Positions 1 through 64,000 of a stretch of 64,000 bases of DNA are shown here, in pieces. The position numbers were made by a program, and so were the translations under genes. The stretch spans positions 274,630-338,629 of the forward strand of contig CAYPEN010000002.1 in the NCBI GenBank assembly GCA_964409875.1, given 5' to 3'. Source of the DNA: an uncultured Gammaproteobacteria bacterium (GTDB taxonomy: Bacteria; Patescibacteriota; Microgenomatia; Levybacterales; GWA1-39-11). The notes under the pieces were generated by a model, which was not told where the DNA came from, did no database searches, and saw only the letters and a program-made list of their open reading frames with translations. The number at the start of each line of letters is the position of its first letter. Positions within the stretch are counted from its first letter, which is position 1.

Positions 1-1
1 T

Positions 2-862
2 GTAAGCGCCAATGACCTTACTCCTATTGAGCATGCAAAAGTGCAAGCCGTGGCGCAGGATTATATCGACTCGTCAATTTCAAAGACGGTAAATGCCCCC
101 AACACCCACACAATTGATGACGTAAAGACACTCTATATGATGGCATATGACATGGGGCTTAAAGGGATTACGTACATGCGGGATGGGTCGCGTCAGGGAG
201 TTTTGGAGAGGGTGGATGAGAAGAAAAAGGAAGAAGAGGTAAAAATCGCGCAAGCAATGCCGATAAGAAAAAGGCCAACGAGTCTTACCGGTACGACACA
301 TGAAACCCAAACGCCTTTGGGAAACACGTTTATCACGATAAATACGGATAGCCAGAACAATCCTTTTGAGATTTTCATTAACTCTGGAAAGTCGGGCTCA
401 GATGTTATGGCGATGTCTGAGGCGTTGGGACGCATTATGTCGATGGTTTTGAGGATGCAGTCTCCTGTTGAGCCACGGGAGAGGATTCGGGAGATGATTG
501 ACCAGCTGACCGGTATCGGCGGCGGACGTTCGGTCGGATTTGGGCCAAATAGAGTGCGTTCTTTGCCCGATGCTGTGGCAAAAGTTTTGGCGGAGCATTT
601 TGAATTTAGGGTGAATGGGCACGTTGCTGACAAAAATCCGATAAAGCCGGTTCTTGTAGATGCTATAAAACAAGAAGAGGTAACTCCTCAAGTGCAGACA
701 GAACAGGTTAGCGTTGCAACACAAAGCCCGTTGCCCATGATGGCCGCTGCCGGACCCGCGTCTCATGCAAATGCCGATTTATGTCCACAATGCGGAGCCG
801 CTGCCTTCGTACACGAAGAAGGCTGTGCCAAATGCTACGCCTGCGGCCACGCGGAGTGTTAG
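2..862 (+). CDS. nrdJ: Class II (adenosylcobalamin-dependent) ribonucleotide reductase, C-terminal part (5' end lies outside the window)
   Basis: The ORF is open from base 2 in the frame of the ORF-track entry 41..862. Motifs ISKTVNAP and YMMAYDMGLKGITYMRDGSR are typical of B12-dependent RNR. The C-terminal zinc ribbon CPQC...CAKC is followed by the redox tail YACGHAEC. Confidence 0.75.
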   Translation, partial: VSANDLTPIEHAKVQAVAQDYIDSSISKTVNAPNTHTIDDVKTLYMMAYDMGLKGITYMRDGSRQGVLERVDEKKKEEEVKIAQAMPIRKRPTSLTGTTHETQTPLGNTFITINTDSQNNPFEIFINSGKSGSDVMAMSEALGRIMSMVLRMQSPVEPRERIREMIDQLTGIGGGRSVGFGPNRVRSLPDAVAKVLAEHFEFRVNGHVADKNPIKPVLVDAIKQEEVTPQVQTEQVSVATQSPLPMMAAAGPASHANADLCPQCGAAAFVHEEGCAKCYACGHAEC

Positions 863-891
863 CTGTGTGGGAGCCAGGCGCAAGGTTTCCT

Positions 892-1005
892 TATGCTTGT
901 GGTCATGCAGAATGCTGACCACAAGTGAGTGATGCCTGCGGCCATGCTGAATGCTAATTCAGCTGGACGAGGGTGAGTGATGCTTGTGGCCACGCGGAGT
1001 GTTAA
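892..1005 (+). repeat. Three tandem stop-terminated copies (892-918, 931-957, 979-1005) re-encoding the RNR C-terminal heptapeptide ACGHAEC with synonymous codon changes
   Basis: Direct reading gives tat gct tgt ggt cat gca gaa tgc tga, gat gcc tgc ggc cat gct gaa tgc taa and gat gct tgt ggc cac gcg gag tgt taa. All three are in one frame, offset from the nrdJ frame, and each is preceded by gtgagtgat in copies 2 and 3. Confidence 0.8.
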
Positions 1006-1151
1006 TTTGACAACTGAATTTTAGGAAATCACGGTGACCCGCCTAGACTCGACGTCTAGTCGAGGCTGGAATTCCGTGGCTGTGCCGCAACTGTATAGTC
1101 AGAAAACGAATACTCCCGAGCAGGAAAAAAAATTACAGACATAATTTTTGT

Positions 1152-1180
1152 AAAACCTCCTTCTCGCAGGAGGTTTTTTT
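1152..1180 (+). terminator. Rho-independent terminator hairpin (aaaacctcct-tctcgc-aggaggtttt followed by a T-run), 12 nt upstream of the next start codon
   Basis: A perfect 10-bp stem with a 6-nt loop is followed by ttttttt. It could terminate nrdJ and/or act as the expression platform of a leader upstream of the adenosyltransferase gene. Confidence 0.7.
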
Positions 1181-1191
1181 GTAGGAAAAAT

Positions 1192-1746
1192 ATGAGCATA
1201 TACACAAGAAAAGGCGATAAAGGGAGCACTTCTTTAGGAAGCGGTGTACGCGTGTCAAAGGACGACGTACGGGTCGAGGCCTATGGAACTGTGGATGAGT
1301 TGAATGCAGTTCTTGGCGTCGCAGGTTCGGAGCTCGTGCACATAAAAGAGGGATACTCCAAGTATTTATTGGAAATTATCCATCAGGTGCAAGACGATCT
1401 GTTTTGCATCGGCTCTTATTTGTCAAACCCGGCAAACGCAAATCTTGTCGAATTGTTGCCGCAACGGACAACTGTTTTTGAGAGATACATCGATGAAATG
1501 ACAGAAAAAATGCCCGAGCTTTCCAACTTTATACTTCCGGGAGGCGGAAAGGCAGGAGCATTCTTGCAGCTTGCAAGAACCGTAAGCAGGCGTGCTGAAA
1601 GAAGACTTGTTTCGCTTTTGAAAAAAGCAAAGATAAATGAGGGAGTGGTAATGTATATCAACCGGCTTTCCGACCTGCTTTTTACCATGAGCAGGTTCTC
1701 AAACCACAACGAAAAACAAAGCGAGACGATTTGGAAACGAAGATAG
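1192..1746 (+). CDS. pduO: ATP:cob(I)alamin adenosyltransferase, PduO type
   Basis: N-terminal MSIYTRKGDKGSTSLGSG...EAYGTVDELNAVLG matches the PduO/MMAB-family signature (YTRTGDxGxTSL, GxxDELN). Its position next to the AdoCbl-dependent RNR fits. Confidence 0.85.
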   Translation: MSIYTRKGDKGSTSLGSGVRVSKDDVRVEAYGTVDELNAVLGVAGSELVHIKEGYSKYLLEIIHQVQDDLFCIGSYLSNPANANLVELLPQRTTVFERYIDEMTEKMPELSNFILPGGGKAGAFLQLARTVSRRAERRLVSLLKKAKINEGVVMYINRLSDLLFTMSRFSNHNEKQSETIWKRR

Positions 1747-1749
1747 CCA

Positions 1750-1852
1750 TGGGTGAAGTGGGGTGGAAGTCCCTCTCTGTGCCGCAACTGTGAATCCTGA
1801 GCTCGTCGAAGGATAAGTCAGAACCCCGGAAGTCTTTTCGAGCAAAAAGCAT
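1750..1852 (+). ncRNA. Candidate cobalamin riboswitch-like leader upstream of ORF 1853..2926
   Basis: Contains GGTGGAAGTCC (consensus GGUGnAAnUCC), GCCGCAACTGTG (consensus CCGCaACUGUa) and AAGTCAGAACCCCGG (B12-box-like rAGYCMGgAgaCCkGCc) in the canonical order. A related compact version (GGAATTCC...GCCGCAACTGTATAGTCAGAAAAC) lies at 1065-1108. The call rests on remembered consensus and is not computed. Confidence 0.35.
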
Positions 1853-2926
1853 ATGTTAGCAGAAGCATACAATCAAATCCCCCTTCGGACATACGACATT
1901 TCTTTTGACAGCGAGCGTGCACTTGAAGCGGAGAATTTAGAACAATTCACTTCGTATATTGCTACTCAAATGGAAACCCATCTGGGGGAGCGGTTCAATG
2001 TAAGTCTTAGCCGTTACGAATATGACGTAAAAGACGGAAAATTATGGGGGAAAGATATGGGGGGACCATTTCTTAATAGTCTTAAAAAAGGCCGTGATTA
2101 CCGCCTGGTGCATGGGAGTATCGTAGATAGGGAAAGGGAAAGTGCCGAGGTTGAGGGGTTTGAGAAAATAGAAGCGCTTCTTGCCGATGATGATACTCCA
2201 GATGGCACGATGATGCTCTCAATTTCTCCGCCCGGACTTGAGGGGTCGGTCTATACGCATAATTTCTACGATGTATTTGTTGCAAGGAGAAGGGAAGACG
2301 GAGTGAGGTACGTTGAAGCCAGGCGTTATGCTTCCTCTCTTGTCCCCGATCAATATCGGGAAAAAGTAAGTGCATTTGCGTCAATTGAGATTGATGAGAC
2401 CGATGTCTCCGCATCATTTCTAAGGTCGCCTATTCCAATTCAGAATACACTTACTCCTGACGACTTGCATCATTACATGCATAAAGAGCACGATTTTATG
2501 GATGAGGCCGAATTCGAGCGGGTAAAAGCGAGTTGCAACGTTCTAATAACAGCCTATGCACAAGCAGTGCGGGAACAACCCAAAAACGATGTGCTTCACC
2601 GAATACTTTTCAATGCGGTTCTCAATAAAGCGGATGATATTGCTTTCAATAAGGAAAAAATAAATGTAGTGCGGTCGGTACGGGATGAAGTTGAATTATA
2701 TGCTTTTCAGCCGGTTCGGGAGGTTATGACCGGATGCGGCGCTTCGGGCGGGTATGAGATAGGAGTAGAAACGATGAATGCACCTTTTAGTGTATCAACA
2801 TATATTCCCGACAAATATGGGGAACGTACATTCAATTGCCCGTCGTGTAAAAAGGAAAACATCCGGCCATACAACAAGCTTTTACCGCAATGCCTTCATT
2901 GTGGAAGCGACAAAGTAGCGTGTTAA
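1853..2926 (+). CDS. Hypothetical protein with C-terminal CxxC...CxxC zinc ribbon
   Basis: Long ORF with no recognisable catalytic motif. The C-terminus is NCPSCKKEN...CLHCGSDKVAC. It follows the candidate B12 leader. Confidence 0.5.
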   Translation: MLAEAYNQIPLRTYDISFDSERALEAENLEQFTSYIATQMETHLGERFNVSLSRYEYDVKDGKLWGKDMGGPFLNSLKKGRDYRLVHGSIVDRERESAEVEGFEKIEALLADDDTPDGTMMLSISPPGLEGSVYTHNFYDVFVARRREDGVRYVEARRYASSLVPDQYREKVSAFASIEIDETDVSASFLRSPIPIQNTLTPDDLHHYMHKEHDFMDEAEFERVKASCNVLITAYAQAVREQPKNDVLHRILFNAVLNKADDIAFNKEKINVVRSVRDEVELYAFQPVREVMTGCGASGGYEIGVETMNAPFSVSTYIPDKYGERTFNCPSCKKENIRPYNKLLPQCLHCGSDKVAC

Positions 2927-2947
2927 TTTTTTGTATACAATTGATAT

Positions 2948-3655
2948 ATGTTCGATTTTTTTGCCCAACTTTTGTACCCAAAAAGATGTGTGAAATGCAA
3001 AAAAGCGGGGGACTATATTTGCGACACGTGTTTTACGGGAATTGCTTTTTTGGAGAACCAGTTGTGTGGAGTTTGTCAGAAAGGTTCAATTGACGGGCTA
3101 ACCCATCCAAAATGCCGGAGTAAATTTGGTATCGATGGGATAATGTCCGCAATTTCTTATAAGGGAATTGTCAAAAGATTATTGTATCAATTTAAGTATC
3201 CTCCGTATCTTTCCGATTTGAAGGGGATTTTGGGAAGGCTTTTCTATGAGGCGATAGTGCAACAAGAGGTATTCGTAACGTACATATCAGAGAAATATAC
3301 GCTTATTATCCCTGTGCCGCTACATCCTGCACGCTTACGAAAACGGGGGTATAATCAGGCAGAACTTTTAGGAAGAGAGCTGTCAATGCGTTTAAAAATT
3401 CAGCTCGTTGATAATGTTTTAATAAGAACAAAGCAGACAAAACCTCAATTTGAGCTCAAAAAAGAGGAGAGGATTAAAAACATTTTGGGTGCTTTTCAAA
3501 TTTCCACGAAGTTTACAACAAAAATAAAAGGGAAAAATATAGTCCTTGTTGATGACATTACAACAACCGGCGCGACACTCCGGGAGTGTGCAAAAATATT
3601 GAAAAAGAGTGGTGCGGAAAAAGTATTGGGTGTTACCCTAGCACACGAAGCTTAG
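2948..3655 (+). CDS. comF: ComF-family protein (double zinc ribbon plus phosphoribosyltransferase domain)
   Basis: N-terminal CVKCKK...CDTCF and CGVCQ zinc-ribbon motifs. The C-terminal PRTase motif is VLVDDITTTGATLRE. Confidence 0.75.
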   Translation: MFDFFAQLLYPKRCVKCKKAGDYICDTCFTGIAFLENQLCGVCQKGSIDGLTHPKCRSKFGIDGIMSAISYKGIVKRLLYQFKYPPYLSDLKGILGRLFYEAIVQQEVFVTYISEKYTLIIPVPLHPARLRKRGYNQAELLGRELSMRLKIQLVDNVLIRTKQTKPQFELKKEERIKNILGAFQISTKFTTKIKGKNIVLVDDITTTGATLRECAKILKKSGAEKVLGVTLAHEA

Positions 3656-3676
3656 CTTCAAATAGTAAGCCTATAG

Positions 3677-3705
3677 CTTGATATTACTGCAATATTTTGG
3701 TAAAA
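3677..3705 (+). promoter_or_regulatory. Sigma70-like promoter for ssrA (TTGATA - 17 nt - TAAAAT), about 10 nt upstream of the tmRNA 5' GGGG
   Basis: Hexamers and spacing were read directly from the sequence. Confidence 0.45.
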
Positions 3706-3715
3706 TATACGTCCT

Positions 3716-4104
3716 GGGGATGAATTGAATCGACAGGAACTGTACTTTAAAAACTGCAAGCCGGCAATGACTCAAAGCCGTAAAAAAGGGTCAAAAATAC
3801 ATGCTAACAATACTGTTAGCGGTATAAAGCGGTTCTTCGCGGATCGCATTCCGGATGTAAATCCGGGATTAGGTTACGCGGCATTCGCCTAATACCTGTT
3901 TGCTTCCATTCCGCCTCAAGCTCGGGGAAGCAGGCATCAACCAGCTTGAAAACTTAACGGGGCTGACCGAACCGTTTCGCAAAAGGTCTTAGCTGTTTCA
4001 TTCTGCGTTTGGGAGGTCAGAAACGGCAAAATATATCTCAAACTACGCTTGTAGATGTTTTTGAATATGGTTTTTGGACGCCGGTTCGTTACCGGCCATC
4101 TCCA
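3716..4104 (+). ncRNA. ssrA: tmRNA (SsrA)
   Basis: The 5' end GGGGATGAATTGAATCGACAGG parallels E. coli GGGGCUGAUUCUGGAUUCGACGGG. The 3' end GGACGCCGGTTCGTTACCGGC-CATCTCC-A parallels GGACGCGGGUUCAACUCCCGC-CAGCUCC-A, with the acceptor strand complementary to the 5' GGGGATG including a G3-U pair. An internal tag reading frame ends ...PGLGYAAFA followed by TAA at 3890-3892. Confidence 0.8.
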
Positions 4105-5605
4105 CACCAGTGTTTTTTGAAGTTGCTAAATTACCGATTAGCTTGACAGGATAGGCCAAACTTGCGGTTCCAAAGCCATTCTTGTAGTCATATTCAACTT
4201 TTCCGTTAAAATAAGCGTATAGAACAGCTTTCTTATCGTTCACATTTTCACTTTGCCACATATCAATAGGATTTTTTAGCAGTGAAAATAGTTTTTCCGT
4301 AGCGGTTCCAAATCTTTCGTCATTGTAGGGGTTGGATATTAACTCCATATCAATAGACCTAATCTCTTGAGAGTATTTTTCAATTTCGTTTTCATAAACC
4401 TTAATTAAATCTTCACTTGAGGCTTTAGTTATTCGTTCAAGTAGACTTGAAACTTTTGCTTCTAATTCAACTTTTCTATTTAAGTAAAGTTGTCTAATCT
4501 CCTCGTAGCTATTTTTCTTTAAGTTCCATGCTTCTGTTAACACTAATTTTGCAACGTCTAAAATCGTGTTATCTAACCTAACCTTGTATAATAATGCTTC
4601 GAATTGGTCCTCCATGCTTTTCCTTCCTATAACCTTATACTTGTACTTGCAATACTTATTGATACAGAAATAATTGGGATATCTACGACCATGACGACCA
4701 GTGTTCCAAGATGCTGTAAGAGGCTTATTGCACGAAACACAGATAATATGAGTTCGTAATGGAAAATCACTTGAATAGTCGTGTCTTGTCCATTTTTTCC
4801 CTTTTGACCTTATTCTTTGTTGGACTTTTTCGTAGGTTTCAATTGTTATAATGCCTTCATGATGACCTTTTCGCCTCTCTACACTCCATTTAGGGTACTC
4901 CACGTAGCCTGTATATAGTATTTGCCTAAGTATTCGCTGGGTACCGCTTAATGAAAGTTTTTTAGTTATACCATGCTCTTTATATTTGTTGAGAATAAAT
5001 CTCTGAACATCTTCCTGAGTGTTCAGAATACCCACGGCGTAATTTTCTAATGCAGTTTTAATGATAGAAGCGTATGGTTCGACGGGTTTTAATAGCTTCC
5101 CGTGGATAGGGTCTTTAACAGCTGAGAGGCCCAGGGGTGGAAAAAAGGCCCAGTAGCCCTTCTCTAATCGTGCTTTTTGCTTCTGAATAACCTGTCTTCT
5201 ATTGGATTTACGTTGATACTGATTGCTAACGGCTAACATTAGCTCAGCCATTTCGCTCTCATCACTTTCTTCAAAGTTGAAGTTCAAACATTCTAGTCTT
5301 ACCCCTCTAGAGGAAAACTCCGCCCTAAGTTGGATATGAACTTTAACGTCTCTTGCAAACCGTGATAAATCATCAAATATTATTACGTATTCTTCTAATG
5401 TATGGTTATCGATATATTGGATAAGTTGCTTCATGGCAGGCCTTTCAAATAAACCACCGCTTATACCGTCATCAGGAAATACTGCTTCTACGGGATAACC
5501 TTTTTGGACTGCATGAACCCTGCATCTTTGCTCTTGGGAGCTCAAACCATTACCTTCCTTAACCTGCCTCTGACTAGAAACCCTACAATAGATAAGTGCC
5601 TTCAT
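4043..5605 (-). CDS. Large serine recombinase (serine integrase type)
   Basis: N-terminal resolvase catalytic domain (LIYCRVSSQRQ with the Ser nucleophile), a recombinase domain, a Cys-rich zinc ribbon (ICVSCNKPL...CINKYCKYK) and a C-terminal coiled coil. The last roughly 20 codons overlap the tmRNA T-arm and acceptor. Confidence 0.9.
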   Translation of the reverse strand: MKALIYCRVSSQRQVKEGNGLSSQEQRCRVHAVQKGYPVEAVFPDDGISGGLFERPAMKQLIQYIDNHTLEEYVIIFDDLSRFARDVKVHIQLRAEFSSRGVRLECLNFNFEESDESEMAELMLAVSNQYQRKSNRRQVIQKQKARLEKGYWAFFPPLGLSAVKDPIHGKLLKPVEPYASIIKTALENYAVGILNTQEDVQRFILNKYKEHGITKKLSLSGTQRILRQILYTGYVEYPKWSVERRKGHHEGIITIETYEKVQQRIRSKGKKWTRHDYSSDFPLRTHIICVSCNKPLTASWNTGRHGRRYPNYFCINKYCKYKYKVIGRKSMEDQFEALLYKVRLDNTILDVAKLVLTEAWNLKKNSYEEIRQLYLNRKVELEAKVSSLLERITKASSEDLIKVYENEIEKYSQEIRSIDMELISNPYNDERFGTATEKLFSLLKNPIDMWQSENVNDKKAVLYAYFNGKVEYDYKNGFGTASLAYPVKLIGNLATSKNTGVEMAGNEPASKNHIQKHLQA

Positions 5606-5773
5606 GTATTTTGTTTATGTACCTCTGAGTCAATTATATTATTACAAAGCAACCGAAGAGAAAAAAGAAGGTTTTCAATGTCAGTATCAGGCATTTTTTC
5701 TGCCCTGGTACAGAGCGCTTTTCTGACTTCTTGTACAGTGAGTCGTTTTGCGTTACTTTTTTCAGCCACCATA
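5602..5773 (-). CDS. Small HTH protein, candidate excisionase/recombination directionality factor (56 aa, absent from the ORF track)
   Basis: Read on the minus strand as MVAEKSNAKRLTVQEVRKALCTRAEKMPDTDIENLLFSLRLLCNNIIDSEVHKQNT. Its stop TGA overlaps the recombinase ATG (ATGA coupling). The segment LTVQEVRKAL looks like the first HTH helix of Xis/MerR-like proteins. Confidence 0.4.
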
Positions 5774-6038
5774 AACTAGGTACTGAAGTAACGCCGCGTC
5801 AAGTTTGGCTTATTCCTTGTGGAATCCGATACTTACTTACAGGAGTATATTAATATATCTAACCTCAAATATCAAGCCTGTGATTGTTAAAACGTGCCGT
5901 TTTTGAATAAACTTTAATCTTACTTTTTGTAAGAATTGTTAATATTTCTTGAGGCTAATGATTATGTTTATAGTGAGATGTGGTTTAATCTTCAGTATGA
6001 TTACCTCAAAGTAGGAACCCTGGCTACCCCCAAATCGT

Positions 6039-7070
6039 TTACGCAAGGGTCAATAGAAGTTGAATCAATACGAGGAAACAAGCGATAAAAACGACTAGCC
6101 ATAAATCAGCCTGAAAGACTTCTTTTCTTTTAATGCTATTAACAAAACTCCAAATACTTGAGGCCATAAGAATTAGACCCAATAGCACTAAAACCACAAA
6201 TAATATAATGCTCCACATGTGGGAAAATACAACTTTTTTTACACTGAAATCTTGCTGAGAGTTTTCCTCTACCTTTTTTGAGGCTGCAATTAATTGAATT
6301 GCTTGCTGATTTGAATTGTTTAATAACGATGAAAGTCTACTATCGTTTGGTCGCTCTTTTGCAGCTTCTTTATACCATTCGGTATCAGTTGACGTTTTGC
6401 CTGCATAAATTCTAGCCCGAATCATCTGGTCATTTAATTGGTTTCTGTATTCTGGAAAGGCGTTCATAAAAGCGTTATTTCTTAGCGAGAGTAGAATAGC
6501 TTCTGATTGCCGAGATATATTCAATTGTTTTTGATGCATGTCTATTACATCTTGGAATAACCTATTGTTTTTAATGATTGAAGTGTCAATTCTATCCTTT
6601 AAGGCATCAATTGTTTTCTCGTTACTTCCTAACTTCTCAAAATTCTTAAGAAATAATTTCGATAAGTCTGACTGAGATAAGATACTTTGGTTAATAACAA
6701 AGACAATAACAACATAAAGCACACTTACGAATAGTGTCAATAATTTAAGTAACTTTAAGATAAAAGTGCTTTCTTTTTTAGCTGGTTGTTCTATTAATTG
6801 CTGTTCCAAATACACGATGTACACTATGAAGGAAATTAGAGGTACTATAATTGCAAAGATTTGCCATAAACGTGAGTGCTTTGATGGGTGTTTTTTTAGA
6901 GAATAAGTAATTGCAAACCAACTTAAACCCCCCGCTAATATCGAAGCTAAAATTTCATTTTTAATAATACAAACAGACGCTATTATTAAAATTAGCCATA
7001 TAATACGGCCGCTTCTCTTATTTATAAATTGTTCAAATAACTTCATATACGTTAACGAGATATTTCTCAA
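6039..7070 (-). CDS. Hypothetical polytopic membrane protein (island cargo)
   Basis: About 4 N-terminal and 2 C-terminal hydrophobic helices flank a coiled-coil-rich soluble middle domain. No known motif was recognised. Confidence 0.5.
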   Translation of the reverse strand: MRNISLTYMKLFEQFINKRSGRIIWLILIIASVCIIKNEILASILAGGLSWFAITYSLKKHPSKHSRLWQIFAIIVPLISFIVYIVYLEQQLIEQPAKKESTFILKLLKLLTLFVSVLYVVIVFVINQSILSQSDLSKLFLKNFEKLGSNEKTIDALKDRIDTSIIKNNRLFQDVIDMHQKQLNISRQSEAILLSLRNNAFMNAFPEYRNQLNDQMIRARIYAGKTSTDTEWYKEAAKERPNDSRLSSLLNNSNQQAIQLIAASKKVEENSQQDFSVKKVVFSHMWSIILFVVLVLLGLILMASSIWSFVNSIKRKEVFQADLWLVVFIACFLVLIQLLLTLA

Positions 7071-7245
7071 TAATACTTCCAGCCTAGATCAAACGCAAGG
7101 CTATGAGTCCAAATAAATGCTCTTTTAGGCTAGTGGATTGAGCACAATTGGCTTTCAATAATTACCGTATATTACCACCCATAAATACATGTACGAACAC
7201 CAAATTTTTTCAGGTATAATCTAGCAGTCAGAATATAGAAATTCT

Positions 7246-8076
7246 ATGCATAAAACAACACAAAAACGAGTTGATGAGTTGCTTAAAAAGATAAATAGCC
7301 AGCCACCTTCACCAGTCATTACAGGAATATACAAATATCAAGAGGAACACATTACATGGCTAACAAAAAATTACTGGGGATTCACAAAATATTTTGAGGA
7401 AAGTTATGATTTTTTTGTTAATTTAGTAAGTTCGGTTAACTTTATCAATAAAGACAAGTGGAAATGGAATTTGAAATTACCTTATATTTATCTTGGAAAT
7501 TCAACTTATCCATTGTTTAAGTCGTTCACCTTATTGTCCGAAGGATTTTATGATGAGTCGCTTGCACTTTCAAGAGTATCTTATGAGCTCTTAATTAAAT
7601 CGCTGTTTTGCATTCTACATCCAGATGATGCATTTGCAACTTACCAAAAGCCAGAAAAAGGGAAACTAGTATATAACTTAACAAATTTTGTTAAGGATGA
7701 TCTGAAAGTCGATTGGGAATTTCTTTATCGTTTATCATCAGCATCATCTCATGGAAAGCTATATTTTACTAAAATTATAAGTGATAGTAGGGAAAAAGGT
7801 AAACATCAAAACATAGGGTTACAACTAAGGCTTGATGAAAAATCAGCTCAAATTAATATGAACTATCTAACTTTCTTGATTTGGACTCATATTTATTTAT
7901 TCACTGTAATATTTGATGACATTGTTCCTACTAGAAAAATAAATAGTGCTGTTAAAAAAGAGGCGAATGACTACATTAAAATACTAGGGAATATTGTTAA
8001 AGGAACTCCAAATAGTTTTTCTGGAGTCGGAATCGATTTTGAAAGGATTATCAAGAAAGTTAAAGTACAAAAATGA
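7246..8076 (+). CDS. Hypothetical protein (island cargo)
   Basis: 276-aa ORF in AT-rich DNA, divergent from the membrane protein gene. No recognisable motif. Confidence 0.45.
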   Translation: MHKTTQKRVDELLKKINSQPPSPVITGIYKYQEEHITWLTKNYWGFTKYFEESYDFFVNLVSSVNFINKDKWKWNLKLPYIYLGNSTYPLFKSFTLLSEGFYDESLALSRVSYELLIKSLFCILHPDDAFATYQKPEKGKLVYNLTNFVKDDLKVDWEFLYRLSSASSHGKLYFTKIISDSREKGKHQNIGLQLRLDEKSAQINMNYLTFLIWTHIYLFTVIFDDIVPTRKINSAVKKEANDYIKILGNIVKGTPNSFSGVGIDFERIIKKVKVQK

Positions 8077-8158
8077 ACCGTTGCATCAAATCCGTTCCAA
8101 TAGTATCTTTCTATAAAGTCTTGATAAAAGTGAACGCGATGTTAAAAAGTCTTTTTAA

Positions 8159-8578
8159 TTATGCTGGAATTGAAAATGAGATGGAATCTTTTTTTATCAA
8201 CTGAGACAATAATTCTGCTTTTAACACTTCCGATAATAAAATAGCATCTTCTTTGTGCCTATTCTTCAAATAAATTGTATTATCCTTATTGTTAAACAGA
8301 TCTTTGAATCTTTTAAACTTAACATCGTGCGTCGTTAAATTGGTCTTATAATACTCGATGAATAACCCTCCCAGGTTTGAATCTTTATCTATATACATTG
8401 AGAATTCGTTGTTTAATGAAAATAAAGAAAATTCAGGGCTAATTTGTTTGGGCGAAAGACTGAGAGAATCCAAGTCAGCATCATAAGCAAAGTGCCAATT
8501 TTTATTTGTAGCAATAGTTTCTATTTCTGCTATCTGTGATTCTAATTTTTTTGTATTTACTTTTATGGACGTTTGCAT
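8159..8578 (-). CDS. Putative DUF2283-like antitoxin partner
   Basis: HFAYDADLDSLSLS and MYIDKDSNLGGLFIEYY resemble the DUF2283 pattern YDxEaDaLyI...lDlDedGrlvGIEi. It sits immediately downstream of, and overlapping, the DUF4258-like gene. Confidence 0.35.
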   Translation of the reverse strand: MQTSIKVNTKKLESQIAEIETIATNKNWHFAYDADLDSLSLSPKQISPEFSLFSLNNEFSMYIDKDSNLGGLFIEYYKTNLTTHDVKFKRFKDLFNNKDNTIYLKNRHKEDAILLSEVLKAELLSQLIKKDSISFSIPA

Positions 8579-8913
8579 GGTTCTTTAAAATACTTCTCTT
8601 CCTTAATGTTTGTAGGTCTAAAACCCGTGATTATGATATATTTGTCTTTCGTTTTTTGTACTACTACTTTAGTGTATCTCTTTATTCCTTCAATCTCAAA
8701 TTCGTAATAATAGTAACAAAATCTTTGACGGTTATCGTAGGCAGGATAAATGCAGAGCGGGTTGATTATAGCACTTTTCATCCGATCAAGAAAATTCGTT
8801 ATCAATAGTTCGGGATGAATACCCTTGTGTTTATCGTAGTTTTCTTTCGTAAATATATATCTTTTTCCATCGGAATCCTTAAAATCTAAGATAAGTTCAT
8901 CATCATTAATCAT
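8563..8913 (-). CDS. Putative DUF4258-like (RelE-fold) toxin
   Basis: The C-terminal YIIITGFRP resembles the DUF4258 signature (vITvYrP). It overlaps the downstream gene by 16 nt, giving a bicistronic pair. Confidence 0.4.
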   Translation of the reverse strand: MINDDELILDFKDSDGKRYIFTKENYDKHKGIHPELLITNFLDRMKSAIINPLCIYPAYDNRQRFCYYYYEFEIEGIKRYTKVVVQKTKDKYIIITGFRPTNIKEEKYFKEPCKRP

Positions 8914-9050
8914 TTTCCGAGTATATTCCCTCCATTTATTAGTGTCAAATTATATAATGTTTCAAACTCTCTCATGTGTATACTTCTCCTCATTTTTGCA
9001 CGTTATTTCAGGCGTAAATATTCTGATAGCTTCTGGTGATATAATCGTGA

Positions 9051-9683
9051 ATGTGGTTCCAACTTTCTGTAGAGATGTCCACACGTCTTAGATGTAACGG
9101 TAATTTACATTACCTATCTCCAAACAATATGCGTGGTGAAAGAGAGAAGACTCCAGATGTTGATACGGTCCTTGTAGAGGATACCGACCTGTTTTTTAAC
9201 CTTCTAACATTAGCTGATGATTTAGGAGTCGGCTTTAATCACCTAGCTCAAAACTTTATAAATGCAGCCTTATTAGTTAGAGAAATACATGCAGCAGAAA
9301 AGGAGTCTGTTGTGAAACGGACAAGTGACGGACTAACTGAAATTGACCCTTACGAATTATTGGTTCAAGCGATAACAAAACCAATTATTGATAACAAAAT
9401 AAAATATCGCAAAGATTACCAATTGGGGCCATTAACTTTCAGTCCGCCTATATATTTGCATAAGGGTGCAAAGATAATATCGCAAGCCAACTCTTTGGGG
9501 TCACAAAACCATTTGCAAGAATTAAGCTTAGAATTGGGCGTAGGGGTCGATTCCGTAATAGGAGGAATGTTGCATTGGGGATATGAACAGGCAAGAGAAG
9601 AGTTGGGTGGTGTATCAAGCTTAATGATAAAAAGAGATGAGACAAATAATATTATTCTTACCTTAATTCCAATTACTAAATAA
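9051..9683 (+). CDS. Hypothetical protein (island cargo; the true start may be the internal Met at about 9129)
   Basis: ORF-track entry with no recognisable motif. It ends 2 nt before the smpB stop (convergent). Confidence 0.4.
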   Translation: MWFQLSVEMSTRLRCNGNLHYLSPNNMRGEREKTPDVDTVLVEDTDLFFNLLTLADDLGVGFNHLAQNFINAALLVREIHAAEKESVVKRTSDGLTEIDPYELLVQAITKPIIDNKIKYRKDYQLGPLTFSPPIYLHKGAKIISQANSLGSQNHLQELSLELGVGVDSVIGGMLHWGYEQAREELGGVSSLMIKRDETNNIILTLIPITK

Positions 9684-9685
9684 TT

Positions 9686-10126
9686 CTAAATGAGATTTTT
9701 GAGCTCGCGTTCGCGATCCCGCTCAATTGCCTGCTGTTTTACATCTTTTCGCCTTTCGTAGTCTTTTTTTCCTTTTGCAAGTGCAACTTCCAATTTAAAA
9801 CGCCCATGTTTTTCATAAAGGGAGAGTGGGGCAAGGGTATATTTTCCGGTTTCAAGCTTGTTTTTGAGGCTCAGAAGCTCCTTTTTATGAAGCAAAAGGC
9901 GGCGGGTTCTGTCTTCCTGGTAATTTTCTACACGCGAGAATTTATAAGGGAAAATTTTGGCATTGATAATATATGCCTGCCTGGACATTATTTTCACATA
10001 TGAGCCCGAAAGGTCCGCATGGCCAAGACGTATGGCTTTTACCTCAGACCCCAAAAGTTCGATTCCTGCCTCGAATTTTTCTTCAATTTTGAATTTTTGC
10101 GGCGCGGTTTTATTGAAAATTTTCAT
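9686..10126 (-). CDS. smpB: SsrA-binding protein SmpB
   Basis: FEAGIELLGSEVKAIRLG...RRLLLHKKEL...GKYTLAPLSLY...KLEVALAKGKK match conserved SmpB blocks. Confidence 0.9.
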   Translation of the reverse strand: MKIFNKTAPQKFKIEEKFEAGIELLGSEVKAIRLGHADLSGSYVKIMSRQAYIINAKIFPYKFSRVENYQEDRTRRLLLHKKELLSLKNKLETGKYTLAPLSLYEKHGRFKLEVALAKGKKDYERRKDVKQQAIERDRERELKNLI

Positions 10127-10162
10127 AATGTAATTATAGCCTATTTATGTTTTAATCATTTT

Positions 10163-10876
10163 ATGTCCGAAAGCGAAGATAGCGAACTCCAAGGAAAAGA
10201 ACAACAAAAAAAGAGTATTGAGGATACTTTAAGATCAGTTGTTAATGAATATTTATCTTCTCAAGATATTCCATATGAAGAAAGACAAAAAAAATACCTT
10301 CAAGTAGTTAATTTATTTACAACAAAATATATAGAAGATGCGTTGCGGCGAAGTAAAGAGGAAATGGGCCTCTCTGGAGATGAATCTCAAGCTGAAATAG
10401 AGATTCAAGTGGATGATCGCATTCGTGAGCAAACAGGACTTGATGAGCTCATTTTTCGCGAAGAAGAGGGTGGAGCACGATACGCAAGCAGCAGTGTGCT
10501 GCTTCGTTATTTACCTTTATTTAGAGGTGAGGACTATTGTGCGACCTCAAATGGGGTATTGAGAAGGGTAGGATATGACTTTGCGATGTATCCTCAAAAA
10601 GAGAACAATATATCTATGTTTCCAATAATGTACCAACTGGCTGGTGAAGAGCTGGATGCATTCAGGCAAAAATACGATGAGGATAAGCATTTCAAAGAGG
10701 GAGTATTGAGAAGCGAAACAACTGAAGAGGCTGGAGAGAGATTTCGCGGACCCGGAGTTGAGTCAGCCATGGGCCTTATGACTCAGGCTGCTAAAATTGC
10801 CCATCATAAACGACCAGAATTATTTGGAAATTATCAACAGGAATTGCAACAAGTTTTAAATTCCAATGATTTATAA
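10163..10876 (+). CDS. Hypothetical acidic protein
   Basis: The ORF-track entry 10019..10876 overlaps smpB. The internal ATG at 10163 (MSESEDSE...) avoids the overlap. No motif recognised. Confidence 0.45.
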   Translation: MSESEDSELQGKEQQKKSIEDTLRSVVNEYLSSQDIPYEERQKKYLQVVNLFTTKYIEDALRRSKEEMGLSGDESQAEIEIQVDDRIREQTGLDELIFREEEGGARYASSSVLLRYLPLFRGEDYCATSNGVLRRVGYDFAMYPQKENNISMFPIMYQLAGEELDAFRQKYDEDKHFKEGVLRSETTEEAGERFRGPGVESAMGLMTQAAKIAHHKRPELFGNYQQELQQVLNSNDL

Positions 10877-11105
10877 ATATAAAAAAACTTTGAAGTTAAA
10901 TAGGGAGGAGAGTGTGGTAATAAAATTGACAAAACAGCCTCAAATGATATAGTTAGATACAGTTATGTGTGAAAAGTAGTGTGGATAACTTTTCACAGCC
11001 CTATAGTATAATTATATATCAGTAGGTTGCAGTTTTGAGGCTAGGTGGTAAGAAAACGAAAAATAATCGAAAGACTTTGGGGACTGCTAAAGACAAGACC
11101 CATTC

Positions 11106-12983
11106 TTACAGGTCAAAACTAAAAACTGTATTGCCTGATAACACAAATCCTTTTTTATTTTTCTCATCAATTGCAAAAGATGTTGAATTTTTTATAAAAC
11201 TCCCTTCGTATTGAGTTTGATACTCCCCCTTATCATTTAAGACCACTACCCTCTGATTTTTCACATCAAGAATATACACATTATTGTTATCAGAATCGGC
11301 GTATATTTTGGCCTCATCGGCAATGGGTCCTGCGAGGCCGGTTATGGCAATGTCATCATTCTTGCCTTTAGTGAACCGTTCAATAGTGCCACCAGCCTCA
11401 AGAACCCAAATTGGGCCGGAAATACTAATGTCGTACGGCGTGCTTTTGAAGCTGGGTTTGTCTGTAAAGTAAGAAACACCATCGTAGGAAGGAGCTTTGT
11501 ATTTGAGAACGTCATTATCCGCAAGTGTGTAAATATTGCTTCCGAAAATATCAAATGAAGTACCTTTTATGCTCTTTATGATGGTTTGAGTATTTCCGTT
11601 GCCCCTATCAATACTGACCACTCCCCCACCCATCGCATAGATGAACTTATCATCTGCACTTAAATAGGAGGCGTCTTCATTGATGTTGTAGGTTTTTTTA
11701 ATTTTTCCATCAAGAGTTATGGTTGCAACCTGTTTGCCGTCGTGGTCTAGAACAAGCAGTGTCCCTCCTTTGTTGATAATAGCAGTTATGCTTTTTAGTT
11801 TATCCCCTGTTTTTATAAATTCCTTTATATTTTTTGCACTGCTCCCTCCTCCATCATTTGATATTTTGCCTTCCACTTTTTGTTTGAGATCTGTCAATTT
11901 CTGGTATTCAGAGGATCCTTTTGGATATTTTGATAAAGCATCGTCAATCATTTTGGAGACGGCGGAAAAATCTTCAAGCGCAAGTGATTTGTTGAGATTT
12001 TCAAGATTTGTGCCTTCGTCAAATTTGCTTTGGATGGGGGAAAATACTTTCTGGAATTCGGCTTCCTTTTGAGCCTGCCCTTTTTGATACACTTGATAGA
12101 AGATGCTTCCTCCCAAAGCTACCACAAGTAGTGCCACCACCAATACAATTAGCATTTTTTTATTTGCAAAATTGACCTGAGGGATGGTTACAAAAGGAAA
12201 CGCAGGCTTATTCTCTTGTGGTGATTCGTAGCCCTCGTTGGTATCTGAAAGATCTTCAATATTTCTGTTTTCGCGGGGTGGCGTTGTCCACACATGCTCG
12301 GCGATATTTTTCTCCTCGTGCGCTTCTTCAGGCTCATCTTTTACTTCGAGCTCCTCTTCTTCCAAAACGAATTCATTGTGTTCGGAGTGTCCAATTCCGC
12401 TCAAATCTTTATATTGGAGGATGATCGCTCCTTCCGTGCCTTTTGAATTCTCGTGCACAAGAGGTGTTATGTTCTCGGCAATTTGGGAAACATCGGTACT
12501 GGTGAGGTATTCGGAGATGTTTTCCAGCGGTATTTTTTTGGAAAAATCACCTGTCTCAAAAACCACTATGTCATCATGCTGCAGCTTTCCTGAGAATCCA
12601 TGAAGTTCGTTTTCTACTCCATTTGCAATAACCCCAATTTTCCCTTGCCTTTTAATAATTACCTGTCCATTGGACGCGATGACAATATAAAGAACGTCGT
12701 TGACAATAGCGCCTACAAGTATAGAGTATGAGTACCCTTCATCAATGCCCTGCGAAACATTGCCAACTGCTTTTTTAATGTTTTCAAGCGATTTGTCATC
12801 GAGGGCAAAAAATTCCCTTTGTAATTTCTCAAGAAGCTCTTTGCCGTACGGCGTGACATTCCCCTTGCCACCCTCTTTTTCGATACTTAAGGTGATGTAT
12901 ACATTGAGAGTTGTGTAGGCTTGAGTCCATGTCGTATCGGTTGAATTAGGGACAATTTTTGAGAGTAAAATATCTTGGTTCAT
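11106..12983 (-). CDS. Membrane-anchored hypothetical protein with an N-terminal degenerate PP2C-like domain and a C-terminal repeat/beta-rich domain
   Basis: VIASNGQVIIKRQGKI and LQHDDIVVFETGDF resemble PP2C blocks (vanvGDSRavl, gDvlllcSDGl) but lack the DGHGG metal motif. A central hydrophobic helix (MLIVLVVALLVVALGG) is present. Confidence 0.35.
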   Translation of the reverse strand: MNQDILLSKIVPNSTDTTWTQAYTTLNVYITLSIEKEGGKGNVTPYGKELLEKLQREFFALDDKSLENIKKAVGNVSQGIDEGYSYSILVGAIVNDVLYIVIASNGQVIIKRQGKIGVIANGVENELHGFSGKLQHDDIVVFETGDFSKKIPLENISEYLTSTDVSQIAENITPLVHENSKGTEGAIILQYKDLSGIGHSEHNEFVLEEEELEVKDEPEEAHEEKNIAEHVWTTPPRENRNIEDLSDTNEGYESPQENKPAFPFVTIPQVNFANKKMLIVLVVALLVVALGGSIFYQVYQKGQAQKEAEFQKVFSPIQSKFDEGTNLENLNKSLALEDFSAVSKMIDDALSKYPKGSSEYQKLTDLKQKVEGKISNDGGGSSAKNIKEFIKTGDKLKSITAIINKGGTLLVLDHDGKQVATITLDGKIKKTYNINEDASYLSADDKFIYAMGGGVVSIDRGNGNTQTIIKSIKGTSFDIFGSNIYTLADNDVLKYKAPSYDGVSYFTDKPSFKSTPYDISISGPIWVLEAGGTIERFTKGKNDDIAITGLAGPIADEAKIYADSDNNNVYILDVKNQRVVVLNDKGEYQTQYEGSFIKNSTSFAIDEKNKKGFVLSGNTVFSFDL

Positions 12984-12988
12984 ATGAT

Positions 12989-13225
12989 TTACAATGATAA
13001 AACAACCAGTACCAATAGTATAAACGATACAATGGCATGAAGGATAGCGATAAAGCGGAATACCGGTGCAAATGTTACTTGCACCATGAGCCTATTGAAT
13101 GAGAAAACCTGGAATGCAAGCACCAACGCAAAAAGACTATAGATAATAAGAACTAAGAGTAACAGAATCTTTGCGAAAGAATCGGCAGAATTAACAAAAT
13201 GGAAAAAATTAAAAAGTACATTCAT
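12989..13225 (-). CDS. Small hydrophobic membrane protein
   Basis: 78 aa with two hydrophobic helices. It overlaps the upstream gene by 4 nt. Confidence 0.35.
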   Translation of the reverse strand: MNVLFNFFHFVNSADSFAKILLLLVLIIYSLFALVLAFQVFSFNRLMVQVTFAPVFRFIAILHAIVSFILLVLVVLSL

Positions 13226-13875
13226 ACTTGCCCCTCGGTGATGTCGTTTATGATTTCAGCAACTTTTGCTGGCCGCGGAACCCTATCGTATTCTATATTT
13301 TCCTCTTCCCCCGCAGTTTGCATGTGCACATCTCCATAATTAAAAAGAGAGCGGATAAATCCAGCTTGCCGATATGTAACATCTTCAATTTTTTCCATCT
13401 TTGCCTGGGAAATTTGGCGGTAGAGAATTCCTGAAAGGTCGATGTCAATAACGTGCAGATTGGTAACGAGGCCAACGTTGAAATACCACAGCGTAAAATT
13501 GATGAGGACAAATCCGAACACGACAATGTAATAAAAGGCGATATAGAATGTTATTGTTTGGGAAGACGGCAACGGAAAAGGGGAGAAATTGAGAAAAAAA
13601 GGAAATAATAGTGGCAGAAGAATTAGTAAGAAAGATGCGAAAATCCACGGAATGTTGGTAGCAAAATGGCGTCTGATAAGAAGAATAATGTTTTCGTTTG
13701 CTTCCTGCTCTTCAAAAGAGACACCTTCTGGAAAATGTGCAAATGAAGAATAGAAGTGGGGCTTTACTTTAAGATGGTCTCCGGTTTTTGATGTAATTTT
13801 TGCAGAGTTTTCGTGGAGCTGCTCATCCTCATTATCGTGGTTTAATATAAATTCGCCGTTGAGTTCGTTGTCCAT
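13222..13875 (-). CDS. Membrane protein with a bacterial PH (YdbS/YdbT-like) domain
   Basis: Two TM helices flank ...YRQAGFIRSLFNYGDVHMQTAG..., a pattern similar to DUF304/bPH_2. Confidence 0.4.
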   Translation of the reverse strand: MDNELNGEFILNHDNEDEQLHENSAKITSKTGDHLKVKPHFYSSFAHFPEGVSFEEQEANENIILLIRRHFATNIPWIFASFLLILLPLLFPFFLNFSPFPLPSSQTITFYIAFYYIVVFGFVLINFTLWYFNVGLVTNLHVIDIDLSGILYRQISQAKMEKIEDVTYRQAGFIRSLFNYGDVHMQTAGEEENIEYDRVPRPAKVAEIINDITEGQV

Positions 13876-13943
13876 AAATGGTAGCGTTTTTTGGCAGGAA
13901 AAGTAAAAAGTACTTCAATTATACCTCAAACCCAAATTGAGTG

Positions 13944-15725
13944 CTATTTTTTCTCTATGTTGTAAAGAGGACCTACAATCTGAATGTTGGCCGGGGCCCT
14001 TAAATTAAAGTAATTTTTAAAATCGGTTGCGTTAAAACTCTTTGACCCCGCGTCTCCATTAATGGTCACTTGCGTCGTTCTCCCCGAGCCGGTATCCCAC
14101 GAAACCGACACGTCGGACACTGAAGTAAACGCACCGATACCCCTGCTTTGCAATTCCTGCCTGACTCTTCCTGCATCCCATGTGTCGGTCCCGTCAGGAT
14201 TGGGTTTGTCGGGCTGGGACAAATGGGTTTGGGTTCCCGAGTCGGCTTTGGCAAGGAGCAGGACATTTGTGATGTCTGCTATTTCTTCTGACTTTAGCCA
14301 TGCGGTTCCACCATATTGACTGCGGGAGCCCCAGTCGCAATAAAACCATGGGGATGCTTTATCATACGCATTATTTTGAAGGTCGGAAAAGCTGCTAATG
14401 CTATCCGTTGAGGTATCTTTTCCGCTTTTAGTGTATGAGGTGCCGTTCCATCCTATATCGCTTGAGGAAAATACGTAGCCTCCATGAGTTGAGGAAAACC
14501 ATGCCTTGATGGGATTTCCACCTGATGTCATGACCCATCCGCGGGTAGCATCTACTGCTTGTTGCCACGCATCGGAATTTATCTCCTGCTTTACAACCTG
14601 GCATTGTTGACTGGGACAAATATTCCCTGACCCATTGTTGGTGTAAGCAAGTGCATAAGAGCGAGCGGCTATTGCCTGGGCCTTCAATGATTCATTTGGC
14701 CAGTTGGTTGGAATTTCATATACGTGTTTGACATATGTCTCAATATCCCAATTCGTGTCAAAACTCTGGCCATATTCATTGGTGCCAGACACGTGGATAT
14801 TGATTCCAGTGTTATAATCCTTTTTCAATTCATAGCTTTGATAATAGGCAGATAATATTTGCTCGGCACTCTGCCCTGCTTCTGCCCTTCCTTTGGCTCC
14901 GTACTGATTAAGCCCTACTCTATTAGGAACGCCGTAGGTAAAAAATCCGAAGCGGGGAGAAAACCCGGGGTCTTTACCATTGGTAAGGTCTGAAGAGCAA
15001 CCGCCGCCAATGCCCGCATAAGCAGACTGTGGGATATGCAGGCTTCCCAGTTTTTGTGCCAACAGTTCTTGCTGACGGGCAGAAAGAGCTGCAATTTGTC
15101 CTGTCAGCGTATTCTGATACGCAATTGCACCGTCTACTACCTTCTGTACCTCAGCGCGTTCTTTATCTAGTGATACTTTAGCTGTTGCAAGCCGTTGTGA
15201 AGACAGCTCAAGATCTGCTTTTTTTTGCTCCAAATCCACTAATTGAAGTGCGATATTGGTAATAATATTTTTGTCTTGTTCGGTGTTTCTTTTTTGGTAC
15301 GTGAGCATGCTGGTGATGTCAGAAATATTGTTGCCAGACAGAAATATAAGAAGGGGAGAAAAGGTGTATGTTTTGATGTATGATTTTTTGACTGTCGCGT
15401 CAAAAAGTTTTTGTTTGTCGGAAAGTTTTTTGTATCCTTCGTCAATATTCTTTTTCTTAACAATAAGATCTGCTTCTATTTGCGCAACCTGGTTGTCTAT
15501 TGCGGTTAGTTGGGACTTGAGATTTGTCAACTGAGATTGTAGGGGTTTTGTTGCGCTTTGAGATTGTGAGAGCGCATCCTTCAAGTCTGCAATTTTTTTT
15601 GTCAAATCATCGTATTCGTCAGAATATGCGATATTATGGATAAGACTGCCTGACAAAAGAAAAAAGATACCAACAAGCAGTGCAATTGTAGTAAGTCGAA
15701 TATTATTATAGTTAAAAAATTCCAT
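13944..15725 (-). CDS. SpoIID/LytB-domain protein with N-terminal TM and coiled coil
   Basis: RVGLNQYGAKGRAEAGQSAEQILSAYYQ matches the SpoIID/LytB amidase-enhancer signature. The N-terminal half is coiled-coil rich, as in PcsB-like proteins. Confidence 0.55.
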   Translation of the reverse strand: MEFFNYNNIRLTTIALLVGIFFLLSGSLIHNIAYSDEYDDLTKKIADLKDALSQSQSATKPLQSQLTNLKSQLTAIDNQVAQIEADLIVKKKNIDEGYKKLSDKQKLFDATVKKSYIKTYTFSPLLIFLSGNNISDITSMLTYQKRNTEQDKNIITNIALQLVDLEQKKADLELSSQRLATAKVSLDKERAEVQKVVDGAIAYQNTLTGQIAALSARQQELLAQKLGSLHIPQSAYAGIGGGCSSDLTNGKDPGFSPRFGFFTYGVPNRVGLNQYGAKGRAEAGQSAEQILSAYYQSYELKKDYNTGINIHVSGTNEYGQSFDTNWDIETYVKHVYEIPTNWPNESLKAQAIAARSYALAYTNNGSGNICPSQQCQVVKQEINSDAWQQAVDATRGWVMTSGGNPIKAWFSSTHGGYVFSSSDIGWNGTSYTKSGKDTSTDSISSFSDLQNNAYDKASPWFYCDWGSRSQYGGTAWLKSEEIADITNVLLLAKADSGTQTHLSQPDKPNPDGTDTWDAGRVRQELQSRGIGAFTSVSDVSVSWDTGSGRTTQVTINGDAGSKSFNATDFKNYFNLRAPANIQIVGPLYNIEKK

Positions 15726-15838
15726 AATGGAAAAATACGTTCAAAAACAATAACTCAAGTGATATAATGAGACCTCAAGACTTTAGATTTAGTCATGTGT
15801 TCGGCATGTAAGGGTAACCTTGCATACCCTCATAAATT

Positions 15839-15900
15839 TGGGCATGTAGCTCAGGGAATGCTCTTTTTGCTCAAGCAAAAAGTAGAGCGCATTCTTACGT
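15839..15900 (+). pseudogene. Degenerate 5'-half copy of tRNA-Ile with a roughly 27-nt hairpin insertion in the D-loop
   Basis: gggcatgtagctcaggg + aatgctctttttgctcaagcaaaaag + tagagcgcattctta matches the first 37 nt of the downstream tRNA but has no T-arm or acceptor 3' strand. Confidence 0.6.
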
Positions 15901-15951
15901 TAAAAAAAGACTTGAAAACCGCATACAGAACTTAAATTAGTTTATGTTATT

Positions 15952-16023
15952 CGGGCATGTAGCTCAGGGGTAGAGCGCCATTCTTATAAAATGGATGTCC
16001 TTGGTTCGATTCCAAGCATGCCC
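15952..16023 (+). tRNA. tRNA-Ile, anticodon TAT (UAU)
   Basis: A manual cloverleaf fold gives acceptor gggcatg/catgccc, D-stem gctc/gagc, anticodon stem ccatt/aatgg with loop cttataa, and T-stem cttgg/ccaag with loop ttcgatt. No CCA is encoded. Confidence 0.75.
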
Positions 16024-16071
16024 ACAAAAGCCCCACAGCCAACTTCATGATTGTCTTTTTTTAACGAGCTA

Positions 16072-16110
16072 AAAATGGATGTCTTGGGTATCGATTCCAA
16101 GGATGCCCAC
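16072..16110 (+). repeat. Degenerate direct copy of the tRNA-Ile 3' half (anticodon-stem 3' strand through acceptor)
   Basis: aaaatggatgtcttgggtatcgattccaaggatgcccac matches aaaatggatgtccttggttcgattccaagcatgcccac of the tRNA 47 nt upstream. It abuts the stop of the T4CP-like gene. Confidence 0.65.
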
Positions 16111-16117
16111 CGACAAA

Positions 16118-18529
16118 TTATAAATTTCCCCCAAATCCTCCGTCTTTTCCCGGCAATTTATCCTGCGGGCTGTCTCCCAGCACTTCAAATAATCGCGAAC
16201 GCTTTGCAATTTCTTGGTCGACCAAATTCCTATCTCTGCCGTATTTGAGACGGGAGAGCTCGCGGATAAGTTCTGCAACTCTCGGGTTTTCTTTTTTCTT
16301 ATCCTCTTCAATATTGCGGGTCAAATCCAGAGAAAACGGAGGTGTCGGGTCTCCTCCGACAAGCGTTTTAACATACGCATGATACCGCTCTACATTGATA
16401 AGGTCTCCTTCATTGAATGTTGGTTGGAATTCATGCTGCAGATAATTTGCGTCGGTGACTCCTACCCGAAATGAAGCAATTGTTCCGACGTTTCCAAAAA
16501 TAGCGTTTTTGACATCCTCCTCAATTTGTCCTATGAACTGGTTCGCAACCGTCAGGTTGAGCCGGTATTTCCGTGCCTCTGACAAAATCTGAGCAAAATC
16601 AGGGGTGGCAAAATTCTGGAACTCATCAACATAGAGGAAGAAATCTTTCCTGTCTTTCTGCTCCATGTCTTGCCTGCTCATAGCCGCGACCAACAGCTTT
16701 GGTACAAGAATAAGACCCAAAAAGCTTGAGTTCTCTTCCCCGATGCGGCCTTTATTCAGGGAGATAAGAAGAATTTTTTGGTTGTCCATGACCTCTCTAA
16801 AATTGAAAGCGCTTTCCGACTGGCCGATGATATTCCTCATCATCTTGTTGGTTACGAAACGTCCGAATTTACTGACAATATAGTCAAGTGTTTCTGACTT
16901 ATGAAAGTCGGACGTTTGGGCAATTTGGTCCGTCCAGTAGCGCCTGACCATTGGGTCATCAACTTTCGGCAATAATTCCTGGACGAATGACATATCCGTC
17001 AGGGCTCTTACAACCTCAACAAATGTATTCCCCTTCTCAGCCATAACAGTCAGCATCGCATTTCTGACAGAGTGCTCGAAGCGGGGTCCGATGATACCTG
17101 TTTTCTGCGGATCGTACAACTTATACATTAGGTTAATAATTGAGGACGTGACAAAGTGTTTCTGGTCTTCGGTGTCGGCTTCCAACATATTAAGCCCCAT
17201 TGGGCGTTCCGTATCGGACGGGTCAAAAAGTATGACGTCTTCTGCGCGCTGGGGGGGGACAAGAGTCAAAATGTCATCGATAAGGTCGCCATGTGGGTCA
17301 ATAACCGCAACCCCTTTACCGGCGCGAATGTCCTGCATTATCATATCCTTTAAAAATTCTGATTTTCCGACACCGGTCTTTCCGATGATATACATATGCC
17401 TTCTCCTGTCATCGTCTCCGATATACACTGATTTTACTTGTCCACGGAACAGACTTTTTCCAATATATAGTCCCTCTGTTGGAATATTTGCAGGAGCCGG
17501 GGCAGTGCGAGCAGCGAGCCAATTAATATAGGGACTTTCAACACTTTTATTGGGAAAATGGAAAACAGTTGCAAGTTCTTCGGTTGTAAGGACAGTGCCT
17601 TTGTCAAAAAGTGGAAGGTGTCTATAAATAAAATCTACCATCAACATGCTTTTGAAAAATTTAGGCTCCGCCTTGGTAAAGGAATTATAGGGAGAAGAGA
17701 ATTGGGTGAATGAGCCTTCAATATTCGAAAGATGGGCTTCCGCAGCTTCTTTTGTGGATGAGGCGACAACCACACGTATAAAAGTAAGAAAGCCTGGCTT
17801 TGTGATTTTTTGTTCAATTGCCTCCAATTCCTTCGGGTCGGTTGAGTACTTTGCCGTTTCTGGATTTGACTCCTGTTTTTTCTTGTCCGTCACAAATGTT
17901 CTTCCGGCTTTTTTCCATTCGTCTCCTGCATTGGCGATGACAAATTGGACAGCCGCTGACTCACCTTCCTGCATTTTCCCAAGGGTTGCGGTAATTGTAG
18001 ACAGGGGATCGAGCGCAAAATCTTTATAGGTTTTTATCGGTTTGAATCCTTCCTTTTTGAGTGTAAATCCGGCGAATGCGACTTTTCCTTCGTTTTCAAA
18101 AATATTATAATCATCAACTTCTTTTATCTGTGCGTCAGGATATGCTCCATTGATTTGTTTTTCGACCATGTCTTGCAGTTTTCTGGGAACACCAACATAA
18201 AACCTTATGTCTTGCGGTTTGGCAACTATCTCAAATGTAATGCTATCTCCAACCTTCGTGAAAGCAAATAGTCCTTTTGGGGCTTTAAGGGAGGCAAAAC
18301 TGGAAAAAAGTTGTTCAGCAGCATCAATCTTTATTTCGTTATCTCGCGGAAGGCTTATCTCAAGAAGTGTTGAATCAAGCGATTTTTTGTGCCGCTCTTT
18401 TGCACGCCTCCAGATGCCATAAAAATATATTGCAGCAATGCTACCTGCTGCAACCAGGCTTATAACAAGTAGCGACCCCATCCCAACCAGGAGAAGATTC
18501 AAAATTGTTTGTGTATTAATGATATTCAT
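16118..18529 (-). CDS. FtsK/HerA/VirD4(TraG/TraD)-superfamily membrane-anchored ATPase (type IV coupling-protein-like)
   Basis: N-terminal TM helix. Walker A is IIGKTGVGKSEF followed by AVIDPHGDL. Walker B with the arginine region is FLYVDEFQNFATP...ARKYRLNLTVANQ. A roughly 330-aa N-terminal extension precedes the ATPase. Confidence 0.65.
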   Translation of the reverse strand: MNIINTQTILNLLLVGMGSLLVISLVAAGSIAAIYFYGIWRRAKERHKKSLDSTLLEISLPRDNEIKIDAAEQLFSSFASLKAPKGLFAFTKVGDSITFEIVAKPQDIRFYVGVPRKLQDMVEKQINGAYPDAQIKEVDDYNIFENEGKVAFAGFTLKKEGFKPIKTYKDFALDPLSTITATLGKMQEGESAAVQFVIANAGDEWKKAGRTFVTDKKKQESNPETAKYSTDPKELEAIEQKITKPGFLTFIRVVVASSTKEAAEAHLSNIEGSFTQFSSPYNSFTKAEPKFFKSMLMVDFIYRHLPLFDKGTVLTTEELATVFHFPNKSVESPYINWLAARTAPAPANIPTEGLYIGKSLFRGQVKSVYIGDDDRRRHMYIIGKTGVGKSEFLKDMIMQDIRAGKGVAVIDPHGDLIDDILTLVPPQRAEDVILFDPSDTERPMGLNMLEADTEDQKHFVTSSIINLMYKLYDPQKTGIIGPRFEHSVRNAMLTVMAEKGNTFVEVVRALTDMSFVQELLPKVDDPMVRRYWTDQIAQTSDFHKSETLDYIVSKFGRFVTNKMMRNIIGQSESAFNFREVMDNQKILLISLNKGRIGEENSSFLGLILVPKLLVAAMSRQDMEQKDRKDFFLYVDEFQNFATPDFAQILSEARKYRLNLTVANQFIGQIEEDVKNAIFGNVGTIASFRVGVTDANYLQHEFQPTFNEGDLINVERYHAYVKTLVGGDPTPPFSLDLTRNIEEDKKKENPRVAELIRELSRLKYGRDRNLVDQEIAKRSRLFEVLGDSPQDKLPGKDGGFGGNL

Positions 18530-18750
18530 ATATTTTTTTCTTCAAATTGACTTTCATCTATCAGGCGCCCTTCTTCGTGTTGAGCCAATTCGCCTACCGT
18601 TTGTCCTTGGATAAGATGGACGGTTTCCTCAAGGCGTTTGTGGTGTTGTCCCTCATGATGTGTTGTTATTCCAACGATGTCAGTTTTGGGTATTACGGCA
18701 TCCGAAGCGTATGCCACAATTTCACGAAGCGTATCTACGGGCGCATTCAT
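18526..18750 (-). CDS. Small hypothetical protein, possibly co-transcribed with the ATPase (4-nt overlap)
   Basis: ORF-track entry, His/Glu-rich. No motif recognised. Confidence 0.3.
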   Translation of the reverse strand: MNAPVDTLREIVAYASDAVIPKTDIVGITTHHEGQHHKRLEETVHLIQGQTVGELAQHEEGRLIDESQFEEKNI

Positions 18751-18898
18751 ACGTATTTATAATACCATAGTAGCAATCTACCCACAATTTCGTACGCCTC
18801 ATAAATCCATCTCAAGACGCTTCCTTTTGAGCTTAAGTTTGATATAATGATACAACTTTGTAAGGGGCAGGTAGGGAAGCGGTATGGTGAAAATGGTT

Positions 18899-19091
18899 GG
18901 GAGGAGTCGCATGAAATCTCTTTGAGATGTTCTACGACTCTTAGATAAGAAATAAAGGAGGAGTCGCATGAGAAATCTCTTTGAGATGTTCTACGACTCT
19001 TAGATAAGAAACCAAGGAGGAGTCGCATAAGAACCTGGCATAAGACCAGAACCTTGTACGATCCTATTCGTTACACTCGGAGGAGTCGCAT
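18899..19091 (+). repeat. Array of four copies of GGAGGAGTCGCAT (the tRNA-Ser-GCT 5' end) at 58/58/63-nt spacing; the fourth copy is the start of the tRNA itself
   Basis: Copies start at about 18899, 18957, 19015 and 19079. Spacers 1 and 2 are near-identical (gaaatctctttgagatgttctacgactcttagataagaaa); spacer 3 is unrelated. Confidence 0.8.
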
Positions 19092-19169
19092 AGTTGGCCC
19101 ATTGCGGGGGGTTGCTAACCCCCTGAGCTCTTAAACAAGCTCGCGCAGGTTCGAATCCTGTCTCCTCCG
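19079..19169 (+). tRNA. tRNA-Ser, anticodon GCT (type II, long variable arm)
   Basis: Acceptor ggaggag/ctcctcc, 3-bp D-stem gca/tgc, anticodon stem ggggg/ccccc with loop ttgctaa, a roughly 21-nt variable arm, T-stem gcagg/cctgt with loop ttcgaat, discriminator g. Confidence 0.8.
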
Positions 19170-19214
19170 CATGAGTTTGAGTCGACAGGATTTGCTGTTT
19201 ATCAACAGAACGTC

Positions 19215-19231
19215 TCCTGTCTCCTCCGCAC
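19215..19231 (+). repeat. Direct copy of the tRNA-Ser(GCT) 3' end (tcctgtctcctccgca), about 50 nt downstream of the tRNA
   Basis: tctcctgtctcctccgca at 19214-19231 matches atcctgtctcctccgca at 19155-19171. Confidence 0.7.
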
Positions 19232-19233
19232 GC

Positions 19234-20835
19234 ATGAAGCGGATATTCCTACAGACATACGCATTCTTACTTTTCATTTTTCTTGTAGCTATTTTTTTCC
19301 GTCCGGTAACTGCAATCAATGACGATTTGGGGCGGCACATCCTTCTGGGGAATATAATACTTGCCAGTCACGCTGTCCCCTCCATAAATCTCTTGTCGTA
19401 CACGTTCTCCGGTTTTTCATTTATCAATACGACTTGGTTATACGAAGTGATTTCCGCACTTATTGTAAAAAGTTTTGGATTGAATGGCTTGCTTTTTGTA
19501 AGCTGCATTGCTGCAGTAAGCGCTTGTATGTATCAATTTCGTTATGTTGCTTCCCGTTTTCCGAAAATCTCTGTTGTTGCTATATCTACTCTTTTCTTGT
19601 TGCTTTTAAGTTTTCGTACGGACGTGCGTCCTGAAATCTTTAGCATGCTTTTTCTGTCGGTATTTACTGTTTCACTTTATCGGTATTTCGAAAAACCCAC
19701 ACGAAAAATTTTTTTTCTCATTCCCCTCGAAGCATTATGGGTAAATATGCATATTTATTTTTTTGCAGGTCCCCTTATTCTTGCAGTATTTATAATAGGA
19801 AGCTTTGATGGGAAATTGACGAAAAAAACAAAAGAACTGTTGATGGTTTTTGCCGGTGTTATAGCAATAACCCTTCTTAATCCAAATGGCATCAAGGGAG
19901 CTCTGTTTCCGCTGGTCGTTCTTCAGAATTATGGATTTCCCGTTGTTGAGAACCAAACAATTTTTACACTTTTTCGGATATATCAAAATCCTGCAATTTT
20001 CCTTCCATTAATAAGTATATTTTTGGTGGTGTTATTGATGTTTTTGGGAAGAACGAATGTGACAAGAAGGGACGTACTGCTTGTCACATGCTTTGGAATG
20101 CTTGCTCTTCTCAATTTTAGAAACGTCCTTCTTTTTATATTTACAACCTTTATATTTTCAGTTTCCCAACTGGATTTCGTTTTAAAAATATATAAAAAGC
20201 GAATTAAAAAATTCCCCCGAAATTCTTTTATAAGTCTGTACCCTTTAAGCCTCTTTTTTGTCGTGGTTTTAATTCTAAAATCCGTCAGTACTCATGGAGT
20301 TGGTTTTGGGGTGGTTGAGTACGGAAGGGAGAGTGTAAATTTTTTGCTGCAAAATAAAATTTCCGGTCCGATATATAACGATTTTAATATTGGAGGGTAT
20401 CTCTCATCCAGAATGTATCCGCAAAAAGTATTTGTAGACAATAGACCTGAAGCCTATCCAAAGAAATTTTTTACAGACTTTTATTTGCCGATGCAGAAAA
20501 ACCCGAAACTTTTTGAAACGTTGGATAGCAAATATAACTTCAATGCGATTATTGTTTCCCACTATGATGGGACAAATTACCCAAATCCATTGCTTCGGTA
20601 TTTTGCTCAAAACCCGCAATTTTCAATAGTATATTTAGACGGTTACGCAATGGTTTTGGTGAGAAATTCTCCAGACAACAAACAATTCATCGATAAACAT
20701 CAAATAAGAAAGGATACGTTGAATTTCAGCACTATAGTCGACCGCCAAGCCCTGCTTCGGTATCTATTGTTTTTAGAAAAAGAAGGCTGGTCAGATAAAG
20801 AAGAGCAGGTATTAAAACAGCTGGAAAACATGTAA
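19234..20835 (+). CDS. Polytopic membrane protein, possibly a GT-C-type glycosyltransferase
   Basis: At least 10 hydrophobic helices. A DD motif (AINDDLGRH) sits in the first extracytoplasmic loop, as in GT-C enzymes. A C-terminal soluble domain follows. The start was moved to the internal ATG at 19234 to clear the tRNA. Confidence 0.45.
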   Translation: MKRIFLQTYAFLLFIFLVAIFFRPVTAINDDLGRHILLGNIILASHAVPSINLLSYTFSGFSFINTTWLYEVISALIVKSFGLNGLLFVSCIAAVSACMYQFRYVASRFPKISVVAISTLFLLLLSFRTDVRPEIFSMLFLSVFTVSLYRYFEKPTRKIFFLIPLEALWVNMHIYFFAGPLILAVFIIGSFDGKLTKKTKELLMVFAGVIAITLLNPNGIKGALFPLVVLQNYGFPVVENQTIFTLFRIYQNPAIFLPLISIFLVVLLMFLGRTNVTRRDVLLVTCFGMLALLNFRNVLLFIFTTFIFSVSQLDFVLKIYKKRIKKFPRNSFISLYPLSLFFVVVLILKSVSTHGVGFGVVEYGRESVNFLLQNKISGPIYNDFNIGGYLSSRMYPQKVFVDNRPEAYPKKFFTDFYLPMQKNPKLFETLDSKYNFNAIIVSHYDGTNYPNPLLRYFAQNPQFSIVYLDGYAMVLVRNSPDNKQFIDKHQIRKDTLNFSTIVDRQALLRYLLFLEKEGWSDKEEQVLKQLENM

Positions 20836-20885
20836 TTCGCTTCAATAAACTCCCTCGGAATGATATAATCGTTAGACCAAATTAT

Positions 20886-21027
20886 TAGGAGAGGTCGCAT
20901 GAAATTTAGCAATGCTAAATATTCTCCGACCTGTTGTGATAAAAAATTTAGGAGAGGTCGCATAACAACCTTGCTTCGCAAGAACGTTGTCCGACTCTTC
21001 TTATTGCATTAGGAGAGGTCGCATAGT
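20886..21027 (+). repeat. Array of three copies of TTAGGAGAGGTCGCAT (the tRNA-Ser-TGA 5' end) at 64/60-nt spacing; the third copy is the start of the tRNA
   Basis: Copies lie at about 20886, 20950 and 21010. The spacers differ but share cgactctt with the spacers of the other tRNA-Ser array. Confidence 0.8.
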
Positions 21028-21094
21028 GGTCGAGTGCAGCGGTCTTGAAAACCGCCAAGCGAAAGCTTCGAGGGTTCGAATCCCTCCCTCTCCG
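21012..21094 (+). tRNA. tRNA-Ser, anticodon TGA (type II)
   Basis: Acceptor ggagagg/cctctcc, D-stem gca/tgc, anticodon stem gcggt/accgc with loop cttgaaa, long variable arm, T-stem gaggg/ccctc with loop ttcgaat, discriminator g. Confidence 0.8.
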
Positions 21095-21158
21095 CACCTT
21101 CATATTCCCTCCCGTCATTCCTCTTGTGTTTTTCCCATTTTTCTTTTACAGTTGATAT

Positions 21159-21647
21159 ATGAGGCTAAAAATTACGAGAACAGAATTTCCTTTGCTTGTT
21201 TTTTCAATTCTCCTGCCGCAGCTTGTAGGGACCGTTGGCGCTTTTTTTACCTTTTCATCAATTGCCAGTTGGTATATGTATTTGGAAAAACCCGGGTTTA
21301 CTCCCCCCGATTGGGTTTTCGGTCCGGTGTGGTCGACACTCTATATTTTGATGGGTATATCGCTTTTTTTGGTAGTAAGACATTCTATGAATGGGAAAAA
21401 TATCCGTGCGGTACAGATATTTTTTCTACAACTTTTTTTAAACCTTCTTTGGTCGATAGTCTTTTTTGGCTCCCACTCAATAGGTGGTGGATTGGTAGTC
21501 ATTATTGTCATGTGGTTTCTTATTGTTATAACAATTCTTAAATTTGCAAAACATTCAGGTTATGCGGCGCTCCTTCTCCTCCCGTATCTTGCTTGGGTTA
21601 CTTTTGCGACCTATCTTAACTTTGTCATCTTCATGCTTAATTCATGA
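21159..21647 (+). CDS. tspO: TspO/MBR family tryptophan-rich sensory protein
   Basis: PPDWVFGPVWSTLYILMGIS and LPYLAWVTFATYLN are signature TspO blocks. Five TM helices. Confidence 0.8.
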   Translation: MRLKITRTEFPLLVFSILLPQLVGTVGAFFTFSSIASWYMYLEKPGFTPPDWVFGPVWSTLYILMGISLFLVVRHSMNGKNIRAVQIFFLQLFLNLLWSIVFFGSHSIGGGLVVIIVMWFLIVITILKFAKHSGYAALLLLPYLAWVTFATYLNFVIFMLNS

Positions 21648-22849
21648 AGACTAACCGGATCCAATACACACAGGTATATTCCTGCCTTCTCTTTTTATTA
21701 TTTGTATTGTGGTTAGCAATTTCTATACTGCATGGAATTGTTACTTTACCTACTGAAGGTGACAGCGTAAATTTACATATCCCTCTTGCCAAGTCTTTGT
21801 TTAGTAGTCGAATGTTCCACCCTAATCCTCAAGACATCCTTTACCCTGCGGCAATAGAATCTCTATTATTTGTGTTTATAAAATTAAATTTGCCGCTTAA
21901 TCTTTTCAATCTCTGCGGTGTAATAGGTTTATTCATTGGTTCTTTTTTGTTGGGTAGACGATTAAAGTTTGATTCGTCAATGTCCGTTGCATTTGCCACT
22001 TCTGTGGTTTTGCTTCACGGTATTGTGAGGTGGTCTCAAACACAAAAACCTGATATTTGGATGCTCGTTTTTTTCGTATTATTGCTTTGGGGTTTGTTGA
22101 AAGAAAAAAAAGGGCTATGGGACTATCTTCTTCTTGGCATATTTTCTGGTTTTTTTGTAGGTGCAAAATTTACAGCTCCGGTTTTTTTCCTTATAACGCT
22201 TTTTATATTCCGTAAAAATTTTTTTTCATCTATAACCTTATATAAAGGTCTAATATTTTTCCTCCCCCTCTTTGTAATAGGATGTTTTTGGTATATCAGA
22301 AACTATTTCTTTATAGGGAGCCCGGTGTATCTTGAGGGTTACTCATTTATTTCAGGAAAAACAATAACTCCGCTAACAGATCATGCATGGAGGGGATATA
22401 TATTTTTCCCACATCTGGTCTTGAATGCATACATTTCTGAATACTTAATATGGGGGTTCGGTCTTATATTTATTCCTATTTGGCTTTTTTATCGTAAGAA
22501 TGTAAAGGGCCGGTCATTCATTTTCCGTTATTTCTTTATTGCAATTGCTGTTTTATTTATTTCATTCATTTTACCTTTTTGGAGTACTTACTCACAAATT
22601 GTAGGAACAATGAGATACACATTCCCTATGTCTTTTTTGATTATTCTTTGTATGTATATGATTGCCAAAAAGGAAAAAAAGGAGGTTGTTTTGATGCAAG
22701 TTTCTCTGGTTGTTTGCATTATCTCAATATACCCGGATTACCACCCAAAGCTAATATTTGTTTTTGTACCATTAGTAATACTCTATTATTATAGGTATTC
22801 AATATTTAAACTCGTAAGAACTAAGATAAGAGCCTTGAATTTTCTCTAA
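21644..22849 (+). CDS. Polytopic membrane protein (possible glycosyltransferase-like)
   Basis: More than 10 hydrophobic helices. No catalytic motif recognised. Confidence 0.4.
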   Translation: MKTNRIQYTQVYSCLLFLLFVLWLAISILHGIVTLPTEGDSVNLHIPLAKSLFSSRMFHPNPQDILYPAAIESLLFVFIKLNLPLNLFNLCGVIGLFIGSFLLGRRLKFDSSMSVAFATSVVLLHGIVRWSQTQKPDIWMLVFFVLLLWGLLKEKKGLWDYLLLGIFSGFFVGAKFTAPVFFLITLFIFRKNFFSSITLYKGLIFFLPLFVIGCFWYIRNYFFIGSPVYLEGYSFISGKTITPLTDHAWRGYIFFPHLVLNAYISEYLIWGFGLIFIPIWLFYRKNVKGRSFIFRYFFIAIAVLFISFILPFWSTYSQIVGTMRYTFPMSFLIILCMYMIAKKEKKEVVLMQVSLVVCIISIYPDYHPKLIFVFVPLVILYYYRYSIFKLVRTKIRALNFL

Positions 22850-22873
22850 AAAAAGTCTATTCTTAACCTCCTC

Positions 22874-24298
22874 ATGACTTTTGATAATCTTGCGATTCTT
22901 GATGTTGAAACGACTGGGGCAACTGCCTCATACGACCGTATTATTGAAATAGGTCTTCTGAGAATTGAAAATGGAAAAGTAGTCAAAAAGCTCGATACGC
23001 TCCTCAATCCTGAAGTTACTCTTTCTCCCTTTATTGAAGGGCTTACCGGAATTGCCAGCCGGGATTTGGAAAGTGCACCGCTTTTTTCTGACATCAAAAA
23101 TGAGATTGTTGAGATACTTGACGGATGTGTTTTTGTGGCACATAACGCAAGGTTCGATTATTCATTTGTACGGCAGGAGTTAAGACGCATTGGGATTCCC
23201 TATTCTGCAAAACAGCTATGTACCGTCAAATTATCGCGCCTTCTCTATCCTTCTTTTTCACATCACAATTTGGACAGCATTATAGAGCGGTTTGAAATTG
23301 AGTGCAAGAGAAGGCACCGGGCATATGATGACGCATTCGTATTGTGGGAGTTTTTAAATAAATTAGAAGATAGTATAGGGGAGGAAAAATTAGAAAAAGC
23401 GTTTAAGACAATTCTTAAAAAACCCTCTCTTCCCCCTCTTCTTAAAAATAAAGATATTGATGGGTTGCCGGAGCAGGCAGGAGTTTATATGTTTTTTGGA
23501 AAAAGTGAAATACCTTTATATATAGGAAAGAGCATCAATATAAAAGAGCGCGTACTTTCGCATTTTATCAATGACACCGATTCATCAACAGAACTTGAAA
23601 TCAGTCAGCAAGTCGAGCGCATCGAAACGGTTAAAACAGCAGGCGAATTATCCGCCCTACTTCTTGAGTCTGAGCTCATCAAGAAATTACAGCCTATATA
23701 TAATAGGAAGCTACGCTACGCCAGAAAGCTGACTTATCTTAAAAAGCACACTACTCCCGACGGGTATTTTACAGTTGAGTTGCGTCATGGAGAGGAAATA
23801 AAAGCCGATGAGTTGGAAGAGGTATTGGGGATTTTCAAAAGTAAGAAATCTGCCAAAGAACATTTGGCGCATCTGGTCAAAGAGCATTCCCTCTGCGAAA
23901 ATCTTTTGGGTTTACAAAAAACAATAAAGCCATGTTTTTCCTACCGGCTTGGGTGGTGCAAAGGGGCATGTGCAAAAAAAGAAAAGTCCGCGCTGTATAA
24001 CGCACGGTTTATTTTGGCATTTGGCAAAACAAAGTTGCGCGCCTGGCCATTTTCAGGACCCATTGTTATAAAAGAGAAAAGCGAAGACATTGAGGAGGGG
24101 TTAGTTTTTGACAAGTGGTGTTACTTGGGAAAATATTCTGAAGTTATGTATGAAGAGACTCCTGATGCAATTGCTGTTTCGGACTTTGATGTCTATAAAA
24201 TATTAACGTCGTTTTTAAAGGACCCAACTAATCACAAGAAAATTACAACATTAAAGAATTCAAAAGTATTACAAAACACCACAACTCCATTTATATAA
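22874..24298 (+). CDS. DnaQ-family 3'-5' exonuclease fused to a GIY-YIG nuclease domain (Cho/UvrC-homologue-like)
   Basis: Exo I/II/III motifs are ILDVETTG, FVAHNARFD and YDDA. The GIY-YIG block GVYMFFGKSEIPLYIGKSINIKERVLSHF follows. Confidence 0.7.
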   Translation: MTFDNLAILDVETTGATASYDRIIEIGLLRIENGKVVKKLDTLLNPEVTLSPFIEGLTGIASRDLESAPLFSDIKNEIVEILDGCVFVAHNARFDYSFVRQELRRIGIPYSAKQLCTVKLSRLLYPSFSHHNLDSIIERFEIECKRRHRAYDDAFVLWEFLNKLEDSIGEEKLEKAFKTILKKPSLPPLLKNKDIDGLPEQAGVYMFFGKSEIPLYIGKSINIKERVLSHFINDTDSSTELEISQQVERIETVKTAGELSALLLESELIKKLQPIYNRKLRYARKLTYLKKHTTPDGYFTVELRHGEEIKADELEEVLGIFKSKKSAKEHLAHLVKEHSLCENLLGLQKTIKPCFSYRLGWCKGACAKKEKSALYNARFILAFGKTKLRAWPFSGPIVIKEKSEDIEEGLVFDKWCYLGKYSEVMYEETPDAIAVSDFDVYKILTSFLKDPTNHKKITTLKNSKVLQNTTTPFI

Positions 24299-24345
24299 TA
24301 TTGTTTCGCTTTACATCTCAAGTACTCTTTGCTTAACTAAATAAT

Positions 24346-25341
24346 ATGGGGGAAGATGAAAACATATCAAGTGAAGTAACGCAGGAAGACAAAACAAAAG
24401 TTCAAGAAGTACCGGAACTGCCACAGGCTCCTACGGACATTCAAATTAAGTCCGAGCAGGAATCTGCAGAAACATCAACTCCTCTTGAAGATAACGAAGG
24501 GTTAAAAACAGAGGAAGAGAAAGATGCTGAAATTGAAACACTTGTTCAAGATGCTAATGTGATAATTCACGAATATTTTGATGTTGCGACGGGTAGAGTA
24601 AAAGATCTCGATAGTGCTATTGCGGAGGTAGGAAGGAGTGGGAGTTCTTTAGGAGATGCTTTAGAAAAAGTCACGGGTACGTTGCGCGAGTTGGAAGACC
24701 GCCGCATGAGAGGAGAGCGATGTGATTTGATCATCGAAGACTTGCATCAATTAAAAAGGAGACTTGAAAATGCAAAGGAAACAGTAATTCACGACCATGT
24801 CATCCGGGGCGCAAAAGATTTCTCAAATATTGTTCATGGTGATGAGTCTTCGTGGAAAAATAGAGGAGGAACGGAAGCATTCTTGACCGGCTTGCGGGAA
24901 GCTGCTTTATTGGAAGACCCCTCAGCCAAAAGCGCAGCGCTCGGTGCCTTAAAAGAGCAGATAGAGGTGCTTGGGGGAAAGACATCATTTGATGCAAAAA
25001 ACCTTGCGGTAGCGACCGACCTTTTTGTGCGGGAGGTAGGAGAGGAACTCTTAAGAGGGGTTAGTTTAGGGTTTGATATCGATAGCAATGTAAGCCGGTT
25101 GCCGGAGGCAGGTAGGATGAGACGGAGTTTAAATGATGCAATGGAGCAGGCGCAACATACACAACGGCACCTCGGAGAAATTTTAAGGGATACCCCTTCA
25201 GATTATTATGCAATCGCTCGGGCCGGTGAAAGATTAATGTATGAAATGGAAGGAGTACTGATGGCCGCAGAACATCTTGGTGGTGATAAAACGGAGCGAA
25301 ATAATCCACAAGATAACAACTCTTCTTCCGGCAATTTGTAG
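24346..25341 (+). CDS. Hypothetical acidic protein
   Basis: ORF-track entry with a Glu/Asp-rich N-terminus. No motif recognised. Confidence 0.45.
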   Translation: MGEDENISSEVTQEDKTKVQEVPELPQAPTDIQIKSEQESAETSTPLEDNEGLKTEEEKDAEIETLVQDANVIIHEYFDVATGRVKDLDSAIAEVGRSGSSLGDALEKVTGTLRELEDRRMRGERCDLIIEDLHQLKRRLENAKETVIHDHVIRGAKDFSNIVHGDESSWKNRGGTEAFLTGLREAALLEDPSAKSAALGALKEQIEVLGGKTSFDAKNLAVATDLFVREVGEELLRGVSLGFDIDSNVSRLPEAGRMRRSLNDAMEQAQHTQRHLGEILRDTPSDYYAIARAGERLMYEMEGVLMAAEHLGGDKTERNNPQDNNSSSGNL

Positions 25342-25346
25342 CTGCT

Positions 25347-25877
25347 TTACAATACGTTGTATTTCAGAAGAAGCGTTCCATTTTCATTTAATTTTTCTGA
25401 GGAAATAAGTTTTAACGAAATCAATTGTTCCTCTTCGCCGACCAGACCGTTTCCAATGCCTAGAATTTTTGGTTCAAGAGTTTGCCATACTTCTGTCACT
25501 AATTTTTCTTTGAAGAATTCGGTGTTGGTATGGGCACCTCCGACAAGATATCCTTCTGTGTATCCTTGGGACTCCAGTCGTTTTATAAGTTCCGTTGGGT
25601 TTTCATTTGAAAATTCCAACTTCCCGGGAATTTTTTCGTTTTCATATTTTGACGGGTCGCGGGTTACGACAACTCGAAGCCGTCCATCTTTGTGTTGTAT
25701 GCCTCCTCTAGCTGCCTCATAGGTGGAGGAACCCATGATAAGAAGCTTTGCATTCTCAACTACATTTTGGAAATGCTTTTGGTCCTCGGCAGATGTCCAG
25801 TAGTGGATATCAGTCCCGTGCCCTTTTTGTGTCGACCTCCCATCAAGAGAGGTAACCATGACAAGAATTAGTTTCAT
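25347..25877 (-). CDS. Dihydrofolate reductase-family / RibD C-terminal-domain reductase
   Basis: MKLILVMVTSLDGRST...LLIMGSSTYEA...GYLVGGAHTNTEFFKEKLVTEVWQTLEPKILG matches the RibD_C/DHFR-like fold pattern. The start was taken at the internal Met. Confidence 0.6.
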   Translation of the reverse strand: MKLILVMVTSLDGRSTQKGHGTDIHYWTSAEDQKHFQNVVENAKLLIMGSSTYEAARGGIQHKDGRLRVVVTRDPSKYENEKIPGKLEFSNENPTELIKRLESQGYTEGYLVGGAHTNTEFFKEKLVTEVWQTLEPKILGIGNGLVGEEEQLISLKLISSEKLNENGTLLLKYNVL

Positions 25878-25896
25878 TGAATTATATTGAGAATAT

Positions 25897-26667
25897 TTAT
25901 ATCTTTTTACAACACACAATAATGTTATTTGGTAGCCATCTGTTAAAGAGTATATGAGATAGAATTTTTTTTAGTCTGTAATTATTTTGAAAGGCATATA
26001 GTTTTCTTATCTTTTCAATTTTAAAATTTGCTAGTTTTAGCTCAGTTTTTATTATTCTTTCTGTATATTCCCTGACATGTGAGCTTGGGTTCATGTCCAT
26101 AGTTGATAGGCCTTCATTGAGTGGGGTTGAAAGAATGAAAGTGCCATTTGGTTTCAGGCACGCTGAAATTTGTTTGTATAACTTAAAAATCTTGTGAGGA
26201 GGGATATGTTCTATGACTTCAATAGCAACTACCGTATCGACACTTCCCTTCTTAACATGTTTATTTAGATTCATAATATTATCTATGATAAATTTTCCGG
26301 TGAATTTCTGTTTTGCTCGCCTTATGGCAACCCTTGAGATATCAATACCTATAATAGTGAGGTTTATGTTCTTTATTGAAAATAGTTGTTCTAAATACGC
26401 CTGTCCTATTCCCAAATCGAGCAATGTTGCGTTGTTTCGTGGAATTAAGCTTGCAATAATTGATATTTTTTCTTTAGTCATAGAATCTTGCGTATTGAGA
26501 AACTCTTGTTCGCTAAACTTGTCGTCCCAAAACTTACCAGTGTTTAGATTCAAGTATGATTTTTCATAAGTTTTTAGAAATTCTTTTATTTCTCCGTTCT
26601 CTGCATAAAATTGTCGCTTGGTTTCCTCTCTTGCTATTTGTTTATTTAGTTTTTTATATATTGACAT
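25897..26667 (-). CDS. Class I SAM-dependent methyltransferase
   Basis: Motif I LLDLGIGQAYL. The motif post-I/II region is IIGIDIS...VDTVVAIEVIEHI. Confidence 0.7.
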   Translation of the reverse strand: MSIYKKLNKQIAREETKRQFYAENGEIKEFLKTYEKSYLNLNTGKFWDDKFSEQEFLNTQDSMTKEKISIIASLIPRNNATLLDLGIGQAYLEQLFSIKNINLTIIGIDISRVAIRRAKQKFTGKFIIDNIMNLNKHVKKGSVDTVVAIEVIEHIPPHKIFKLYKQISACLKPNGTFILSTPLNEGLSTMDMNPSSHVREYTERIIKTELKLANFKIEKIRKLYAFQNNYRLKKILSHILFNRWLPNNIIVCCKKI

Positions 26668-26698
26668 ATAGAAATTTTTTTGACTAAACTCAGAATAT

Positions 26699-28543
26699 AT
26701 GCTCTTAAAAATTACTGCCTTAATTTTAGCATTATATAGCTATTTCTATTTATTCTCCAGGATATCTTTTGCTAGTGTTAAATTTTCAGATGATTTCAAT
26801 TCCTATGCAGATGGACAATTTCCATCTCGGTGGATCCCAATTCATAATCCAGGTGAGCCTGCCTGTAATGCGTTGTGGAATGTAGAGGGAGGTATTCTTA
26901 AAGTAAAATTACCAAGTCATAGCCCATGCGCTGAAAATATCACACCCTTAGATAGCGCGTGGGGGCAGCTAATTGGAAATTATACGTTAGAAGCAGATGT
27001 TAGATTCATATCAGGTACAGATCATAATTTATCCTTTAGAATAGCGCCTGATGGAATTAATAATAATGAGCTTCACTTTGTGACCCCTGGCGCGGGATTT
27101 TCTATTGGTGTTTATCCGCCAATTTCTCAAAACATATATCAAAGTGATAAATTCTATACCTTCAACGAAGATTACCATATCAAAGTTGTAATTGATAATA
27201 CAAACTTAAAATTTTACACAAATGGAGATCTAACACGTGAGGTTATCTTAGAAAACCCTCTTTTATTAGGTAAAATAGCGCTTAGGATAGGTACAGGTAA
27301 TGGTTCGAATACTGAGACATGGTTCGATAATGTCAAAGTAACAACGTTAGATGATGAAAATAGTAATGATTTGGCGGTACCCTTATTAAAGCAAACTGAT
27401 CCGTTATGGGCTAATGATGTTTATGATTCCGCTAACCTGTGGTCAACGGGCGCTACGGATATTTCAAGATGGGGTTGCGCGATAACTTCTGCAACCATGG
27501 TTTTACAGTACAATAAGATAACTAAATTGCCAAGTGGTCAAGATCTGACTCCCGGAACACTCAATTCCTATCTCTTGACTACCCCCGACGGTTATATGCC
27601 AAATGGCCTTACGAATTGGCATGCAATCTCGGTTATGACAAAAAAAGCAAAAGTAAATAATCCAAATTTTGCGTTCGATGCGCTAAAGGACGATTATAAA
27701 GGAGCCAATGATTCTACAACAATAGAAAACGATTTAAGCAATGGTATGCCCGACATATTGCAAGTGAGTACCGGAAATGGTACGCACTTTGTTGTTGCCA
27801 AGGGTAAAAACGGTACGACATTTAATATCAATGATCCATTTTTTGATAAGAGTGACCTGAGTACTTATGAGAACACTTTTGCATCCGTTAAAAGATTTAT
27901 CCCGACCAATACAGATCTTTCATTTCTGATGTTTCTAGTAGATCCAAATACAGATATTATTTTGAAAGATGAGCAGGGGAATATTATTGGACAATCATCA
28001 CTAGAGAGTCCTATTGGAGATCCATTAAATGTATTGAACAATACTGTGGGTCCTTTAAAACAGGTAATATTCAGTGAGCCACCAAGCGGTAATTATAAAG
28101 TTGAGGTATCATCAACAAACCCAGCATCTTACTTCTTGCATGGTTATTTGTATGACATATATGGGAATGTAAAGATGTTTGAACAAAAAGATATTTTGGG
28201 ACAGAACGATACAGACACTTATCTAATACATTTTAATAAAGATACCATTGCTGATATAAACATAGGTCAGAATGTAACATTGACAACACTTAAGAACGAT
28301 GTTGTCGCTTTGTATTCCTTTGGACATATTAAAAAAGAATTCTATAAAGAATTATTGGAAAAAATTAAAGAAGTGGAGAAGAATCAGAACAAAAAAGGTG
28401 AAAGTTTGTACCATAAATTGAAGGAACTGAGCAAAGAAATAGGAAAAAAGAAAGGGATTGACGCCTATGCTGCAGAAATACTTTCGCATGATATTCAAGC
28501 ATTAATTAATTCATTGCCTCCTGCCAGTAGCAACGAGGATTAA
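26699..28543 (+). CDS. Secreted/membrane-anchored protein with lectin-like and papain-like (C39-like) cysteine peptidase domains and a C-terminal coiled coil
   Basis: N-terminal hydrophobic signal. WGCAITSATMVLQYN resembles the catalytic Cys region of C39/transglutaminase-like peptidases. Confidence 0.4.
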   Translation: MLLKITALILALYSYFYLFSRISFASVKFSDDFNSYADGQFPSRWIPIHNPGEPACNALWNVEGGILKVKLPSHSPCAENITPLDSAWGQLIGNYTLEADVRFISGTDHNLSFRIAPDGINNNELHFVTPGAGFSIGVYPPISQNIYQSDKFYTFNEDYHIKVVIDNTNLKFYTNGDLTREVILENPLLLGKIALRIGTGNGSNTETWFDNVKVTTLDDENSNDLAVPLLKQTDPLWANDVYDSANLWSTGATDISRWGCAITSATMVLQYNKITKLPSGQDLTPGTLNSYLLTTPDGYMPNGLTNWHAISVMTKKAKVNNPNFAFDALKDDYKGANDSTTIENDLSNGMPDILQVSTGNGTHFVVAKGKNGTTFNINDPFFDKSDLSTYENTFASVKRFIPTNTDLSFLMFLVDPNTDIILKDEQGNIIGQSSLESPIGDPLNVLNNTVGPLKQVIFSEPPSGNYKVEVSSTNPASYFLHGYLYDIYGNVKMFEQKDILGQNDTDTYLIHFNKDTIADINIGQNVTLTTLKNDVVALYSFGHIKKEFYKELLEKIKEVEKNQNKKGESLYHKLKELSKEIGKKKGIDAYAAEILSHDIQALINSLPPASSNED

Positions 28544-28581
28544 TCCTTTAGCATTTACACACTGCTCCCCTTTTTGTCATA

Positions 28582-29421
28582 ATGGTAGGTATGCAAGAAA
28601 TGTTTGTGGTCAAAAAATCGGGGGAGAGGGAGGCGTATGACAAAGAGAAAGTTATCCGCTCCATGAACCGGGTGGGGGTGCCTGATAATTTACAGCCGGA
28701 AGTACTCGAGCACATTCAGACTAAATTTCATGACGGACAGATTTCAACGGACGAGATATTCAAGCACGTTTTGGAATATTTAGAGCCGCGCGATAGAAAG
28801 TCCTCATTACGGTTTAATTTGCGCGAGGCGATATTTGAATTAGGTCCGACCGGATTTCCATTCGAGCAATACTTGGCAAAAATTTTCCGGACGATGGGAT
28901 ACCAAGTCACAACGGACAACATTATGAACGGGGATTGCGTTAGACACGAGATAGATTTGGTGTTGGAGAAAGACAAACACAAAGAAATTGTGGAGGTAAA
29001 ATTCCATAATCACCATGTTGTCAAAACCGACGTGCAGGTCGCACTTTACACGTACGCCAGATTTTTAGATGTGAAGGAAAAAAATAATGTCGACAACGTT
29101 TGGTTAGTCACCAACACCAAATTGACGGCTGATGCTATTTCATATGCCAACTGCAAGGGAATGCCGGTTATTGCCTGGAATTATCCGGAGAAAGGAAATT
29201 TGCAGGATTTGGTGGAGGACCCTCAGATGTATCCGATAACTTTGCTTACCTCTCTTTCAGAGCAGGAAAAAAGACGTCTTATTGAGAAGAACGTTGTATT
29301 TTGCCGCGACCTATTGACCAAAAGTGACATTGAGCTTGCCGACCCGCTTATTAGGAATAACAGTTTACAAAAAGCCAAAGATGATGCACAATTGGTTTGT
29401 CCACTGCCCGAGAGACACTAA
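28582..29421 (+). CDS. ATP-cone domain fused to a restriction-endonuclease-like (Mrr-type) domain
   Basis: The N-terminus MFVVKKSGEREAYDKEKVIRSMNRVG matches the ATP-cone signature (V.KRdG..E.Fd..KI). The C-terminal region with EIDLVLEK...EVKFHN resembles PD-(D/E)xK Mrr_cat. Confidence 0.5.
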   Translation: MVGMQEMFVVKKSGEREAYDKEKVIRSMNRVGVPDNLQPEVLEHIQTKFHDGQISTDEIFKHVLEYLEPRDRKSSLRFNLREAIFELGPTGFPFEQYLAKIFRTMGYQVTTDNIMNGDCVRHEIDLVLEKDKHKEIVEVKFHNHHVVKTDVQVALYTYARFLDVKEKNNVDNVWLVTNTKLTADAISYANCKGMPVIAWNYPEKGNLQDLVEDPQMYPITLLTSLSEQEKRRLIEKNVVFCRDLLTKSDIELADPLIRNNSLQKAKDDAQLVCPLPERH

Positions 29422-30479
29422 GTATGGCAACGATAACCCTTCCCGGACTGATAGACATCCACACCCACATGCGTACCCCGGGGCATACGCATAAAGAAGA
29501 TTTTTATACTGGGACACTTGCCGCTCTGAATGGTGGATTTACGACTGTTATTGATATGCCCAATAACGCAATTCCGATAACGACAAAAAAACTTTTGGAT
29601 GAAAAAATAAAAGTGGCTCGTCAGCAGGTAGTCAGTGATATCGGATTTCATTTCGGGAGCCTAGGGAATAATTTAGAAGAATTGAAAAAAGTTTCCAAAA
29701 AAGTTTTTGGTCTAAAGTTATATCTTAATCAAACAACGGGAGGATTTATCATCGGAAAAAAGGAGCTTGCAGATATCTACAATTCTTGGGAGGGTCAGCA
29801 ACCAATCCTTCTTCATGCTGAAGAGGATGTTTTGGATATGGTTTTTGAGATTGTAAAAAAGACAAAGAGGGCAACCCACATCTGTCATGTTTCCTCACAA
29901 ATAGAATTATCAAAAATAGCAAAGGCAAAAGAGAGGGGATTGAAAGTGACATGCGGGGTAACTCCGCATCATCTATTTTTAACTCAGGATGATGAGAAAA
30001 AATTAGGACCATATGGAAAAATGAAACCATTTCTTAAAAGCAAAAAAGATGTGAATTTCCTATGGAGCAACTTTGCATATATCGATATCATCGAGTCGGA
30101 CCATGCTCCACACACGATAAAAGAAAAAGAAAGCGAGGCGCCATTTGGGGTTCCCGGACTTGACACTACCCTCCCCCTTCTCCTGACAAAAGTTGAGGAG
30201 GGAAAATTGACTACTGATGAAATTATACAGTTGTGTCATACAAATCCTGCAAAAATTTTCAATATTCCAACTTCCAATGCAACCAAAATCGAAGTCGACA
30301 TGGAGGAATATGTTTTGACAAAAAAGAATCTGAAAACAAAAGCGGGCTGGTCTCCATTCGAAGGAAGGCGGGTTATCGGAAAAGTAAAAAATATTGCTAT
30401 TCGTGGGAAGAAAGTATTTGAGAATGGAAAATGTATCGAAAAAAAAGGAAACGGAAAAGTGATAACTCCTATTGTTTGA
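29397..30479 (+). CDS. pyrC: Dihydroorotase (cyclic amidohydrolase family)
   Basis: LPGLIDIHTHMRTPG...KEDFYTGTLAALNGGFTTVIDMPN is the metal-binding amidohydrolase block typical of dihydroorotase. Confidence 0.7.
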   Translation: MSTARETLSMATITLPGLIDIHTHMRTPGHTHKEDFYTGTLAALNGGFTTVIDMPNNAIPITTKKLLDEKIKVARQQVVSDIGFHFGSLGNNLEELKKVSKKVFGLKLYLNQTTGGFIIGKKELADIYNSWEGQQPILLHAEEDVLDMVFEIVKKTKRATHICHVSSQIELSKIAKAKERGLKVTCGVTPHHLFLTQDDEKKLGPYGKMKPFLKSKKDVNFLWSNFAYIDIIESDHAPHTIKEKESEAPFGVPGLDTTLPLLLTKVEEGKLTTDEIIQLCHTNPAKIFNIPTSNATKIEVDMEEYVLTKKNLKTKAGWSPFEGRRVIGKVKNIAIRGKKVFENGKCIEKKGNGKVITPIV

Positions 30480-31026
30480 AGTTTATTATTGTGAGAATTA
30501 TAATCCGTGTATGACAGTCGAATTCTCAGAAGTTGCAAATATCTACGAAAGGATGAGTCCTTCTGAGCGACAACAAGAACTTTCGCGATTATTACACACA
30601 TTGCCACACCAACTTATCGAAGGAGACGCACAAATCGTTGAAAATGTGCGGCTGTTAAATGATTTGGCAAAGCTATTACAATTTTCTAAAGGAACCTCCG
30701 AATTTGTTACTCATCAATTGAGAGAAGTAGCATATGCAACGGAATTTGGCGTTGAAGCCTTGAAAGAAAAACCCGAAGCGGTAGTTCCGGAGGCTGCGAT
30801 GTTCCCCGGTAGTGTTTTGGTTGATGTAGGAATGGCTGGACAATTCGATGATGCGACCGTTCAGATACCGGAGCAGCGGGAATTATTGCGTCTTGGGAGA
30901 AGGCGGGCAGCTCAGCGGGTTTCACATGATCATTTGCTTTTTGTAGGGTGGTCTACGTCGTACGAAAATAAGTATCACATGCAGCCAACAGACCTGCTTT
31001 TTTTGGAACGGGAGTTGTCTAGGTAG
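30472..31026 (+). CDS. Hypothetical protein
   Basis: ORF-track entry with no motif recognised. It overlaps both neighbours by 8 nt. Confidence 0.35.
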   Translation: MFEVYYCENYNPCMTVEFSEVANIYERMSPSERQQELSRLLHTLPHQLIEGDAQIVENVRLLNDLAKLLQFSKGTSEFVTHQLREVAYATEFGVEALKEKPEAVVPEAAMFPGSVLVDVGMAGQFDDATVQIPEQRELLRLGRRRAAQRVSHDHLLFVGWSTSYENKYHMQPTDLLFLERELSR

Positions 31027-32134
31027 TTGTTCTTCCGTGCCAATTCTCAATTATATTAAGAGCAGTATTTTCGCTTTCTTTGATTTCTTGCGCTAGATAT
31101 GGATTCCACATTGCGCCCGTTGCGGACATGACGCTATTAGCTCCAGTAGTAATATATTCAAAATAATCTTCCGATTTCATTACTCCACCTACTCCCTCTA
31201 TGGCAAATGAATACCCATTCTTATTTTTTATGTCTTTTAGTTTGCGAACTGTTTCAAGACCAGCCCATTTAATTGTTGCGCCACAAACTCCACTCCTGCT
31301 GCGGTTTTTGCCGGGGAGCGCCTGATTACCGTTTTTATCAATAATCTCGGTTTGCAATGTGTTAATTCCCGAAATGCCATCTGCATATTTATTGGCAATT
31401 TCAGCAAGGCTTGCAAGCTGCATGTCGTCTTTGTAATATCCTATTTTTATAATAAGCGGTGTATTTCCAATAACATTTCGTACTGCGTCACAAACCTTCT
31501 CGGTAACATCTAAGTTGTAGCAGACCAACCCTTCGTTCCCGATATTAGGACATGACAGATTAGTTTCCAAAATCTTTGCTCCGGTTTCTAAAGACAGCTT
31601 TGCTGCAAGGGCGTAATCCTCAATAAATTCCTCCTGTGTCTGATGTTCTCTCACTGTTCCCATAAAACTCAAAACCAATGCTTGGCCATGCCCGACATAT
31701 CCGAGTGCTTTTTTGACATCTGCCTGCCATTCGTCTGGCTTTTTTGATGGGACACCAAATGAATTCGTAATTGATAAGGGTTCCTGGTAATTAGTATCAG
31801 CAATAAGTTTTTCCTGGGTTTTCTCAATAGTTAAATTGCCATCGATGTTTACCGATAATACGTTTGGGAATGGGTGGCAGGGGAAAAAATCAGAGCGTAC
31901 CGTTTTATAGACCACAATATCAAATCCTTTTTCAAAAGCTGCTTTTGCAAAATTGCTGTTAATTATCGGTCCTGCCGGAATGCCGAATGGGAGGAATATT
32001 TTTTGTCCAAAAAAATCATAGGTTGGTGTCCCTTGTTGTTGATAAACGTTTCCGTTGGAGAAATCGCCGAACGGACCGTTTTGGTAATTCTCCTCATAGC
32101 TTTTTGTCGGGTCGTAAAAAGGTTTATGAAGCAT
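31019..32134 (-). CDS. pyrD: Dihydroorotate dehydrogenase-like flavoenzyme (class 1 DHOD / dihydropyrimidine dehydrogenase family)
   Basis: LETNLSCPN (the DHOD class 1 N-SCPN motif) and a C-terminal AIEGVGGV FMN-binding block. Confidence 0.65.
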   Translation of the reverse strand: MLHKPFYDPTKSYEENYQNGPFGDFSNGNVYQQQGTPTYDFFGQKIFLPFGIPAGPIINSNFAKAAFEKGFDIVVYKTVRSDFFPCHPFPNVLSVNIDGNLTIEKTQEKLIADTNYQEPLSITNSFGVPSKKPDEWQADVKKALGYVGHGQALVLSFMGTVREHQTQEEFIEDYALAAKLSLETGAKILETNLSCPNIGNEGLVCYNLDVTEKVCDAVRNVIGNTPLIIKIGYYKDDMQLASLAEIANKYADGISGINTLQTEIIDKNGNQALPGKNRSRSGVCGATIKWAGLETVRKLKDIKNKNGYSFAIEGVGGVMKSEDYFEYITTGANSVMSATGAMWNPYLAQEIKESENTALNIIENWHGRTTT

Positions 32135-32264
32135 GAGGGTAGAGTATCAGAAGGTTTTTCGTTAGTCAAATGTGAAAAATGCGTTATTGAAAGATACGGG
32201 TTTGATAATAATTGGAAATTTCAATTGACGAATCATAAGGTGTTGATATATAGTAGTATAGTCC

Positions 32265-32750
32265 ATGAGATTTTTGAAAAGGTTACTCGGAATACTCCCG
32301 CTATCACACGCTTTTGCTCATTGTGATATCCCTTGTAAGATTTACGACCCATACACTGCACAAGTAGCTGCACATTCGGTTTTGCGGATGACACAAATGC
32401 TTGAAGAGGCAAAAGCAATGCCTGATGATATTGCCCGCGAGCACCATATAGCGCGCATTACAAAAGTCAAAGAAGAACATGCTGAAATTGTAAAACACGA
32501 GGTGAGAGTTATTTGGGGGGATTACTTTAAAGAAGAGCAAATGGCAAAAGTACCACAGATAAATGAATTGGTTCATAACATTATGATGTCTACATCAAAG
32601 ACAAAACAGGAAATAAATAGTGACGAAGCAAAAAAATTACTATCGCTTGTCCAGGATTTTGCAGAAAAGTTCTACATGACAAAAGGATTTGAGACAATGA
32701 GAATTCCTTCCGGTTTTCCAACGGAGGGAGAATTAGTAATTCACAAATAA
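32265..32750 (+). CDS. sodN: Nickel superoxide dismutase precursor
   Basis: After the propeptide MRFLKRLLGILPLSHAFA comes HCDIPCKIYDP, which is the Ni-hook (His-Cys-x-x-Pro-Cys-Gly/Lys-x-Tyr) at the mature N-terminus. Confidence 0.85.
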   Translation: MRFLKRLLGILPLSHAFAHCDIPCKIYDPYTAQVAAHSVLRMTQMLEEAKAMPDDIAREHHIARITKVKEEHAEIVKHEVRVIWGDYFKEEQMAKVPQINELVHNIMMSTSKTKQEINSDEAKKLLSLVQDFAEKFYMTKGFETMRIPSGFPTEGELVIHK

Positions 32751-33025
32751 TGCTTCTCGGTTTTTTTAAAGTCTCCGGACACAGTATGCTGCCGAAATTT
32801 TCTCCAGACGATATAATTATTGTGAGCACCCTCCCCTATCTTTTTACAAGTCCCAAAGTGGGAGATGTCATTTTATTTAAAAAAAACGGAAAAAATTTTC
32901 TCAAAAGGATACGTAATATTCAGGAAAAGAAAATAGCGGTTCAGGGGGACAACAAAAAAGATAGCCTTGTGGTTTCTGACATAGAGAAAAAAGATATCAT
33001 TGGGAAAATACTTATTAAATTATAA
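32750..33025 (+). CDS. sodX: NiSOD maturation peptidase SodX (S26 signal-peptidase-like)
   Basis: The GHSMLP motif resembles the S26 GDSMxPT catalytic serine block. It lies immediately downstream of sodN. Confidence 0.65.
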   Translation: MLLGFFKVSGHSMLPKFSPDDIIIVSTLPYLFTSPKVGDVILFKKNGKNFLKRIRNIQEKKIAVQGDNKKDSLVVSDIEKKDIIGKILIKL

Positions 33026-33525
33026 TGTTGCTAAGTTTTTTTGGAATTATTATTCTTATTGTTCTTTTTACTTTTGTGTGGCCACCGGATAGCCCATGGA
33101 GTCCATGGTGGAGGACTAGAAAGAGGGTTGCAAGAAAGGCATGTAGGCTTGCAGAAATAACAGACAAAGATGTTGTATATGAATTAGGAAGCGGGGATGG
33201 AGAGTTCATTTTAACTGCTGCCAATGAGTTCCGTGCAAAAAAAGCCGTAGGGATAGAAATTGATTATTCCCGTTATTTTATATCTGTCACACGGAATTAT
33301 TTCAAAAAAAGAAAGGTAAAATTTGTAAGAAAAGACTTTAAAAAAGTAAAATTGAATGATGCGACAGTTGTATATTTTTATCTTGTCCCCGCCGTTATAA
33401 AGCGCATCATGCCAAAACTAAAGAAAGAATTAAAACCGGGAACAAAAATCATAAGCTATAGATACGAAGTCCCATTAGAACATAAAAAGCAAGATACGAG
33501 CGGTCTTTTCCTCTATATTATCTAA
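33025..33525 (+). CDS. Membrane-anchored small SAM-dependent methyltransferase
   Basis: N-terminal TM helix followed by motif I VYELGSGDGEF. Confidence 0.5.
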   Translation: MLLSFFGIIILIVLFTFVWPPDSPWSPWWRTRKRVARKACRLAEITDKDVVYELGSGDGEFILTAANEFRAKKAVGIEIDYSRYFISVTRNYFKKRKVKFVRKDFKKVKLNDATVVYFYLVPAVIKRIMPKLKKELKPGTKIISYRYEVPLEHKKQDTSGLFLYII

Positions 33526-34555
33526 ATAGAGTACGTGCCCTTAGATATGCCCAGCGGGTTTTGTCAGCAACTTTATACAATTGATACAGAACAGGATTAA
33601 TTACCAGATCAAAACTTCCGACAAACTCTGTGTGAGTTGCCCCATACCCTTCCTTAAATTTATGGAAGCCGTACCATGGGTCTTTCGTGTTTGGTTCCCC
33701 TCCTAATGCACCCCACATATCAAAATATTTTAAACCCAATTTTTTTCCAAAACGGATAGCTTCCCACATGATAAGATTTGAAGCCATAACGTTCCGGTAT
33801 TTAGATGAAGATGCACCGTACGGATAATATAAATAATCTTTAAAAACAAAAAGTATCCAGGAGGCAAGTGTTTCTTCATTCCCTGCCTCGGTTTTATAAA
33901 TGGCTCGGAGAAGGTGTGCTGAAAGGGAATTTGTATCAATGGTTTTTTTATTACCAAGAGTTTCCCACATTTTGGTGTGATATGTTGGAGTGTGGGCAAA
34001 GAACCGTTGGCGGGTGGTTGTCTCTTTGGTAAGTTGTAAATATTTTTTAAAAGCACTTTCGGAATTTTCAATCTCCACTTTCACATTATGTTTTTTTGCT
34101 ACTTTGATGTTATAACGCGTTTTCGGATGAAAACTTTTTAAAAGTTCTTCTTCTCTTTTCGATATATCAAGGATGAAAGTAAATTTTGTAAAAAGAGGAT
34201 GAAATGAGGGACGCAAATGCGCCATGTTGAAATTGTTTTCGGATGCTTTGATATTTGGTTCGAGCTGTACAAAAATACATTTATTTTCCTTCCCGATTTT
34301 TTGTAGTTCCAAAATAACCTCCTTTGTCGGATTATTTCCTTTCGGTAAATACCCTATTGTGAAGTTTGTTTTTGGAACTTTATGAATTGTAACAGTAAAT
34401 CCATCAACTATTTTTCCTGCCCTGACAAACCCGCGCCGTATCACTCTAACTCCCGTCTTCTCCCGGAATTCTCCCCATTCATATGATTGAAGAGGGTGAG
34501 AAACAACAGCGTTATAGTCGCTTTTTTGTGCTTTTGTTATTTCTACAACATCCAT
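33518..34555 (-). CDS. FemAB-family peptidoglycan aminoacyltransferase
   Basis: Typical FemX/FemAB length. Blocks match YEWGEF...IGYLPKG and YYPYGASS...NLIMWEAIRFGKKLGLKYFDMWG. Confidence 0.75.
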   Translation of the reverse strand: MDVVEITKAQKSDYNAVVSHPLQSYEWGEFREKTGVRVIRRGFVRAGKIVDGFTVTIHKVPKTNFTIGYLPKGNNPTKEVILELQKIGKENKCIFVQLEPNIKASENNFNMAHLRPSFHPLFTKFTFILDISKREEELLKSFHPKTRYNIKVAKKHNVKVEIENSESAFKKYLQLTKETTTRQRFFAHTPTYHTKMWETLGNKKTIDTNSLSAHLLRAIYKTEAGNEETLASWILFVFKDYLYYPYGASSSKYRNVMASNLIMWEAIRFGKKLGLKYFDMWGALGGEPNTKDPWYGFHKFKEGYGATHTEFVGSFDLVINPVLYQLYKVADKTRWAYLRARTLFR

Positions 34556-34556
34556 A

Positions 34557-36410
34557 TCACCAGTATTCGTTATTTATAATGCTCGTGTCAACATTGTTGT
34601 AAGAAAGCACTTCTTCGGGTAATTCAAATATAAACCGGGAAGGAGTTGCAGTGTTCCTTTGTCCAAAAATAACCCTTTGTTTTGCGTACGTAAGATACAA
34701 ATGTTCTTTTGCCCGAGTTACGCCCACATAGCATAGTCTGCGTTCTTCCTCGATATCTCCGTAGTCAAATAGTGCTTGCGCATGAGGAAAAACTCCTTCT
34801 TCGAGCCCGACAATAAATACCATCCGGAATTCCAATCCTTTTGCTGCATGCATCGTCATAAGAGTCACTGCATCATCATTGTCAGATACTCTTTGTCCAT
34901 CCGGCATATATTCTTGCTCAACCAGGGCTACGTTTTCAAGAAATGATATGAGATTTGGAAATTCGATGGCAACGGAACGGAGCTCTTTTATATTTTCAAG
35001 GCGCGCTCTATCCTCAACATCTTCCGGATCATATCTCTCAAGGTACAATGAGCGCTTGAGTACTTCATCAATTATTTCAAGTGTCTCCTTTGTCTCTATA
35101 TAATTTCCCTCATTGAACTCCTGTCTGTAAAACTCAAATTCTTCAAACCGTTTTTTGCCTAATTTTTGAAGCCTTTTAAGAGCTGCCGCATCCATAGGGT
35201 TTGCAAGATACGAAAGGAATGAGAGGACATCCTTTACCTCTTTCCTGTCGTAAAACCGCACACCTCCGACAAGTTTGTATGGGATACCAAAATGCAGAAA
35301 AACCTCCTCAATCGTTCTGGACTGCGCATTCATGCGGTATAAAATTGCAACATCGGAAAGGCTGAACTCAGGATCAAAACGTTTCTTGTTGTTTATCGTT
35401 TTAACAATATATTCGGCTTCTTTATGCTCATTGTCCGCTTCGAAAATGCTGATTTCCTCGCCCGCTTTGTTGTCTGTCCAGAGTTGGAGTACAGGATGAG
35501 ACGAATTATTGGAAATAATAGCATATGCAGCATCCAAAATGGTTTGAGTAGAGCGGTAGTTTTGGGAAAGCTTAAAAACTTTTGCGTTGGGAAAGTCTGT
35601 CCTGAATTTTTCAAGATTTTTATAATCTGCTCCTCTAAATGAATAGATACTTTGCGAGAAATCACCGACGATACAGATATTGTTGTGTTTTCCACCTAAG
35701 TATTTGGTCAAGCGGAATTGGCTTATGTTAGTATCCTGATACTCATCAACAAGGATATATTGAAACCGTTCCTGGTAATATTCGAGAATAGATGGAGCCT
35801 GTTTGAACAATTCAATAACCTTATTTAAAAGATCATCGAAATCAACAGCATTTCTTTCTGCAAGTAGCGTTTGATAAAGCGGATAGATTTTTGCAACCCT
35901 TTCCTGTATGTACCCCCTTGCATATTGTGCGTATTGGACTGGTTCTATCATTTGATTTTTTGCAGCAGAAATTGCCTCAAGAGCAGCTTTGGGACGGATG
36001 TCTTTTGGGGATAATTCCAATTTTTCAAGACAATCCTTAATGGTATCCAGTTGGTCAGCGGTATCATAAATGACGAAATTGTGAGGAATTCCGATAGCAA
36101 CCCCATTTCTTCTCAGAATCTTCGCGCACAGGGAATGAAAGGTCGCAACAGTGGGTTCTTCGGATGTCTTTTTAAATAATTGGAGCACGTTTCGTATCCT
36201 TTCCTTCATTTCTCCTGCAGCTTTATTTGAGAACGTGACCATGAGAATGTTTTGCGCAGGAATCCCCTTTTCGACCATTAGGTACAACACTTTATGCACA
36301 AGCACCCTTGTCTTACCGCTTCCTGCACCGGCCAAAACAATGGTTGGTCCTTCTGTATTGATGACTGCCTCTTTCTGTTCCGGATTTAATTTATTGAGAA
36401 TGTCTTCCAT
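34557..36410 (-). CDS. UvrD/PcrA-type SF1 DNA helicase
   Basis: LNPEQKEAV, Walker A LAGAGSGKT, VTFSNKAAGEM and DEYQDTN motifs. Confidence 0.9.
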   Translation of the reverse strand: MEDILNKLNPEQKEAVINTEGPTIVLAGAGSGKTRVLVHKVLYLMVEKGIPAQNILMVTFSNKAAGEMKERIRNVLQLFKKTSEEPTVATFHSLCAKILRRNGVAIGIPHNFVIYDTADQLDTIKDCLEKLELSPKDIRPKAALEAISAAKNQMIEPVQYAQYARGYIQERVAKIYPLYQTLLAERNAVDFDDLLNKVIELFKQAPSILEYYQERFQYILVDEYQDTNISQFRLTKYLGGKHNNICIVGDFSQSIYSFRGADYKNLEKFRTDFPNAKVFKLSQNYRSTQTILDAAYAIISNNSSHPVLQLWTDNKAGEEISIFEADNEHKEAEYIVKTINNKKRFDPEFSLSDVAILYRMNAQSRTIEEVFLHFGIPYKLVGGVRFYDRKEVKDVLSFLSYLANPMDAAALKRLQKLGKKRFEEFEFYRQEFNEGNYIETKETLEIIDEVLKRSLYLERYDPEDVEDRARLENIKELRSVAIEFPNLISFLENVALVEQEYMPDGQRVSDNDDAVTLMTMHAAKGLEFRMVFIVGLEEGVFPHAQALFDYGDIEEERRLCYVGVTRAKEHLYLTYAKQRVIFGQRNTATPSRFIFELPEEVLSYNNVDTSIINNEYW

Positions 36411-36493
36411 TTACTGCTATAATTTATCTACGTTGAAATACAAGTTTTGGTGTGTATAATTATACGCTACTCAAAACCTGAAACCTATTCCTC

Positions 36494-37156
36494 ATGAACA
36501 AAAAATTCTATATAGCCAATTGGAAATCCCACAAAACAGAGGATGAGGCTTTGTCTTTTTTTGAAACCTTTCAGAATGGGATTTTGGAAAAAAATCTATC
36601 GGATAAAGAGGTAGTTATCGCACCACCTTTCACTTTACTTGCAAAATGCCGTCATCTTGTAGATGAATATAAGCTTCCTATAAGCCTTTGTGGGCAGAAT
36701 GCTTCTTCGTATCCTGAAGGCGCATATACGGGGGAAGTGAGCGCTCGTCAAGTTAAAGAGTTTGCATCATATGTTATTGTTGGACATTCCGAAAGAAGAA
36801 GGTATTTACACGAATCTGAGAGTGATATCGAAAATAAAGTGCGGGAGGCCATAGAACAAGGGCTTACTGTGGTTCAATGTATCCAGGATGAAAATGATGT
36901 AGTGCATCATGGTGTTGGTATTGTAGCGTACGAGCCACCAAGTGCTATTGGCACCGGTAATCCCGATACTCCCGAGCATATAGCGGAAGTGTTTGATGTT
37001 ATAACATCACAAAATCCAACCGTTAGCGTGCTTTATGGAGGAAGTGTAGCACCGGAAAATATTCAGAAATTTTTGCAAATTGAAAAGTTAGACGGATTTC
37101 TTATCGGAGGCGCAAGCCTTGAAGCCGATTCCTTCTTGCAACTTCTTTCATGGTAA
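36494..37156 (+). CDS. tpiA: Triosephosphate isomerase
   Basis: ANWK, VIVGHSERR, AYEPPSAIGTG and YGGSV motifs. Confidence 0.9.
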   Translation: MNKKFYIANWKSHKTEDEALSFFETFQNGILEKNLSDKEVVIAPPFTLLAKCRHLVDEYKLPISLCGQNASSYPEGAYTGEVSARQVKEFASYVIVGHSERRRYLHESESDIENKVREAIEQGLTVVQCIQDENDVVHHGVGIVAYEPPSAIGTGNPDTPEHIAEVFDVITSQNPTVSVLYGGSVAPENIQKFLQIEKLDGFLIGGASLEADSFLQLLSW

Positions 37157-38313
37157 AAGAAACAAAACTCCAGAAAAAAAACATTTTGCTGCTTGTCGGT
37201 GTTGTTGCACTTATTCTTATTGGTATTTTTAGAACCCAAATCAATACGCTTCTTGGGCTTTTTTATGGGGTTGCAATAGACAAAGCAATTCATTTGACAA
37301 AACCGCAAAAAGAATCTTTCAATTTGTTATTAATGGGAATAGGAGGAGGAAAACATGATGGGCCTAACTTAACGGATACAATTATTATGACCAATATAAA
37401 TGTAAAAACCAAGAAGGTGTCAATGTTCTCAATTCCCAGGGACTTATGGATTCCTGATGCTCATGACAAAATAAATGCAATATATGCGTACGCACAAAAA
37501 GATAATAAGGGACTCCAGTCGGCACGGGAAGCACTGCAAAAAGTGACAGGGCAGAGCGCAGATTACATAATAGTTTTGGATTTTGAAGGATTTACAAAAA
37601 TGGTGGATTACCTTGGTGGAATTGATGTAAATGTTGAGCGGACATTTCAGGATTATGAATATCCGATTTCAGGAGAGGAGGAAAATACATGCGGTAAGAA
37701 TGAGGATGAGTTGAAAGCATTAGCGACGGCATCATCGCAACTTGAAGCATTCCCTTGCCGTTATAAGACAATTTCATTTACGAAAGGATTAACAACAATG
37801 GATGGTGAAACTGCGTTGGAGTATGTGAGGAGTAGACACGGAAATAACGGGGAAGGAAGTGATTTTGCAAGGAGTAAGAGACAAGAATTGGTTATAGGTG
37901 CTCTTAAAGAAAAGGCTTTTTCATTAGGGGTAATACTCAATCCTGTAAAGCTCATTGGCATATATAATATTTTGAAAGCTAATATTAATACCGATATAAA
38001 TCCGGATAAAATAGATGATTTTATAAAACTTGCGCAAAAATTAAAGGAGGGACAGATTAAAAGCTATGTTATTGACCAGGGAAATGCATCCGAAAAGCGA
38101 TACGGGCTTCTGATAAACCCTCCGATAACTGAGGAATATGCTTTTAAGTGGGTTTTATCTCCGCGACTTGGAAACGGGAACTTTACCGAAATTCAGCAAT
38201 ATGTATCCTGCAGTATTTTAAGCGAGACATGTTCTGTTGGAGAAAATGGGATTATTACACCAACTCCGACACTTAAGGTTAGCCCGTCAGACACCTCGAC
38301 TATAAAGAGATAA
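37150..38313 (+). CDS. LytR-CpsA-Psr (LCP) family cell-envelope phosphotransferase
   Basis: N-terminal TM. LLMGIGGGKHDGPNLTDTIIM...FSIPRDLW matches the LCP core. Confidence 0.75.
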   Translation: MVKETKLQKKNILLLVGVVALILIGIFRTQINTLLGLFYGVAIDKAIHLTKPQKESFNLLLMGIGGGKHDGPNLTDTIIMTNINVKTKKVSMFSIPRDLWIPDAHDKINAIYAYAQKDNKGLQSAREALQKVTGQSADYIIVLDFEGFTKMVDYLGGIDVNVERTFQDYEYPISGEEENTCGKNEDELKALATASSQLEAFPCRYKTISFTKGLTTMDGETALEYVRSRHGNNGEGSDFARSKRQELVIGALKEKAFSLGVILNPVKLIGIYNILKANINTDINPDKIDDFIKLAQKLKEGQIKSYVIDQGNASEKRYGLLINPPITEEYAFKWVLSPRLGNGNFTEIQQYVSCSILSETCSVGENGIITPTPTLKVSPSDTSTIKR

Positions 38314-40450
38314 GTTTATAAATTCTTGTGTTCCCACTTCGATATACAACTTTTCCTAATTGGGAGAATTTTGCTTCATATAAATTAGGATACTTCGAAC
38401 GTTCCGAATCGCCAACTATAACATAAGATATATGATACTTACGGATGAGCGGAGTTGTTTGTTGGGGACTGCCCTCATACAATGTCTTAATATCTTCTAG
38501 ACGTGATTGGGGAAAACTATAATCTCCTCGCCATAACCACTCATGAACCGTCCATCCAAGCGGGGTCGGGAGACCGGTGTTTGCGGAAATGCGTTCATAG
38601 TCTGTGTAGGAATCTCCTTGTGCCTCAAGAAGTACTGGTTGTCCGGTTATATTTTTTTGTATCCAAAGGACAGCATTATAGTCATCGGGATAAATAGTTT
38701 TAAGATATGATAAACCATCGAGACCCTTATAGGTTTTCAAGTTTCCAAAATAAGAGCTAACAGCAAAATATGAGTACGACAATATAAGTGCCAATAATGC
38801 AAAAGTGATGGGAAGCCAGAGGAACCGTCTTCCTTTATGAAATAGATATGCAATTGAAAAACTGGTGACTAACGAAAGCATTATGAAAGCCTGATACCCC
38901 AGTTTAAACATTGTATTCGCACGGTAGTGTGCGGGGTAAATATCTTTAGCATATATAAATTCCGGTGTGGCAATAAGGATTGTTGAAAGCAATATTAAAA
39001 GGAGCAAAAAAATGAGAGTCGGAGGTGTCTTTTTTAATTTCATAATTTTGATAATTAACGAAATGGAAAAAAAATAAAAGAATCCGTACAAAACAACAAG
39101 CATCCAAAAAGGAGAACGTTGGCAATGGTTTGGCTCGAAGAGGAAGGGACCCAATTTGCCCATGTGTACCAAAAAGTTTGGTGCACACACTACTCCTATT
39201 CCGGAAACAAAAGGCTTGAAATGAAGATTGAATGGAAACACGAACACGAGATACCCAATTGCTGCAAAACCGGTAAGTTGTAATGTTTTAAAAACGTACG
39301 CTTTCTTATGAGTAATAAGGTTAAGCTTTTCTTTGATATGGTACCATTTTATGGAGGTTTTATTTTTTCTTAATTTCAATATATCGCTTTTTAGGAGCAG
39401 CGTTGTGAATGAGAAGAGAACAAAATAAATAATTCCATCCCAAGCATTTGTCATGTACATCACAGCAAGCATAAATGAAATGAGTAATGTTTTTTTATAA
39501 GTAACTTTTTTTGTTAAGAAAACAGAATATAGAAGTGCAAGAGTCAGAAACACAAATGGAATGTCTAACACGTGTCCATGAAGATCAGAAACAACAAATG
39601 AATAAGAGGGAAATTCATGGATGGTAAAAGGAATAAATCTCGTTGCATTCGGATACCAATAATTGTTAGGGAAAGAAAATGGAAGGAATTTAAGTTGCCA
39701 AAAAGGGACTGGATTTTCGGGAGGTGTGTAGGGAGCAAAAAAAGCGTAGAGTGTTTGAAGATTTCCTCCAAAACTGACAATAAGTCCTCCGAGAATCCCC
39801 GTTAAGATACTTGTCCGTCTTATTTTTAAGACATCATAGGTTAGTGTCGACACAATTGAAAAGGCACAAGTCATAGTGAATGCAAAAATGGATACAAGCA
39901 TCAGATTAAAGGAAATGAAAGGTGATATTTGTGTAAGTTTTATGAGTAGTGCAGTTACAAAATGACCGAAATAATAATAGTTAATGGGAAATGGCGGGAA
40001 CCACATATCTTGTGGTGGAAAATAATTGCTTCTGAGAATGGAATTCATAAATCCGAAGTCCATAAATTTTTCTAGACCATGAATATCCGGTTGAAAACTT
40101 TTTACATACGCCCAAAGAAATAAAGATAAAAAGAAGAAAACTTCTTGAAAAATGATAATTCCAACTTCTCTTTTAAGAAGCCGAACTGGTTTTTTTCTTA
40201 AAATAATAATATCTAGTAAGACAAAACAAGCTATTACTAATGCGATGGTAAGACGAGTAAAGGGGAGAATATGAAATGTTCCTAAAATAAATACGAGATA
40301 AGAAATAACGACAAGTCCCAATATTTTAGCGAAGATGTAGCCTCTATCAATAAATTTGCTGAAAATAGGATAACTTATTGGCAGAAAAAGCATTCCTATT
40401 CCAAATAAGAAAAGCCACCATTTCAGAATGTAGAAAAAGTCATTTCCCAT
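38300..40450 (-). CDS. Large polytopic membrane protein (DUF2298/YYY-like, putative glycosyltransferase-type)
   Basis: At least 14 hydrophobic helices. The C-terminal soluble domain has ...WLWRGDYSF...YVIVGDSERSKY. Confidence 0.45.
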   Translation of the reverse strand: MGNDFFYILKWWLFLFGIGMLFLPISYPIFSKFIDRGYIFAKILGLVVISYLVFILGTFHILPFTRLTIALVIACFVLLDIIILRKKPVRLLKREVGIIIFQEVFFFLSLFLWAYVKSFQPDIHGLEKFMDFGFMNSILRSNYFPPQDMWFPPFPINYYYFGHFVTALLIKLTQISPFISFNLMLVSIFAFTMTCAFSIVSTLTYDVLKIRRTSILTGILGGLIVSFGGNLQTLYAFFAPYTPPENPVPFWQLKFLPFSFPNNYWYPNATRFIPFTIHEFPSYSFVVSDLHGHVLDIPFVFLTLALLYSVFLTKKVTYKKTLLISFMLAVMYMTNAWDGIIYFVLFSFTTLLLKSDILKLRKNKTSIKWYHIKEKLNLITHKKAYVFKTLQLTGFAAIGYLVFVFPFNLHFKPFVSGIGVVCAPNFLVHMGKLGPFLFEPNHCQRSPFWMLVVLYGFFYFFSISLIIKIMKLKKTPPTLIFLLLLILLSTILIATPEFIYAKDIYPAHYRANTMFKLGYQAFIMLSLVTSFSIAYLFHKGRRFLWLPITFALLALILSYSYFAVSSYFGNLKTYKGLDGLSYLKTIYPDDYNAVLWIQKNITGQPVLLEAQGDSYTDYERISANTGLPTPLGWTVHEWLWRGDYSFPQSRLEDIKTLYEGSPQQTTPLIRKYHISYVIVGDSERSKYPNLYEAKFSQLGKVVYRSGNTRIYKLISL

Positions 40451-41027
40451 TTGCGATTAGATTCTCCAACTCTTTTAGATTTGTAATTGCAGTAACATTT
40501 TTTGGAAGAGGTCCTTCGTTTTTTCTCCCATCTCTTAGCCAATATATTTTAAGATCTGGGATTTTCCGGGAAAGGTATAGTGCAAGATCCAGGTCATCGT
40601 CAACATAAGTGTCTATTTTTAATTTTTTAATAGTTTCTTCTTTAAATGCGTGGGGTTGTTGATTCAGAAAATTAAAATAGACGCCGTCAAAATATTTTTC
40701 CAATTTGTACTTTTCCATTATGGCTTGTGTTCTTTTATTCAAAAAACCAAAACGGCTTGAAACCAGATAGGTTTTGCTTTTTTTACCGGAGGCAATCCTT
40801 TTGAGGCTGTCAACATTTCCCCTGATAATGTGCCGGAAGATAGGGTAATGAGAAAGAATCCGTATTTTCTGCTCTACCGTTCCGGGAAAGCGGTAATGAA
40901 GTACAACATTTTTTGTTCTATTCTTCCGAAATACAAGAGATCCTTTATATAGATAATCAACGAGTGTATATGGAATAAAGGGAGGATAATCGATGAATAC
41001 CTTATCGAAATCAAAACCTAACGTCAT
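40440..41027 (-). CDS. HAD-superfamily hydrolase
   Basis: The N-terminal GFDFDKVFID matches HAD motif I (DxDx[TV]). Confidence 0.5.
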   Translation of the reverse strand: MTLGFDFDKVFIDYPPFIPYTLVDYLYKGSLVFRKNRTKNVVLHYRFPGTVEQKIRILSHYPIFRHIIRGNVDSLKRIASGKKSKTYLVSSRFGFLNKRTQAIMEKYKLEKYFDGVYFNFLNQQPHAFKEETIKKLKIDTYVDDDLDLALYLSRKIPDLKIYWLRDGRKNEGPLPKNVTAITNLKELENLIANGK

Positions 41028-41029
41028 AG

Positions 41030-42076
41030 TTACTTAAAAAATTTTTGCGCGAAATCAACCAGTTTAAAATTCCAAACCGTTCGGTGGGTGGTACCTTCAC
41101 GCCCGATGAATTCTTTCCGATGGTTTTTGTACCAATCATAGCTTTCAAAAAGAATATCCTGATTGCTCTTTGTTGCTTTGTATCCTAATTTTTTCTCAGC
41201 TTTCTCAATACTTACATAAGAGTCAACCGGAAATGTTTTATAATGCCAAGCAACCAGAGGAGAGAGATTGAAAAATTCCAAAATAGAAAGAGCCAGTTGG
41301 GTCGGAAGCACAGGGAGAGAAATTATTCTTGATTTTGAATTTGCATGTTTTATAAGTGCTCCCAAGTCTTGTCTCCATGTTCCGAATTTTTTAGCTCCTA
41401 TGTTAAATATTTCTCCACTTATCCGTGTTGCAAGGGAGGATTCTATTGCTTTTGCCAAGTCTCCAACTTCAAGAAGCTGATACAGATTGTTCCCATTTCC
41501 CAATATAAAAACTGGTCTGTTGTTATAAATTGCTTCAAACCAAATAGTAAAAACTCCAAGCCTTTCGGGTCCCAAAAAAGACTTTGGTCTTAAAATGTTA
41601 ATTTTCAGTCCTTTTTTTTGGTAAGAAAGACACAGTTTTTCTGCTTGCGCTTTACTTTCACCGTAATGCCCTATCGGATATATTTTATCGGTTTCGGTTT
41701 CCGGCAGGGTCCGTGGGACGCCATACATTGCAGTGGTTGAAATAAATATGAGTTTTTTTATTTTATTCTTCAAAGACGCCTTAAGAACCTGTCTTGTGCC
41801 ATTTACATTTACATCAAAAATATAATTCCTATCATGATGTATTGGTAAAGCTGCGGCTGCATGAACGACGTACGTTATCTGTGCTAATGCCTTTTCAAGA
41901 CTGGTGTAGTCCCTAATATCTGCGTTAACAACATTCACTTTTCCGATGATGTCTTTGGCAGTAAGGGGAGCAGTATCCAGAAGAGTTACACGGTATTTTT
42001 TTTTCAAAAAGTAACGGGCAAGATGTACACCAAGAAACCCTGTACCGCCTGTTATGAGAATGCGTGGTTGTGTCAT
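41030..42076 (-). CDS. NAD-dependent sugar epimerase/dehydratase
   Basis: Rossmann motif ILITGGTGFLG plus YxxxK (HYGESKAQAE). The start was taken at the internal Met (MTQPR). Confidence 0.8.
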   Translation of the reverse strand: MTQPRILITGGTGFLGVHLARYFLKKKYRVTLLDTAPLTAKDIIGKVNVVNADIRDYTSLEKALAQITYVVHAAAALPIHHDRNYIFDVNVNGTRQVLKASLKNKIKKLIFISTTAMYGVPRTLPETETDKIYPIGHYGESKAQAEKLCLSYQKKGLKINILRPKSFLGPERLGVFTIWFEAIYNNRPVFILGNGNNLYQLLEVGDLAKAIESSLATRISGEIFNIGAKKFGTWRQDLGALIKHANSKSRIISLPVLPTQLALSILEFFNLSPLVAWHYKTFPVDSYVSIEKAEKKLGYKATKSNQDILFESYDWYKNHRKEFIGREGTTHRTVWNFKLVDFAQKFFK

Positions 42077-42086
42077 ATATATGAGT

Positions 42087-42185
42087 GTTTTACTCCGTAT
42101 AAGCAGAGCTTTACTCCGTATAAACAAGTTTTACTCCGTATAAGCAGAGCTTTACTCCGTATAAACAAGTTTTACTTTGTATAAT
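42087..42185. repeat. 41-bp tandem repeat (about 2.4 copies; core tttactccgtataa occurs 5 times) in the 5' UTR of the epimerase gene
   Basis: gttttactccgtataagcagagctttactccgtataaacaa is repeated at 42087-42127 and 42128-42168, with a partial third copy. Confidence 0.8.
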
Positions 42186-42236
42186 TCTAGTCGGAAAGTT
42201 CTTTTAAATCAATCTCTTTTGATATATTCAGAACGC

Positions 42237-43985
42237 TTATTGCTGATTGGTTTTTTTGAATATCATAATTTTCGAGTGGTCATTTACGGTAAATGACTCG
42301 TCGGCAGAGTCATCAATAATTGGAATGTTAAGAACGGGAACGGTTGGATATGATGTAAACTCGGCCACTTTTTTGTAGCCCAGTTGCCCCGAGAAAAGCT
42401 TTTTGTAATATTTTGCAGTCTTCGGATAGCATCTATAGAGGGGTAGTTTACTGCAATCGGTCAATTTTTGAAGAGGAACATACAGCCTGTTTGAAGCAAT
42501 AACGATATATTCACTACTTTTAAGTAATTGATTAATATTCTGCCATTTCTGATTGGTATCCGGATCATAAAGAGGAAGGGTAATTTGGATATAGTTTTCA
42601 TATCCGTATACCGGTAAAGAGTCATCCCAGTGCTCCACAGCAAGGCTGCTTCCATGTGGTATATTTTTGTTTATCCAATTTGATGCTTGAATCCTTGTAT
42701 TTAGTTTTGTGTAGATTGTGGTAAAAGAGATAGGATAAATTAGTACGATTATTAAAAACAAAAAAAGCATAAATTTTTTTGTAATATAATTTACAGGTTT
42801 GAAGCGCGTTAATATTTGCTCTGAAATGAGCCATCCACAAAATAACGCAAGAATTGGATATATAGGAAGCATGTATCTCATCCATCCAACAGCAAAACTT
42901 CCGAAGAGTGCAAAATAAAACAAGAAATAGATGAGCACGATGACGGTTTGTATTGCTTGTAATCTTCCTTTTAGTATTGACTGAAAAAGTTTAATAAATC
43001 CCACTAAAAAGGAAATTCCCATAATAGGACCAATTCCCCATAGAAAAATATTAAGAAATTCATGTAGAAAAGGAATCTTCCCGACATACTGCAATGTGTA
43101 AGGAAAAACAAAAGGATCTTTTGACATTTGAGACTGGGCTACGGTCTGTTTTACAAACTCTTGAAAATCAATGATGGTGTATGGTTGAGTAGCAACAAAA
43201 GTTGCAATGGCTGTTGCAAAAAAAAGAAGCATTTTTGTGAACAAGTGTAATTTTATACCTCTCTTTTTAAATGAACGAAAAATAAGTATCAAAAACAGTC
43301 CTATTATAAGGGGCAAAATTACAAGAGCGCTTACTTTTGTCGCAAGCGCGAGCCCGTAAAATATTCCTAACAATACAAACAACATAGTGCTACGGTTATT
43401 AACTAGAGAAACCAACATCAGAAGCACCCCTGTCATAAAAAAGGTAAGCATTGTATCAACCGTGAAGAAATGAGAAGACTGAATGGGAAAAACAAACAAA
43501 GCATAAGAAAGTGCAGCAAAAAGACCTGTCCTTTTTGAAAAAATTGAAGATGCCAATAGAAAAACAGTAAATATGGTAAAAGTATCAAATGATGCGGAAA
43601 TTATCCTCCCAACAACATACATCTGTGAGTACTCTTTAAAAGCAGGATTTATATTGGAGGCAAATTCGGAAAATATTCTTAAGACATATAAGGGAAAATT
43701 TCCATATGCAAAAAAATGTGGGTTAAGAGGACTTTCTGGTGAAAAGAATTCAGCTAAATTTTGGGGTAATTGTATGGGAACCGTAAACATAACAATCGCT
43801 CGTTCATCAGGATGAAAATAAAAACCGCTGTCCCAATTGACATTAAAAGTTCGGAAGTAAAATCCGACAATTATTATGAGAAGCAGATAAATATATGTTG
43901 AAAATTTCCTCTTCAGTACGATTAGAGAATCAGACAACAAGAAACGTTGATTAATTTTTTTCGGATTATTTTTTTTCTTCACCAT
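42237..43985 (-). CDS. GT-C family membrane glycosyltransferase (ArnT/PMT-like)
   Basis: The first extracytoplasmic loop carries FYFHPDERAIV (the DE motif of ArnT/PMT-type GT-C enzymes). More than 12 TM helices and a C-terminal soluble domain. Confidence 0.55.
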   Translation of the reverse strand: MVKKKNNPKKINQRFLLSDSLIVLKRKFSTYIYLLLIIIVGFYFRTFNVNWDSGFYFHPDERAIVMFTVPIQLPQNLAEFFSPESPLNPHFFAYGNFPLYVLRIFSEFASNINPAFKEYSQMYVVGRIISASFDTFTIFTVFLLASSIFSKRTGLFAALSYALFVFPIQSSHFFTVDTMLTFFMTGVLLMLVSLVNNRSTMLFVLLGIFYGLALATKVSALVILPLIIGLFLILIFRSFKKRGIKLHLFTKMLLFFATAIATFVATQPYTIIDFQEFVKQTVAQSQMSKDPFVFPYTLQYVGKIPFLHEFLNIFLWGIGPIMGISFLVGFIKLFQSILKGRLQAIQTVIVLIYFLFYFALFGSFAVGWMRYMLPIYPILALFCGWLISEQILTRFKPVNYITKKFMLFLFLIIVLIYPISFTTIYTKLNTRIQASNWINKNIPHGSSLAVEHWDDSLPVYGYENYIQITLPLYDPDTNQKWQNINQLLKSSEYIVIASNRLYVPLQKLTDCSKLPLYRCYPKTAKYYKKLFSGQLGYKKVAEFTSYPTVPVLNIPIIDDSADESFTVNDHSKIMIFKKTNQQ

Positions 43986-43989
43986 TCTA

Positions 43990-45651
43990 TTAATTATTGC
44001 CCAATTTTTTGAAAATATAAACGGTTGGTCTATCGAATACATTCACTGTTTGCTCATATGTATAAACAGGGTTTCCGATGTATAAAATGTTGCAAAGAAT
44101 GTCGCAGGGTGTTTCGTAAATCTTTGCGAAATTTCGTTTGTCATCAAAAAGCTTTCTATAAAATTGACTGCTTTTTGGGAATAGTTGTGGGCTCATGAGT
44201 CTAGATTGTACAATCCTTTGACTTGGTAAGATAATAAATTGAGCCAGCTTCAATTCTTTTTTTAATTCTTTTTCTTTTTCCTTAGTATCGTCGAGTTGAT
44301 AAAAATCAAATATTTTAACCGCTGAAAAATAAGGGTTAAAAGGAGTAATCCCTAAATCGTAAGGTTCAGTTAAAATCTTTGCTTCGGACCCTATATTTTT
44401 TCTTGCCCAAGAAAGTGCTTGCAGACGTGTGTCGGTATCAATCAACACAACTTTGAAATATACAAAAGAGTAAAAAATTGAGAAGAAGATAAGTATGCAT
44501 GTCAAATAAAAGGAATACCGTTTCTTTTTGAATATTGCCAAAAAATCAAGTCCTTTAGCAAGGAAGATATATATAAAAGGAAGAGTGGGTATATAATACC
44601 TTGTCCATTTGACAAAAAGAAATGTTTGAGAAAAAAAAGACACCAGAAGGAAAAACATAAGCAATAATATTTTTTGATTCTTGTCTTGCCATATATTTTT
44701 AATTACAAAAGGTGAAACAATTAACACAGATATCGCGACAAACGGGTTAAGGAGAAATGGAAAAATGTGTAGAAACTGGAAAAGAACTGGTATTGAGTGA
44801 GCGAAGGATTGAGTGTAGAAAACAACGTATTTACCCAGCGCAACTCCCGATTCGTAGTTCATGCTATTTAAAAAACTTGCATTATCGAACCAATAAAATG
44901 GAGATGTAAAAAACAGGACAATGAAAGGAATGCCAAGAATAAGAGCGAGTTTTAATATGAGCTTTTCGATAAGGAGGAAATTCCTTTTTTTCTTTTTTAT
45001 AATTTTTCCAACATCATAATACAAAACAAGAAAGAAACAGAGTGGCAAATAGATAAGAGATGAAATTTTTATAGAAAATAAAAATCCTAAAATTATACTT
45101 CCGAATATGATATAGACATTTTTGGATGTTTCCTGATATCGCATTAGAACATACATCAAAAGTAGAGTAAAAAAGGTTAGCCATATTTCAAAAGTTCCGA
45201 AGTGCGCATATTGGATGAGCCCAACACTAAATAGTGAAAAAACCAAACTGATTGTTGCTGCCTTTGTGCCCCCCACTTTTTTTCCTACCGCATATACAAG
45301 TTGAAGAATTATGATACTAAGGAAAAGTGAAAAAATCCTGGAGACAATAATTGCATCTTCAAATAGCACAACTTCAGGTTGAGCTGAAGAAATGTGTAGA
45401 AAATTGCGAACCAAATTGGAAGCAACACCCGTAAAATAAATAGAATAAATAGGAAGTGTTCCGTATGCAAAAAAATGAGGGTTAAGCTGCTCCGGATACT
45501 TGAGCCCACTGACCGAGCTTGCAATATTTCTTTCATCCGGATGAAAGAAAAAAGGACTACCCCAGGATAGATTGTAGGCCCTTAAGAGTATCCCGACACA
45601 TACTAATACTACGAGAATTTTCTTTGTGACCAACGGCAGACTATTCCTCAT
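43990..45651 (-). CDS. GT-C family membrane glycosyltransferase, paralogue of the adjacent gene
   Basis: FFFHPDERNIASS motif and the same architecture as its neighbour. Confidence 0.55.
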   Translation of the reverse strand: MRNSLPLVTKKILVVLVCVGILLRAYNLSWGSPFFFHPDERNIASSVSGLKYPEQLNPHFFAYGTLPIYSIYFTGVASNLVRNFLHISSAQPEVVLFEDAIIVSRIFSLFLSIIILQLVYAVGKKVGGTKAATISLVFSLFSVGLIQYAHFGTFEIWLTFFTLLLMYVLMRYQETSKNVYIIFGSIILGFLFSIKISSLIYLPLCFFLVLYYDVGKIIKKKKRNFLLIEKLILKLALILGIPFIVLFFTSPFYWFDNASFLNSMNYESGVALGKYVVFYTQSFAHSIPVLFQFLHIFPFLLNPFVAISVLIVSPFVIKNIWQDKNQKILLLMFFLLVSFFSQTFLFVKWTRYYIPTLPFIYIFLAKGLDFLAIFKKKRYSFYLTCILIFFSIFYSFVYFKVVLIDTDTRLQALSWARKNIGSEAKILTEPYDLGITPFNPYFSAVKIFDFYQLDDTKEKEKELKKELKLAQFIILPSQRIVQSRLMSPQLFPKSSQFYRKLFDDKRNFAKIYETPCDILCNILYIGNPVYTYEQTVNVFDRPTVYIFKKLGNN

Positions 45652-46930
45652 TTTTTAGATAGTCAGATATTTTTTTGCCAAGTTCGACTGCATAATTTGT
45701 TCCCCTATCCCAAGGGTAGACTTGTTGAATGTTGGCAAGATATACATTTTTTAGTGGAGTGCGAAAAGCGGGAATATTCATCGAATAATTTGGAGGAATA
45801 ATCGGTTGGGCAAAAAAAGCCTTGAACACTCTTTCCCCAATTATGGTTTTTTTATAGCCGGGGGATATCTTTTCCAAATACGGATGATATAAATTGAGAA
45901 GTTCATCTTCATTCAATGCAAACTTTTTGTCATCCACTGGATTATAATTTCCGACATACAACAAATGCTCGTTGTTATACTTTTTGGAATCCATGAAATT
46001 TGTGTGTTCGACGACTGCCAGAATTGGGGATTTAATGTCGCACATATTGAGCCAATATGTTCCGTCTTTCATAAATTGTTTTGAGAGACGAAGAACTAAA
46101 TTTATTGCACCTATCCCTTTAAGACGCGTAAGGGAGTCAACATATTTTTTTGGAAGAGAGGGGGCAATTTTAATAAACAACGGTGAAGGGACTGTAACGA
46201 TAATCTTATCAAAGACTTCAGTTTGTTCTCGGTTGTTTCGGAATGTTATTTGCGGCGTTTTTTTTGCATTAATACTAAGTACTTCAGTTTCATGATGGAT
46301 TACAACATTGTTTTTTACCAATACATCTTCCAGATGACTTGCAAAATGTAAAAATCCGCCCTCAGGATAGGCAAGGCTCGGTGTCCGTTTATAAATCCTT
46401 GCCCAGAACCAGGCAAGGGACACTGTTGGAGCATATTTTCCAAGCTTATTTACCATCAACGGCTCCCAAATGGTTTTGTAACTTTTTTCACCCATGAATT
46501 TTTTAAGATATGGAACCGCTCTATATTTTTCTAACGGTTTCCAAATAGGGTTATACTTCAAAAAAGCAAGGGCTACTCCGGTTCGAAGCCTATCAATAAT
46601 AGGAATTTTTGGAAATTTTAACAATGAGACAGGCGAGTCAAGTTGATAAATTCCACCTTCAACAAAAGATGAAGTTTTCGGTCTTTTTACAATAACTTTG
46701 TGATTGATTTCCTCAGCCAATTCAAGAACGCTTTTATCGTTTGTAAACCAATGGTGGTAATGCTGCTCTAAGGTCCAGTCCCATCCTTTTTCCTTATAAC
46801 CTAAGGCAAGTCCTCCGGGAAGCTTGTCCTTTTCAAAAATGGTAACATGATGCCCTTTTTTTTGTAGGTAAAATGCTGCGGCAAGACCGGTAAAACCGGC
46901 TCCGATGATGCCTATTTTCATGTTTTTCAA
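45641..46930 (-). CDS. FAD-dependent oxidoreductase (amine-oxidase/UDP-galactopyranose-mutase-like)
   Basis: GxGxxG IGIIGAGFTGLAAA. EQHYHHWFTNDK resembles the UGM GAHIFHTND block. Its size (429 aa) also fits protoporphyrinogen/phytoene-oxidase-like enzymes. Confidence 0.5.
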   Translation of the reverse strand: MKNMKIGIIGAGFTGLAAAFYLQKKGHHVTIFEKDKLPGGLALGYKEKGWDWTLEQHYHHWFTNDKSVLELAEEINHKVIVKRPKTSSFVEGGIYQLDSPVSLLKFPKIPIIDRLRTGVALAFLKYNPIWKPLEKYRAVPYLKKFMGEKSYKTIWEPLMVNKLGKYAPTVSLAWFWARIYKRTPSLAYPEGGFLHFASHLEDVLVKNNVVIHHETEVLSINAKKTPQITFRNNREQTEVFDKIIVTVPSPLFIKIAPSLPKKYVDSLTRLKGIGAINLVLRLSKQFMKDGTYWLNMCDIKSPILAVVEHTNFMDSKKYNNEHLLYVGNYNPVDDKKFALNEDELLNLYHPYLEKISPGYKKTIIGERVFKAFFAQPIIPPNYSMNIPAFRTPLKNVYLANIQQVYPWDRGTNYAVELGKKISDYLKNEE

Positions 46931-46969
46931 CTATATCAAAATGAGTAAAGAAAACAAGCGTGTAATTGT

Positions 46970-48421
46970 TTACAGTGCAAACAATATCGCAGTACCAGCA
47001 ACAATAAGAATAACGGAAATTCCAGTAAGTATTGCAGTGTTTTCAACGCCGCCTGGTTTTGCAATCGGCGGCAGCTTCGTAGGTGTATAGTATACGGTTG
47101 GTTTCATTGTGGGAAGGGAGGTAGGAGTTGCTGTTGCGACAAGCGTCGGTGTAGGCGATGCTGTCGGAGAGGGGGAAAGCGATGGAGTTACAGTTGTAGT
47201 AACGGTAGGTGTCGGCTTATTAGTAGGTGTGGGTGAAGGGGTTGGTGTTGCTGTTGGTTTTATTGTAGGGGAGGCTGAGGGTGTAGCATTTTCAGTTATT
47301 TGAGAGCCTTGCGGAAATATGTTGAAGTTACGTGTAAGACTTACTTTTGGATTATTGGAATCATTTGTTGTTATGGTTAACGCATGCTTTCCTTGCGGTA
47401 TCCCGTTCGGGGCTTGATATGACCATGAACCATCGGCTTTCACTAAAAGTTGTTGCTCAACTACCCCTGGAATTGTAAGCGAAAGAGTCGAATTAGGATA
47501 GGATGTTCCGGAAAATAAAGGTCGTTGGTCAACGAATGACTCATCTTGTTTTGGACTTATTATGTCGACCGTTTTTCCACTTGTCGGAAATGGTATGTTG
47601 AGTTGAGAGCTTTGCGTTGAGACAACTTCGCTTACCTGAGTAAATACGTATTGCTGTAAAAGCGTTACCGGAGGAAGGTTTTGTCCCGCCTGATAGGTTG
47701 TAGAAACAGACGCTTTCATTGTTTGTCGGAAAACCGTTATGGAGAAAGTCGTTTCATTTTGCAGGATGACATATTCATTTCCTGCAAGCGATCTTAATGA
47801 ATTTGTCGGAAGTATAAACTCGCCTTTCGAATCAGTTACGGCAGATATTATCTCCGATTGCTCGGTTTTAGCAATAATAATTGCATCACTCCCCACTCCT
47901 CCATCCGGTAAGAGCACTTTTCCAAAAAGCGGGTTTTGACTCGGTGGGGCTGAAGATATGGATTTCCCCGTTTTTACCGCATATGAAGAGTTGGCATACT
48001 CTTTCCCTCCTACTAAGAGTTTAAATGAGTATGTTGTTTCGGGTGACAAATTCGGGACCGTTATGTGATGTGAATAATATTTTGCTTGAGCTCCTGTTTT
48101 CTTGTCCCTATCATCTAATATAATGGAGTTCCCTGTTTTTGCATCATTAATGTTTACGACACCATCAACAAGTCCGGCTGTTGTGAAGGCAACCGTAAAT
48201 GAGGTGTCTGTTATATTAGTCACCGAAAAATTTTGGGGTTCCGTATCGGGCGCAGCTTTTCCAACATAAAAAATTCCATTTTTGATAAGAATGGTTGATA
48301 TCCCAATAACAACTACAAGTACGATAATTGCAAAAAGTGTCGGAATTCTTTTATTAAAAAGTCCTTTTTTCATATTGTTATGGACCAGGAGTGACAGGTA
48401 TGATGACTGTCGGTGTCGCAC
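46970..48421 (-). CDS. Cell-surface protein with N-terminal TM, Ig-like beta domains, Pro/Thr-rich linker and C-terminal hydrophobic anchor
   Basis: PTATPTPSPTPTNKPTPT linker, then KPGGVENTAILTGISVILIVAGTAILFAL at the C-terminus. Confidence 0.45.
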   Translation of the reverse strand: MRHRQSSYLSLLVHNNMKKGLFNKRIPTLFAIIVLVVVIGISTILIKNGIFYVGKAAPDTEPQNFSVTNITDTSFTVAFTTAGLVDGVVNINDAKTGNSIILDDRDKKTGAQAKYYSHHITVPNLSPETTYSFKLLVGGKEYANSSYAVKTGKSISSAPPSQNPLFGKVLLPDGGVGSDAIIIAKTEQSEIISAVTDSKGEFILPTNSLRSLAGNEYVILQNETTFSITVFRQTMKASVSTTYQAGQNLPPVTLLQQYVFTQVSEVVSTQSSQLNIPFPTSGKTVDIISPKQDESFVDQRPLFSGTSYPNSTLSLTIPGVVEQQLLVKADGSWSYQAPNGIPQGKHALTITTNDSNNPKVSLTRNFNIFPQGSQITENATPSASPTIKPTATPTPSPTPTNKPTPTVTTTVTPSLSPSPTASPTPTLVATATPTSLPTMKPTVYYTPTKLPPIAKPGGVENTAILTGISVILIVAGTAILFAL

Positions 48422-48728
48422 TCACTGATGCTATCTTGGATGATTGTATGCTTACGGTAGGGCTTGGTGTAGGAGTTGTTCCGGAACCGGTTTCTTTTGA
48501 ATCATCCGAAACAATTTCACTTTTGCCCTGAATGGTAACGTTAATAGGTTTCCTTTTTTTAAGTTCGCTCAATGTTTTTTTATCAAAAGTCCCAGGGATT
48601 GGAACGACGTGGGCTTGTGTAGATTGAGGGAGCGAGGACAAGGAATAATTATGGTAAATATTAAGACCAATAATTATCATAACTGCAAATGTGCTGAACC
48701 CTGAAAGAAGCAGTAGGTTTTTTAACAT
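48378..48728 (-). CDS. Small secreted/membrane protein (Thr/Pro-rich)
   Basis: ORF-track entry with an N-terminal hydrophobic helix. It overlaps the upstream gene by about 44 nt. Confidence 0.3.
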   Translation of the reverse strand: MLKNLLLLSGFSTFAVMIIIGLNIYHNYSLSSLPQSTQAHVVPIPGTFDKKTLSELKKRKPINVTIQGKSEIVSDDSKETGSGTTPTPSPTVSIQSSKIASVSATPTVIIPVTPGP

Positions 48729-48799
48729 AGTAAATTTATTATAATTTGTTCTTTAACCTGCCCATAGCGGAGTAGTCAGACTATGCATTTCTATTAAAT

Positions 48800-49423
48800 C
48801 TACTCCTTGTAAAAATACGCCCGCCCGGTAACAGACGCAGCAAAGGTGCTTGATATTTGTTTTCCGGTCTGTAGTTTTTCTATTTTAATTATCCTTCCCA
48901 TATTTACTAAATCCAGAATGAATTGGTTCACATCCTTTTCTGCGCCTTCCACTCCTATTGTGAAAATGAATGAAAATATCGGCTTGTTGGGATTTTTGGC
49001 CGGATATAGTTCCATAAGTCCTGTATCCAATTTCTTGACGACAAGAGTGTTTTGGATTGACAGATTTTCCAATTGACGGGTAAGTTCTGCAACCTTGGGA
49101 CTTTGGGGAATTGCATTATCAATCAGGTTCAAATCCGGTTGGATTTCAACATACTGGGCGCTTAATGATTTAAGTGCTTCATTTTTATCCTTCAACTCCT
49201 TAAGTGCATCCTTTTCTTCGTTATATTTTTTATTAAGGTCTGAAATAGTTGTGACTGTCGGACCTATTGCAAAAATACCAAAAAATGAGAATGCCAAGAG
49301 AGAAAAGATTACGTACAGATAGGCTGTTGCTCTTTGTTTGTTCTGTTTTGCATTCAGCAAAAGATTGCCTTTGGCTATGAGCTCTTTTATCTCTTGGTTT
49401 ATTTTGTCTGCATTTTTGAACAT
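48800..49423 (-). CDS. PilO-like type IV pilus assembly protein
   Basis: Single N-terminal TM then a coiled coil (KKYNEEKDALKELKDKNEALKSL). It pairs with the upstream PilN-like gene. Confidence 0.4.
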   Translation of the reverse strand: MFKNADKINQEIKELIAKGNLLLNAKQNKQRATAYLYVIFSLLAFSFFGIFAIGPTVTTISDLNKKYNEEKDALKELKDKNEALKSLSAQYVEIQPDLNLIDNAIPQSPKVAELTRQLENLSIQNTLVVKKLDTGLMELYPAKNPNKPIFSFIFTIGVEGAEKDVNQFILDLVNMGRIIKIEKLQTGKQISSTFAASVTGRAYFYKE

Positions 49424-49425
49424 AT

Positions 49426-49995
49426 TTAATTTGAGTTAGCAGGTTGAACTGCAAGAGTTTTTATGTCAATACGGGTTTTGAAGCGGACACCTGCGTCTAC
49501 TGTGTTAATCTCATCTATCGAGATGGCTGCAACAGCCGGGAACTTTTTCAGCTCATTCAGAAAATCCGTGAGTGTAATAATCGAAAACGTTGTACCGTCT
49601 ACCGTTATACTTTTATCACTTATTGAAAGAGTGGTTGAAAAGAAAGTGCCTGCACCTATGGCTTTTATCACTTCATTCATGATTTGAATTTTTTCCGATG
49701 TTTCACCGGTTGTTGTTTTTATGTCTTTCAGCCTTTCTTGTATGCTTCGGTAGGTTTTTTCATCAGCTGATTGTGCTGCAATATATACTTCTTGTGTTTT
49801 TATTTGGTCGTGAAGGTCGACTATTTGCCTATCAATTACAAATCTATATCCAAGCGCACCAAGTGCTACCAGCTCAATACCTACGATGATTGCCCTTCCC
49901 GCATCTATTGTCCACCCGTATACCACTTTCCCAACAGTCTGTTTGCCAGCGGAACTAAGATTTATGTTTATCTTTGGAGATGTTCTTTTTGCCAT
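49426..49995 (-). CDS. PilN-like type IV pilus assembly protein
   Basis: Short cytoplasmic N-terminus, one TM, then a coiled coil. Typical PilN size and topology. Confidence 0.4.
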   Translation of the reverse strand: MAKRTSPKININLSSAGKQTVGKVVYGWTIDAGRAIIVGIELVALGALGYRFVIDRQIVDLHDQIKTQEVYIAAQSADEKTYRSIQERLKDIKTTTGETSEKIQIMNEVIKAIGAGTFFSTTLSISDKSITVDGTTFSIITLTDFLNELKKFPAVAAISIDEINTVDAGVRFKTRIDIKTLAVQPANSN

Positions 49996-50102
49996 ACCAA
50001 AACAAGCGCAACCTTTAATTTTTTACGCTCTGAAATCAGTGTAAAGTTTTTGCGATAGTTTGTCAAAGAAAAACTGACGAAAAATGAGGCTGAAAGAGAA
50101 AA

Positions 50103-50414
50103 TTATTTGGAGGTCTTTTTTGTTGGAGCTTTCTTGGGGGTTGCTGTTGCAGCGGTTTTTTTCGGAACTTTAGAAGCAGTAGGTTTTGCAATCTTCGTAA
50201 GGGTTGATTTCATACGCGCAGCTTTATTTACGTGGATAATTTTGTTTTTTGCTGCTTTATCTACAATGGAAACGGCTTGGGCAACTGCCTTTCCGCTTTT
50301 TGATTTCTTTGCCTTAGAAACGGCTGACTTAAGGCTTGAGCGTAGAGCATCATTTTTCTTTTCGCGCTTACGGTCTTGTCTTAATTTCTTAATAGCTGAT
50401 TTAATGACTGGCAT
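50103..50414 (-). CDS. rpsT: 30S ribosomal protein S20
   Basis: MPVIKSAIKKLRQDRKREKKN...IHVNKAARMKS match S20 blocks. Confidence 0.9.
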   Translation of the reverse strand: MPVIKSAIKKLRQDRKREKKNDALRSSLKSAVSKAKKSKSGKAVAQAVSIVDKAAKNKIIHVNKAARMKSTLTKIAKPTASKVPKKTAATATPKKAPTKKTSK

Positions 50415-50437
50415 ATATTCTTCTGTTTACTTCATTT

Positions 50438-50490
50438 GTTTCGCAACATGCTTTGGACATATTGTTTCGCAACATGCTTTGGACATATTG
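50438..50490. repeat. Tandem duplication (2 x about 27 bp, tttcgcaacatgctttggacatattg) 24-76 nt upstream of the rpsT start codon
   Basis: Exact direct repeat read from the sequence. Confidence 0.85.
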
Positions 50491-50591
50491 TAAACAGAAC
50501 TTGGTTATTCTAACATGGATAATGAGTAAATTCAAGAAAAGAAGCCTCAAAAGTGATTTTGTTTTTAACTTCCAACAATTATAATTAATTC

Positions 50592-52244
50592 ATGGTAAAA
50601 GATATTTTCAAGAAAGGGCTTCAGGCGCTGACTCAAAAACAGTCCAATATCTTTACAGCTGCCTTTTTTATCGTGGCTACCACCATATTTGGACAGATGT
50701 TAGGCATTCTCAAATACCGGCTGTTAGTAGCTCTTTTTGGTGCTTCAAGCGATTTGGGGGTATTTTTGGCTTCTTTTAGAGTTCCTGACTTTCTTTTTCA
50801 AATTTTTATAACCGGAGCATTATCTACATCTTTTATTCCTTTGTTTTCCGATTTTATTTCGCAACACAAAAAAGAGGAGGCAAATAAATTTACATCTGCC
50901 ATACTCAACTATGGAATAGTAGCCTTTGTTATCATTTCACTTTTCATCATCATTTTTGCCCATCCGCTTGCAAAAGCGGTGGCACCGGGTTTTTCCGATA
51001 GCGAGCTTGGGCTTATGGCAAATTTGATGATAATAATTCAACTCTCTGAGGTATTTTTTGTGGTAGGAACTGTGTTTTCTGGCGTGTTGCAGTCCTATCA
51101 GCACTTTCTCGTCCCTGGTATTGCTTCTGCTCTTTACAATCTCGGCATAATACTCGGCATTATTGTTCTTTCCGGAATTTTTCATTTAGGAATATATGGC
51201 GCGACATTAGGAGTTGTTATCGGTTCTTTTTTCTTTTTTGTCACACAGCTGCCGCTTCTTAAAGGAACAGGCTACCGATACCAATTCACGTTTCACCGAG
51301 ACGAAGCGGTAAAAAAAATTGGCAAGCTTATGCTTCCGCGTTCCCTGACACTTCTGGTGACTCAAATTGCTATAACTGCTAATGTCTTTTTTGCGTCTTT
51401 TACCACATCCAGAGGCCTTGTTGTTCTTGAGTTGGCACAAACATTAATGCTTGCGCCGGTACTTTTGTTTGGACAGTCAATCGCGCAAGCATCATTTCCG
51501 TCGTTGTCGATGAAATCAAAAGATCCAAAAGAATTCGTTTCTATTTTTGTTTCATCATTAAACCAAATTATGTACCTTACACTTCCAATTAGTGCTCTGT
51601 TGGTTGTGTTAAGAATTCCAATAGTCAGGCTCTTTTTCGGTGCACAGAGATTTGATTGGGATGCGACCGTTCTGACCGGATTGACGTTAGCACTTTTAGG
51701 AATTTCAATTGCCGCACAAAGTGCGATATATCTTTTCTCACGAGCTTTTTTTGCACTGAAAGACTCCCAAACGCCCTTCTTTATCACCCTGTTTTCAGTA
51801 ATAGTTAATGTTTCCCTATCCTATTACTTCATTTTAATTCTTAAGCTCCCTGTTTATTATTTAGGTATCTCTTTTACAGTCGGAAACATTATGAGTTTTA
51901 TTCTCCTTCTTATTACCCTTAATGCCAAAATTACATTACCAAAGCTTGAAATTGTTATAACGACTATGAAGATTTTAACAGCAACTTTTGTTATGGGTGT
52001 GGCTCTCTATATTCCGATAAAGCTCTTAGACCAACTTGTTTTTGATACAACAAGAACGATTAATTTAGTGATACTGACAGGTATTGCCTCCGGGACGGGA
52101 ATTGTTGCCTACATATTTTTTACATGGCTTCTTGACATAAAGGAGGCGTACTACATTATTGCCGTCGCAAAGCAATTTAAAAATAAAGATAAGATAATAA
52201 AACAGATTGGAGAGCTCCTCGAAGGTTCGAAAGTAAACCCATAA
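50592..52244 (+). CDS. murJ: Lipid II flippase MurJ
   Basis: 14-TM MOP-family protein. The N-terminal block LLVALFGASSDLGVFLASFRVPDFLFQIFITGALSTSFIPLF matches MurJ/MviN. Confidence 0.85.
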   Translation: MVKDIFKKGLQALTQKQSNIFTAAFFIVATTIFGQMLGILKYRLLVALFGASSDLGVFLASFRVPDFLFQIFITGALSTSFIPLFSDFISQHKKEEANKFTSAILNYGIVAFVIISLFIIIFAHPLAKAVAPGFSDSELGLMANLMIIIQLSEVFFVVGTVFSGVLQSYQHFLVPGIASALYNLGIILGIIVLSGIFHLGIYGATLGVVIGSFFFFVTQLPLLKGTGYRYQFTFHRDEAVKKIGKLMLPRSLTLLVTQIAITANVFFASFTTSRGLVVLELAQTLMLAPVLLFGQSIAQASFPSLSMKSKDPKEFVSIFVSSLNQIMYLTLPISALLVVLRIPIVRLFFGAQRFDWDATVLTGLTLALLGISIAAQSAIYLFSRAFFALKDSQTPFFITLFSVIVNVSLSYYFILILKLPVYYLGISFTVGNIMSFILLLITLNAKITLPKLEIVITTMKILTATFVMGVALYIPIKLLDQLVFDTTRTINLVILTGIASGTGIVAYIFFTWLLDIKEAYYIIAVAKQFKNKDKIIKQIGELLEGSKVNP

Positions 52245-52322
52245 TTTTTGTTTTCCTGGTATAATGAACACGCTCCACGGTTTGACTTTTCAGTTGTTGC
52301 CATGGCACAGAGAGGGAATACG

Positions 52323-54083
52323 ATGAATAATATTCGGAATTTTGCCATCATTGCGCATGTTGACCATGGGAAGTCAACTCTTGCTGACCGTTTTTTGGCG
52401 ATGACAGGGACTCTGTCAGGGAAAGATCTTAACCAGGAACAATTTCTGGATAGTAACCCAATTTCGCGGGAAAGAGGAATTACTATAAAACTTGCGCCTG
52501 TTCACATGAAATATACCTTTGGAGGACAGGATTATATTTTAAATCTTATTGATACTCCGGGGCACGTCGATTTTTCGTATGAAGTGGTCAGAACGCTCTA
52601 TGCATGCGAAGGGGCAATATTGGTTGTTGATGCTACAAAGGGAATTCAAGCGCAAACGGTGAGCCATTTCAATGTAGCAAAAAACCTAGGACTTACCATT
52701 ATTCCTGTTGTTAACAAAGTTGACTTGGATAGTGCTGAGGTTGAAAGGGTTGAGAATGAAATTATTGAGTCTTTCGGTTTTGAAAAAAGTGAAATACTAA
52801 GAATTAGCGCAAAAACGGGTCTAGGAGTCGAAAAATTAATTGAAATTCTTATTAAGAAAATCCCTTCTCCAACGGGTAACGACAAAGAAAAAACACAAGC
52901 GCTTATTTTTGATAGCAAATATGATGAACACCGTGGGATTGTCATTTTTATCAGGGTGCGAAATGGTGAAATAAAGAAAGGTGATGAGATACTGTTCACC
53001 TCCGACAACTCTAAAGCACTTGTTATGGATGTTGGGTTCATGAGTCCTAACTTCATGTCATCGGAAATCCTTAAAAGTGGGGATGTAGGATATGTTATAA
53101 CCAACATTAAAGACATTACCCAAGCTAAAGTGGGCGACACAATGACTCTTGCAAAACATCCTGCAGAAAGCCTTCCCGGATACAAAGAGCAAAAACCATT
53201 TGTATACCTTTCGATTTATCCTACTTCCTCACAAGATTTTCAGAATTTACGTAAAGCCATTTATTCACTCAAGCTTACAGACGCAGCGCTTGTTATAGCG
53301 CCTGATTATTCAACGGTTTTTGGATCAGGATTTCGGTGTGGATTTTTGGGACTTTTACACTCGCAAATCATAATGGAGAGACTTGAGCGGGAGTATGATT
53401 TAGATGTTTTTTCAGCGCCCCCATCGATACTTTATTTGGTTGATGGGGAGGAAGTTTCATCTCCCAAGGATTTTGATATTTCTAAAAATGACATAAAAGA
53501 ACCTTTTATTTTGGGGGAAATCTATACTCCGTCCCAGTATTTGGGTGGAATTCTTGATTTGGTATATAAAGGACGTGGACAGGAGGGAGATGTTACGTAT
53601 TTTGGTAGTCAAGTAAGAATTCTTTTTGAAATGCCGTTGTCAAACATCGTATACGATTTTTATGATAAGTTAAAGTCTGCATCTGCCGGATATGCGTCAT
53701 TTGATTATGAGTTCTTGGATTATAGGAATTCGGATCTGGAACGGGTTGATATCTCCGTTAATGACGTTATCGTACCCGAGCTTTCCTTCATCGTTCATAC
53801 ATCCATCACCGAAAGTTTTTCCCGAAAAATTGTTGAGGCACTTTCCAAATCGATTCCAAAACATAGTTTTCAGATTGCGGTCAGAGCTCAGGTTGGCGGA
53901 AGAATTATAGCTTCTGAAAAAATAGGCGCTTATATGAAAGATGTTACTGCAAAATTATACGGGGGAGACAGAACGAGAAAAGACAAACTTTTGGACAAAC
54001 AAAAAGAAGGAAAAAGGAAAATGAAAAGTATCGGACGGGTTAATGTTCCAAAAGAAGCCTTCATGTCTATTCTTAAAGTTTAG
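52323..54083 (+). CDS. lepA: Elongation factor 4 (LepA)
   Basis: IRNFAIIAHVDHGKSTL G-domain and the LepA-specific C-terminal domain. The start was taken at MNNIRNF. Confidence 0.95.
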   Translation: MNNIRNFAIIAHVDHGKSTLADRFLAMTGTLSGKDLNQEQFLDSNPISRERGITIKLAPVHMKYTFGGQDYILNLIDTPGHVDFSYEVVRTLYACEGAILVVDATKGIQAQTVSHFNVAKNLGLTIIPVVNKVDLDSAEVERVENEIIESFGFEKSEILRISAKTGLGVEKLIEILIKKIPSPTGNDKEKTQALIFDSKYDEHRGIVIFIRVRNGEIKKGDEILFTSDNSKALVMDVGFMSPNFMSSEILKSGDVGYVITNIKDITQAKVGDTMTLAKHPAESLPGYKEQKPFVYLSIYPTSSQDFQNLRKAIYSLKLTDAALVIAPDYSTVFGSGFRCGFLGLLHSQIIMERLEREYDLDVFSAPPSILYLVDGEEVSSPKDFDISKNDIKEPFILGEIYTPSQYLGGILDLVYKGRGQEGDVTYFGSQVRILFEMPLSNIVYDFYDKLKSASAGYASFDYEFLDYRNSDLERVDISVNDVIVPELSFIVHTSITESFSRKIVEALSKSIPKHSFQIAVRAQVGGRIIASEKIGAYMKDVTAKLYGGDRTRKDKLLDKQKEGKRKMKSIGRVNVPKEAFMSILKV

Positions 54084-54096
54084 ATAGTAACTTCTC

Positions 54097-55206
54097 TTAG
54101 AGGGCGAGTAAGAAGACTCCGGCAATAATTGCAATTACAACGCCACCAATTATGCCTATTGTTTGTCCAATGCTTCCCGATGGGGCAATTGTCGGGGTTG
54201 CCGTTGGAATTGCTGTTGCTATAGGAGCAAGGGTCGGGGTTGCAGTGGGTGCAATAGTTGCAAGAGCACCGGCAACTGCGATGGGTTGGCTACATACACT
54301 ACTGACGGCTCCTGAATTATCAGTGAATACTGTGGTTGCTGTGAAATTGCCACCGGAAGTATAAGTATGTGCCATCTGAGCAGAAACCGAAGCTGTCCCC
54401 ATCCCAGCTACTACATCTTGCGAAATTCCATCCCCAAAATTAAAGGTAGCTTTTGAAATAGTTCCATCTGTATCACGGCCGGTTGCTGTGAGTGTTACCG
54501 ACAGAGGTGCTGAACCGGAGGAGGTTGATGATGACAAATTAATGCAAACAGGTGACTTATTGGCCGAGAGGGTAGGTGCGGCAGTGGGAGAAACCGTAGT
54601 GGTGACACTGGGTGAGGGGGATGTTGCGGTACACGCCTTTGGAGTAATTGAGAGCTGAAGGCCTGATGAGTTGCCCGCATTGTATACATTTTCCGATGCA
54701 CCGTCTTGTGTTGAGAGTGAGTAGACTTTCGTTCCATTAGAATCAATATCGAGCCTGATTACTCCACCCGAAGGGCTATAAGGTGGTTTTATGGTGATAA
54801 TTGCAAGTTCTGTAGTCGTTTGGATGGCATTTACACTGTCAGCTCCTGAAGTTCCGATACCGATAGTAAGGTTCATTCCGTCAGGTGTTGAGTCGGGGCC
54901 TTTAGTAACTTGAAATTTTGAGCTGGCTGGTGCGATATCGATATCGAACATTTTTTTATCCCATTTCAGCGCAAGCTGTACTCGGCTTACAATATTTTGT
55001 CCGGGATTAACAATAAGTTTGGTGGTTTGGGTATTGCTACATTGGTCAAAAGTAAGGCTTGGTGGATTGAATGAAAGTGTGGTGCTTGGAGCTGCGCTTC
55101 CGCGGGTGGATGTTTGGTTTTTGATAAAGTAGAGAGCTATCGGAATAACAAGAAGCAAGAATGCCAGATTGCCTAAAAGAAAATATTTATTTTTAAATAT
55201 GTTCAT
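54097..55206 (-). CDS. Cell-surface protein with N-terminal TM, Pro/Thr/Ala-rich region and C-terminal hydrophobic anchor
   Basis: C-terminal PTATPTLAPIATAIPTATPTIAPSGS followed by IGIIGGVVIAIIAGVFLLAL, the same architecture as 46970..48421. Confidence 0.4.
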   Translation of the reverse strand: MNIFKNKYFLLGNLAFLLLVIPIALYFIKNQTSTRGSAAPSTTLSFNPPSLTFDQCSNTQTTKLIVNPGQNIVSRVQLALKWDKKMFDIDIAPASSKFQVTKGPDSTPDGMNLTIGIGTSGADSVNAIQTTTELAIITIKPPYSPSGGVIRLDIDSNGTKVYSLSTQDGASENVYNAGNSSGLQLSITPKACTATSPSPSVTTTVSPTAAPTLSANKSPVCINLSSSTSSGSAPLSVTLTATGRDTDGTISKATFNFGDGISQDVVAGMGTASVSAQMAHTYTSGGNFTATTVFTDNSGAVSSVCSQPIAVAGALATIAPTATPTLAPIATAIPTATPTIAPSGSIGQTIGIIGGVVIAIIAGVFLLAL

Positions 55207-55379
55207 GCCACTACATGCAGCAGGCAAATGCCTGCAATACGAGATGATATTAGCGTAGAAGATTTACATTCTTTTTGCAAGTTAACAAAACAAATTAGCA
55301 GACCTCTTGACAAATTGATAATATGTGTTGTATAAATATTGACGATTCATGATAGGAATTTTCAAAAGAGGTTACTAAT

Positions 55380-55682
55380 ATGGCAAAAACGACAGAAAAC
55401 ATCAAACCGCTCTTCTCAAACGTTTTAATAAAGCCTGTTGATGCTGAGGAAAAAACTGCATCCGGCATTATTCTTCCTGATAGTGCAAAGGAGAAGCCGC
55501 AAGTCGGACTCGTGATGGCGGTTGGTGAGGGGCATATTTCACCAAAGGGAGATAAGGAGAAAATGGTGGTAAAAGTAGGAGACAGAGTAATGTACAAGAA
55601 ATGGGGAGGAAATGAAGTAAAAGTTGGCAATGAAGAATGGACAATTGTAGAACAAAAAGATATACTCGCAATTCTCGGATGA
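55380..55682 (+). CDS. groES: Co-chaperonin GroES
   Basis: IKPLFSNVLIKPVDAEEKTASGIILPDSAKEKPQ matches the GroES mobile-loop region. Confidence 0.95.
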   Translation: MAKTTENIKPLFSNVLIKPVDAEEKTASGIILPDSAKEKPQVGLVMAVGEGHISPKGDKEKMVVKVGDRVMYKKWGGNEVKVGNEEWTIVEQKDILAILG

Positions 55683-55684
55683 GT

Positions 55685-55748
55685 TTATACCGATAACTCT
55701 TGTTCAAATGTCCAACTGGCCATTTGAACTGAGACTCTCGGTATAATA
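55685..55748 (+). promoter_or_regulatory. Nested inverted repeat in the groES-groEL spacer (gttcaaatg-N10-catttgaac inside ataccga...tcggtat), ending in a TATAAT-like hexamer
   Basis: Perfect 9-bp arms at 55702-55710 and 55721-55729. The outer arms are at about 55687-55693 and 55740-55746. Confidence 0.5.
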
Positions 55749-55772
55749 TACTCACAAGGACTTAAATTATAG

Positions 55773-57425
<1,653 letters not shown>

Positions 57426-57472
57426 TCACTACTTTTTGACTTCCCATATTTACAAGTTTATAATTCGAATCA

Positions 57473-57916
57473 ATGATAAATCCTGAAGCTCCAAAAAGAA
57501 CAAGATTACCTGAAGCAGGAGAGGCTGAAATGCTGCCAAAACCAACAGAAGGAGATATCTTATATGCTGGTCTTGAGTTTACTCTCCCAACTACACAAGT
57601 AACTGCAATCATTGATCAAAAAAGAGGGGGAGAATTAGATGGTGCGATTGAATCTATTGGTGAATCGTCAGGTATAAAATCAACCCAATTGTTGAGGCTT
57701 CATGTCGAAGATGTTTTAGCCACTCTTCCTGAAAAAGAAAGAAGAGCAGCTGAGCTTGGATTTGGTTTGTTGGATGGTAAGCAGAGATCAACAAAAGAAG
57801 TTGCACAGGAATTAGGTGTTTCAGAACGAACAGCACAAAGAAGAACAAGCTCCGCCATTGCAAAACTCAGAAATCCAGAGCGCGCTCAGAAAATTAGAGA
57901 TTTTCTTCAAGAATAA
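57473..57916 (+). CDS. Sigma-70 region-4-like HTH domain protein (no region 2)
   Basis: LPEKERRAAELGFGLLDGKQRSTKEVAQELGVSERTAQRRTSSAIAKLRN matches the sigma-70 region 4 pattern. No region 2 is present. Confidence 0.45.
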   Translation: MINPEAPKRTRLPEAGEAEMLPKPTEGDILYAGLEFTLPTTQVTAIIDQKRGGELDGAIESIGESSGIKSTQLLRLHVEDVLATLPEKERRAAELGFGLLDGKQRSTKEVAQELGVSERTAQRRTSSAIAKLRNPERAQKIRDFLQE

Positions 57917-57952
57917 TTTTCCAAAAACTGTTCTCCATAGTAAAATAGAGTC

Positions 57953-58795
57953 ATGATAGATGCGCATTGTCACATGCAGTTTCATAAATTCGAAGCGGAC
58001 TCGGATGCTGTTATAAAGGATGCTGTTGAAAAGGGGGTTACGACAATTGTTAACACAGGAACATCAATTGATTCCTCCAACAAAGCTGTCGAATTGGCCC
58101 AGGAATATGAGAATTGCTGGGCAATAGTCGGAATTCATCCTCATCATGCGGATAAAACCGACGAGGAGTTTGAAGGGTTGCCTCCTTCCGATTGGCTTGA
58201 ACAGCTTGAGATATTGGCAAAACAACCGAAAGTGATTGGAATTGGGGAGGTGGGGATGGATTTTTGGAATTACCGCACCAACGGGATTGTACCTGTCGAT
58301 TTGCAAGAAGATGCGTTCAGAAAACAAATAGAATTGTCGATAAAACTTTCACTGCCTCTTCAGATTCATACACGTCTTGCGTGGGATGAAACGCTTGCTA
58401 TTCTCTCGGATTACAAAAACCGACTGCAAAGTCCTCCGGGAATGTTTCATTGCTTTTCGGGGAGCATTGAGTTTACGAAGAAAGTATTGGGTATGGGGTT
58501 TTATGTAGGGTTTGATGGCAACATAACATACAAAGGAATTCCACCCGGCGAAGACACTCCTTTAATTGATTTAGTGCGGTATGTACCTATAGATAGAATC
58601 CTTACAGAAACCGACAGTCCTTTTTTATCCCCTATACCATTACGGGGCGAGCGGAATGCACCGGCAAATATTCGCATTATCTTAGAGTTCATTGCCAATG
58701 CAAAGGGAATTTCATATAATACATTAGAAGCTCAAATTGAGCGTAATTTCCAAGACGTTTTTACAGTGAGAAGCCATGCACCAAACACTCGATAG
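57953..58795 (+). CDS. tatD: TatD-family metal-dependent DNase/hydrolase
   Basis: MIDAHCHM at the N-terminus plus downstream His and Glu/Asp metal ligands (IGEVGMD, FHCF, DGN). Confidence 0.85.
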   Translation: MIDAHCHMQFHKFEADSDAVIKDAVEKGVTTIVNTGTSIDSSNKAVELAQEYENCWAIVGIHPHHADKTDEEFEGLPPSDWLEQLEILAKQPKVIGIGEVGMDFWNYRTNGIVPVDLQEDAFRKQIELSIKLSLPLQIHTRLAWDETLAILSDYKNRLQSPPGMFHCFSGSIEFTKKVLGMGFYVGFDGNITYKGIPPGEDTPLIDLVRYVPIDRILTETDSPFLSPIPLRGERNAPANIRIILEFIANAKGISYNTLEAQIERNFQDVFTVRSHAPNTR

Positions 58796-60275
58796 ACTAT
58801 TTACCCGCTACCCGATAAAATCCCGGCGCGCGCTTGAGATAATTCCCCCTGTTATAGCATTATTTCTTATCACAATGCCGGTGTGGGGAGCCTATTTTTT
58901 TCCGGTCGCTCTTTCTTACTTCATCATTTTTTTTGATGTCTACTGGTTTTATAAATCAGTTCATCTTGTCATAATGTCATTTATTGCGGCGCGCAAAATC
59001 AGAAGTGCGGAGCACACCGATTGGCTTTCAAAGGCAGAAGTCCTTCCCAATTTCTCCAAAGTCGCACATCTTATTGTCATTCCAAGCTATAAAGAGAGTT
59101 ACGAAAAAATAAAAGAAACAATTGATAGCATAGAAAGACAGTCATTTCCAAAAAAGCAGATGTATATCTATATGGCATTTGAAGCAAGGGAAGAAAATGT
59201 CTCACAAAAAGGGGAGCGGTTGAAAAAAGAATATGGCCATATTTTCGGAGGGTTTTACTACACGCTTCATCCTGATTTACCAAATGAAGTGAAGGGAAAA
59301 TCTTCAAATCAGGCATATGCTGCAGCTGATGCTTACCGGACACTTGTTACGTCGGGAAAACTGGATATCAATTACATGACAGTTACCTCATCCGATGCCG
59401 ATGTACTTTTTGACAAGGCATTTTTCTCATACCTTGCGTATTCTTTTTTGACAGTGAAAGATCCGCTCTATACCTTCTGGCAATCGGCAAATGTAACGTA
59501 TAATAATTTCTGGCAAGTACCCTCATTTACGAGGGTTATCTCATTTTTTGGGAGTCTATGGAGAACGTCGGTTCTTGTTCAGCACGCCAGACTGGTTCCA
59601 AATTCCGTTTATTCATTGTCTTATAAATTGCTTATGGAAATTGGCAATTGGGACGTGGATGTTATTCCTGAAGACTACCGTGTATTTTTTAAAGCATTTT
59701 TCAAAACGAAAGGTAGAGTCGTTGTTGAACCTATATTCCTTAAAACATCCATGGATGCTGCGCAGTCGTACTCATACAGAAAGAGTCTTATGAATAAATA
59801 CCATCAGGAAAGACGTTGGTCCTGGGGAGTAGCAGATGATGCGACCTATGTGAAATGGTATTTGACAGTGCCGGGAGTTCCTTTCTGGCGAAAGACTATG
59901 CTCGTTTTTAACGTTCTTATTGACCATATTTTATGGCCGGTTAATTGGTTCATCATTACGGTTTCGGCAAATCTTGTTGCGCTCGTCAATCCGGTATTTA
60001 CAAGAACCAGTCTTGGGTATACTTTGCCACAAATTTCGGCTTTTATCTTAACACTCTGTTTGTTATCAATATTGGCTATGATTTATGTCGATTACACTTT
60101 GGGTCCCAAAAGGAATCAGGAAAAGCATTCGAAATTAAGAAAAATACTTTTTCCATTGGAATTCCTTTTTATGCCGGTTGCAGGTTTTTTCCTCTCCGCA
60201 CTTCCCGCTCTTATCTCACACATCCAGCTTATTATTGGTAAAAGGCTCGAGTACAAAGTGACAGAAAAAGTATAG
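58776..60275 (+). CDS. Membrane-embedded GT2-family glycosyltransferase (processive-synthase-like)
   Basis: VIPSYKESYEKI (GT2 N-terminal motif), SSDADVLFD (DxD) and EDYRVFFKAFFK (Q/ExxRW-like). TM helices flank the domain. Confidence 0.5.
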   Translation: MHQTLDRLFTRYPIKSRRALEIIPPVIALFLITMPVWGAYFFPVALSYFIIFFDVYWFYKSVHLVIMSFIAARKIRSAEHTDWLSKAEVLPNFSKVAHLIVIPSYKESYEKIKETIDSIERQSFPKKQMYIYMAFEAREENVSQKGERLKKEYGHIFGGFYYTLHPDLPNEVKGKSSNQAYAAADAYRTLVTSGKLDINYMTVTSSDADVLFDKAFFSYLAYSFLTVKDPLYTFWQSANVTYNNFWQVPSFTRVISFFGSLWRTSVLVQHARLVPNSVYSLSYKLLMEIGNWDVDVIPEDYRVFFKAFFKTKGRVVVEPIFLKTSMDAAQSYSYRKSLMNKYHQERRWSWGVADDATYVKWYLTVPGVPFWRKTMLVFNVLIDHILWPVNWFIITVSANLVALVNPVFTRTSLGYTLPQISAFILTLCLLSILAMIYVDYTLGPKRNQEKHSKLRKILFPLEFLFMPVAGFFLSALPALISHIQLIIGKRLEYKVTEKV

Positions 60276-60276
60276 A

Positions 60277-61740
60277 ATGGGTGGACTTATTGTTCGGATT
60301 TATCACAGTAGACCGGTTTTCAATCACAGAACTGCTTGGTTTTTGCTTCTCGCATGTTTTCTTTTCATCCTACTTAGACTCCCGTCTCTTATCGAGCCCC
60401 ACTGGTACGGTGATGAGGGAATATATCAAGTTGTAGGAAGAGCAATAGATTCGGGAAGAATTCTCTATAAAGATATATGGGATAATAAGCCGCCTGTATT
60501 GTATTTATATTATGCATTGGTAAATGGGAGCCTTTTTGGTATAAAACTTCTTTCTCTTATTTCAGGCGTTGCGTCAGTCGTCGCTTTTTTCTTTCTCTCA
60601 ACAAAAATATTTAAAACCGGAGCTATCCGATATATAACCACTCTTATATATCTCATACTTTTTGGGCTGCCCTTATTGGAAGGAAATATTGCCAATGCTG
60701 AAAATTTTATGCTTTTCCCCACAATATTAGCTGGATATCTTGTCTATTCATATTCGGAGAAGAAAAGAACCGGTTTGTTGCTTCTTGCCGGCTTGTTGCT
60801 TTCGCTTGCCTTTGTTACAAAAGTAGTCGCACTTTTTGATTTTATGGCATTTTTTATATTCTTAAGCTTTGCAGAAAAAGGAGAATACAAAAAAATGGTA
60901 CGACCGCTTTTATCTTTTTTCCTGGTGTTCGTATCTTTTATGGTAGGATTTGTATGCTACTTTTTTTTGCGAGGTGCTTTTGGGGATTTCGTAGGATCTG
61001 TCTTTTTTCAAAATGTTTCGTATGTAGGAGAGCAGAACCATTTCATATTTCCTTTGGGAACGTTACTTATCAAAACAATTCTTTTGGCTGGAGTTGCTAC
61101 TTTTATCCTCAGTAAGAAAAAGTACCTGTCAAAGCAAACGTTTTTTCTCTATCTATGGTTTGCGTTTTCAGTATATAACGCCTTTTTTTCCGAACGTCCG
61201 TACACGCATTATCTGCTCGTTGCTCTCCCCTCATTTAGTCTTTTGGTAGGCCAACTCATCCATTCAAAAAAGAAGAGAGTTTTCAATGGAATTATGCTTG
61301 GTATATCTATATTCCTAGCTTTTACTTATTTTCAATTGTATAAAAAGACTACTACGTATTATCAAAATTACCTACAGTTTATTACCAACAATAAAAATAT
61401 TGTTGATTACGAATCTTTTTTTGACAACAACACTCCGCGTGATTATGATATTGCAAATTTTATTACGACGAATGTTGCGGCAAATGACAAAATATTTCTA
61501 CTTTCTGATAACGCACAGATATATGCGCTTTCTAACAAGCTGCCAATAGGAAAATATATCGTTGCGTATCACATTACTTTTTACAAAAATGCGGATATAA
61601 TTACAAAGAAGCAGATTGATGAAACACAACCAAGATTCATCATTCAAACAGTCGAAGATCCCTTACTTGATGACTTACTTTCTTCATACCGGCTGAAATA
61701 TATAATGGAGGGAGTAAAAATATATGAAAGAGAAATTTAA
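60277..61740 (+). CDS. GT-C glycosyltransferase, PMT_2/ArnT (GT83)-like
   Basis: EPHWYGDEGIYQVVGRAIDSGRILYKDIWDNKPPVLYLY matches the ArnT/PMT_2 first-loop signature (DE...KPPL). Confidence 0.6.
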   Translation: MGGLIVRIYHSRPVFNHRTAWFLLLACFLFILLRLPSLIEPHWYGDEGIYQVVGRAIDSGRILYKDIWDNKPPVLYLYYALVNGSLFGIKLLSLISGVASVVAFFFLSTKIFKTGAIRYITTLIYLILFGLPLLEGNIANAENFMLFPTILAGYLVYSYSEKKRTGLLLLAGLLLSLAFVTKVVALFDFMAFFIFLSFAEKGEYKKMVRPLLSFFLVFVSFMVGFVCYFFLRGAFGDFVGSVFFQNVSYVGEQNHFIFPLGTLLIKTILLAGVATFILSKKKYLSKQTFFLYLWFAFSVYNAFFSERPYTHYLLVALPSFSLLVGQLIHSKKKRVFNGIMLGISIFLAFTYFQLYKKTTTYYQNYLQFITNNKNIVDYESFFDNNTPRDYDIANFITTNVAANDKIFLLSDNAQIYALSNKLPIGKYIVAYHITFYKNADIITKKQIDETQPRFIIQTVEDPLLDDLLSSYRLKYIMEGVKIYEREI

Positions 61741-62077
61741 TCTTATGTTATCCGACCAGTTCGCGAGAATATCTCTCTTGCTTGGTCTTGTTTCTGTACT
61801 TCCTCTTGTAATTCTTATTTTTATTTCATATGGCAGTCTCCCACCACTTATCCCTTTTTACAATAGTATGCCCTGGGGAGAGGAACGGCTTGTAAACTCA
61901 CAAGTCACTATTTTTCTTCCATTCTTGCTTCTTATTATATTTGTCGGTAATTTGCTATACGCGTTGTTTGCATATAAGAAGAATGTTTTAGTTTCAAGAA
62001 TCGTTTTATTTAATTGTTTTCTGTTCCTACTCCTTGGGTTGTTGGCTTATTTACAGATTTTATTTTTAACATTCTAA
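61724..62077 (+). CDS. Small hydrophobic membrane protein
   Basis: Three to four hydrophobic helices. It overlaps its neighbours. Confidence 0.35.
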   Translation: MKEKFNLMLSDQFARISLLLGLVSVLPLVILIFISYGSLPPLIPFYNSMPWGEERLVNSQVTIFLPFLLLIIFVGNLLYALFAYKKNVLVSRIVLFNCFLFLLLGLLAYLQILFLTF

Positions 62078-63132
62078 TGCAACAAGAACTATTATTGGCA
62101 CCGGTCGTCTCCTGCCTTATTACTCTGCTTACTGTCCCATTTGTCATAAAGTTTGCCAAAAAAACAAAACTTATGGACGATCCCAAAACCCATATCCATC
62201 CGGCTGTTCTTCATAAAAAGCCCATTCCACGGGCTGGTGGGCTTGCCATATATATAGGTATGCTTGTTGCGGCGTTGGTTTTTGTTCCGATGGATAATTT
62301 TGTCCGGACAATTTTCCTAGGAGGACTAATAGTTGTTGTAACTGGAATTCTTGATGATAAATTTGATTTGTCTCCCTATGTCCGTTTTGCAATAAATATC
62401 ATAACTGCGATTATTGCTGTGTATGCAGGCGTTTCTATTCCCTTCATTACCAATCCTGTTGGTGGGATACTGCACTTTACGAATTTTCAATTTTCCTTTT
62501 TATTTTTATCGTTCCATTTAGGGGATGTACTTGCTGTTATATGGATTGTGTGGGTTATGAATATGTTAAATTGGAGCAAAGGTGTTGATGGTCAAATGCC
62601 TGGGATTGCCGCGATATCCTCGTTTGTTATTGGCATTGCCGCCTTTAGATTTCTTCCGGTAGAACAATTCAGTCTTACGACTTCTATGATTTCATTTATC
62701 GTGGGCGGTGCTTCATTAGGTTTTCTTTTTTACAATTTCTACCCGGCAAAAATCTTCCCTGGGTATAGCGCTACAATTTTAGGATATTTTATCGGTATTC
62801 TTTCTATCACTTCGGGAGTAAAATTGGCAACGGCAGTTTTAGTGATGGGTGTACCAAGTGTGGACGCGGCGATAACAATTATCAGAAGAATTCTCTCGAA
62901 AAAATCTCCATTCTGGCATGATAGGGGACATCTTCACCATCTTCTTTTAAATTACGGGATGGGTCACAGGAGTATTGCGGTATTTTATTGGTTAATGTCG
63001 TTGATATTGGGAGTTGTCGCACTGAGCGCGTCAAGTCGTGGAAAGCTTTTTGTTATAATGTTGGTGGTTGTTGTCGTTTTGGGATTTGTATTCATGTTGC
63101 GGATTGCTGGAAAAAAACAGGACTATGATTAA
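62077..63132 (+). CDS. Polyprenyl-phosphate N-acetylhexosamine-1-phosphate transferase (MraY/WecA family, GT4)
   Basis: DDPKTHIHPAVLHKKPIPRAGGLAIY, ILDDKFDLSPY (the DDxxD-like Mg site) and the cytoplasmic loop VDGQMPG. The start is approximate (an internal ATG after the previous stop). Confidence 0.75.
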   Translation: MQQELLLAPVVSCLITLLTVPFVIKFAKKTKLMDDPKTHIHPAVLHKKPIPRAGGLAIYIGMLVAALVFVPMDNFVRTIFLGGLIVVVTGILDDKFDLSPYVRFAINIITAIIAVYAGVSIPFITNPVGGILHFTNFQFSFLFLSFHLGDVLAVIWIVWVMNMLNWSKGVDGQMPGIAAISSFVIGIAAFRFLPVEQFSLTTSMISFIVGGASLGFLFYNFYPAKIFPGYSATILGYFIGILSITSGVKLATAVLVMGVPSVDAAITIIRRILSKKSPFWHDRGHLHHLLLNYGMGHRSIAVFYWLMSLILGVVALSASSRGKLFVIMLVVVVVLGFVFMLRIAGKKQDYD

Positions 63133-63194
63133 TGTAATTAAGCATATGACCTGCGACTGCCAAGAGCAGGGCATACGATTACATACCTGATTCT

Positions 63195-64000
63195 ATGATT
63201 AAGCACGGGTATTATGTCATCAAACTTCTTCGTCCCCGTCAGTGGATAAAGAATTTTGCCCTTTTTGCGGGCGTTACATTTGCGGGTCAACTTTTTAACG
63301 GAGATTTATTTTCTCAAGTGGTGAATGGATTCATTGCGTTTTGTTTGTTCGCTTCTGCTACGTACATATTCAACGATATATTGGATGTAAAAAAAGATAG
63401 ACTACATCCGTTTAAAAGATTGAGGCCTATCGCAAGTGGAAATATCTCTATTCCAGAAGCCGTTGTTATCCTTATTGTGATTCTTTTTATTGCGCTTCTT
63501 ATTGCTCTTAATACCAGTTTACTGTTCACTGTAATTGGTATTTCATATATCGTCCTTCAAATTCTTTATTCAACAATCTTTAAATCCATAACAATCTTCG
63601 ATATCCTTTTTATTGCAACGGGCTATATCTTGCGAATTCTAGCAGGGGAGGCGATTTCAAATTTCCATACATCAATTTGGCTGTTGTTAACTGCGGTTTC
63701 ACTTTCTCTATTTTTGGCTGTTGGAAAACGGCGTTCAGAACTTACCCTCCTTCAAAATGTGAAGGGCGGTGCAAAAATTGATGAAGTGCGAAAAACCCTT
63801 TCGCACTATTCAGAAGCATTGCTTGATTCTTTCTCGACCATTTTTGCCACATCGACATTTGTGTTTTATGGGCTGTTCACCTTTCTAGCAACTCCACGGG
63901 GGCTACATATCGGACTTGACGTTTTGCTTCCTGAATATCTTCCCTCATATTTCAATAGAAAGTGGTTGATGGTAACGATATTACCAGTAATTTATGGAGT
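63195..64000 (+). CDS. UbiA-family prenyltransferase (decaprenyl-phosphate phosphoribosyltransferase-like), 3' end outside the window
   Basis: LLRPRQWIKNFALFAG and the NDILDVKKDRLHP aspartate-rich motif. This open reading frame runs to the window edge and is not in the ORF track. Confidence 0.65.
   Translation, partial: MIKHGYYVIKLLRPRQWIKNFALFAGVTFAGQLFNGDLFSQVVNGFIAFCLFASATYIFNDILDVKKDRLHPFKRLRPIASGNISIPEAVVILIVILFIALLIALNTSLLFTVIGISYIVLQILYSTIFKSITIFDILFIATGYILRILAGEAISNFHTSIWLLLTAVSLSLFLAVGKRRSELTLLQNVKGGAKIDEVRKTLSHYSEALLDSFSTIFATSTFVFYGLFTFLATPRGLHIGLDVLLPEYLPSYFNRKWLMVTILPVIYG

Follow-up and report, generated by a model that had tools for sequence, protein, structure and literature searches.

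A predicted toxin-antitoxin gene pair related to DUF4258/PBECR2 and DUF2283 proteins in the cargo of an integrative element at a tmRNA gene

Introduction

DUF4258 (PF14076) is a predicted type II toxin family with a BECR fold (PMC11980606; bioRxiv 10.64898/2026.08.28.747851), none of whose members has been characterized experimentally (PMC11980606). [quoted passage not shown] PBECR2 and PBECR3 (PF18810 and PF18812) are BECR RNase domains that occur in the polyvalent proteins of phages (Iyer et al. [quoted passage not shown] Among DUF2283 (PF10049) proteins, YuzE has been called a predicted antitoxin, citing UniProt (PMC12521503), and FseA and QseM are the transcriptional activator and the antiactivator of ICE excision in ICEMlSymR7A (PMC4755241).

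Here we describe five open reading frames (ORFs) between positions 6039 and 9683 of a 64,000-nucleotide stretch of DNA (the window) from a Woesebacteria-like genome of the Candidate Phyla Radiation (CPR). An earlier reading of the bare sequence (the original prediction) had listed these ORFs as island cargo and possible parts of a defense or addiction module. All five were found where predicted. The region contains a predicted toxin-antitoxin pair, new and divergent within its kind, together with unconnected orphan genes.

Results

A small integrative element at the tmRNA gene

The tmRNA gene (ssrA; 3716 to 4107, plus strand) was detected by ARAGORN and by a full-length match to Rfam RF00023 (118.8 bits, E = 1.1e-46). 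A large serine recombinase of 520 amino acids, the integrase of the element, is encoded on the minus strand (4043 to 5605); its Resolvase (81.4 bits) and Recombinase (24.4 bits) domains both exceeded the Pfam cutoff, and it matched the PHROG 95 integrase family (E = 2e-60). Matches to a Pfam zinc ribbon and to NCBIfam XisF/Ccr-like models fell below cutoff. The final 65 nucleotides of the recombinase ORF overlap the 3′ end of the tmRNA gene, which implies the left end of the element, and the tmRNA gene is the presumed integration target. A 56-amino-acid ORF (5602 to 5772, minus strand), whose exact product is absent from the public protein collection, overlaps the recombinase start by 4 nucleotides; judging from very weak matches to Pfam HTH_68 (E = 0.015) and to PHROG 6474, a recombination directionality factor (E = 0.41), it may encode a small helix-turn-helix (HTH) protein or such a factor.

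The four cargo genes within 6039 to 8913 have a GC content about 2 standard deviations below that of the other ORFs of the window. Within the window the tmRNA 3′ end occurs only once, and the right boundary of the island was not found; its sole marker is a GC step at about position 9000. We conclude that a small integrative element, roughly 5 kb long and driven by a large serine recombinase, sits at the tmRNA 3′ end and that the region represents its cargo end. The island setting of the original prediction is confirmed in outline. Also as proposed, the cargo carries no housekeeping motifs: none of its ORFs passed the curated thresholds of Pfam or NCBIfam. Not one of the seven island proteins matched a PADLOC-DB 2.0 defense family at E ≤ 1. 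The likeness of two cargo proteins to DUF4258 and DUF2283 emerged through their relatives.

A basic 116-amino-acid protein related to DUF4258 and PBECR2

The only unit of the region with a readable function is a pair of overlapping genes. The upstream gene (8563 to 8913, minus strand) encodes a basic protein of 116 amino acids (pI 8.9), a predicted endoribonuclease toxin of BECR fold. Its best match was PBECR2 (19.7 bits, E = 1e-3; gathering score 27.1 bits), and DUF4258 (gathering score 25 bits) did not match it at E ≤ 10. Its orthologs matched these families more strongly: one at locus L013 (50% identical) reached 27.1 bits with DUF4258 (E = 5.1e-6), above the cutoff of 25, and one at L015 (56% identical) reached 29.7 bits with PBECR2, above the cutoff of 27.1. 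A further ortholog, at L006, matched DUF4258 with 19.1 bits. Across the eight family members, five matched PBECR2, two DUF4258, and one PBECR3; two of these matches, one to DUF4258 and one to PBECR2, exceeded the Pfam gathering scores. Because two orthologs pass these thresholds, we infer that the 116-amino-acid protein is a predicted RNase of BECR fold. The proposed DUF4258-like toxin thus stands through its orthologs, the window protein itself being below threshold. The motif KYIIITGFRP, which had been described as C-terminal, is present but occupies residues 91 to 100 and so does not form the extreme C terminus.

Eleven residues, H33, T81, K82, and eight others, are invariant across eight orthologs with identities down to 27%. 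In a moderate AlphaFold2 model (pLDDT 75.6), H33 lies in the helix region 23 to 37 and T81 and K82 in the strand 77 to 87. The BECR fold has an N-terminal helix followed by a sheet of four or five strands. A Foldseek search of the model against PDB and BFVD found no significant relative, and since the model was built from just two sequences, it leaves the BECR fold without structural confirmation. The invariant H33 and T81 are consistent with the histidine and C-terminal threonine or serine of PBECR and colicin D-like active sites, and the protein is predicted to be a metal-independent endoribonuclease acting via His33 with Thr81 and Lys82. Its RNA target and even its toxicity are extrapolated because no DUF4258 toxin has been characterized (PMC11980606). 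Phage and plasmid records contained no match to the protein or to the relatives searched.

Upstream of the toxin gene, a promoter-like site (TTGACA-17 nt-TATACT; 8920 to 8948, minus strand) ends 7 nucleotides before the ATG and, at 11 of 12 positions, is the best match of the region. It is only suggestive, because the number of such sites in the region does not exceed the shuffled expectation; no inverted repeat operator was found near it.

A 139-amino-acid partner with a DUF2283-like core

The downstream gene (8159 to 8578, minus strand) encodes a predicted antitoxin or immunity protein of 139 amino acids (pI 6.3), for which an exhaustive profile search retrieved 132 cluster representatives. 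The window protein has no Pfam match of its own, DUF2283 included. At the level of the family, DUF2283 matched 11 of 133 members, always below the gathering score of 23 bits (best E = 1.4e-3), and was the sole recurrent Pfam match, any other family being found in at most two members. Three matches inspected individually scored 15.0 to 17.8 bits and spanned profile positions 1 to 46 of 49. The motif YDADLDSLSLS...LGGLFIEYY, on which the DUF2283-like assignment of the partner had been based, is present in the protein, and the assignment itself holds at the family level.

According to an AlphaFold2 model (pLDDT 89.7), the protein would comprise a DUF2283-like beta core (about residues 28 to 76), preceded by helices at the N terminus and followed by a helical extension at the C terminus. 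PDB contained neither a similar fold (Foldseek search with the model) nor a similar sequence, and families of the HTH, ribbon-helix-helix (RHH), or AbrB type were detected neither in this protein nor in its close homologs. Most type II antitoxins carry a DNA-binding domain for autoregulation, although this is usual rather than universal. The protein is predicted to bind the 116-amino-acid nuclease and block it.

The two genes form a conserved cassette

In the window the two genes overlap by 16 nucleotides, with the toxin gene upstream. The same cassette was found in nine distinct loci, always adjacent, on the same strand, and toxin first, with overlaps of 4 to 28 nucleotides. Its neighbors vary and include an IS1595 transposase, NUDIX/TP_methylase genes, ClpB/hydrolase genes, a DUF3800 gene, and a MerR gene with AbiEi/AbiEii. 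Pairwise identity matrices of toxin and partner are correlated (Mantel r = 0.85, P = 0.004), and in one locus (P0078/L024) a single ORF joins a toxin fragment to the partner. Together, this adjacency and overlap amid unrelated neighbors, the correlated divergence, and the fused form support the original designation of the genes as a toxin-antitoxin-type pair. The cassette has so far been seen mainly in Woesebacteria genomes and metagenome contigs; a distant copy neighbors AbiEi/AbiEii genes, and the copy in the window lies on the tmRNA island.

We consider it probable that the element carries independent cargo and that the 116- and 139-amino-acid proteins form either a toxin-antitoxin pair of type II or an immunity pair. 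In the mechanism proposed, the partner would keep the RNase inactive as long as both proteins are made. If the element were lost or expression stopped, the partner would decay and free the RNase, which might then cut tRNA, rRNA, or mRNA and arrest growth. Growth arrest upon loss would stabilize the element (addiction), and in a secondary role the pair could abort phage infection.

A more ambitious reading, which we put forward only tentatively and regard as rather unlikely, is that the cassette represents an undescribed toxin-antitoxin family in which a BECR toxin bridging DUF4258 and PBECR2 is coupled to a DUF2283-derived antitoxin, possibly serving in abortive-infection defense as well as addiction. 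If so, the toxin would belong to a colicin-like BECR RNase clade between DUF4258 and PBECR2, and the antitoxin would be a new, extended DUF2283 derivative with neither a DNA-binding domain nor a structural relative in PDB.

The pair might instead be a decayed or nontoxic remnant whose inactive BECR domain binds RNA, as proposed for MuF-C of phage Mu, and plays no part in addiction or defense. Inactive PBECR domains are documented (PMC5512222), the window toxin scores below the Pfam thresholds, and the toxin gene can evidently be lost, given the truncated toxin-partner fusion at L024 and an orphan partner gene at L017. However, the predicted catalytic residues are among those kept invariant in even the most divergent of the eight orthologs, and both genes are intact and overlapping in nine loci, which argues for selection on both proteins. 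We therefore judge a remnant improbable.

It is very unlikely that the 139-amino-acid protein regulates the element in the manner of FseA and QseM, with the 116-amino-acid protein as a partner in excision control rather than a toxin. The kinship with DUF2283 proteins that control ICE excision (PMC4755241) and the location of the pair on an integrative element that also encodes a recombinase favor such a role, as does the size of the 139-amino-acid family, which far exceeds the number of members known to be paired. In contrast, the cassette also occurs away from recombinases, beside IS elements and between housekeeping genes (L013, where the neighbors are ClpB, hydrolase, and HIT-like genes), the family of the upstream protein reaches nuclease-family thresholds, and searches of both proteins found no DNA-binding domain. 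A toxin-antitoxin or immunity pair remains the reading that we prefer.

The remaining genes are probably independent

The membrane protein gene (6039 to 7070, minus strand) is a maximal ORF of 343 codons; a 335-amino-acid version (6039 to 7046) is in the public protein collection. Kyte-Doolittle analysis placed hydrophobic segments at about residues 18 to 58 (two spans), 65 to 93, 100 to 133, 276 to 313, and 316 to 343, in agreement with the predicted four plus two spans. Between them lies a polar middle of roughly 140 residues, for which a coiled coil had been suggested. For this protein, no Pfam or NCBIfam family exceeded its threshold, nothing matched among PADLOC models, PHROGs, or the sequences in PDB, and limited searches detected no homolog outside the source organism.

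Located 175 bp away and divergently oriented is the gene for a soluble protein of 276 amino acids (7246 to 8076, plus strand). This protein is weakly DUF5677-like: residues 94 to 133 matched positions 19 to 59 of the 166-position profile (PF18928) below threshold (24.9 bits, E = 2.3e-5; cutoff 27.1), and two of four homologs matched. Three homologs are 55 to 58% identical to it, one of them from a Candidatus Woesebacteria genome. The gene occurs solo in three other independent loci (L009, L010, and L011), one of which is again a serine-recombinase element located at a tRNA gene. Within L011, the related element carries a 15-nucleotide repeat of the tRNA-Pro 3′ end. None of the three encodes a relative of the membrane protein or a conserved neighbor of any kind beside the 276-amino-acid homolog. 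Hence, the suggestion that the two proteins act as effector and sensor did not find support in co-occurrence (zero of three loci carry both), and the 276-amino-acid gene is a passenger of its own, found solo in variable and mobile surroundings.

The last ORF (9051 to 9683, plus strand) has a maximal length of 210 codons; gene finders call a 184-amino-acid product (9129 to 9683), which is in the public protein collection. It matched no family library and no PDB entry. Unlike the four low-GC cargo genes, it has a GC content of 0.375 (z = −0.5 versus the other ORFs of the window), and its stop lies 2 nucleotides before the convergent smpB gene (SmpB; 9686 to 10126, minus strand). The ORF may thus be a host gene and not island cargo.

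Homologs at 50 to 60% identity back the 116-, 139-, and 276-amino-acid proteins as products of real genes; for the 335- and 184-amino-acid proteins, ORF length in AT-rich DNA is the sole basis. The only other copy of the latter two genes is on a near-identical 3-kb contig (L008), on which 340 residues of the membrane protein are encoded, along with just the first 19 codons of the 210-codon ORF. The five genes lie on alternating strands, do not co-occur elsewhere, and match no PADLOC model, at odds with the proposal that they form one module. We conclude that the cargo consists of independent genes and not of one system, and that a coordinated defense system is not shown.

That all five genes, or the membrane and 276-amino-acid proteins with the latter sensing phage and the former killing the cell, form one anti-phage system is extremely unlikely: the two genes are divergent neighbors of low GC content inside an integrative element, and a defense-gene screen found DUF5677 to be statistically enriched beside serine recombinases (bioRxiv 10.1101/2025.10.07.681051), but the DUF5677 ORF tested there was not among the five phage-protective ORFs, and the solo homolog loci, the lack of a PADLOC match, and the lack of a detected membrane protein homolog in limited searches beyond the source organism all count against it.

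Discussion

A toxin-antitoxin pair is an ordinary kind of cargo for a mobile element, and the pair described here can be compared with several described systems. Like the window toxin, DUF4258 proteins are small, basic alpha/beta proteins in two-gene cassettes. The literature table for DUF4258, however, lists the order antitoxin-toxin and partners of MqsA or HicB type, whereas the window pair has the order toxin-antitoxin and a DUF2283-like partner. PBECR2 and PBECR3 are the best profile match for most members of the toxin family, and the invariant histidine and threonine fit the active site described for them. In phages, PBECR2 is described as part of large polyvalent or MuF/portal-fused proteins and also as a solo protein; the window toxin, in contrast, is a stand-alone protein of 116 amino acids with a dedicated downstream partner, and its family is found on CPR-type contigs.

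The 139-amino-acid family shares with DUF2283 proteins (YuzE, and FseA and QseM of ICEMlSymR7A) the motif W-x3-YD-x3-D-x-L ... G-x-F-IEY. Like them, the window protein is small, beta-rich, and encoded beside a toxin-like gene, but the members of its family are about twice as long (130 to 150 amino acids) and have helices at the N terminus and a long helix at the C terminus. Short DUF2283-like relatives (for example, P0128/L020) are not paired with a toxin of the 116-amino-acid type. Finally, HigBA, BrnTA, and gp49-HTH are toxin-first BECR modules whose antitoxins, unlike the 139-amino-acid protein as far as detected, carry an HTH or RHH DNA-binding domain; with these modules the window pair shares the upstream toxin gene, the overlapping partner, the association with mobile elements, and the occurrence of fusions.

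An integrative element at the tmRNA gene

The cargo had originally been placed in an integrative element at a tmRNA gene, and this premise is sound. The full-length tmRNA gene (positions 3716-4107, plus strand; detected by ARAGORN and Rfam) is overlapped by an open reading frame (ORF) for a large serine recombinase of 520 amino acids (aa) (4043-5605, minus strand; Pfam Resolvase, 81.4 bits; Recombinase, 24.4 bits; PHROG 95 "integrase," E = 2e-60). The recombinase ORF terminates within the tmRNA gene, its final 65 nucleotides (nt; 4043-4107) being the reverse complement of the tmRNA 3′ end. This overlap, the gene for SmpB at 9686-10126 (minus strand), and a drop in GC content to 0.30-0.31 across 6500-9000, compared with a mean of 0.395 (standard deviation, 0.038) in the other long ORFs of the window, together support the placement. 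The right-hand end of the island was not found: by 3-mismatch pattern search, blastn-short, repeat finding, and an Rfam scan by E value, the tmRNA 3′ end occurs only once in the window. The tag peptide predicted for the tmRNA (3803-3892) is unusually long, at 29 residues (ANNTVSGIKRFFADRIPDVNPGLGYAAFA). A 56-aa ORF (5602-5772, minus strand), which shares 4 nt with the start of the recombinase ORF, shows faint similarity to helix-turn-helix (HTH) proteins (E = 0.015) and to a recombination directionality factor (E = 0.41). Its exact product is absent from the public protein collection, and it may be an excision or regulatory factor of the element.

The window has the appearance of a Candidate Phyla Radiation genome, and among named organisms the cargo proteins have their closest relatives in Candidatus Woesebacteria assemblies. 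On a related metagenome contig (L011), a 513-aa serine recombinase lies over the 3′ end of tRNA-Pro(tgg) with the same geometry as in the window, and a 15-nt copy of the tRNA-Pro T-arm 6.5 kb away delimits the element (L011:12377-12454 and L011:5830-5844). The same arrangement of recombinase and tRNA-Pro is present on contig L012. Because these recombinases overlap tRNA or tmRNA genes in like manner, the comparison suggests a lineage of small serine recombinase elements directed at the 3′ ends of t(m)RNA genes in the window genome and in related metagenome contigs. Their cargo consists of shuffled single genes, including a recurrent DUF5677-like gene.

All five cargo ORFs were recovered at the coordinates originally called, together with the peptide motifs quoted for them: a 343-aa membrane protein (6039-7070, minus strand), a 276-aa protein (7246-8076, plus strand), an overlapping pair of 116 aa (8563-8913, minus strand; the predicted toxin, hereafter toxin) and 139 aa (8159-8578, minus strand; its predicted antitoxin, hereafter partner or antitoxin), and a 210-aa protein (9051-9683, plus strand). 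In the public protein collection, both end genes start later, giving products of 335 aa (6039-7046) and 184 aa (9129-9683). Six hydrophobic spans were seen in the membrane protein in the predicted 4+2 arrangement, and none of the cargo proteins reached a curated Pfam or NCBIfam threshold. PADLOC defence models returned zero matches among the cargo proteins.

Predicted toxin and partner are distant relatives of DUF4258 and DUF2283

The sole Pfam match of the window toxin was to PBECR2 (E = 1e-3; 19.7 bits, below the cutoff of 27.1). Eight orthologs matched PBECR2 (5/8), DUF4258 (2/8), or PBECR3 (1/8), all of which are RNase families of the BECR fold. Two of these matches passed Pfam thresholds: DUF4258 in the ortholog on L013 (50% identity to the window toxin; 27.1 bits, threshold 25) and PBECR2 in that on L015 (56% identity; 29.7 bits, threshold 27.1). 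DUF4258 is a predicted type II toxin family for which a 2025 survey listed no characterised member (PMC11980606), and a 2026 preprint shifted it to the colicin-like BECR branch (bioRxiv 10.64898/2026.08.28.747851). Residues G16, N25, H33, I49, Y56, C66, Y68, T81, K82, I94, and E105 are invariant in the eight orthologs, and H33 with T81/K82 form the putative catalytic set. The structural model of the toxin, built from two sequences only (pLDDT 75.6), comprises a beta-hairpin, three helices, and three long strands. Foldseek comparison of this two-sequence model with the PDB and BFVD yielded no significant hit and none to a BECR protein, and sequence and profile searches of PDB chains gave no match to the toxin.

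The window partner has no Pfam match of its own. Among 133 members of its family, DUF2283 was the sole recurrent assignment (11 members; best E = 1.4e-3), any other family being matched by at most two. Three DUF2283 matches inspected singly covered profile positions 1-46 of 49 at 15-18 bits, below the cutoff of 23, and the matching region coincides with the core first recognised by eye, W28-YD-x3-D-x-L ... G-x-F-IEY. The original prediction of a DUF4258-like toxin with a DUF2283-like partner was therefore right as a statement of distant family relation, since toxin orthologs and partner family members match, but wrong as formal membership, since neither window protein reaches a passing score. 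Genes for DUF4258 and DUF2283 are often adjacent; we found no description of this pairing in the papers searched.

For the antitoxin, an alignment of 133 sequences gave a confident model (pLDDT 89.7; pTM 0.83), in which a pair of N-terminal helices leads into a five-strand beta core (residues 29-75), followed by short helices and a long helix at the C-terminal end (109-129). Foldseek found no PDB structure with E < 0.1, and sequence and profile searches found no relative among PDB chains. Matches of the antitoxin profile to eL6 in the PDB (E ~0.007) were judged spurious.

A mobile cassette conserved across loci

Word-indexed searches returned few homologs of the toxin or partner, at 50-60% identity. 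On all contigs with a partner homolog from this search, the homolog gene was overlapped by one of 114-128 aa lying directly upstream on the same strand. Across nine loci, the overlap was 4-28 nt, and the identity matrix of the toxin correlated with that of the partner (Mantel r = 0.85, p = 0.004); toxin and partner have therefore been inherited as a unit. The cassette adjoins an IS1595 transposase and an XRE-HTH gene on L001, NUDIX and TP_methylase genes on L002 to L005, an IS1595 transposase on L006, and DUF3800 on L019. In the Woesebacteria genome L013 it has ClpB on one side and a hydrolase on the other, and on L015 and L018 it stands without a recognisable mobility gene nearby. The overlapping pair is thus a conserved mobile cassette. 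On L006, a Logan contig, the toxin homolog is closely preceded by an 86-nt tRNA detected by ARAGORN (L006:373-458), whose anticodon, TTA, would read the UAA stop codon; possibly a suppressor tRNA, it may point to recoding in the organism or element concerned.

Exhaustive profile searching with the alignment of antitoxin sequences gave 132 cluster representatives of the partner family, mostly of 130-150 aa. Broad antitoxin alignments offered no segment of sufficient conservation for genome and metagenome scans; a narrow alignment recovered one locus in the genome scan and five in the metagenome scan. The gene for one distant member (P0100, on L021 to L023) overlaps an upstream gene of 136 aa that weakly resembles the toxin. 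This pair is followed by MerR-type HTH, DUF4325, and AbiEi/AbiEii toxin-antitoxin genes, in a neighbourhood (L021:1322-4784; also on L022 and L023) resembling a small defence or toxin-antitoxin island; on L022 a truncation leaves 83 aa of the toxin-like product. In another member (P0078), a single 216-aa ORF (L024:374-1024) encodes the toxin, shortened to its N-terminal two-thirds and lacking the C-terminal strands, together with a complete antitoxin domain. This is either a natural fusion with the toxin inactivated or an assembly or frameshift artefact of a 1.5-kb contig. L017 carries the partner gene without a toxin gene, and L020 carries a short, 71-aa DUF2283-like relative unpaired with this toxin. 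By tblastn, the toxin, the antitoxin, and the short relative had no match in phages or plasmids, and a DUF4258-positive ortholog had one nonsignificant match (E = 8).

The remaining cargo genes

The membrane protein and the 276-aa protein had been proposed to form an effector-sensor pair. The 276-aa protein is weakly DUF5677-like (24.9 bits, cutoff 27.1, over 40 residues only), and its homologs fall into three clusters at 55-58% identity with differing neighbourhoods, one of them in another serine recombinase element, at tRNA-Pro. No relative of the membrane protein was present at these three loci, and an all-versus-all ORF comparison of L009, L010, and L011 found no other conserved partner. 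The pairing is therefore unsupported, and the 276-aa gene is a recurrent solo passenger of serine recombinase elements. In Bacillota, DUF5677 is reported to be enriched beside serine recombinases, and the DUF5677 ORF tested there was outside the five ORFs that lowered phage plaquing (2025 preprint, bioRxiv 10.1101/2025.10.07.681051). Residues 162-169 of the 276-aa protein carry the motif YRL(S/P)S(A/G)(S/A)HG, in which R162 and H169, six residues between them, are invariant in 4/4 homologs. The spacing would fit the Rx4-6H signature of HEPN RNases, a comparison of little power with four sequences at 55-75% identity. PDB chains (sequence and profile searches) and IMG/VR yielded no relatives of this protein.

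No relatives of the 335-aa membrane protein or the 184-aa ORF were detectable in family libraries, PDB chains, or IMG/VR. With a GC content like that of the host (z = −0.5) and a position next to smpB, the 184-aa ORF may lie outside the cargo. Evidence for a new multigene defence system is absent.

Proposed function of the cassette

Most likely, the pair serves as a type II toxin-antitoxin or immunity cassette with the toxin gene first. The predicted BECR RNase, which is basic (pI 8.9), would be neutralised by its mildly acidic partner (pI 6.3), with translation of the partner gene presumably coupled to that of the toxin gene. Transcription would probably start from TTGACA-17 nt-TATACT (8920-8948, minus strand), the site in the region that best resembles a promoter. 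This site ends 7 nt before the toxin ATG, and the toxin-antitoxin transcript could therefore be leaderless. A GGAGGG sequence lies within the promoter spacer, not at Shine-Dalgarno distance from the toxin start codon. On an integrative element, the obvious role of such a cassette would be to stabilise the element by addiction; it may also act in abortive infection, a role that is unsupported.

Toxin-antitoxin modules are common on integrative elements, and the finding is otherwise ordinary and would not surprise a specialist. Its modest interest comes from the size of an antitoxin family without structural relatives and from the uncharacterised state of DUF4258-like toxins, for which experimental data are completely absent (PMC11980606, for DUF4258). 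If the proposed reading is true, the cassette would be a small representative of the DUF4258/PBECR2 BECR nucleases, well suited to experiment, and would provide the first functional assignment, as antitoxin, for an extended DUF2283-like family of ~130 sequence clusters. Compared with a textbook type II system, the partner is without a DNA-binding domain, and a search found no operator-like inverted repeat near the toxin promoter-like site. The pair is a new, divergent member of a predicted kind of module, in which a BECR toxin is combined with a DUF2283-type partner on a mobile element; around it lie unrelated orphan genes.

What the first reader, a model, noticed from the sequence alone, without database searches (positions are those of the whole stretch)
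15800..16116. tRNA-Ile(UAU) flanked by a 5'-half pseudo-copy (with a 27-nt insert) upstream and a 3'-half copy 47 nt downstream, abutting a T4CP-like ATPase gene
Duplicated tRNA halves are scars of site-specific integration or excision. Here both a 5' fragment (15839-15900, carrying a hairpin insertion in the D-loop) and a 3' fragment (16072-16110) surround an intact tRNA. The 3' fragment directly abuts the stop of a VirD4/TraG/HerA-superfamily ATPase gene. The anticodon UAU (decoding AUA) is uncommon for bacterial tRNA-Ile.
Basis: seen in the sequence. Interest (0 to 1): 0.6.

Follow-up and report, generated by a model that had tools for sequence, protein, structure and literature searches.

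The report
tRNA gene nested inside older tRNA
The working tRNA-Ile(UAU) gene of this Levybacteria (candidate phyla radiation) genome sits inside the two halves of an older copy of the same gene that was split in its anticodon; relatives show this has happened repeatedly, often next to homing-endonuclease genes, which points to a way of replacing essential tRNA genes that I could not find described.

Summary
An intact tRNA-Ile(UAU) gene (15953-16025) lies between a 5' pseudo-half (15840-15897, with a ~26-nt hairpin in the D-loop) and a 3' pseudo-half (16070-16110). The standard reading, att scars of an integrated element with the ATPase as cargo, does not fit. The ATPase is a core Patescibacteria gene that sits next to tRNA-Ile(UAU) in over 100 loci. 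The gaps between the pieces are only 46-55 nt, and the two gap sequences are reverse complements (14 bp). That helix is kept in relatives through compensatory changes. The halves occupy the position of the single plain tRNA found in close relatives. In more distant Levybacteria (L137, L132, L116) the halves rejoin in silico into a valid tRNA-Ile(UAU) of a different allele from the inner gene, broken between anticodon positions 35 and 36. Small GIY-YIG and LAGLIDADG nuclease genes sit in or beside such arrangements in relatives. Both tRNA-Ser genes in the window carry similar relic units. Best reading: an intact tRNA gene with its own complementary flanks was inserted into the older gene and took over its function, and this has happened repeatedly. 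The process is probably driven by endonuclease cuts. The old halves persist as a base-paired leader and trailer. How the insertion happens and what the pairing does are inferred.

The parts
15740..15768 (+). Promoter-like site (TTCAAA-17-TATAAT with an extended -10 TG) that would drive the whole leader-tRNA-trailer transcript
   Evidence: 10/12 match, TG present. The same TGnTATAAT box precedes the outer pieces or the plain tRNA in relatives. Function is inferred.
15803..15829 (+). Mini-hairpin relic: GGCATGTAAGG-GTAA-CCTTGCATACCC. It joins a tRNA 5' acceptor stub to a 3' acceptor-like stub, like an emptied older shell.
   Evidence: Read directly. Analogous units occur in L009/L046 and L007.
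15840..15897 (+). Outer 5' half: old tRNA-Ile(UAU) positions 1 to ~35, ending ...CTTA in the anticodon loop, with a ~26-nt hairpin insert in the D-loop at 15857-15882
   Evidence: A homologous piece with a covarying hairpin is present in L006 and L009.
15898..15911 (+). Leader strand x (CGTTAAAAAAAGAC) of the leader-trailer helix
15953..16025 (+). Inner, intact and presumably functional tRNA-Ile(UAU); no CCA is encoded
   Evidence: It differs by 1 nt from the plain tRNA of L061.
16053..16066 (+). Trailer strand x' (GTCTTTTTTTAACG), the exact reverse complement of 15898-15911
16066..16110 (+). Outer 3' half: GAGC (the old D-stem 3' strand), then old tRNA positions ~35-73, with one extra base in the T-loop (GGTATCGA) and a C-to-G change in the acceptor strand
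16118..18529 (-). Conserved T4CP/HerA-like ATPase gene. It is a neighbour, not part of the feature.
18900..19078 (+). tRNA-Ser(GCU) leader: three units that each begin with the tRNA's own first 13 nt (GGAGGAGTCGCAT) followed by a hairpin. The first two are a 59-nt tandem repeat.
19215..19230 (+). Copy of the tRNA-Ser(GCU) 3' end (TCCTGTCTCCTCCGCA), 44 nt after that tRNA (19079-19170)
20888..21011 (+). tRNA-Ser(UGA) leader: two units that begin with GGAGAGGTCGCAT plus a hairpin, upstream of the tRNA at 21012-21095

Best explanation
The locus is a nested ('Russian-doll') tRNA gene. An older tRNA-Ile(UAU) gene, at the ancestral position between its promoter and the ATPase stop codon, was broken in its anticodon. 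The break was made by insertion of a short cassette: an intact tRNA-Ile(UAU) gene with short, mutually complementary flanks. The inner gene now supplies the tRNA. The old halves are pseudogene relics, transcribed from the old promoter as 5' leader and 3' trailer. In the primary transcript the relics pair with each other through the old acceptor stem, the old D-stem and the 13-14-bp flank helix, while the inner cloverleaf folds on its own and is released by RNase P and RNase Z. The pairing is under selection. The most likely reason is that an unpaired copy of the acceptor strand would compete with folding of the real tRNA, and/or that the helix gives a defined processing substrate. The insertions recur across Levybacteria and are most likely started by double-strand breaks from small tRNA-adjacent homing-type nucleases (GIY-YIG, LAGLIDADG), followed by recombinational repair. 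Later recombination between repeated pieces trims, duplicates or removes the shells. Shown here: the anatomy, the nesting, the break position, the different inner and outer alleles, the presence/absence differences between relatives, helix covariation and the nuclease association. Inferred: transcription, processing, the reason for selection and nuclease causation.
For: Anatomy. The MFE fold recovers the inner cloverleaf plus the 14-bp leader-trailer helix. Complementary flanks occur only at tRNA-Ile loci that carry halves. Helix covariation: 97.5% of cells paired against 40-60% when slid, and 6 of 10 pairs changed on both sides among 4 species. The leftover leader and trailer RNAs co-fold with ddG -16.2 against -5.8+/-2.5 for shuffles, rebuilding the old acceptor and D stems. 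Close relatives L003, L004 and L061 have one plain tRNA; the same promoter box and ATPase stop flank the outer halves in L006 and the window. A profile search finds 5' pieces (model positions 1-33/34) and 3' pieces (35-73) around intact tRNA-Ile in several lineages, always broken in the anticodon loop. The joined outer halves of L137, L132 and L116 are called tRNA-Ile(tat) by ARAGORN, and their alleles differ from the inner genes. L116/L017 and L132 share homologous cassette flanks in different outer alleles, and L089 carries L132's outer allele uninterrupted. A GIY-YIG ORF lies inside the L057 insert. GIY-YIG plus LAGLIDADG genes lie at the L083 tRNA-Ser locus next to a 14-nt stub of the old allele. 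Six of 9 small GIY-YIG genes lie within 100 nt of a tRNA (p=4e-6). As a precedent, the GIY-YIG enzyme SegB is reported to cut tRNA-containing sequence and to drive recombination-dependent rearrangement of tRNA loci (PMC13096335).
Against: No nuclease gene is left in the window, so causation is by association in relatives. In the window clade the outer and inner sequences are the same allele, and the two halves overlap (both carry GAGC). Local duplication, or gene conversion between inner and outer copies, must therefore be invoked there. No mechanism explains why the inserted gene arrives with complementary flanks. No expression data exist. The small GIY-YIG proteins are not proven homing enzymes. 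All sequences are metagenome assemblies, though the pattern recurs across many independent projects.
Confidence: 0.6

Rival explanations
1. Classical integration scars: a tyrosine or serine integrase element integrated into the tRNA and later excised or decayed, leaving attL/attR-type partial repeats.
For: tRNA genes are the usual integration targets, and partial copies are the usual by-product (10.1101/2022.07.05.498093). The window-clade 3' piece starts at tRNA position ~22, as an attR remnant would. L134 has a tyrosine recombinase gene downstream of a tRNA-Ile that carries a 5' piece. The window has a serine recombinase beside the tmRNA.
Against: No integrase lies near the tRNA-Ile. Only 46-55 nt separate the pieces. 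Both a 5' and a 3' piece are present and together make one gene. In L116, L132 and L137 the insertion is clean, with no duplicated core. The inner tRNA is wholly one allele, not a host/element chimera. The flank complementarity and its covariation are unexplained. The ATPase 'cargo' is a conserved core gene.
Confidence: 0.08
2. Purely local events: tandem duplication or replication slippage of the tRNA gene followed by internal deletions, with no foreign or mobile DNA involved.
For: In the window clade the outer pieces match the inner allele of the same genome. Tandem duplications are seen: the 59-nt units at tRNA-Ser(GCU), a duplicated trailer plus 3' half in L046, and tandem tRNA-Ser genes in L056.
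Against: Tandem duplication gives direct, not inverted, flank repeats, and it cannot nest a whole gene inside the anticodon. In L137, L132, L116, L010 and L082 the inner and outer alleles differ by many compensated stem changes. The same cassette flanks occur in different outer alleles.
Confidence: 0.12
3. A purpose-built structured leader and trailer: the tRNA-like halves and helix exist mainly as a functional RNA device, such as a processing scaffold like rRNA leader-trailer stems, a decoy for tRNA-targeting toxins, or a two-piece tRNA-like RNA. Their resemblance to a split gene is secondary.
For: The helix and the D-loop hairpin covary. The leader hairpin units of both tRNA-Ser genes covary (7 of 12 pairs). 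The changes between L116 and L132 are all C-to-U on the sense strand, giving G.U pairs that work only in sense RNA. The relics are kept in a streamlined genome across species whose ATPase is 87-91% identical.
Against: Close relatives do without the structure (L003, L004, L061 are plain; L007 and L010 keep only parts). The halves decay with age. It does not explain the different alleles or the nuclease genes. This rival overlaps with the best explanation if the relics were later put to use.
Confidence: 0.15
4. The insert is an intron: the outer tRNA is still functional and is spliced (group I or archaeal BHB type), and the inner tRNA is an intron-borne extra gene.
For: The insert is in the anticodon loop, where all known tRNA introns lie. 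In L137 the outer exons are perfect.
Against: Rfam finds no group I intron or any other ribozyme. The insert is 125-175 nt and consists mostly of a tRNA. The break is at 35/36, not 37/38. No BHB motif is evident. The outer halves in the window, L006 and L082 are too damaged to be a tRNA.
Confidence: 0.03

Closest known systems
Free-standing GIY-YIG homing endonuclease SegB in the T-even phage tRNA gene region
   Same: A small GIY-YIG gene lies directly beside tRNA genes. SegB is reported to cut within tRNA-containing sequence, and repair by homologous recombination rearranges or amplifies tRNA-containing segments using microhomology (PMC13096335).
   Different: SegB is a phage enzyme; this is a bacterial chromosome. 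No nested gene-in-gene product has been described for it. Nuclease activity of the Levybacteria proteins is untested, and the window itself has no nuclease gene left.
attL/attR partial tRNA duplications from integrative elements
   Same: Partial tRNA copies lie next to an intact tRNA, created by DNA insertion into the gene.
   Different: Those scars are a single 3' partial copy at the far end of a multi-kb element that carries an integrase. Here a 5' half and a 3' half enclose only the tRNA and ~100 nt of self-complementary flank.
'Fractured genes' split by a homing-endonuclease gene (Dassa et al. 2009, PMC2677866, from the title and abstract listed) and HEG-bearing group I introns in bacterial tRNA genes (PMC3984707, listed)
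   Same: A mobile insertion sits at a conserved site of an essential gene, and function is rescued despite the interruption.
   Different: In those systems rescue is by trans protein splicing or by RNA self-splicing. Here rescue would be by a complete replacement gene carried in the insert. I did not read these papers beyond the abstracts.
Archaeal split and intron-containing tRNA genes (Nanoarchaeum, Thermoproteales); from my own knowledge, not tested here
   Same: tRNA halves are broken in or near the anticodon loop, and complementary leader/trailer sequences bring the halves together.
   Different: In archaea the halves are joined into the functional tRNA by the splicing endonuclease and a ligase. 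Here the halves are decaying relics and a separate intact gene does the work. Bacteria are not known to have that machinery.
rRNA operon leader-trailer processing stems
   Same: Long-range complementarity brackets a mature stable RNA and is maintained by compensatory change.
   Different: Here the bracket is built from the remains of an older copy of the same gene. RNase III cleavage is untested.

Membership tests
Integrative-element att scar at a tRNA gene | Integrase gene adjacent to the tRNA or partial copy | tested here: not met
   ORFs flanking 15800-16120 are a SpoIID-domain protein and the conserved ATPase. The only recombinase in this part of the window is at 4043-5605, beside the tmRNA.
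Integrative-element att scar at a tRNA gene | One intact and one partial copy, as direct repeats bounding a multi-kb variable segment | tested here: not met
   The gaps are 55 nt and 44 nt. A 5' and a 3' piece are both present. The adjacent 2.4-kb ATPase segment is conserved in 160 related loci.
Group I intron in a bacterial tRNA gene | Group I catalytic core detectable by covariance model | tested here: not met
   Rfam searches at gathering and at E<=5 thresholds find only tRNA.
Group I intron in a bacterial tRNA gene | Exons rejoin into an intact tRNA | tested here: not met
   The joined outer halves of the window and of L006 are not recognised as a tRNA. Those of L137, L132 and L116 are.
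Archaeal-type BHB intron or split tRNA | Bulge-helix-bulge motif at both junctions, and a splicing endonuclease in the genome | not tested
   The junction has a 4-nt by 3-7-nt internal loop next to the flank helix, which does not look like 3-4-3 BHB geometry by eye. Genome content is unavailable from one window.
Homing-endonuclease-associated mobile insertion | Endonuclease gene within or beside the insertion | tested here: inconclusive
   Absent in the window. Present in relatives: GIY-YIG inside the L057 insert (3.4e-12); GIY-YIG (2.1e-12) and LAGLIDADG_3 (8.7e-5) at the L083 tRNA-Ser locus; others at L003, L004, L012 and L017.
Homing-endonuclease-associated mobile insertion | Occupied and empty versions of the same site among related genomes | tested here: met
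   Nested in the window, L006, L008 and L009, but plain in L003, L004 and L061. L132 is interrupted, while L089 has the same allele intact.
Homing-endonuclease-associated mobile insertion | The enzyme cuts the empty site and the insert is copied in by repair | not testable with these tools
   Needs purified protein or genetics.
Leader-trailer processing stem | Complementary sequences bracketing the mature RNA, conserved by covariation | tested here: met
Leader-trailer processing stem | Cleavage of the stem by RNase III or a similar enzyme during maturation | not testable with these tools
   No transcript data.

The most novel reading that the evidence does not exclude
Levybacteria harbour a self-propagating 'replacement cassette'. 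It is a tiny mobile unit that targets the anticodon (between positions 35 and 36) of tRNA-Ile(UAU) genes, with analogous units targeting the D-loop of tRNA-Ser genes. It survives interrupting an essential RNA gene not by splicing itself out but by carrying a complete substitute tRNA, sometimes with its own nuclease gene. Successive invasions leave nested shells, which are then put to use as a base-paired leader-trailer structure for the new tRNA. This would be a third way, beside introns and inteins, for a selfish element to live inside an essential gene.
Probability: 0.3. Interest if true: 0.85.

Novelty: new variant of a known kind. Interest (0 to 1): 0.7.

Why it matters
If correct, this shows that essential tRNA genes in ultra-small CPR genomes turn over through a gene-within-gene replacement process. 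It is linked to nuclease genes and leaves a readable stack of older alleles in the DNA. It offers a concrete model for how split or interrupted tRNA genes can arise. It also shows that leftover gene halves can come under selection as RNA structure. In practice, it warns annotators that tRNA 'fragments' near tRNAs are not always att sites and should not be used to delimit genomic islands. Finally, it supplies candidate nucleases with tRNA-gene specificity for testing.

Tried and rejected
(1) Island hypothesis for 16112-18760. Rejected: the ATPase is conserved and syntenic in all 160 related loci fetched. (2) Further copies of the tRNA ends elsewhere in the window: none. (3) Rfam at gathering and at relaxed thresholds for introns, ribozymes or known leader RNAs: only tRNA and tmRNA. 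(4) ARAGORN intron mode on the native nested regions reports only the inner genes. The outer genes had to be tested by joining the halves in silico. (5) A scan of viral contigs for Levybacteria-type tRNA-Ile(UAU) found 0 hits, so there is no sign of a phage-borne donor. (6) The weak '3' piece' 2.3 kb downstream in L134 turned out to be a tRNA-Trp, so the L134 integrase is not demonstrably bounded by tRNA-Ile pieces. (7) TA target-site duplication, as made by IS630/mariner-type elements, fits L137 but not L132 or L116, so it was dropped. Models with a serine- or tyrosine-recombinase core repeat failed for the same reason. (8) A hammerhead-like reading of the GAUGAG motif in tRNA-Ser trailers does not fit the ribozyme core by eye. 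(10) Literature searches for nested tRNA genes, CPR tRNA introns or tRNA-Ile(UAU) in Patescibacteria found nothing relevant. The library is incomplete, so this is weak evidence of novelty. (11) An att repeat for the tmRNA-adjacent serine recombinase was not clearly found.

Full report
OBSERVATION. ARAGORN finds tRNA-Ile(UAU) at 15953-16025 on the + strand, a tmRNA at 3716-4105, tRNA-Ser(GCU) at 19079-19170 and tRNA-Ser(UGA) at 21012-21095. Rfam agrees. Upstream, 15840-15856 repeats tRNA positions 1-17 exactly. A ~26-nt hairpin-forming insert follows (15857-15882), and then TAGAGCGC-ATTCTTA (15883-15897), which is the D-stem 3' strand, the anticodon-stem 5' strand and the first four loop bases. 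Downstream, 16070-16110 repeats tRNA positions ~35-73, with an extra A in the T-loop and a C-to-G change in the acceptor strand. Shuffles never gave a second match to either end. The 3' piece ends 7 nt before the stop codon of an 803-aa ORF on the minus strand (16118-18529) that matches TrwB_AAD_bind, DUF87/HerA and TraG-D_C.

(a) The 14 nt after the 5' piece (CGTTAAAAAAAGAC, 15898-15911) are the exact reverse complement of the 14 nt before the 3' piece (GTCTTTTTTTAACG, 16053-16066). The minimum-free-energy fold of 15836-16116 contains both this helix and the inner cloverleaf. (b) The 5' piece stops, and the 3' piece resumes, in the anticodon loop, so together they make one tRNA-like gene that encloses the intact one. 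(c) Both tRNA-Ser genes carry similar relics. tRNA-Ser(GCU) has three upstream units beginning with its own first 13 nt (18900, 18957, 19016) and a 3'-end copy at 19215-19230. tRNA-Ser(UGA) has two upstream units (20888, 20951). Each array lies downstream of a TGnTATAAT box. For tRNA-Ile the consensus scan scores 15740-15768 at 10/12 with an extended -10.

CONTEXT. The ATPase retrieves 160 related loci from Levybacteria, Microgenomates and other Patescibacteria at 39-93% identity. tRNA-Ile(UAU) lies beside it in 113 of them. The ATPase is therefore a core gene and the tRNA-ATPase adjacency is old, so the segment 16112-18760 is not an island. UAU is the standard AUA decoder in this lineage.

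THE PATTERN IS NOT CHANCE AND IS NOT LIMITED TO THE WINDOW. Among the first 132 tRNAs, 27 have a strong self-match upstream and 20 downstream. Reversed-flank controls gave 3 and 0. Complementarity between leader and trailer appears only at the tRNA-Ile loci that carry halves: 19 bp in L006, 14 in the window, 18 in L008, 14 in L001/L002 and 13 in L009/L046. I built a compact alignment of the ten helix positions nearest the old anticodon loop in the window, L006, L008 and L009, joining the real strand sequences with an artificial GAAA linker. In it, 97.5% of cells pair, against 40-60% when the partner is slid. Six of ten pairs changed on both sides, and no shuffle out of 500 reached the observed covariation score. 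The D-loop hairpin of the 5' piece also changes sequence while keeping its pairing: CTTTTTGC/GCAAAAAG in the window and L006, CCCCTC/GAGGG in L009.

THE OUTER HALVES SIT AT THE ANCESTRAL GENE POSITION. Close relatives L003, L004 and L061 (ATPase 88-90% identical to the window's for L003 and L004) have a single plain tRNA-Ile. It starts ~15-25 nt after the TATAAT box and ends at the ATPase stop codon. In L006 and the window the same promoter box and the same stop-codon context flank the outer halves instead. The window's inner gene differs from L061's plain gene by one base.

AN AGE SERIES AND DIFFERENT ALLELES. A profile built from 79 distinct tRNA-Ile(UAU) sequences finds 5' pieces (model positions 1-33/34) and 3' pieces (35-73) around intact genes. 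They occur in the window clade (L001, L002, L005, L006, L008, L009, L046, L082) and in more distant Levybacteria (L010, L017, L057, L116, L132, L134, L137). In L137, L132 and L116 the break is clean...CTTA | insert | TAA..., between anticodon positions 35 and 36. When the insert is removed in silico, ARAGORN calls the rejoined halves tRNA-Ile(tat). The L137 product is perfect, while L132's has two stem mismatches and L116's has one. The window and L006 halves no longer pass. In these three loci, and in L010 and L082, the outer allele differs from the inner one at many positions, including compensated stem pairs. One example is L137, with outer GGGCTTG/CAAGCCC against inner GGATCCG/CGGATCC. The inner gene is therefore not a local copy of the outer one. 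L116/L017 and L132 carry homologous cassette flanks (CCCGYCTGYC-AAAGC ... GGYGGGYAGG) inside different outer alleles. L089, equally related to both (77-79% ATPase identity), carries L132's outer allele uninterrupted. The four flank-helix differences between L116 and L132 are all C-to-T on the tRNA sense strand. Each turns a G-C pair into a G.U pair, which is tolerated only in sense-strand RNA (a small sample). In L001, L009 and L082 there are three levels: the remains of a GGGTCTG-type gene, with its own short complementary flanks GAAAATTT/AAATTTTC, enclose a GGGCACA-type shell, which encloses the GGGCACA-type working gene. Recombination between the identical 39-nt 3' ends explains both the tandem trailer duplication in L046 and the shell loss in L082.

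NUCLEASE GENES. In L057 the insert holds the inner tRNA followed directly by an 89-98-aa GIY-YIG ORF (Pfam 3.4e-12), and is flanked by a ~33-nt direct repeat of the outer gene. In L083 (85% ATPase identity to the window) the space between the two tRNA-Ser genes holds a GIY-YIG gene (2.1e-12) and a LAGLIDADG gene (8.7e-5, just above the curated cut-off). A 14-nt stub of the old tRNA-Ser(UGA) allele sits at the end of the GIY-YIG ORF, and the downstream tRNA-Ser(UGA) is a very different allele. L003 and L004 have a broken GIY-YIG gene at the same place. L012 has two around tRNA-Ser(GCU), and L017 has one beside tRNA-Met. Six of nine such genes lie within 100 nt of a tRNA, against 6% expected (p=4e-6). 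The window has none left. The T-even phage enzyme SegB is a GIY-YIG precedent: it is reported to cut tRNA-containing sequence and to trigger recombination-dependent segmental rearrangement of tRNA loci (PMC13096335).

HOW IT MOST LIKELY WORKS. Transcription from the old promoter would yield leader, tRNA and trailer in one RNA (inferred). The inner cloverleaf is an ordinary RNase P / RNase Z substrate (established knowledge of tRNA maturation). The two leftover RNAs are predicted to pair with each other through the old acceptor stem (15840-15845 with 16103-16108), the old D-stem (15847-15852 with 16066-16071, which explains the conserved trailer motif GAGC) and the flank helix (15899-15911 with 16053-16065). 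ΔΔG is -16.2 kcal/mol, against -5.8±2.5 for shuffled trailers. A leader that carries an exact copy of the acceptor 5' strand could otherwise compete for the acceptor 3' strand of the real tRNA. I therefore think the pairing is selected mainly to neutralise the relics, and perhaps to define processing sites. In the window every acceptor-strand copy has a complementary partner nearby, including the mini-hairpin at 15803-15829. The tRNA-Ser leader units are likewise hairpins whose stems covary (7 of 12 pairs; invariant CATGAAAT and ATNTTCTGC). This functional reading is inference.

RIVALS. Classical att scars fail on integrase, spacing, polarity, chimerism and the conserved 'cargo'. Pure local duplication fails on the inverted flanks and the different alleles, although it or gene conversion is needed to explain why the outer pieces in the window clade track the inner allele. 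A dedicated RNA device is compatible with the covariation, but relatives do without it and it does not explain the alleles or nucleases. It may describe a later stage of the same history. An intron is excluded for the window because the halves are damaged and no ribozyme is detected.

COMPARISON AND NOVELTY. The ingredients are known: insertions into tRNA genes, nuclease-driven gene conversion and leader-trailer helices. What I could not find described is the product, an intact tRNA gene nested in the anticodon of an older copy, repeated in layers, with the relics constrained as RNA structure (the searchable library is incomplete). I rate it a new variant of a known kind. All sequences are metagenome-derived, but the architecture recurs in assemblies from many independent projects.

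LIMITS. There are no expression data, no enzyme assays and only one window of this genome. The origin of the complementary flanks and the actual insertion chemistry remain unexplained.

Noticed in passing
window 4043-5605 (-) and 3716-4105 (+): A 520-aa large serine recombinase (XisF/CcrB-like, NCBIfam 3.8e-23) ends inside the 3' end of the tmRNA gene. It is followed by a low-GC stretch (32-38% over ~4-12 kb). This looks like a classical integrated element at the tmRNA. No clear att repeat was found; there is only a 22-nt near-match to the tmRNA 3' region at 29826-29847.
   Followed up: partly
window 3716-4105: The tmRNA encodes an unusually long tag peptide (ANNTVSGIKRFFADRIPDVNPGLGYAAFA). 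Relatives L004 and L010 have quite different tags.
   Followed up: no
window 18900-19078 and 20888-21011; also L001, L002, L005-L009, L087, L146, L149: The tRNA-Ser leaders contain a conserved hairpin unit: the tRNA's first 13 nt, then CATGAAAT, a variable stem-loop, ATNTTCTGC and a complement of the 5' end. Seven of 12 predicted pairs covary. A second unit type (AAGAAC-hairpin-GAACCTTGT) follows. No Rfam match.
   Followed up: partly
L002, L007, L087, L149 (downstream of tRNA-Ser genes): Their trailers share a structured element: a T-stem-like helix enclosing GAUGAGAAGUAAGG, a covarying hairpin and ACAAUCCCC-GNRA-GGGGAA, followed by the tRNA's 3' acceptor strand. It looks like a 3' half with an expanded T-loop. 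L137 has a similar T-loop insertion in an old tRNA-Ile 3' half.
   Followed up: no
window 19171-20835 (+): A 554-aa ORF with no Pfam or NCBIfam match, probably a membrane protein, lies between the two tRNA-Ser genes only in the window and L002. In other close relatives the two tRNAs are 50-350 nt apart or separated by nuclease genes. The ORF as listed begins at the tRNA's last base and covers the 3'-end copy, so its true start is probably further downstream.
   Followed up: partly
window 18747-19028 (-): This 93-aa ORF overlaps the 59-nt tandem leader units of tRNA-Ser(GCU), has no family match and is probably not a gene.
   Followed up: partly
L011, L012, L015, L018-L040 versus the window and L001-L010: The orientation of tRNA-Ile(UAU) relative to the ATPase flips between lineages: co-directional in many, convergent in the window clade. 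This suggests the gene has been re-inserted or inverted during its turnover.
   Followed up: no
L056 7939-8194: Two tandem tRNA-Ser genes lie 79 nt apart and are nearly identical, but one has the anticodon ACT. This is a duplicated copy with a changed anticodon, each preceded by a leader unit.
   Followed up: no
L134 6397-7068; also upstream of tRNA-Ile in L045: A 223-aa ORF with an N-terminal HTH and a GLFLYWGEG motif reminiscent of LAGLIDADG enzymes lies directly upstream of tRNA-Ile in two unrelated loci. Pfam reports only the HTH.
   Followed up: partly
L121 5576-5617: This locus has only a truncated tRNA-Ile(UAU) (positions 1-42, followed by CATCGAAGGTATC, a motif also seen in decayed 3' halves of L001 and L008). 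No intact tRNA-Ile lies within the fetched 7.6 kb.
   Followed up: no
L089 6406-6777: A four-helix-bundle '23S rRNA intervening-sequence protein'-like ORF lies just upstream of tRNA-Ile. A 3' half of a different tRNA-Ile allele lies ~930 nt downstream, beyond a 287-aa ORF of unknown function.
   Followed up: no

Follow-up and report, generated by a model that had tools for sequence, protein, structure and literature searches.

Two tRNA-Ser genes of the window, by which we mean the whole stretch of 64,000 nucleotides that was analysed, are each preceded by a short array of repeat units, and every unit starts with an exact copy of the 5' end of the adjoining tRNA. With a confidence that is about evenly balanced, we regard the arrays as putative stacks of hairpin modules that derive from tRNA and belong to the 5' external transcribed spacer of tRNA-Ser. 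The modules would probably act in cis, on the folding of the pre-tRNA and on its processing by RNase P. The close rival to this reading is a function-free duplication whose products neutralise themselves.

Anatomy of the arrays and of their modules

The initial annotation had reported a periodic 13-mer upstream of tRNA-Ser(GCU), and its four copies are confirmed at their exact positions. The 13-mer GGAGGAGTCGCAT lies on the + strand at 18900-18912, 18957-18969, 19016-19028 and 19079-19091, with start-to-start distances of 57, 59 and 63 nt, and the fourth copy (19079) is the +1 of the tRNA. Spacers 1 and 2 are indeed near-identical (95% identity over 59 nt), and spacer 3 is unlike both. The same phenomenon, as had also been pointed out, occurs at the second tRNA-Ser gene, where GGAGAGGTCGCAT is found at 20888, 20951 and 21012 (array 2) and the last of these three copies opens tRNA-Ser(UGA). 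Coincidence had been argued against, and the counts agree: with up to two mismatches, the window holds eight matches for 0.71 expected, a number reached in none of 100 shuffles. In both arrays, the units are arranged head-to-tail in the orientation of the tRNA and are contiguous with it.

Each unit (57-63 nt) is composed of a segment X, a variable stem-loop, a segment X' and a single-stranded tail of 10-14 nt. X is an exact copy of tRNA nt 1-13/14, i.e. the acceptor 5' strand, nt 8-9 and the D-stem 5' strand. X' is the strand complementary to X and resembles the acceptor 3' strand. The features discussed here are as follows.

18840-18848, + strand: extended -10 promoter-like motif TGATATAAT upstream of array 1, as read from the sequence
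18900-18956, + strand: leader module 1 (type ii) of array 1, with X copy at 18900-18912, stem-loop, X' CGACTCTT at 18935-18942 and A-rich tail
18957-19015, + strand: leader module 2 (type ii) of array 1, with X copy at 18957-18969 and X' at 18994-19001; recent tandem duplicate of module 1
19016-19078, + strand: leader module 3 (type i) of array 1, with X copy at 19016-19028, X' CGATCCT at 19059-19065 and tail TCGTTACACTC
19079-19170, + strand: tRNA-Ser(GCU), found by ARAGORN and by the Rfam tRNA model (51 bits), which opens with the repeated 13-mer
19171-19233, + strand: trailer module, with Y' GAGTCGACAGGATT at 19179-19192 and, at 19215-19230, its pairing partner TCCTGTCTCCTCCGCA, which copies the tRNA 3' end
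20861-20869, + strand: putative extended -10 promoter-like motif TGATATAAT upstream of array 2, read in the same manner
20888-20950, + strand: module 1 (type ii) of array 2, homologous to modules 1 and 2 of array 1
20951-21011, + strand: module 2 (type i) of array 2, homologous to module 3 of array 1
21012-21095, + strand: tRNA-Ser(UGA), found by ARAGORN and by the Rfam tRNA model; its first 13 nt are GGAGAGGTCGCAT

The repetition of the tRNA 3' end downstream of tRNA-Ser(GCU) had escaped the initial annotation, as had the self-copies around tRNA-Ile. The tRNA-Ile gene of the same window is also flanked by copies of itself: it is located within a split self-copy with 14-bp inverted repeats at the borders.

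A hairpin is predicted in every unit, with nt 1-10 of X as its 5' strand. By nearest-neighbour folding, which leaves aside tRNA tertiary structure and base modifications, the hairpin of module 1 in array 1 reaches -15.5 kcal/mol (z -2.55), with nt 3-10 of X paired to X', and module 2 has the same predicted hairpin; the values for array 2 are -17.1 kcal/mol (z -3.73) for module 1 and -19.2 kcal/mol (z -3.62) for module 2. In module 3 of array 1, folding yields an AUAAG/CUUGU stem, an AAC/AAC internal loop and a distal stem-loop. The initial annotation did not notice these hairpins, in which the 13-mer supplies the 5' strand and the closing complement lies inside what had been described as a spacer. 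The sequence of X follows that of its own tRNA (GGAGGAG versus GGAGAGG in the window, and GGAAGGG at the related locus L010), and a GGAGAG:CUCUCC pairing of X is found in many modules. The complementarity between X and X' exceeds that of shuffles in 80 distinct tRNA-Ser units (Wilcoxon p = 8e-7) and in 81 tRNA-Arg units (p = 5.5e-9). The module hairpins are nearly perfect palindromes, and their sense and antisense folding energies are equal. The strand asymmetry by which an RNA hairpin can be told from a DNA hairpin amounts to 44 G.U against 18 A.C pairs, or to 23 against 18 after removal of one invariant pair.

The TGATATAAT motif is present upstream of both arrays and also 5' of tRNA-Ile, and as a promoter-like sequence it may drive array transcription. 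A sigma-70 scan revealed no + strand promoter or terminator inside the arrays, and no terminator-like site was found on the + strand between 18500 and 21400. Of 63 cases among related loci, 19 have an extended -10 element 5' of the first module and none has one within a module; the element mostly ends 9-12 nt 5' of X. In the window, the distance from the -10 end to the first X is 51 nt for array 1 and 18 nt for array 2, so that a promoter placed at X with a transcription start at +1 is unsupported there.

Distribution and conservation among relatives

The initial annotation had taken absence from related genomes, together with a single recent tandem duplication, as the outcome that would speak against its observation; the architecture was instead encountered in many genomes, both related and unrelated, and similar modules are widespread among candidate-phyla bacteria. 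In the fetched loci, which come almost entirely from Patescibacteria, 67 of 94 tRNA-Ser genes have an upstream copy, and the tRNA-Ser modules span all four isoacceptors and many lineages of that group. Analogous modules precede tRNA-Arg and tRNA-Ile genes, those of tRNA-Arg in at least 120 metagenome loci. The tRNA-Ser set was gathered with a pattern requiring two exact 13-mers, which inflates the apparent conservation of X in it. In the tRNA-Arg set, where positions 6-14 alone were imposed, positions 1-5 of the copy are 81-93% identical to the tRNA; identity drops to 29-61% at positions -1 to -10 and is around 30% beyond position 16.

The number and type of units turn over fast between close relatives. 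At tRNA-Ser(GCU), the related locus L071 has no module, L089 has one and the window has three; the modules are dispensable and unstable. The trailer module of this gene is kept in the closest relative, L089. Two loci, L014 and L085, harbour arrays of three to four identical units, and some of the upstream units at L012, L072 and L074 are decayed 5' parts of tRNA. Type i modules are located at differing isoacceptors in differing lineages. Their UAAG..CUUG stem and the tail TCGTTNCACTC are also found 5' of a tRNA-Ile (L076) and of a tRNA-Arg (L081), with X and X' adapted to the local tRNA in both cases, and the tail motif occurs once in reverse orientation beside a tRNA (L022).

No match to the architecture was obtained in 2.9 million viral contigs, and a phage origin was set aside on that count. 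In the window and 17 related loci, only tRNA and tmRNA were matched by Rfam, and our text searches of the literature did not find natural leader modules of this kind. The genome scan also returned approximately 30 loci from Bacteroidota and others that were discarded as unrelated palindromic tandem repeats, CGACCYC-GGAGRGGTCG, without tRNA; this by-catch includes L006, L009, L016, L017, L020, L024, L033, L045 and L055, as well as L061, L062, L078, L080, L083, L088, L091 and L093.

A covariance model of the type i module, R1, gave its best match at module 2 of array 2 (71 bits) and a score of 63.2 bits (E 9e-17) at module 3 of array 1; the 3'-side structure string of R1 is off by two columns, and its matches rest mainly on sequence. 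In the roughly 490 kb searched, all 22 strong matches adjoin a tRNA-Ser 5' 13-mer, one of them a dead 5' half (L042), and no strong copy was detected away from tRNA-Ser genes. The model also weakly matches whole tRNA-Ser genes. In the 22 type i modules, 87.2% of cells are paired, compared with 38-47% when the partners are slid. Two-sided changes affect 9 pairs and 33 cells, a level reached by none of 500 shuffles; these were counted with the correct structure, but on the alignment fitted to the offset R1. One pair switches between G-C and C-G, and distal stems are wholly replaced. Two 85-nt modules of one genome similarly carry compensatory stems, GTACAC/GTGTAG and GTGAGC/GCTCAG. The unpaired AAC/AAC loop is identical in 13 of 16 type i rows; of the other three, two have AAU/AAU and the third a variant. 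Both the AAC/AAC loop and the tail TCGTTNCACTC are constant across Levybacteria, Daviesbacteria, Berkelbacteria and other lineages. Conservation at such unpaired positions suggests that some factor additionally recognises the modules, at least those of type i.

Possible origin and mechanism, and alternative explanations

How might such arrays have arisen? The first module may stem from a partial duplication or an internal deletion of a tRNA copy, and slippage between X copies may have allowed tandem growth, as in units 1 and 2. Templated recombination could then transfer modules among tRNA-Ser paralogues, with X and the conserved tRNA 5' end as the sole homology. Across the tRNA-Ser loci of one genome, module similarity begins at nt 1 of X, plus or minus 1-3 nt upstream. 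The initial annotation had evoked a recombinase targeting tRNA 5' ends; this is not borne out, with no recombinase, integrase or cas gene within approximately 5 kb. The homology between tRNA-Ser paralogues starts at +1, which would account for the sharp boundary at this position more simply than a recombinase. The array does lie in the presumed transcribed leader, as had been suggested, and the other two ideas of the initial annotation, a decoy or processing site for RNase P and a regulatory leader, may yet apply.

As for the mechanism, transcription would begin 5' of the first X, and the emerging X and X' would form a local hairpin that caps the 5' end. In this hairpin the two strands would neutralise each other, as an unpaired X would seize the 3' acceptor strand of the tRNA and an unpaired X' would trap its true 5' strand. 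The tRNA would fold next, and RNase P cleavage at the true +1 would remove the modules. Formally, this would be an attenuator-like competition between four strands, with 1:2 and 3:4 opposed to 2:3 and 1:4, helix 3:4 being the acceptor stem, and such a competition might determine or gate how much mature tRNA is made. By prediction, there are two near-isoenergetic states. At predicted equilibrium, X takes the 3' acceptor strand in 39 of 61 module-plus-tRNA constructs; without X, the prediction for 10 of the 61, the UGA gene of the window among them, is that X' traps the true 5' strand. Before the 3' strand exists, X is predicted to stay in its own hairpin in no more than about half of the modules; the 'neutralising' design is therefore not obviously optimised. 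It is tempting to speculate that the leader is an RNA switch that gates tRNA maturation, although we consider this unlikely. A trans factor would bind or remove X and thereby free X', diverting the precursor from RNase P; candidates include nucleases (a 5' exonuclease or RNase III), a protein recognising the conserved AAC/AAC loop and, in tRNA-Ser leaders, a 30S subunit bound to the Shine-Dalgarno-like GGAGG. The freed X' would sequester the true 5' strand, or else X would capture the 3' strand, and competition for the acceptor-stem strands would afford post-transcriptional control of tRNA supply.

Alternatively, the arrays may be by-products without function, a tentative explanation that we take as quite possible. 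Highly transcribed tRNA genes would repeatedly undergo partial tandem duplication of the tRNA ends, through slippage, unequal crossing-over or template switching, and the copies would spread between paralogues by gene conversion through X. Since an unpaired copy would misfold the tRNA, only versions in which X is paired with X' would survive, and X would look conserved because drifted copies escape recognition or propagation. The rapid turnover among close relatives, the arrays of three to four identical units (L014, L085), the orthologue devoid of modules (L071) and the upstream copies that are obviously decaying tRNA pieces all speak for this explanation, as do the start of paralogue sharing at nt 1 of X, within 1-3 nt, and the prediction that at equilibrium the copy is harmful rather than helpful. 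The E. coli tyrT repeats, which have the same anatomy on the 3' side and have long been attributed to unequal recombination, also argue for it. Against it stands the constancy, in several lineages, of the AAC/AAC loops and the TCGTTNCACTC tail despite wholly replaced distal stems. The tail and UAAG..CUUG stem at tRNA-Ile (L076) and tRNA-Arg (L081) are a further difficulty: recombination through X cannot yield such modules, with X and X' adapted to those tRNAs. Moreover, a homology of 13 nt is short for RecA-driven conversion.

Three other explanations are less likely. The modules could be small non-autonomous mobile DNA elements with X and X' as subterminal inverted repeats, mobilised in trans by a transposase or recombinase and inserted at or beside the tRNA 5' end or in the D-loop, with restoration of the 5' part of the tRNA. 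X and X' do resemble inverted repeats, although X' lies 10-14 nt from the unit end and X is the target itself; the boundaries are sharp, at tRNA +1 and at nt 13-16 where the D-loop starts; the modules behave as cassettes, near-identical at two loci of one genome (L011, L075); and the split self-copy around tRNA-Ile with its 14-bp inverted repeats and the single reversed tail motif next to a tRNA (L022) also fit. We nevertheless hold this to be distinctly improbable: there is no transposase or integrase near the arrays, no match among the 2.9 million viral contigs and no strong covariance model copy off tRNA-Ser genes in the approximately 490 kb searched, and each tRNA would need a separate X and X'. 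The module bodies, of 45-50 nt, are smaller than the known MITEs. The proposal that each repeat forms a GGAGG-N6-ATG pseudo-start holds for the first two units of array 1 and the first of array 2 and fails elsewhere, the tRNA-proximal units and the tRNAs themselves having ATA in place of ATG. A translational leader, in which this strong Shine-Dalgarno-like GGAGG, 6 nt before ATG, would open a short peptide controlling the tRNA or a downstream gene, is close to refuted. The GGAGG is the tRNA acceptor strand and is paired within the predicted hairpin, the possible peptides (4, 11 and 36 aa) are mutually unrelated, a 2-nt indel changes the frame between the 95% identical units 1 and 2, and the X of the tRNA-Arg and tRNA-Ile analogues is not Shine-Dalgarno-like. 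Leader peptides were rejected; neither they nor the pseudo-start codons are conserved. Finally, short direct repeats at a regular period with partly different spacers evoke a CRISPR-like or other spacer-acquiring array; the initial annotation rightly dismissed CRISPR, and such an array can be taken as refuted for practical purposes. The repeat, of 13-14 nt where CRISPR repeats measure about 23-55 nt, is identical to tRNA nt 1-13/14, and the 'spacers' are structured, homologous across arrays and genomes and complementary to the repeat; there is no Rfam match and no cas gene nearby. A Pfam scan of the six proteins flanking the arrays detected TraG-like, SpoIID and TspO domains or nothing, and no cas domain.

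Comparison with known systems

CRISPR arrays share with the present ones the periodic layout of direct repeats and spacers, and differ from them in repeat length, spacer properties and the presence of cas genes. Partial tRNA copies at att sites are likewise direct repeats of part of a tRNA gene beside the intact gene. Those copies are usually 3' segments, lie kilobases apart and come with an integrase, unlike the 5' segments described here, which are approximately 60 nt apart, form hairpins and have neither integrase nor viral matches. Acceptor-stem minihelices, the model substrates of RNase P, are also hairpins based on the tRNA acceptor stem, but the modules lack an RCCA 3' end, a conserved discriminator and, in their distal loops, any T-loop mimic; T-loop mimicry was discarded after none was seen in the modules inspected.

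Parallels to the proposed mechanism are found among regulatory leaders. In transcription attenuators too, mutually exclusive pairings of four consecutive strands decide the outcome, and in designed RNase P riboswitches a leader structure controls the access of RNase P to the pre-tRNA (PMC7897497, PMC8925977). Unlike attenuators and riboswitches, the modules have no U-tract terminator hairpin, and their helix 3:4 is the tRNA acceptor stem. With no Rfam family match and no conserved leader peptide, no aptamer, ligand or sensor was identified for them, and no natural counterpart of the designed riboswitches was found in our literature searches. If the modules act in cis, they would represent a widespread natural leader RNA structure that competes for the acceptor stem of its own tRNA, a principle so far known only from the designed RNase P riboswitches. 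They would also offer a way into the study of tRNA maturation in Patescibacteria, a group with reportedly diverged RNase P RNAs (PMC8172020).

Should the modules lack a function, they would still reveal a mutational process that recurs at the tRNA genes of bacteria. They would then account for the odd 'repeat arrays' and pseudo-tRNA fragments that are open to miscalling by annotation pipelines, and would connect the old puzzle of the E. coli tyrT repeats with a general pattern in which a terminal copy is accompanied by its complement. The tyrT repeats are the nearest precedent, and the modules appear closer to a mirror image of them than to a new kind of system. The tyrT-tyrV operon (rtT / RttR-tpr) likewise carries exact copies of a tRNA terminus at a fixed period in its spacer or trailer. 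In E. coli K-12, the 3'-terminal 19-mer AATCCTTCCCCCACCACCA occurs six times. Four of these occurrences are additional copies, and three of the four follow a 178-nt period; within its unit, every additional copy is complementary to an upstream GGGGAAGGAT and pairs with it in an acceptor/T-stem-like helix. The annotated sRNA RttR overlaps the first unit. The logic of copy plus complement is the same in both systems. The tyrT repeats lie on the 3' side in units of 178 nt and are confined to one locus in enterobacteria, whereas the present modules lie on the 5' side in units of 57-63 nt, at many tRNA-Ser, tRNA-Arg and tRNA-Ile genes. Being located between promoter and tRNA, they would therefore be able to disturb folding before the tRNA is made.

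Modules in the leaders and trailer of two tRNA-Ser genes

Two tRNA-Ser genes of the window each follow a periodic array of copies of their own 5' end.

Features of the two arrays (window coordinates)
18840 and 20861, plus strand: extended -10 motif TGATATAAT
18900, 18957, 19016 and 19079, plus strand: exact copies of the 13-mer GGAGGAGTCGCAT (array 1)
18935 and 18994: complementary strand CGACTCTT (array 1)
19059: complementary strand CGATCCT (array 1)
19079-19170, plus strand: tRNA-Ser(GCU) (ARAGORN; Rfam tRNA model, 51 bits), beginning with the fourth GGAGGAGTCGCAT
20888, 20951 and 21012: 13-mer GGAGAGGTCGCAT (array 2), the last copy starting tRNA-Ser(UGA)
21012-21095: tRNA-Ser(UGA), terminating array 2

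The initial annotation had described four copies ending at tRNA-Ser(GCU), two near-identical spacers followed by a distinct one, and the same pattern at a second tRNA-Ser gene, all of which we recovered: units 1 and 2 of array 1 share 95% identity across 59 nt, unit 3 being distinct. With up to two mismatches, the 13-mer has eight matches in the window against 0.71 expected, a number that none of 100 shuffles attains.

Each unit alone is predicted to form an imperfect, roughly 45-nt hairpin and then 10-14 nt of A-rich single strand (-15.5 to -19.2 kcal/mol, z -2.0 to -3.7). The 13-mer copy, X, forms the 5' strand, and its nucleotides 1 or 3 to 10 pair in the predicted fold with a complementary strand, X', within the spacer. 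Both strands match their own tRNA, with G5A6 and UC in the GCU array and A5G6 and CU in the UGA array. Corresponding units of the two arrays are homologous: the distal units are of type ii (GCAUGAAAU-stem-AUGUUCU) and the tRNA-proximal units of type i (GCAUAAGAACCU-stem-AGAACCUUGU-CGA-YCUCC-tail). Type iii, a short hairpin with an AUAAG/CUUGU stem, has no distal extension. A simple scan of the plus strand inside both arrays found neither promoter nor terminator; together with the upstream -10 motifs, this suggests that the units are transcribed within the tRNA precursor.

The 3' end of tRNA-Ser(GCU), TCCTGTCTCCTCCGCA, recurs 59 nt downstream, from 19215, and is predicted to pair with a complementary strand between it and the tRNA (19179-19192), which makes a trailer module that mirrors the leader units. 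We are highly confident that the arrays are stacks of hairpin modules derived from the tRNA and placed in the 5' external transcribed spacer, and that the trailer bears a mirror-image counterpart. The trailer hairpin (19171-19236 region) ends 3 nt short of the ATG (19234) of a gene for a 533-aa membrane protein, which has no Shine-Dalgarno sequence, and the same arrangement occurs in L089, a Levyibacteriota MAG. A tRNA-like cut at the trailer copy would leave a nearly leaderless mRNA of this gene.

Distribution and turnover

A one-genome-per-species scan with GGAGRRGTCGCAT-N35-65-GGAGRRGTCGCAT returned 94 loci (L001-L094); in roughly two thirds, a tRNA-Ser gene begins with the final 13-mer. 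The architecture, which the initial annotation had proposed to seek in related genomes, is present at all four isoacceptors (gct, tga, cga, gga) and in records titled as Berkelbacteria, Saccharibacteria, Daviesbacteria, Levybacteria, Peribacteria, Peregrinibacteria, Uhrbacteria, Buchananbacteria and unclassified Patescibacteria, as well as in one Clostridia MAG (L085) and one Ktedonobacteraceae MAG (L090). L089 is the nearest relative, which makes Levybacteria the probable source of the window. Of the 94 tRNA-Ser genes with sufficient flank in the fetched loci, 67 are preceded within 200 nt by a repeat of their initial 12 nt, and 15 are followed by a repeat of their own 3' end; both proportions are biased upward because the pattern demanded two exact 13-mers. 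The leader modules are real, non-random and widespread.

The other loci, about 30 and for the most part Bacteroidota (Saprospiraceae, Bacteroidales, Chitinophagaceae, Myroides), were set aside as unrelated (among them L006, L009, L016, L017, L020, L024, L033, L045, L055, L061, L062, L078, L080, L083, L088, L091, L093). They have tandem repeats of 49-61 nt around the palindrome CGACCYC-GGAGRGGTCG, which lack a neighbouring tRNA and resemble the 13-mer by chance.

Several MAGs labelled 'uncultured Gammaproteobacteria' (L001, L014, L037, L047, L076, L081, L084 and others) combine leader modules with the gene order of the window and of Levybacteria contigs, tRNA-Ile(UAU), tRNA-Ser GCU, tRNA-Ser UGA, so that their labels look wrong. 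In the complete Berkelbacteria genome CP011213.1 (L042; 5100-5700, minus strand), two leader modules precede a dead tRNA-Ser 5' half that has a G+C-rich D-loop insertion and stops in the anticodon loop; about 330 nt beyond stands an intact tRNA-Ser(CGA), whose 5' end differs (GGAAGGG). A hairpin, CCTGCCTG-NNNN-CAGGCAGG, occupies the D-loop of upstream tRNA-Ser 5' pseudo-copies in four different Patescibacteria (L012, 1022-1096; L048, about 1693-1765, minus strand; L072, 1825-1893, minus strand; L059, upstream of 2603). In L022 (1564-1574), the tail motif TCGTTTCACTC stands as its exact reverse complement, GAGTGAAACGA, directly before the +1 of a Saccharibacteria tRNA-Ser, a placement with a chance of roughly 1e-3.

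Unit number and type vary between close relatives at one gene.

Modules at tRNA-Ser(GCU), by type
Window: ii, ii, i
L089: ii
L076: ii, ii, iii
L014: iii, iii, iii
L037: iii
L071: none

Type i modules stand at different isoacceptors in different lineages, and near-identical modules occur at separate tRNA-Ser loci of one genome (L011 and L075). Similarity between loci begins at nucleotide 1 of X (within 1-3 nt), with none further upstream. As homology between tRNA-Ser paralogues starts at the same nucleotide, recombination through X explains both the spread and the sharp boundary: templated repair or recombination, with X and the conserved tRNA 5' end as sole homology, would move modules between paralogues. 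The 5'-end-targeting recombinase suggested initially is therefore not needed, and none is encoded nearby, a Pfam scan of the six flanking proteins giving TraG-like, SpoIID and TspO domains or no match. The architecture was also absent from the 2.9 million viral contigs searched, and we consider a small mobile element improbable, even with near-identical modules at separate loci.

Of 63 related loci, 19 have an extended -10 ahead of the first module, and none has one inside a module. The motif usually stops 9-12 nt short of X, which is also its distance from +1 where a gene lacks modules; modules thus behave like insertions between X and the remainder of the tRNA. Since a recognisable -10 in the tRNA-Ser genes of L001-L094 ends 9-12 nt before +1 or the first X, many Patescibacteria tRNA-Ser primary transcripts would have leaders of only about 2-5 nt.

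Hairpin conservation and extension beyond serine

In a set of 80 distinct units, X is predicted to pair more stably with its own unit body than with shuffled bodies (-10.07 against -8.34 kcal/mol, Wilcoxon p = 8e-7). The effect is heterogeneous: units of the Peribacteria type are degenerate 5' portions of the tRNA, not X:X' hairpins. A type i covariance model has 22 hits at E < 1e-5, all adjoining a tRNA-Ser 5' 13-mer or, in L042, the dead 5' half; it also matches whole tRNA-Ser genes weakly, and the module thus resembles a tRNA-Ser with its interior replaced. In the type i alignment, whose related sequences were fitted to a model and to which the correct structure was applied (that of the model is two columns off), 87.2% of cells are paired against 38-47% with partners slid, and both sides change at 9 pairs (33 cells), values attained by none of 500 shuffles. 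The distal stem is wholly replaced between lineages, one pair of the alignment exchanges G-C for C-G, and two 85-nt modules of one Daviesbacteria contig show compensatory differences in the stem. Of 16 type i rows, 13 share the unpaired AAC/AAC internal loop, two have AAU/AAU and one has a variant, so that some factor may recognise these bases; the tail TCGTTNCACTC recurs directly before +1. The hairpin might in principle form in single-stranded DNA rather than in sense-strand RNA, given that a G.U versus A.C comparison does not separate the two.

The phenomenon extends beyond serine tRNAs. In the window, the tRNA-Ile(UAU) gene lies within a split copy of itself.

Features around tRNA-Ile(UAU)
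15840-15897: upstream 5'-half copy, with a 25-nt hairpin in the D-loop (15857-15881)
15898-15911: CGTTAAAAAAAGAC
15953-16025: tRNA-Ile(UAU), flanked by the two self-copies
16053-16066: GTCTTTTTTTAACG
16070-16111: downstream 3'-half copy

CGTTAAAAAAAGAC and GTCTTTTTTTAACG, beside the half-copies, are exact reverse complements that make a 14-bp helix, which covaries in L047 and L037. The arrangement looks like a tRNA gene inserted in the anticodon loop of an older copy, or like a processing stem. The tRNA-Ile leader of L076 has the UAAG..CUUG stem and TCGTTTCACTC tail of serine modules, with X and X' fitting tRNA-Ile. No flanking self-copies were found at the tmRNA (3716-4105), whose predicted tag peptide, ANNTVSGIKRFFADRIPDVNPGLGYAAFA, is unusually long.

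Analogues at tRNA-Arg occur in L081 and L019 and abound in metagenomes, where CGTAGCTCA-N28-56-GCRCYCGTAGCTCA returned at least 120 loci (L095-L214) with several distinct hairpin families. Among the 122 metagenome matches listed, the second copy starts a called tRNA in 88, 83 of them tRNA-Arg. The pattern fixed copy positions 6-14 only, yet in the listed matches positions 1-5 agree with the tRNA at 81-93%; identity is 29-61% at -1 to -10 and drops to about 30% past nucleotide 16, so that the copy reaches from +1 to where the 5' strand of the D-stem ends. Across 81 tRNA-Arg units, X and X' again show significant complementarity (p = 5.5e-9), and the G+C content of the loci, 29% to 76%, indicates that the architecture probably extends outside Patescibacteria.

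Strand competition, rival readings and known systems

In nearest-neighbour predictions, which leave out tertiary structure, the precursor holds a real competition between four strands, X, X', the true 5' strand and the 3' strand. With the proximal module and the tRNA of either window gene, the upstream X rather than the true 5' strand takes the 3' acceptor strand at minimum energy, whereas the full UGA precursor with both modules folds natively into two hairpins and a cloverleaf. The copy wins at predicted equilibrium in 39 of 61 constructs; with the copy removed, X' traps the true 5' strand in 10 of 61, including the window UGA gene. Prior to synthesis of the 3' strand, the predicted probability that X is in its own hairpin exceeds 0.5 in 31 of 61.

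We favour, at about even chances, a reading in which the X:X' hairpin would form first, during transcription, and cap the 5' end, mutually neutralising the duplicate acceptor and anti-acceptor strands; RNase P would then cut away all leader modules at the true +1, and strand competition could tune or gate tRNA yield. The importance of the modules would be much greater if this competition regulates tRNA maturation. A close rival, plausible though somewhat doubtful in our view, is that they are function-free duplications that persist only when self-paired and are refreshed by recombination; their turnover at one gene speaks for this reading, the conserved internal loop of type i against it. Leader peptides appear very unlikely: the GGAGG-N6-ATG that the initial annotation saw in each repeat exists in some units, but both tRNA-proximal units have ATA, as do the tRNAs, and the possible peptides (4, 11 and 36 aa) are not related to one another, a 2-nt indel having put units 1 and 2, otherwise nearly identical, in different frames. 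CRISPR, already dismissed on first reading, can be practically discounted for these periodic arrays, whose repeats are copies of tRNA 5' ends.

Rfam, searched with the window and 17 related loci, has no family for the leader modules, and a literature text search, with most subscription journals outside its coverage, found no description of natural ones. They would work like attenuators and like designed RNase P riboswitches (PMC7897497, PMC8925977); having no terminator and no known sensor, they fall outside both classes. Their nearest precedent is the E. coli K-12 tyrT-tyrV operon (L215; 1286300-1288000), where the tRNA-Tyr 3'-terminal 19-mer occurs six times, four of them extra copies, three at a 178-nt period in the region annotated rttR/tpr. 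Each extra copy is predicted to pair with an upstream GGGGAAGGAT in its unit, as an acceptor/T-stem-like helix ending in ACCA. Both systems thus share a terminal tRNA copy with its complement in the unit, although the E. coli copies are 3'-sided, spaced at 178 nt and confined to a single locus, whereas the window modules are 5'-sided, come in 60-nt units and form a family. The leader modules belong with the tRNA-derived repeat units in tRNA operon spacers.
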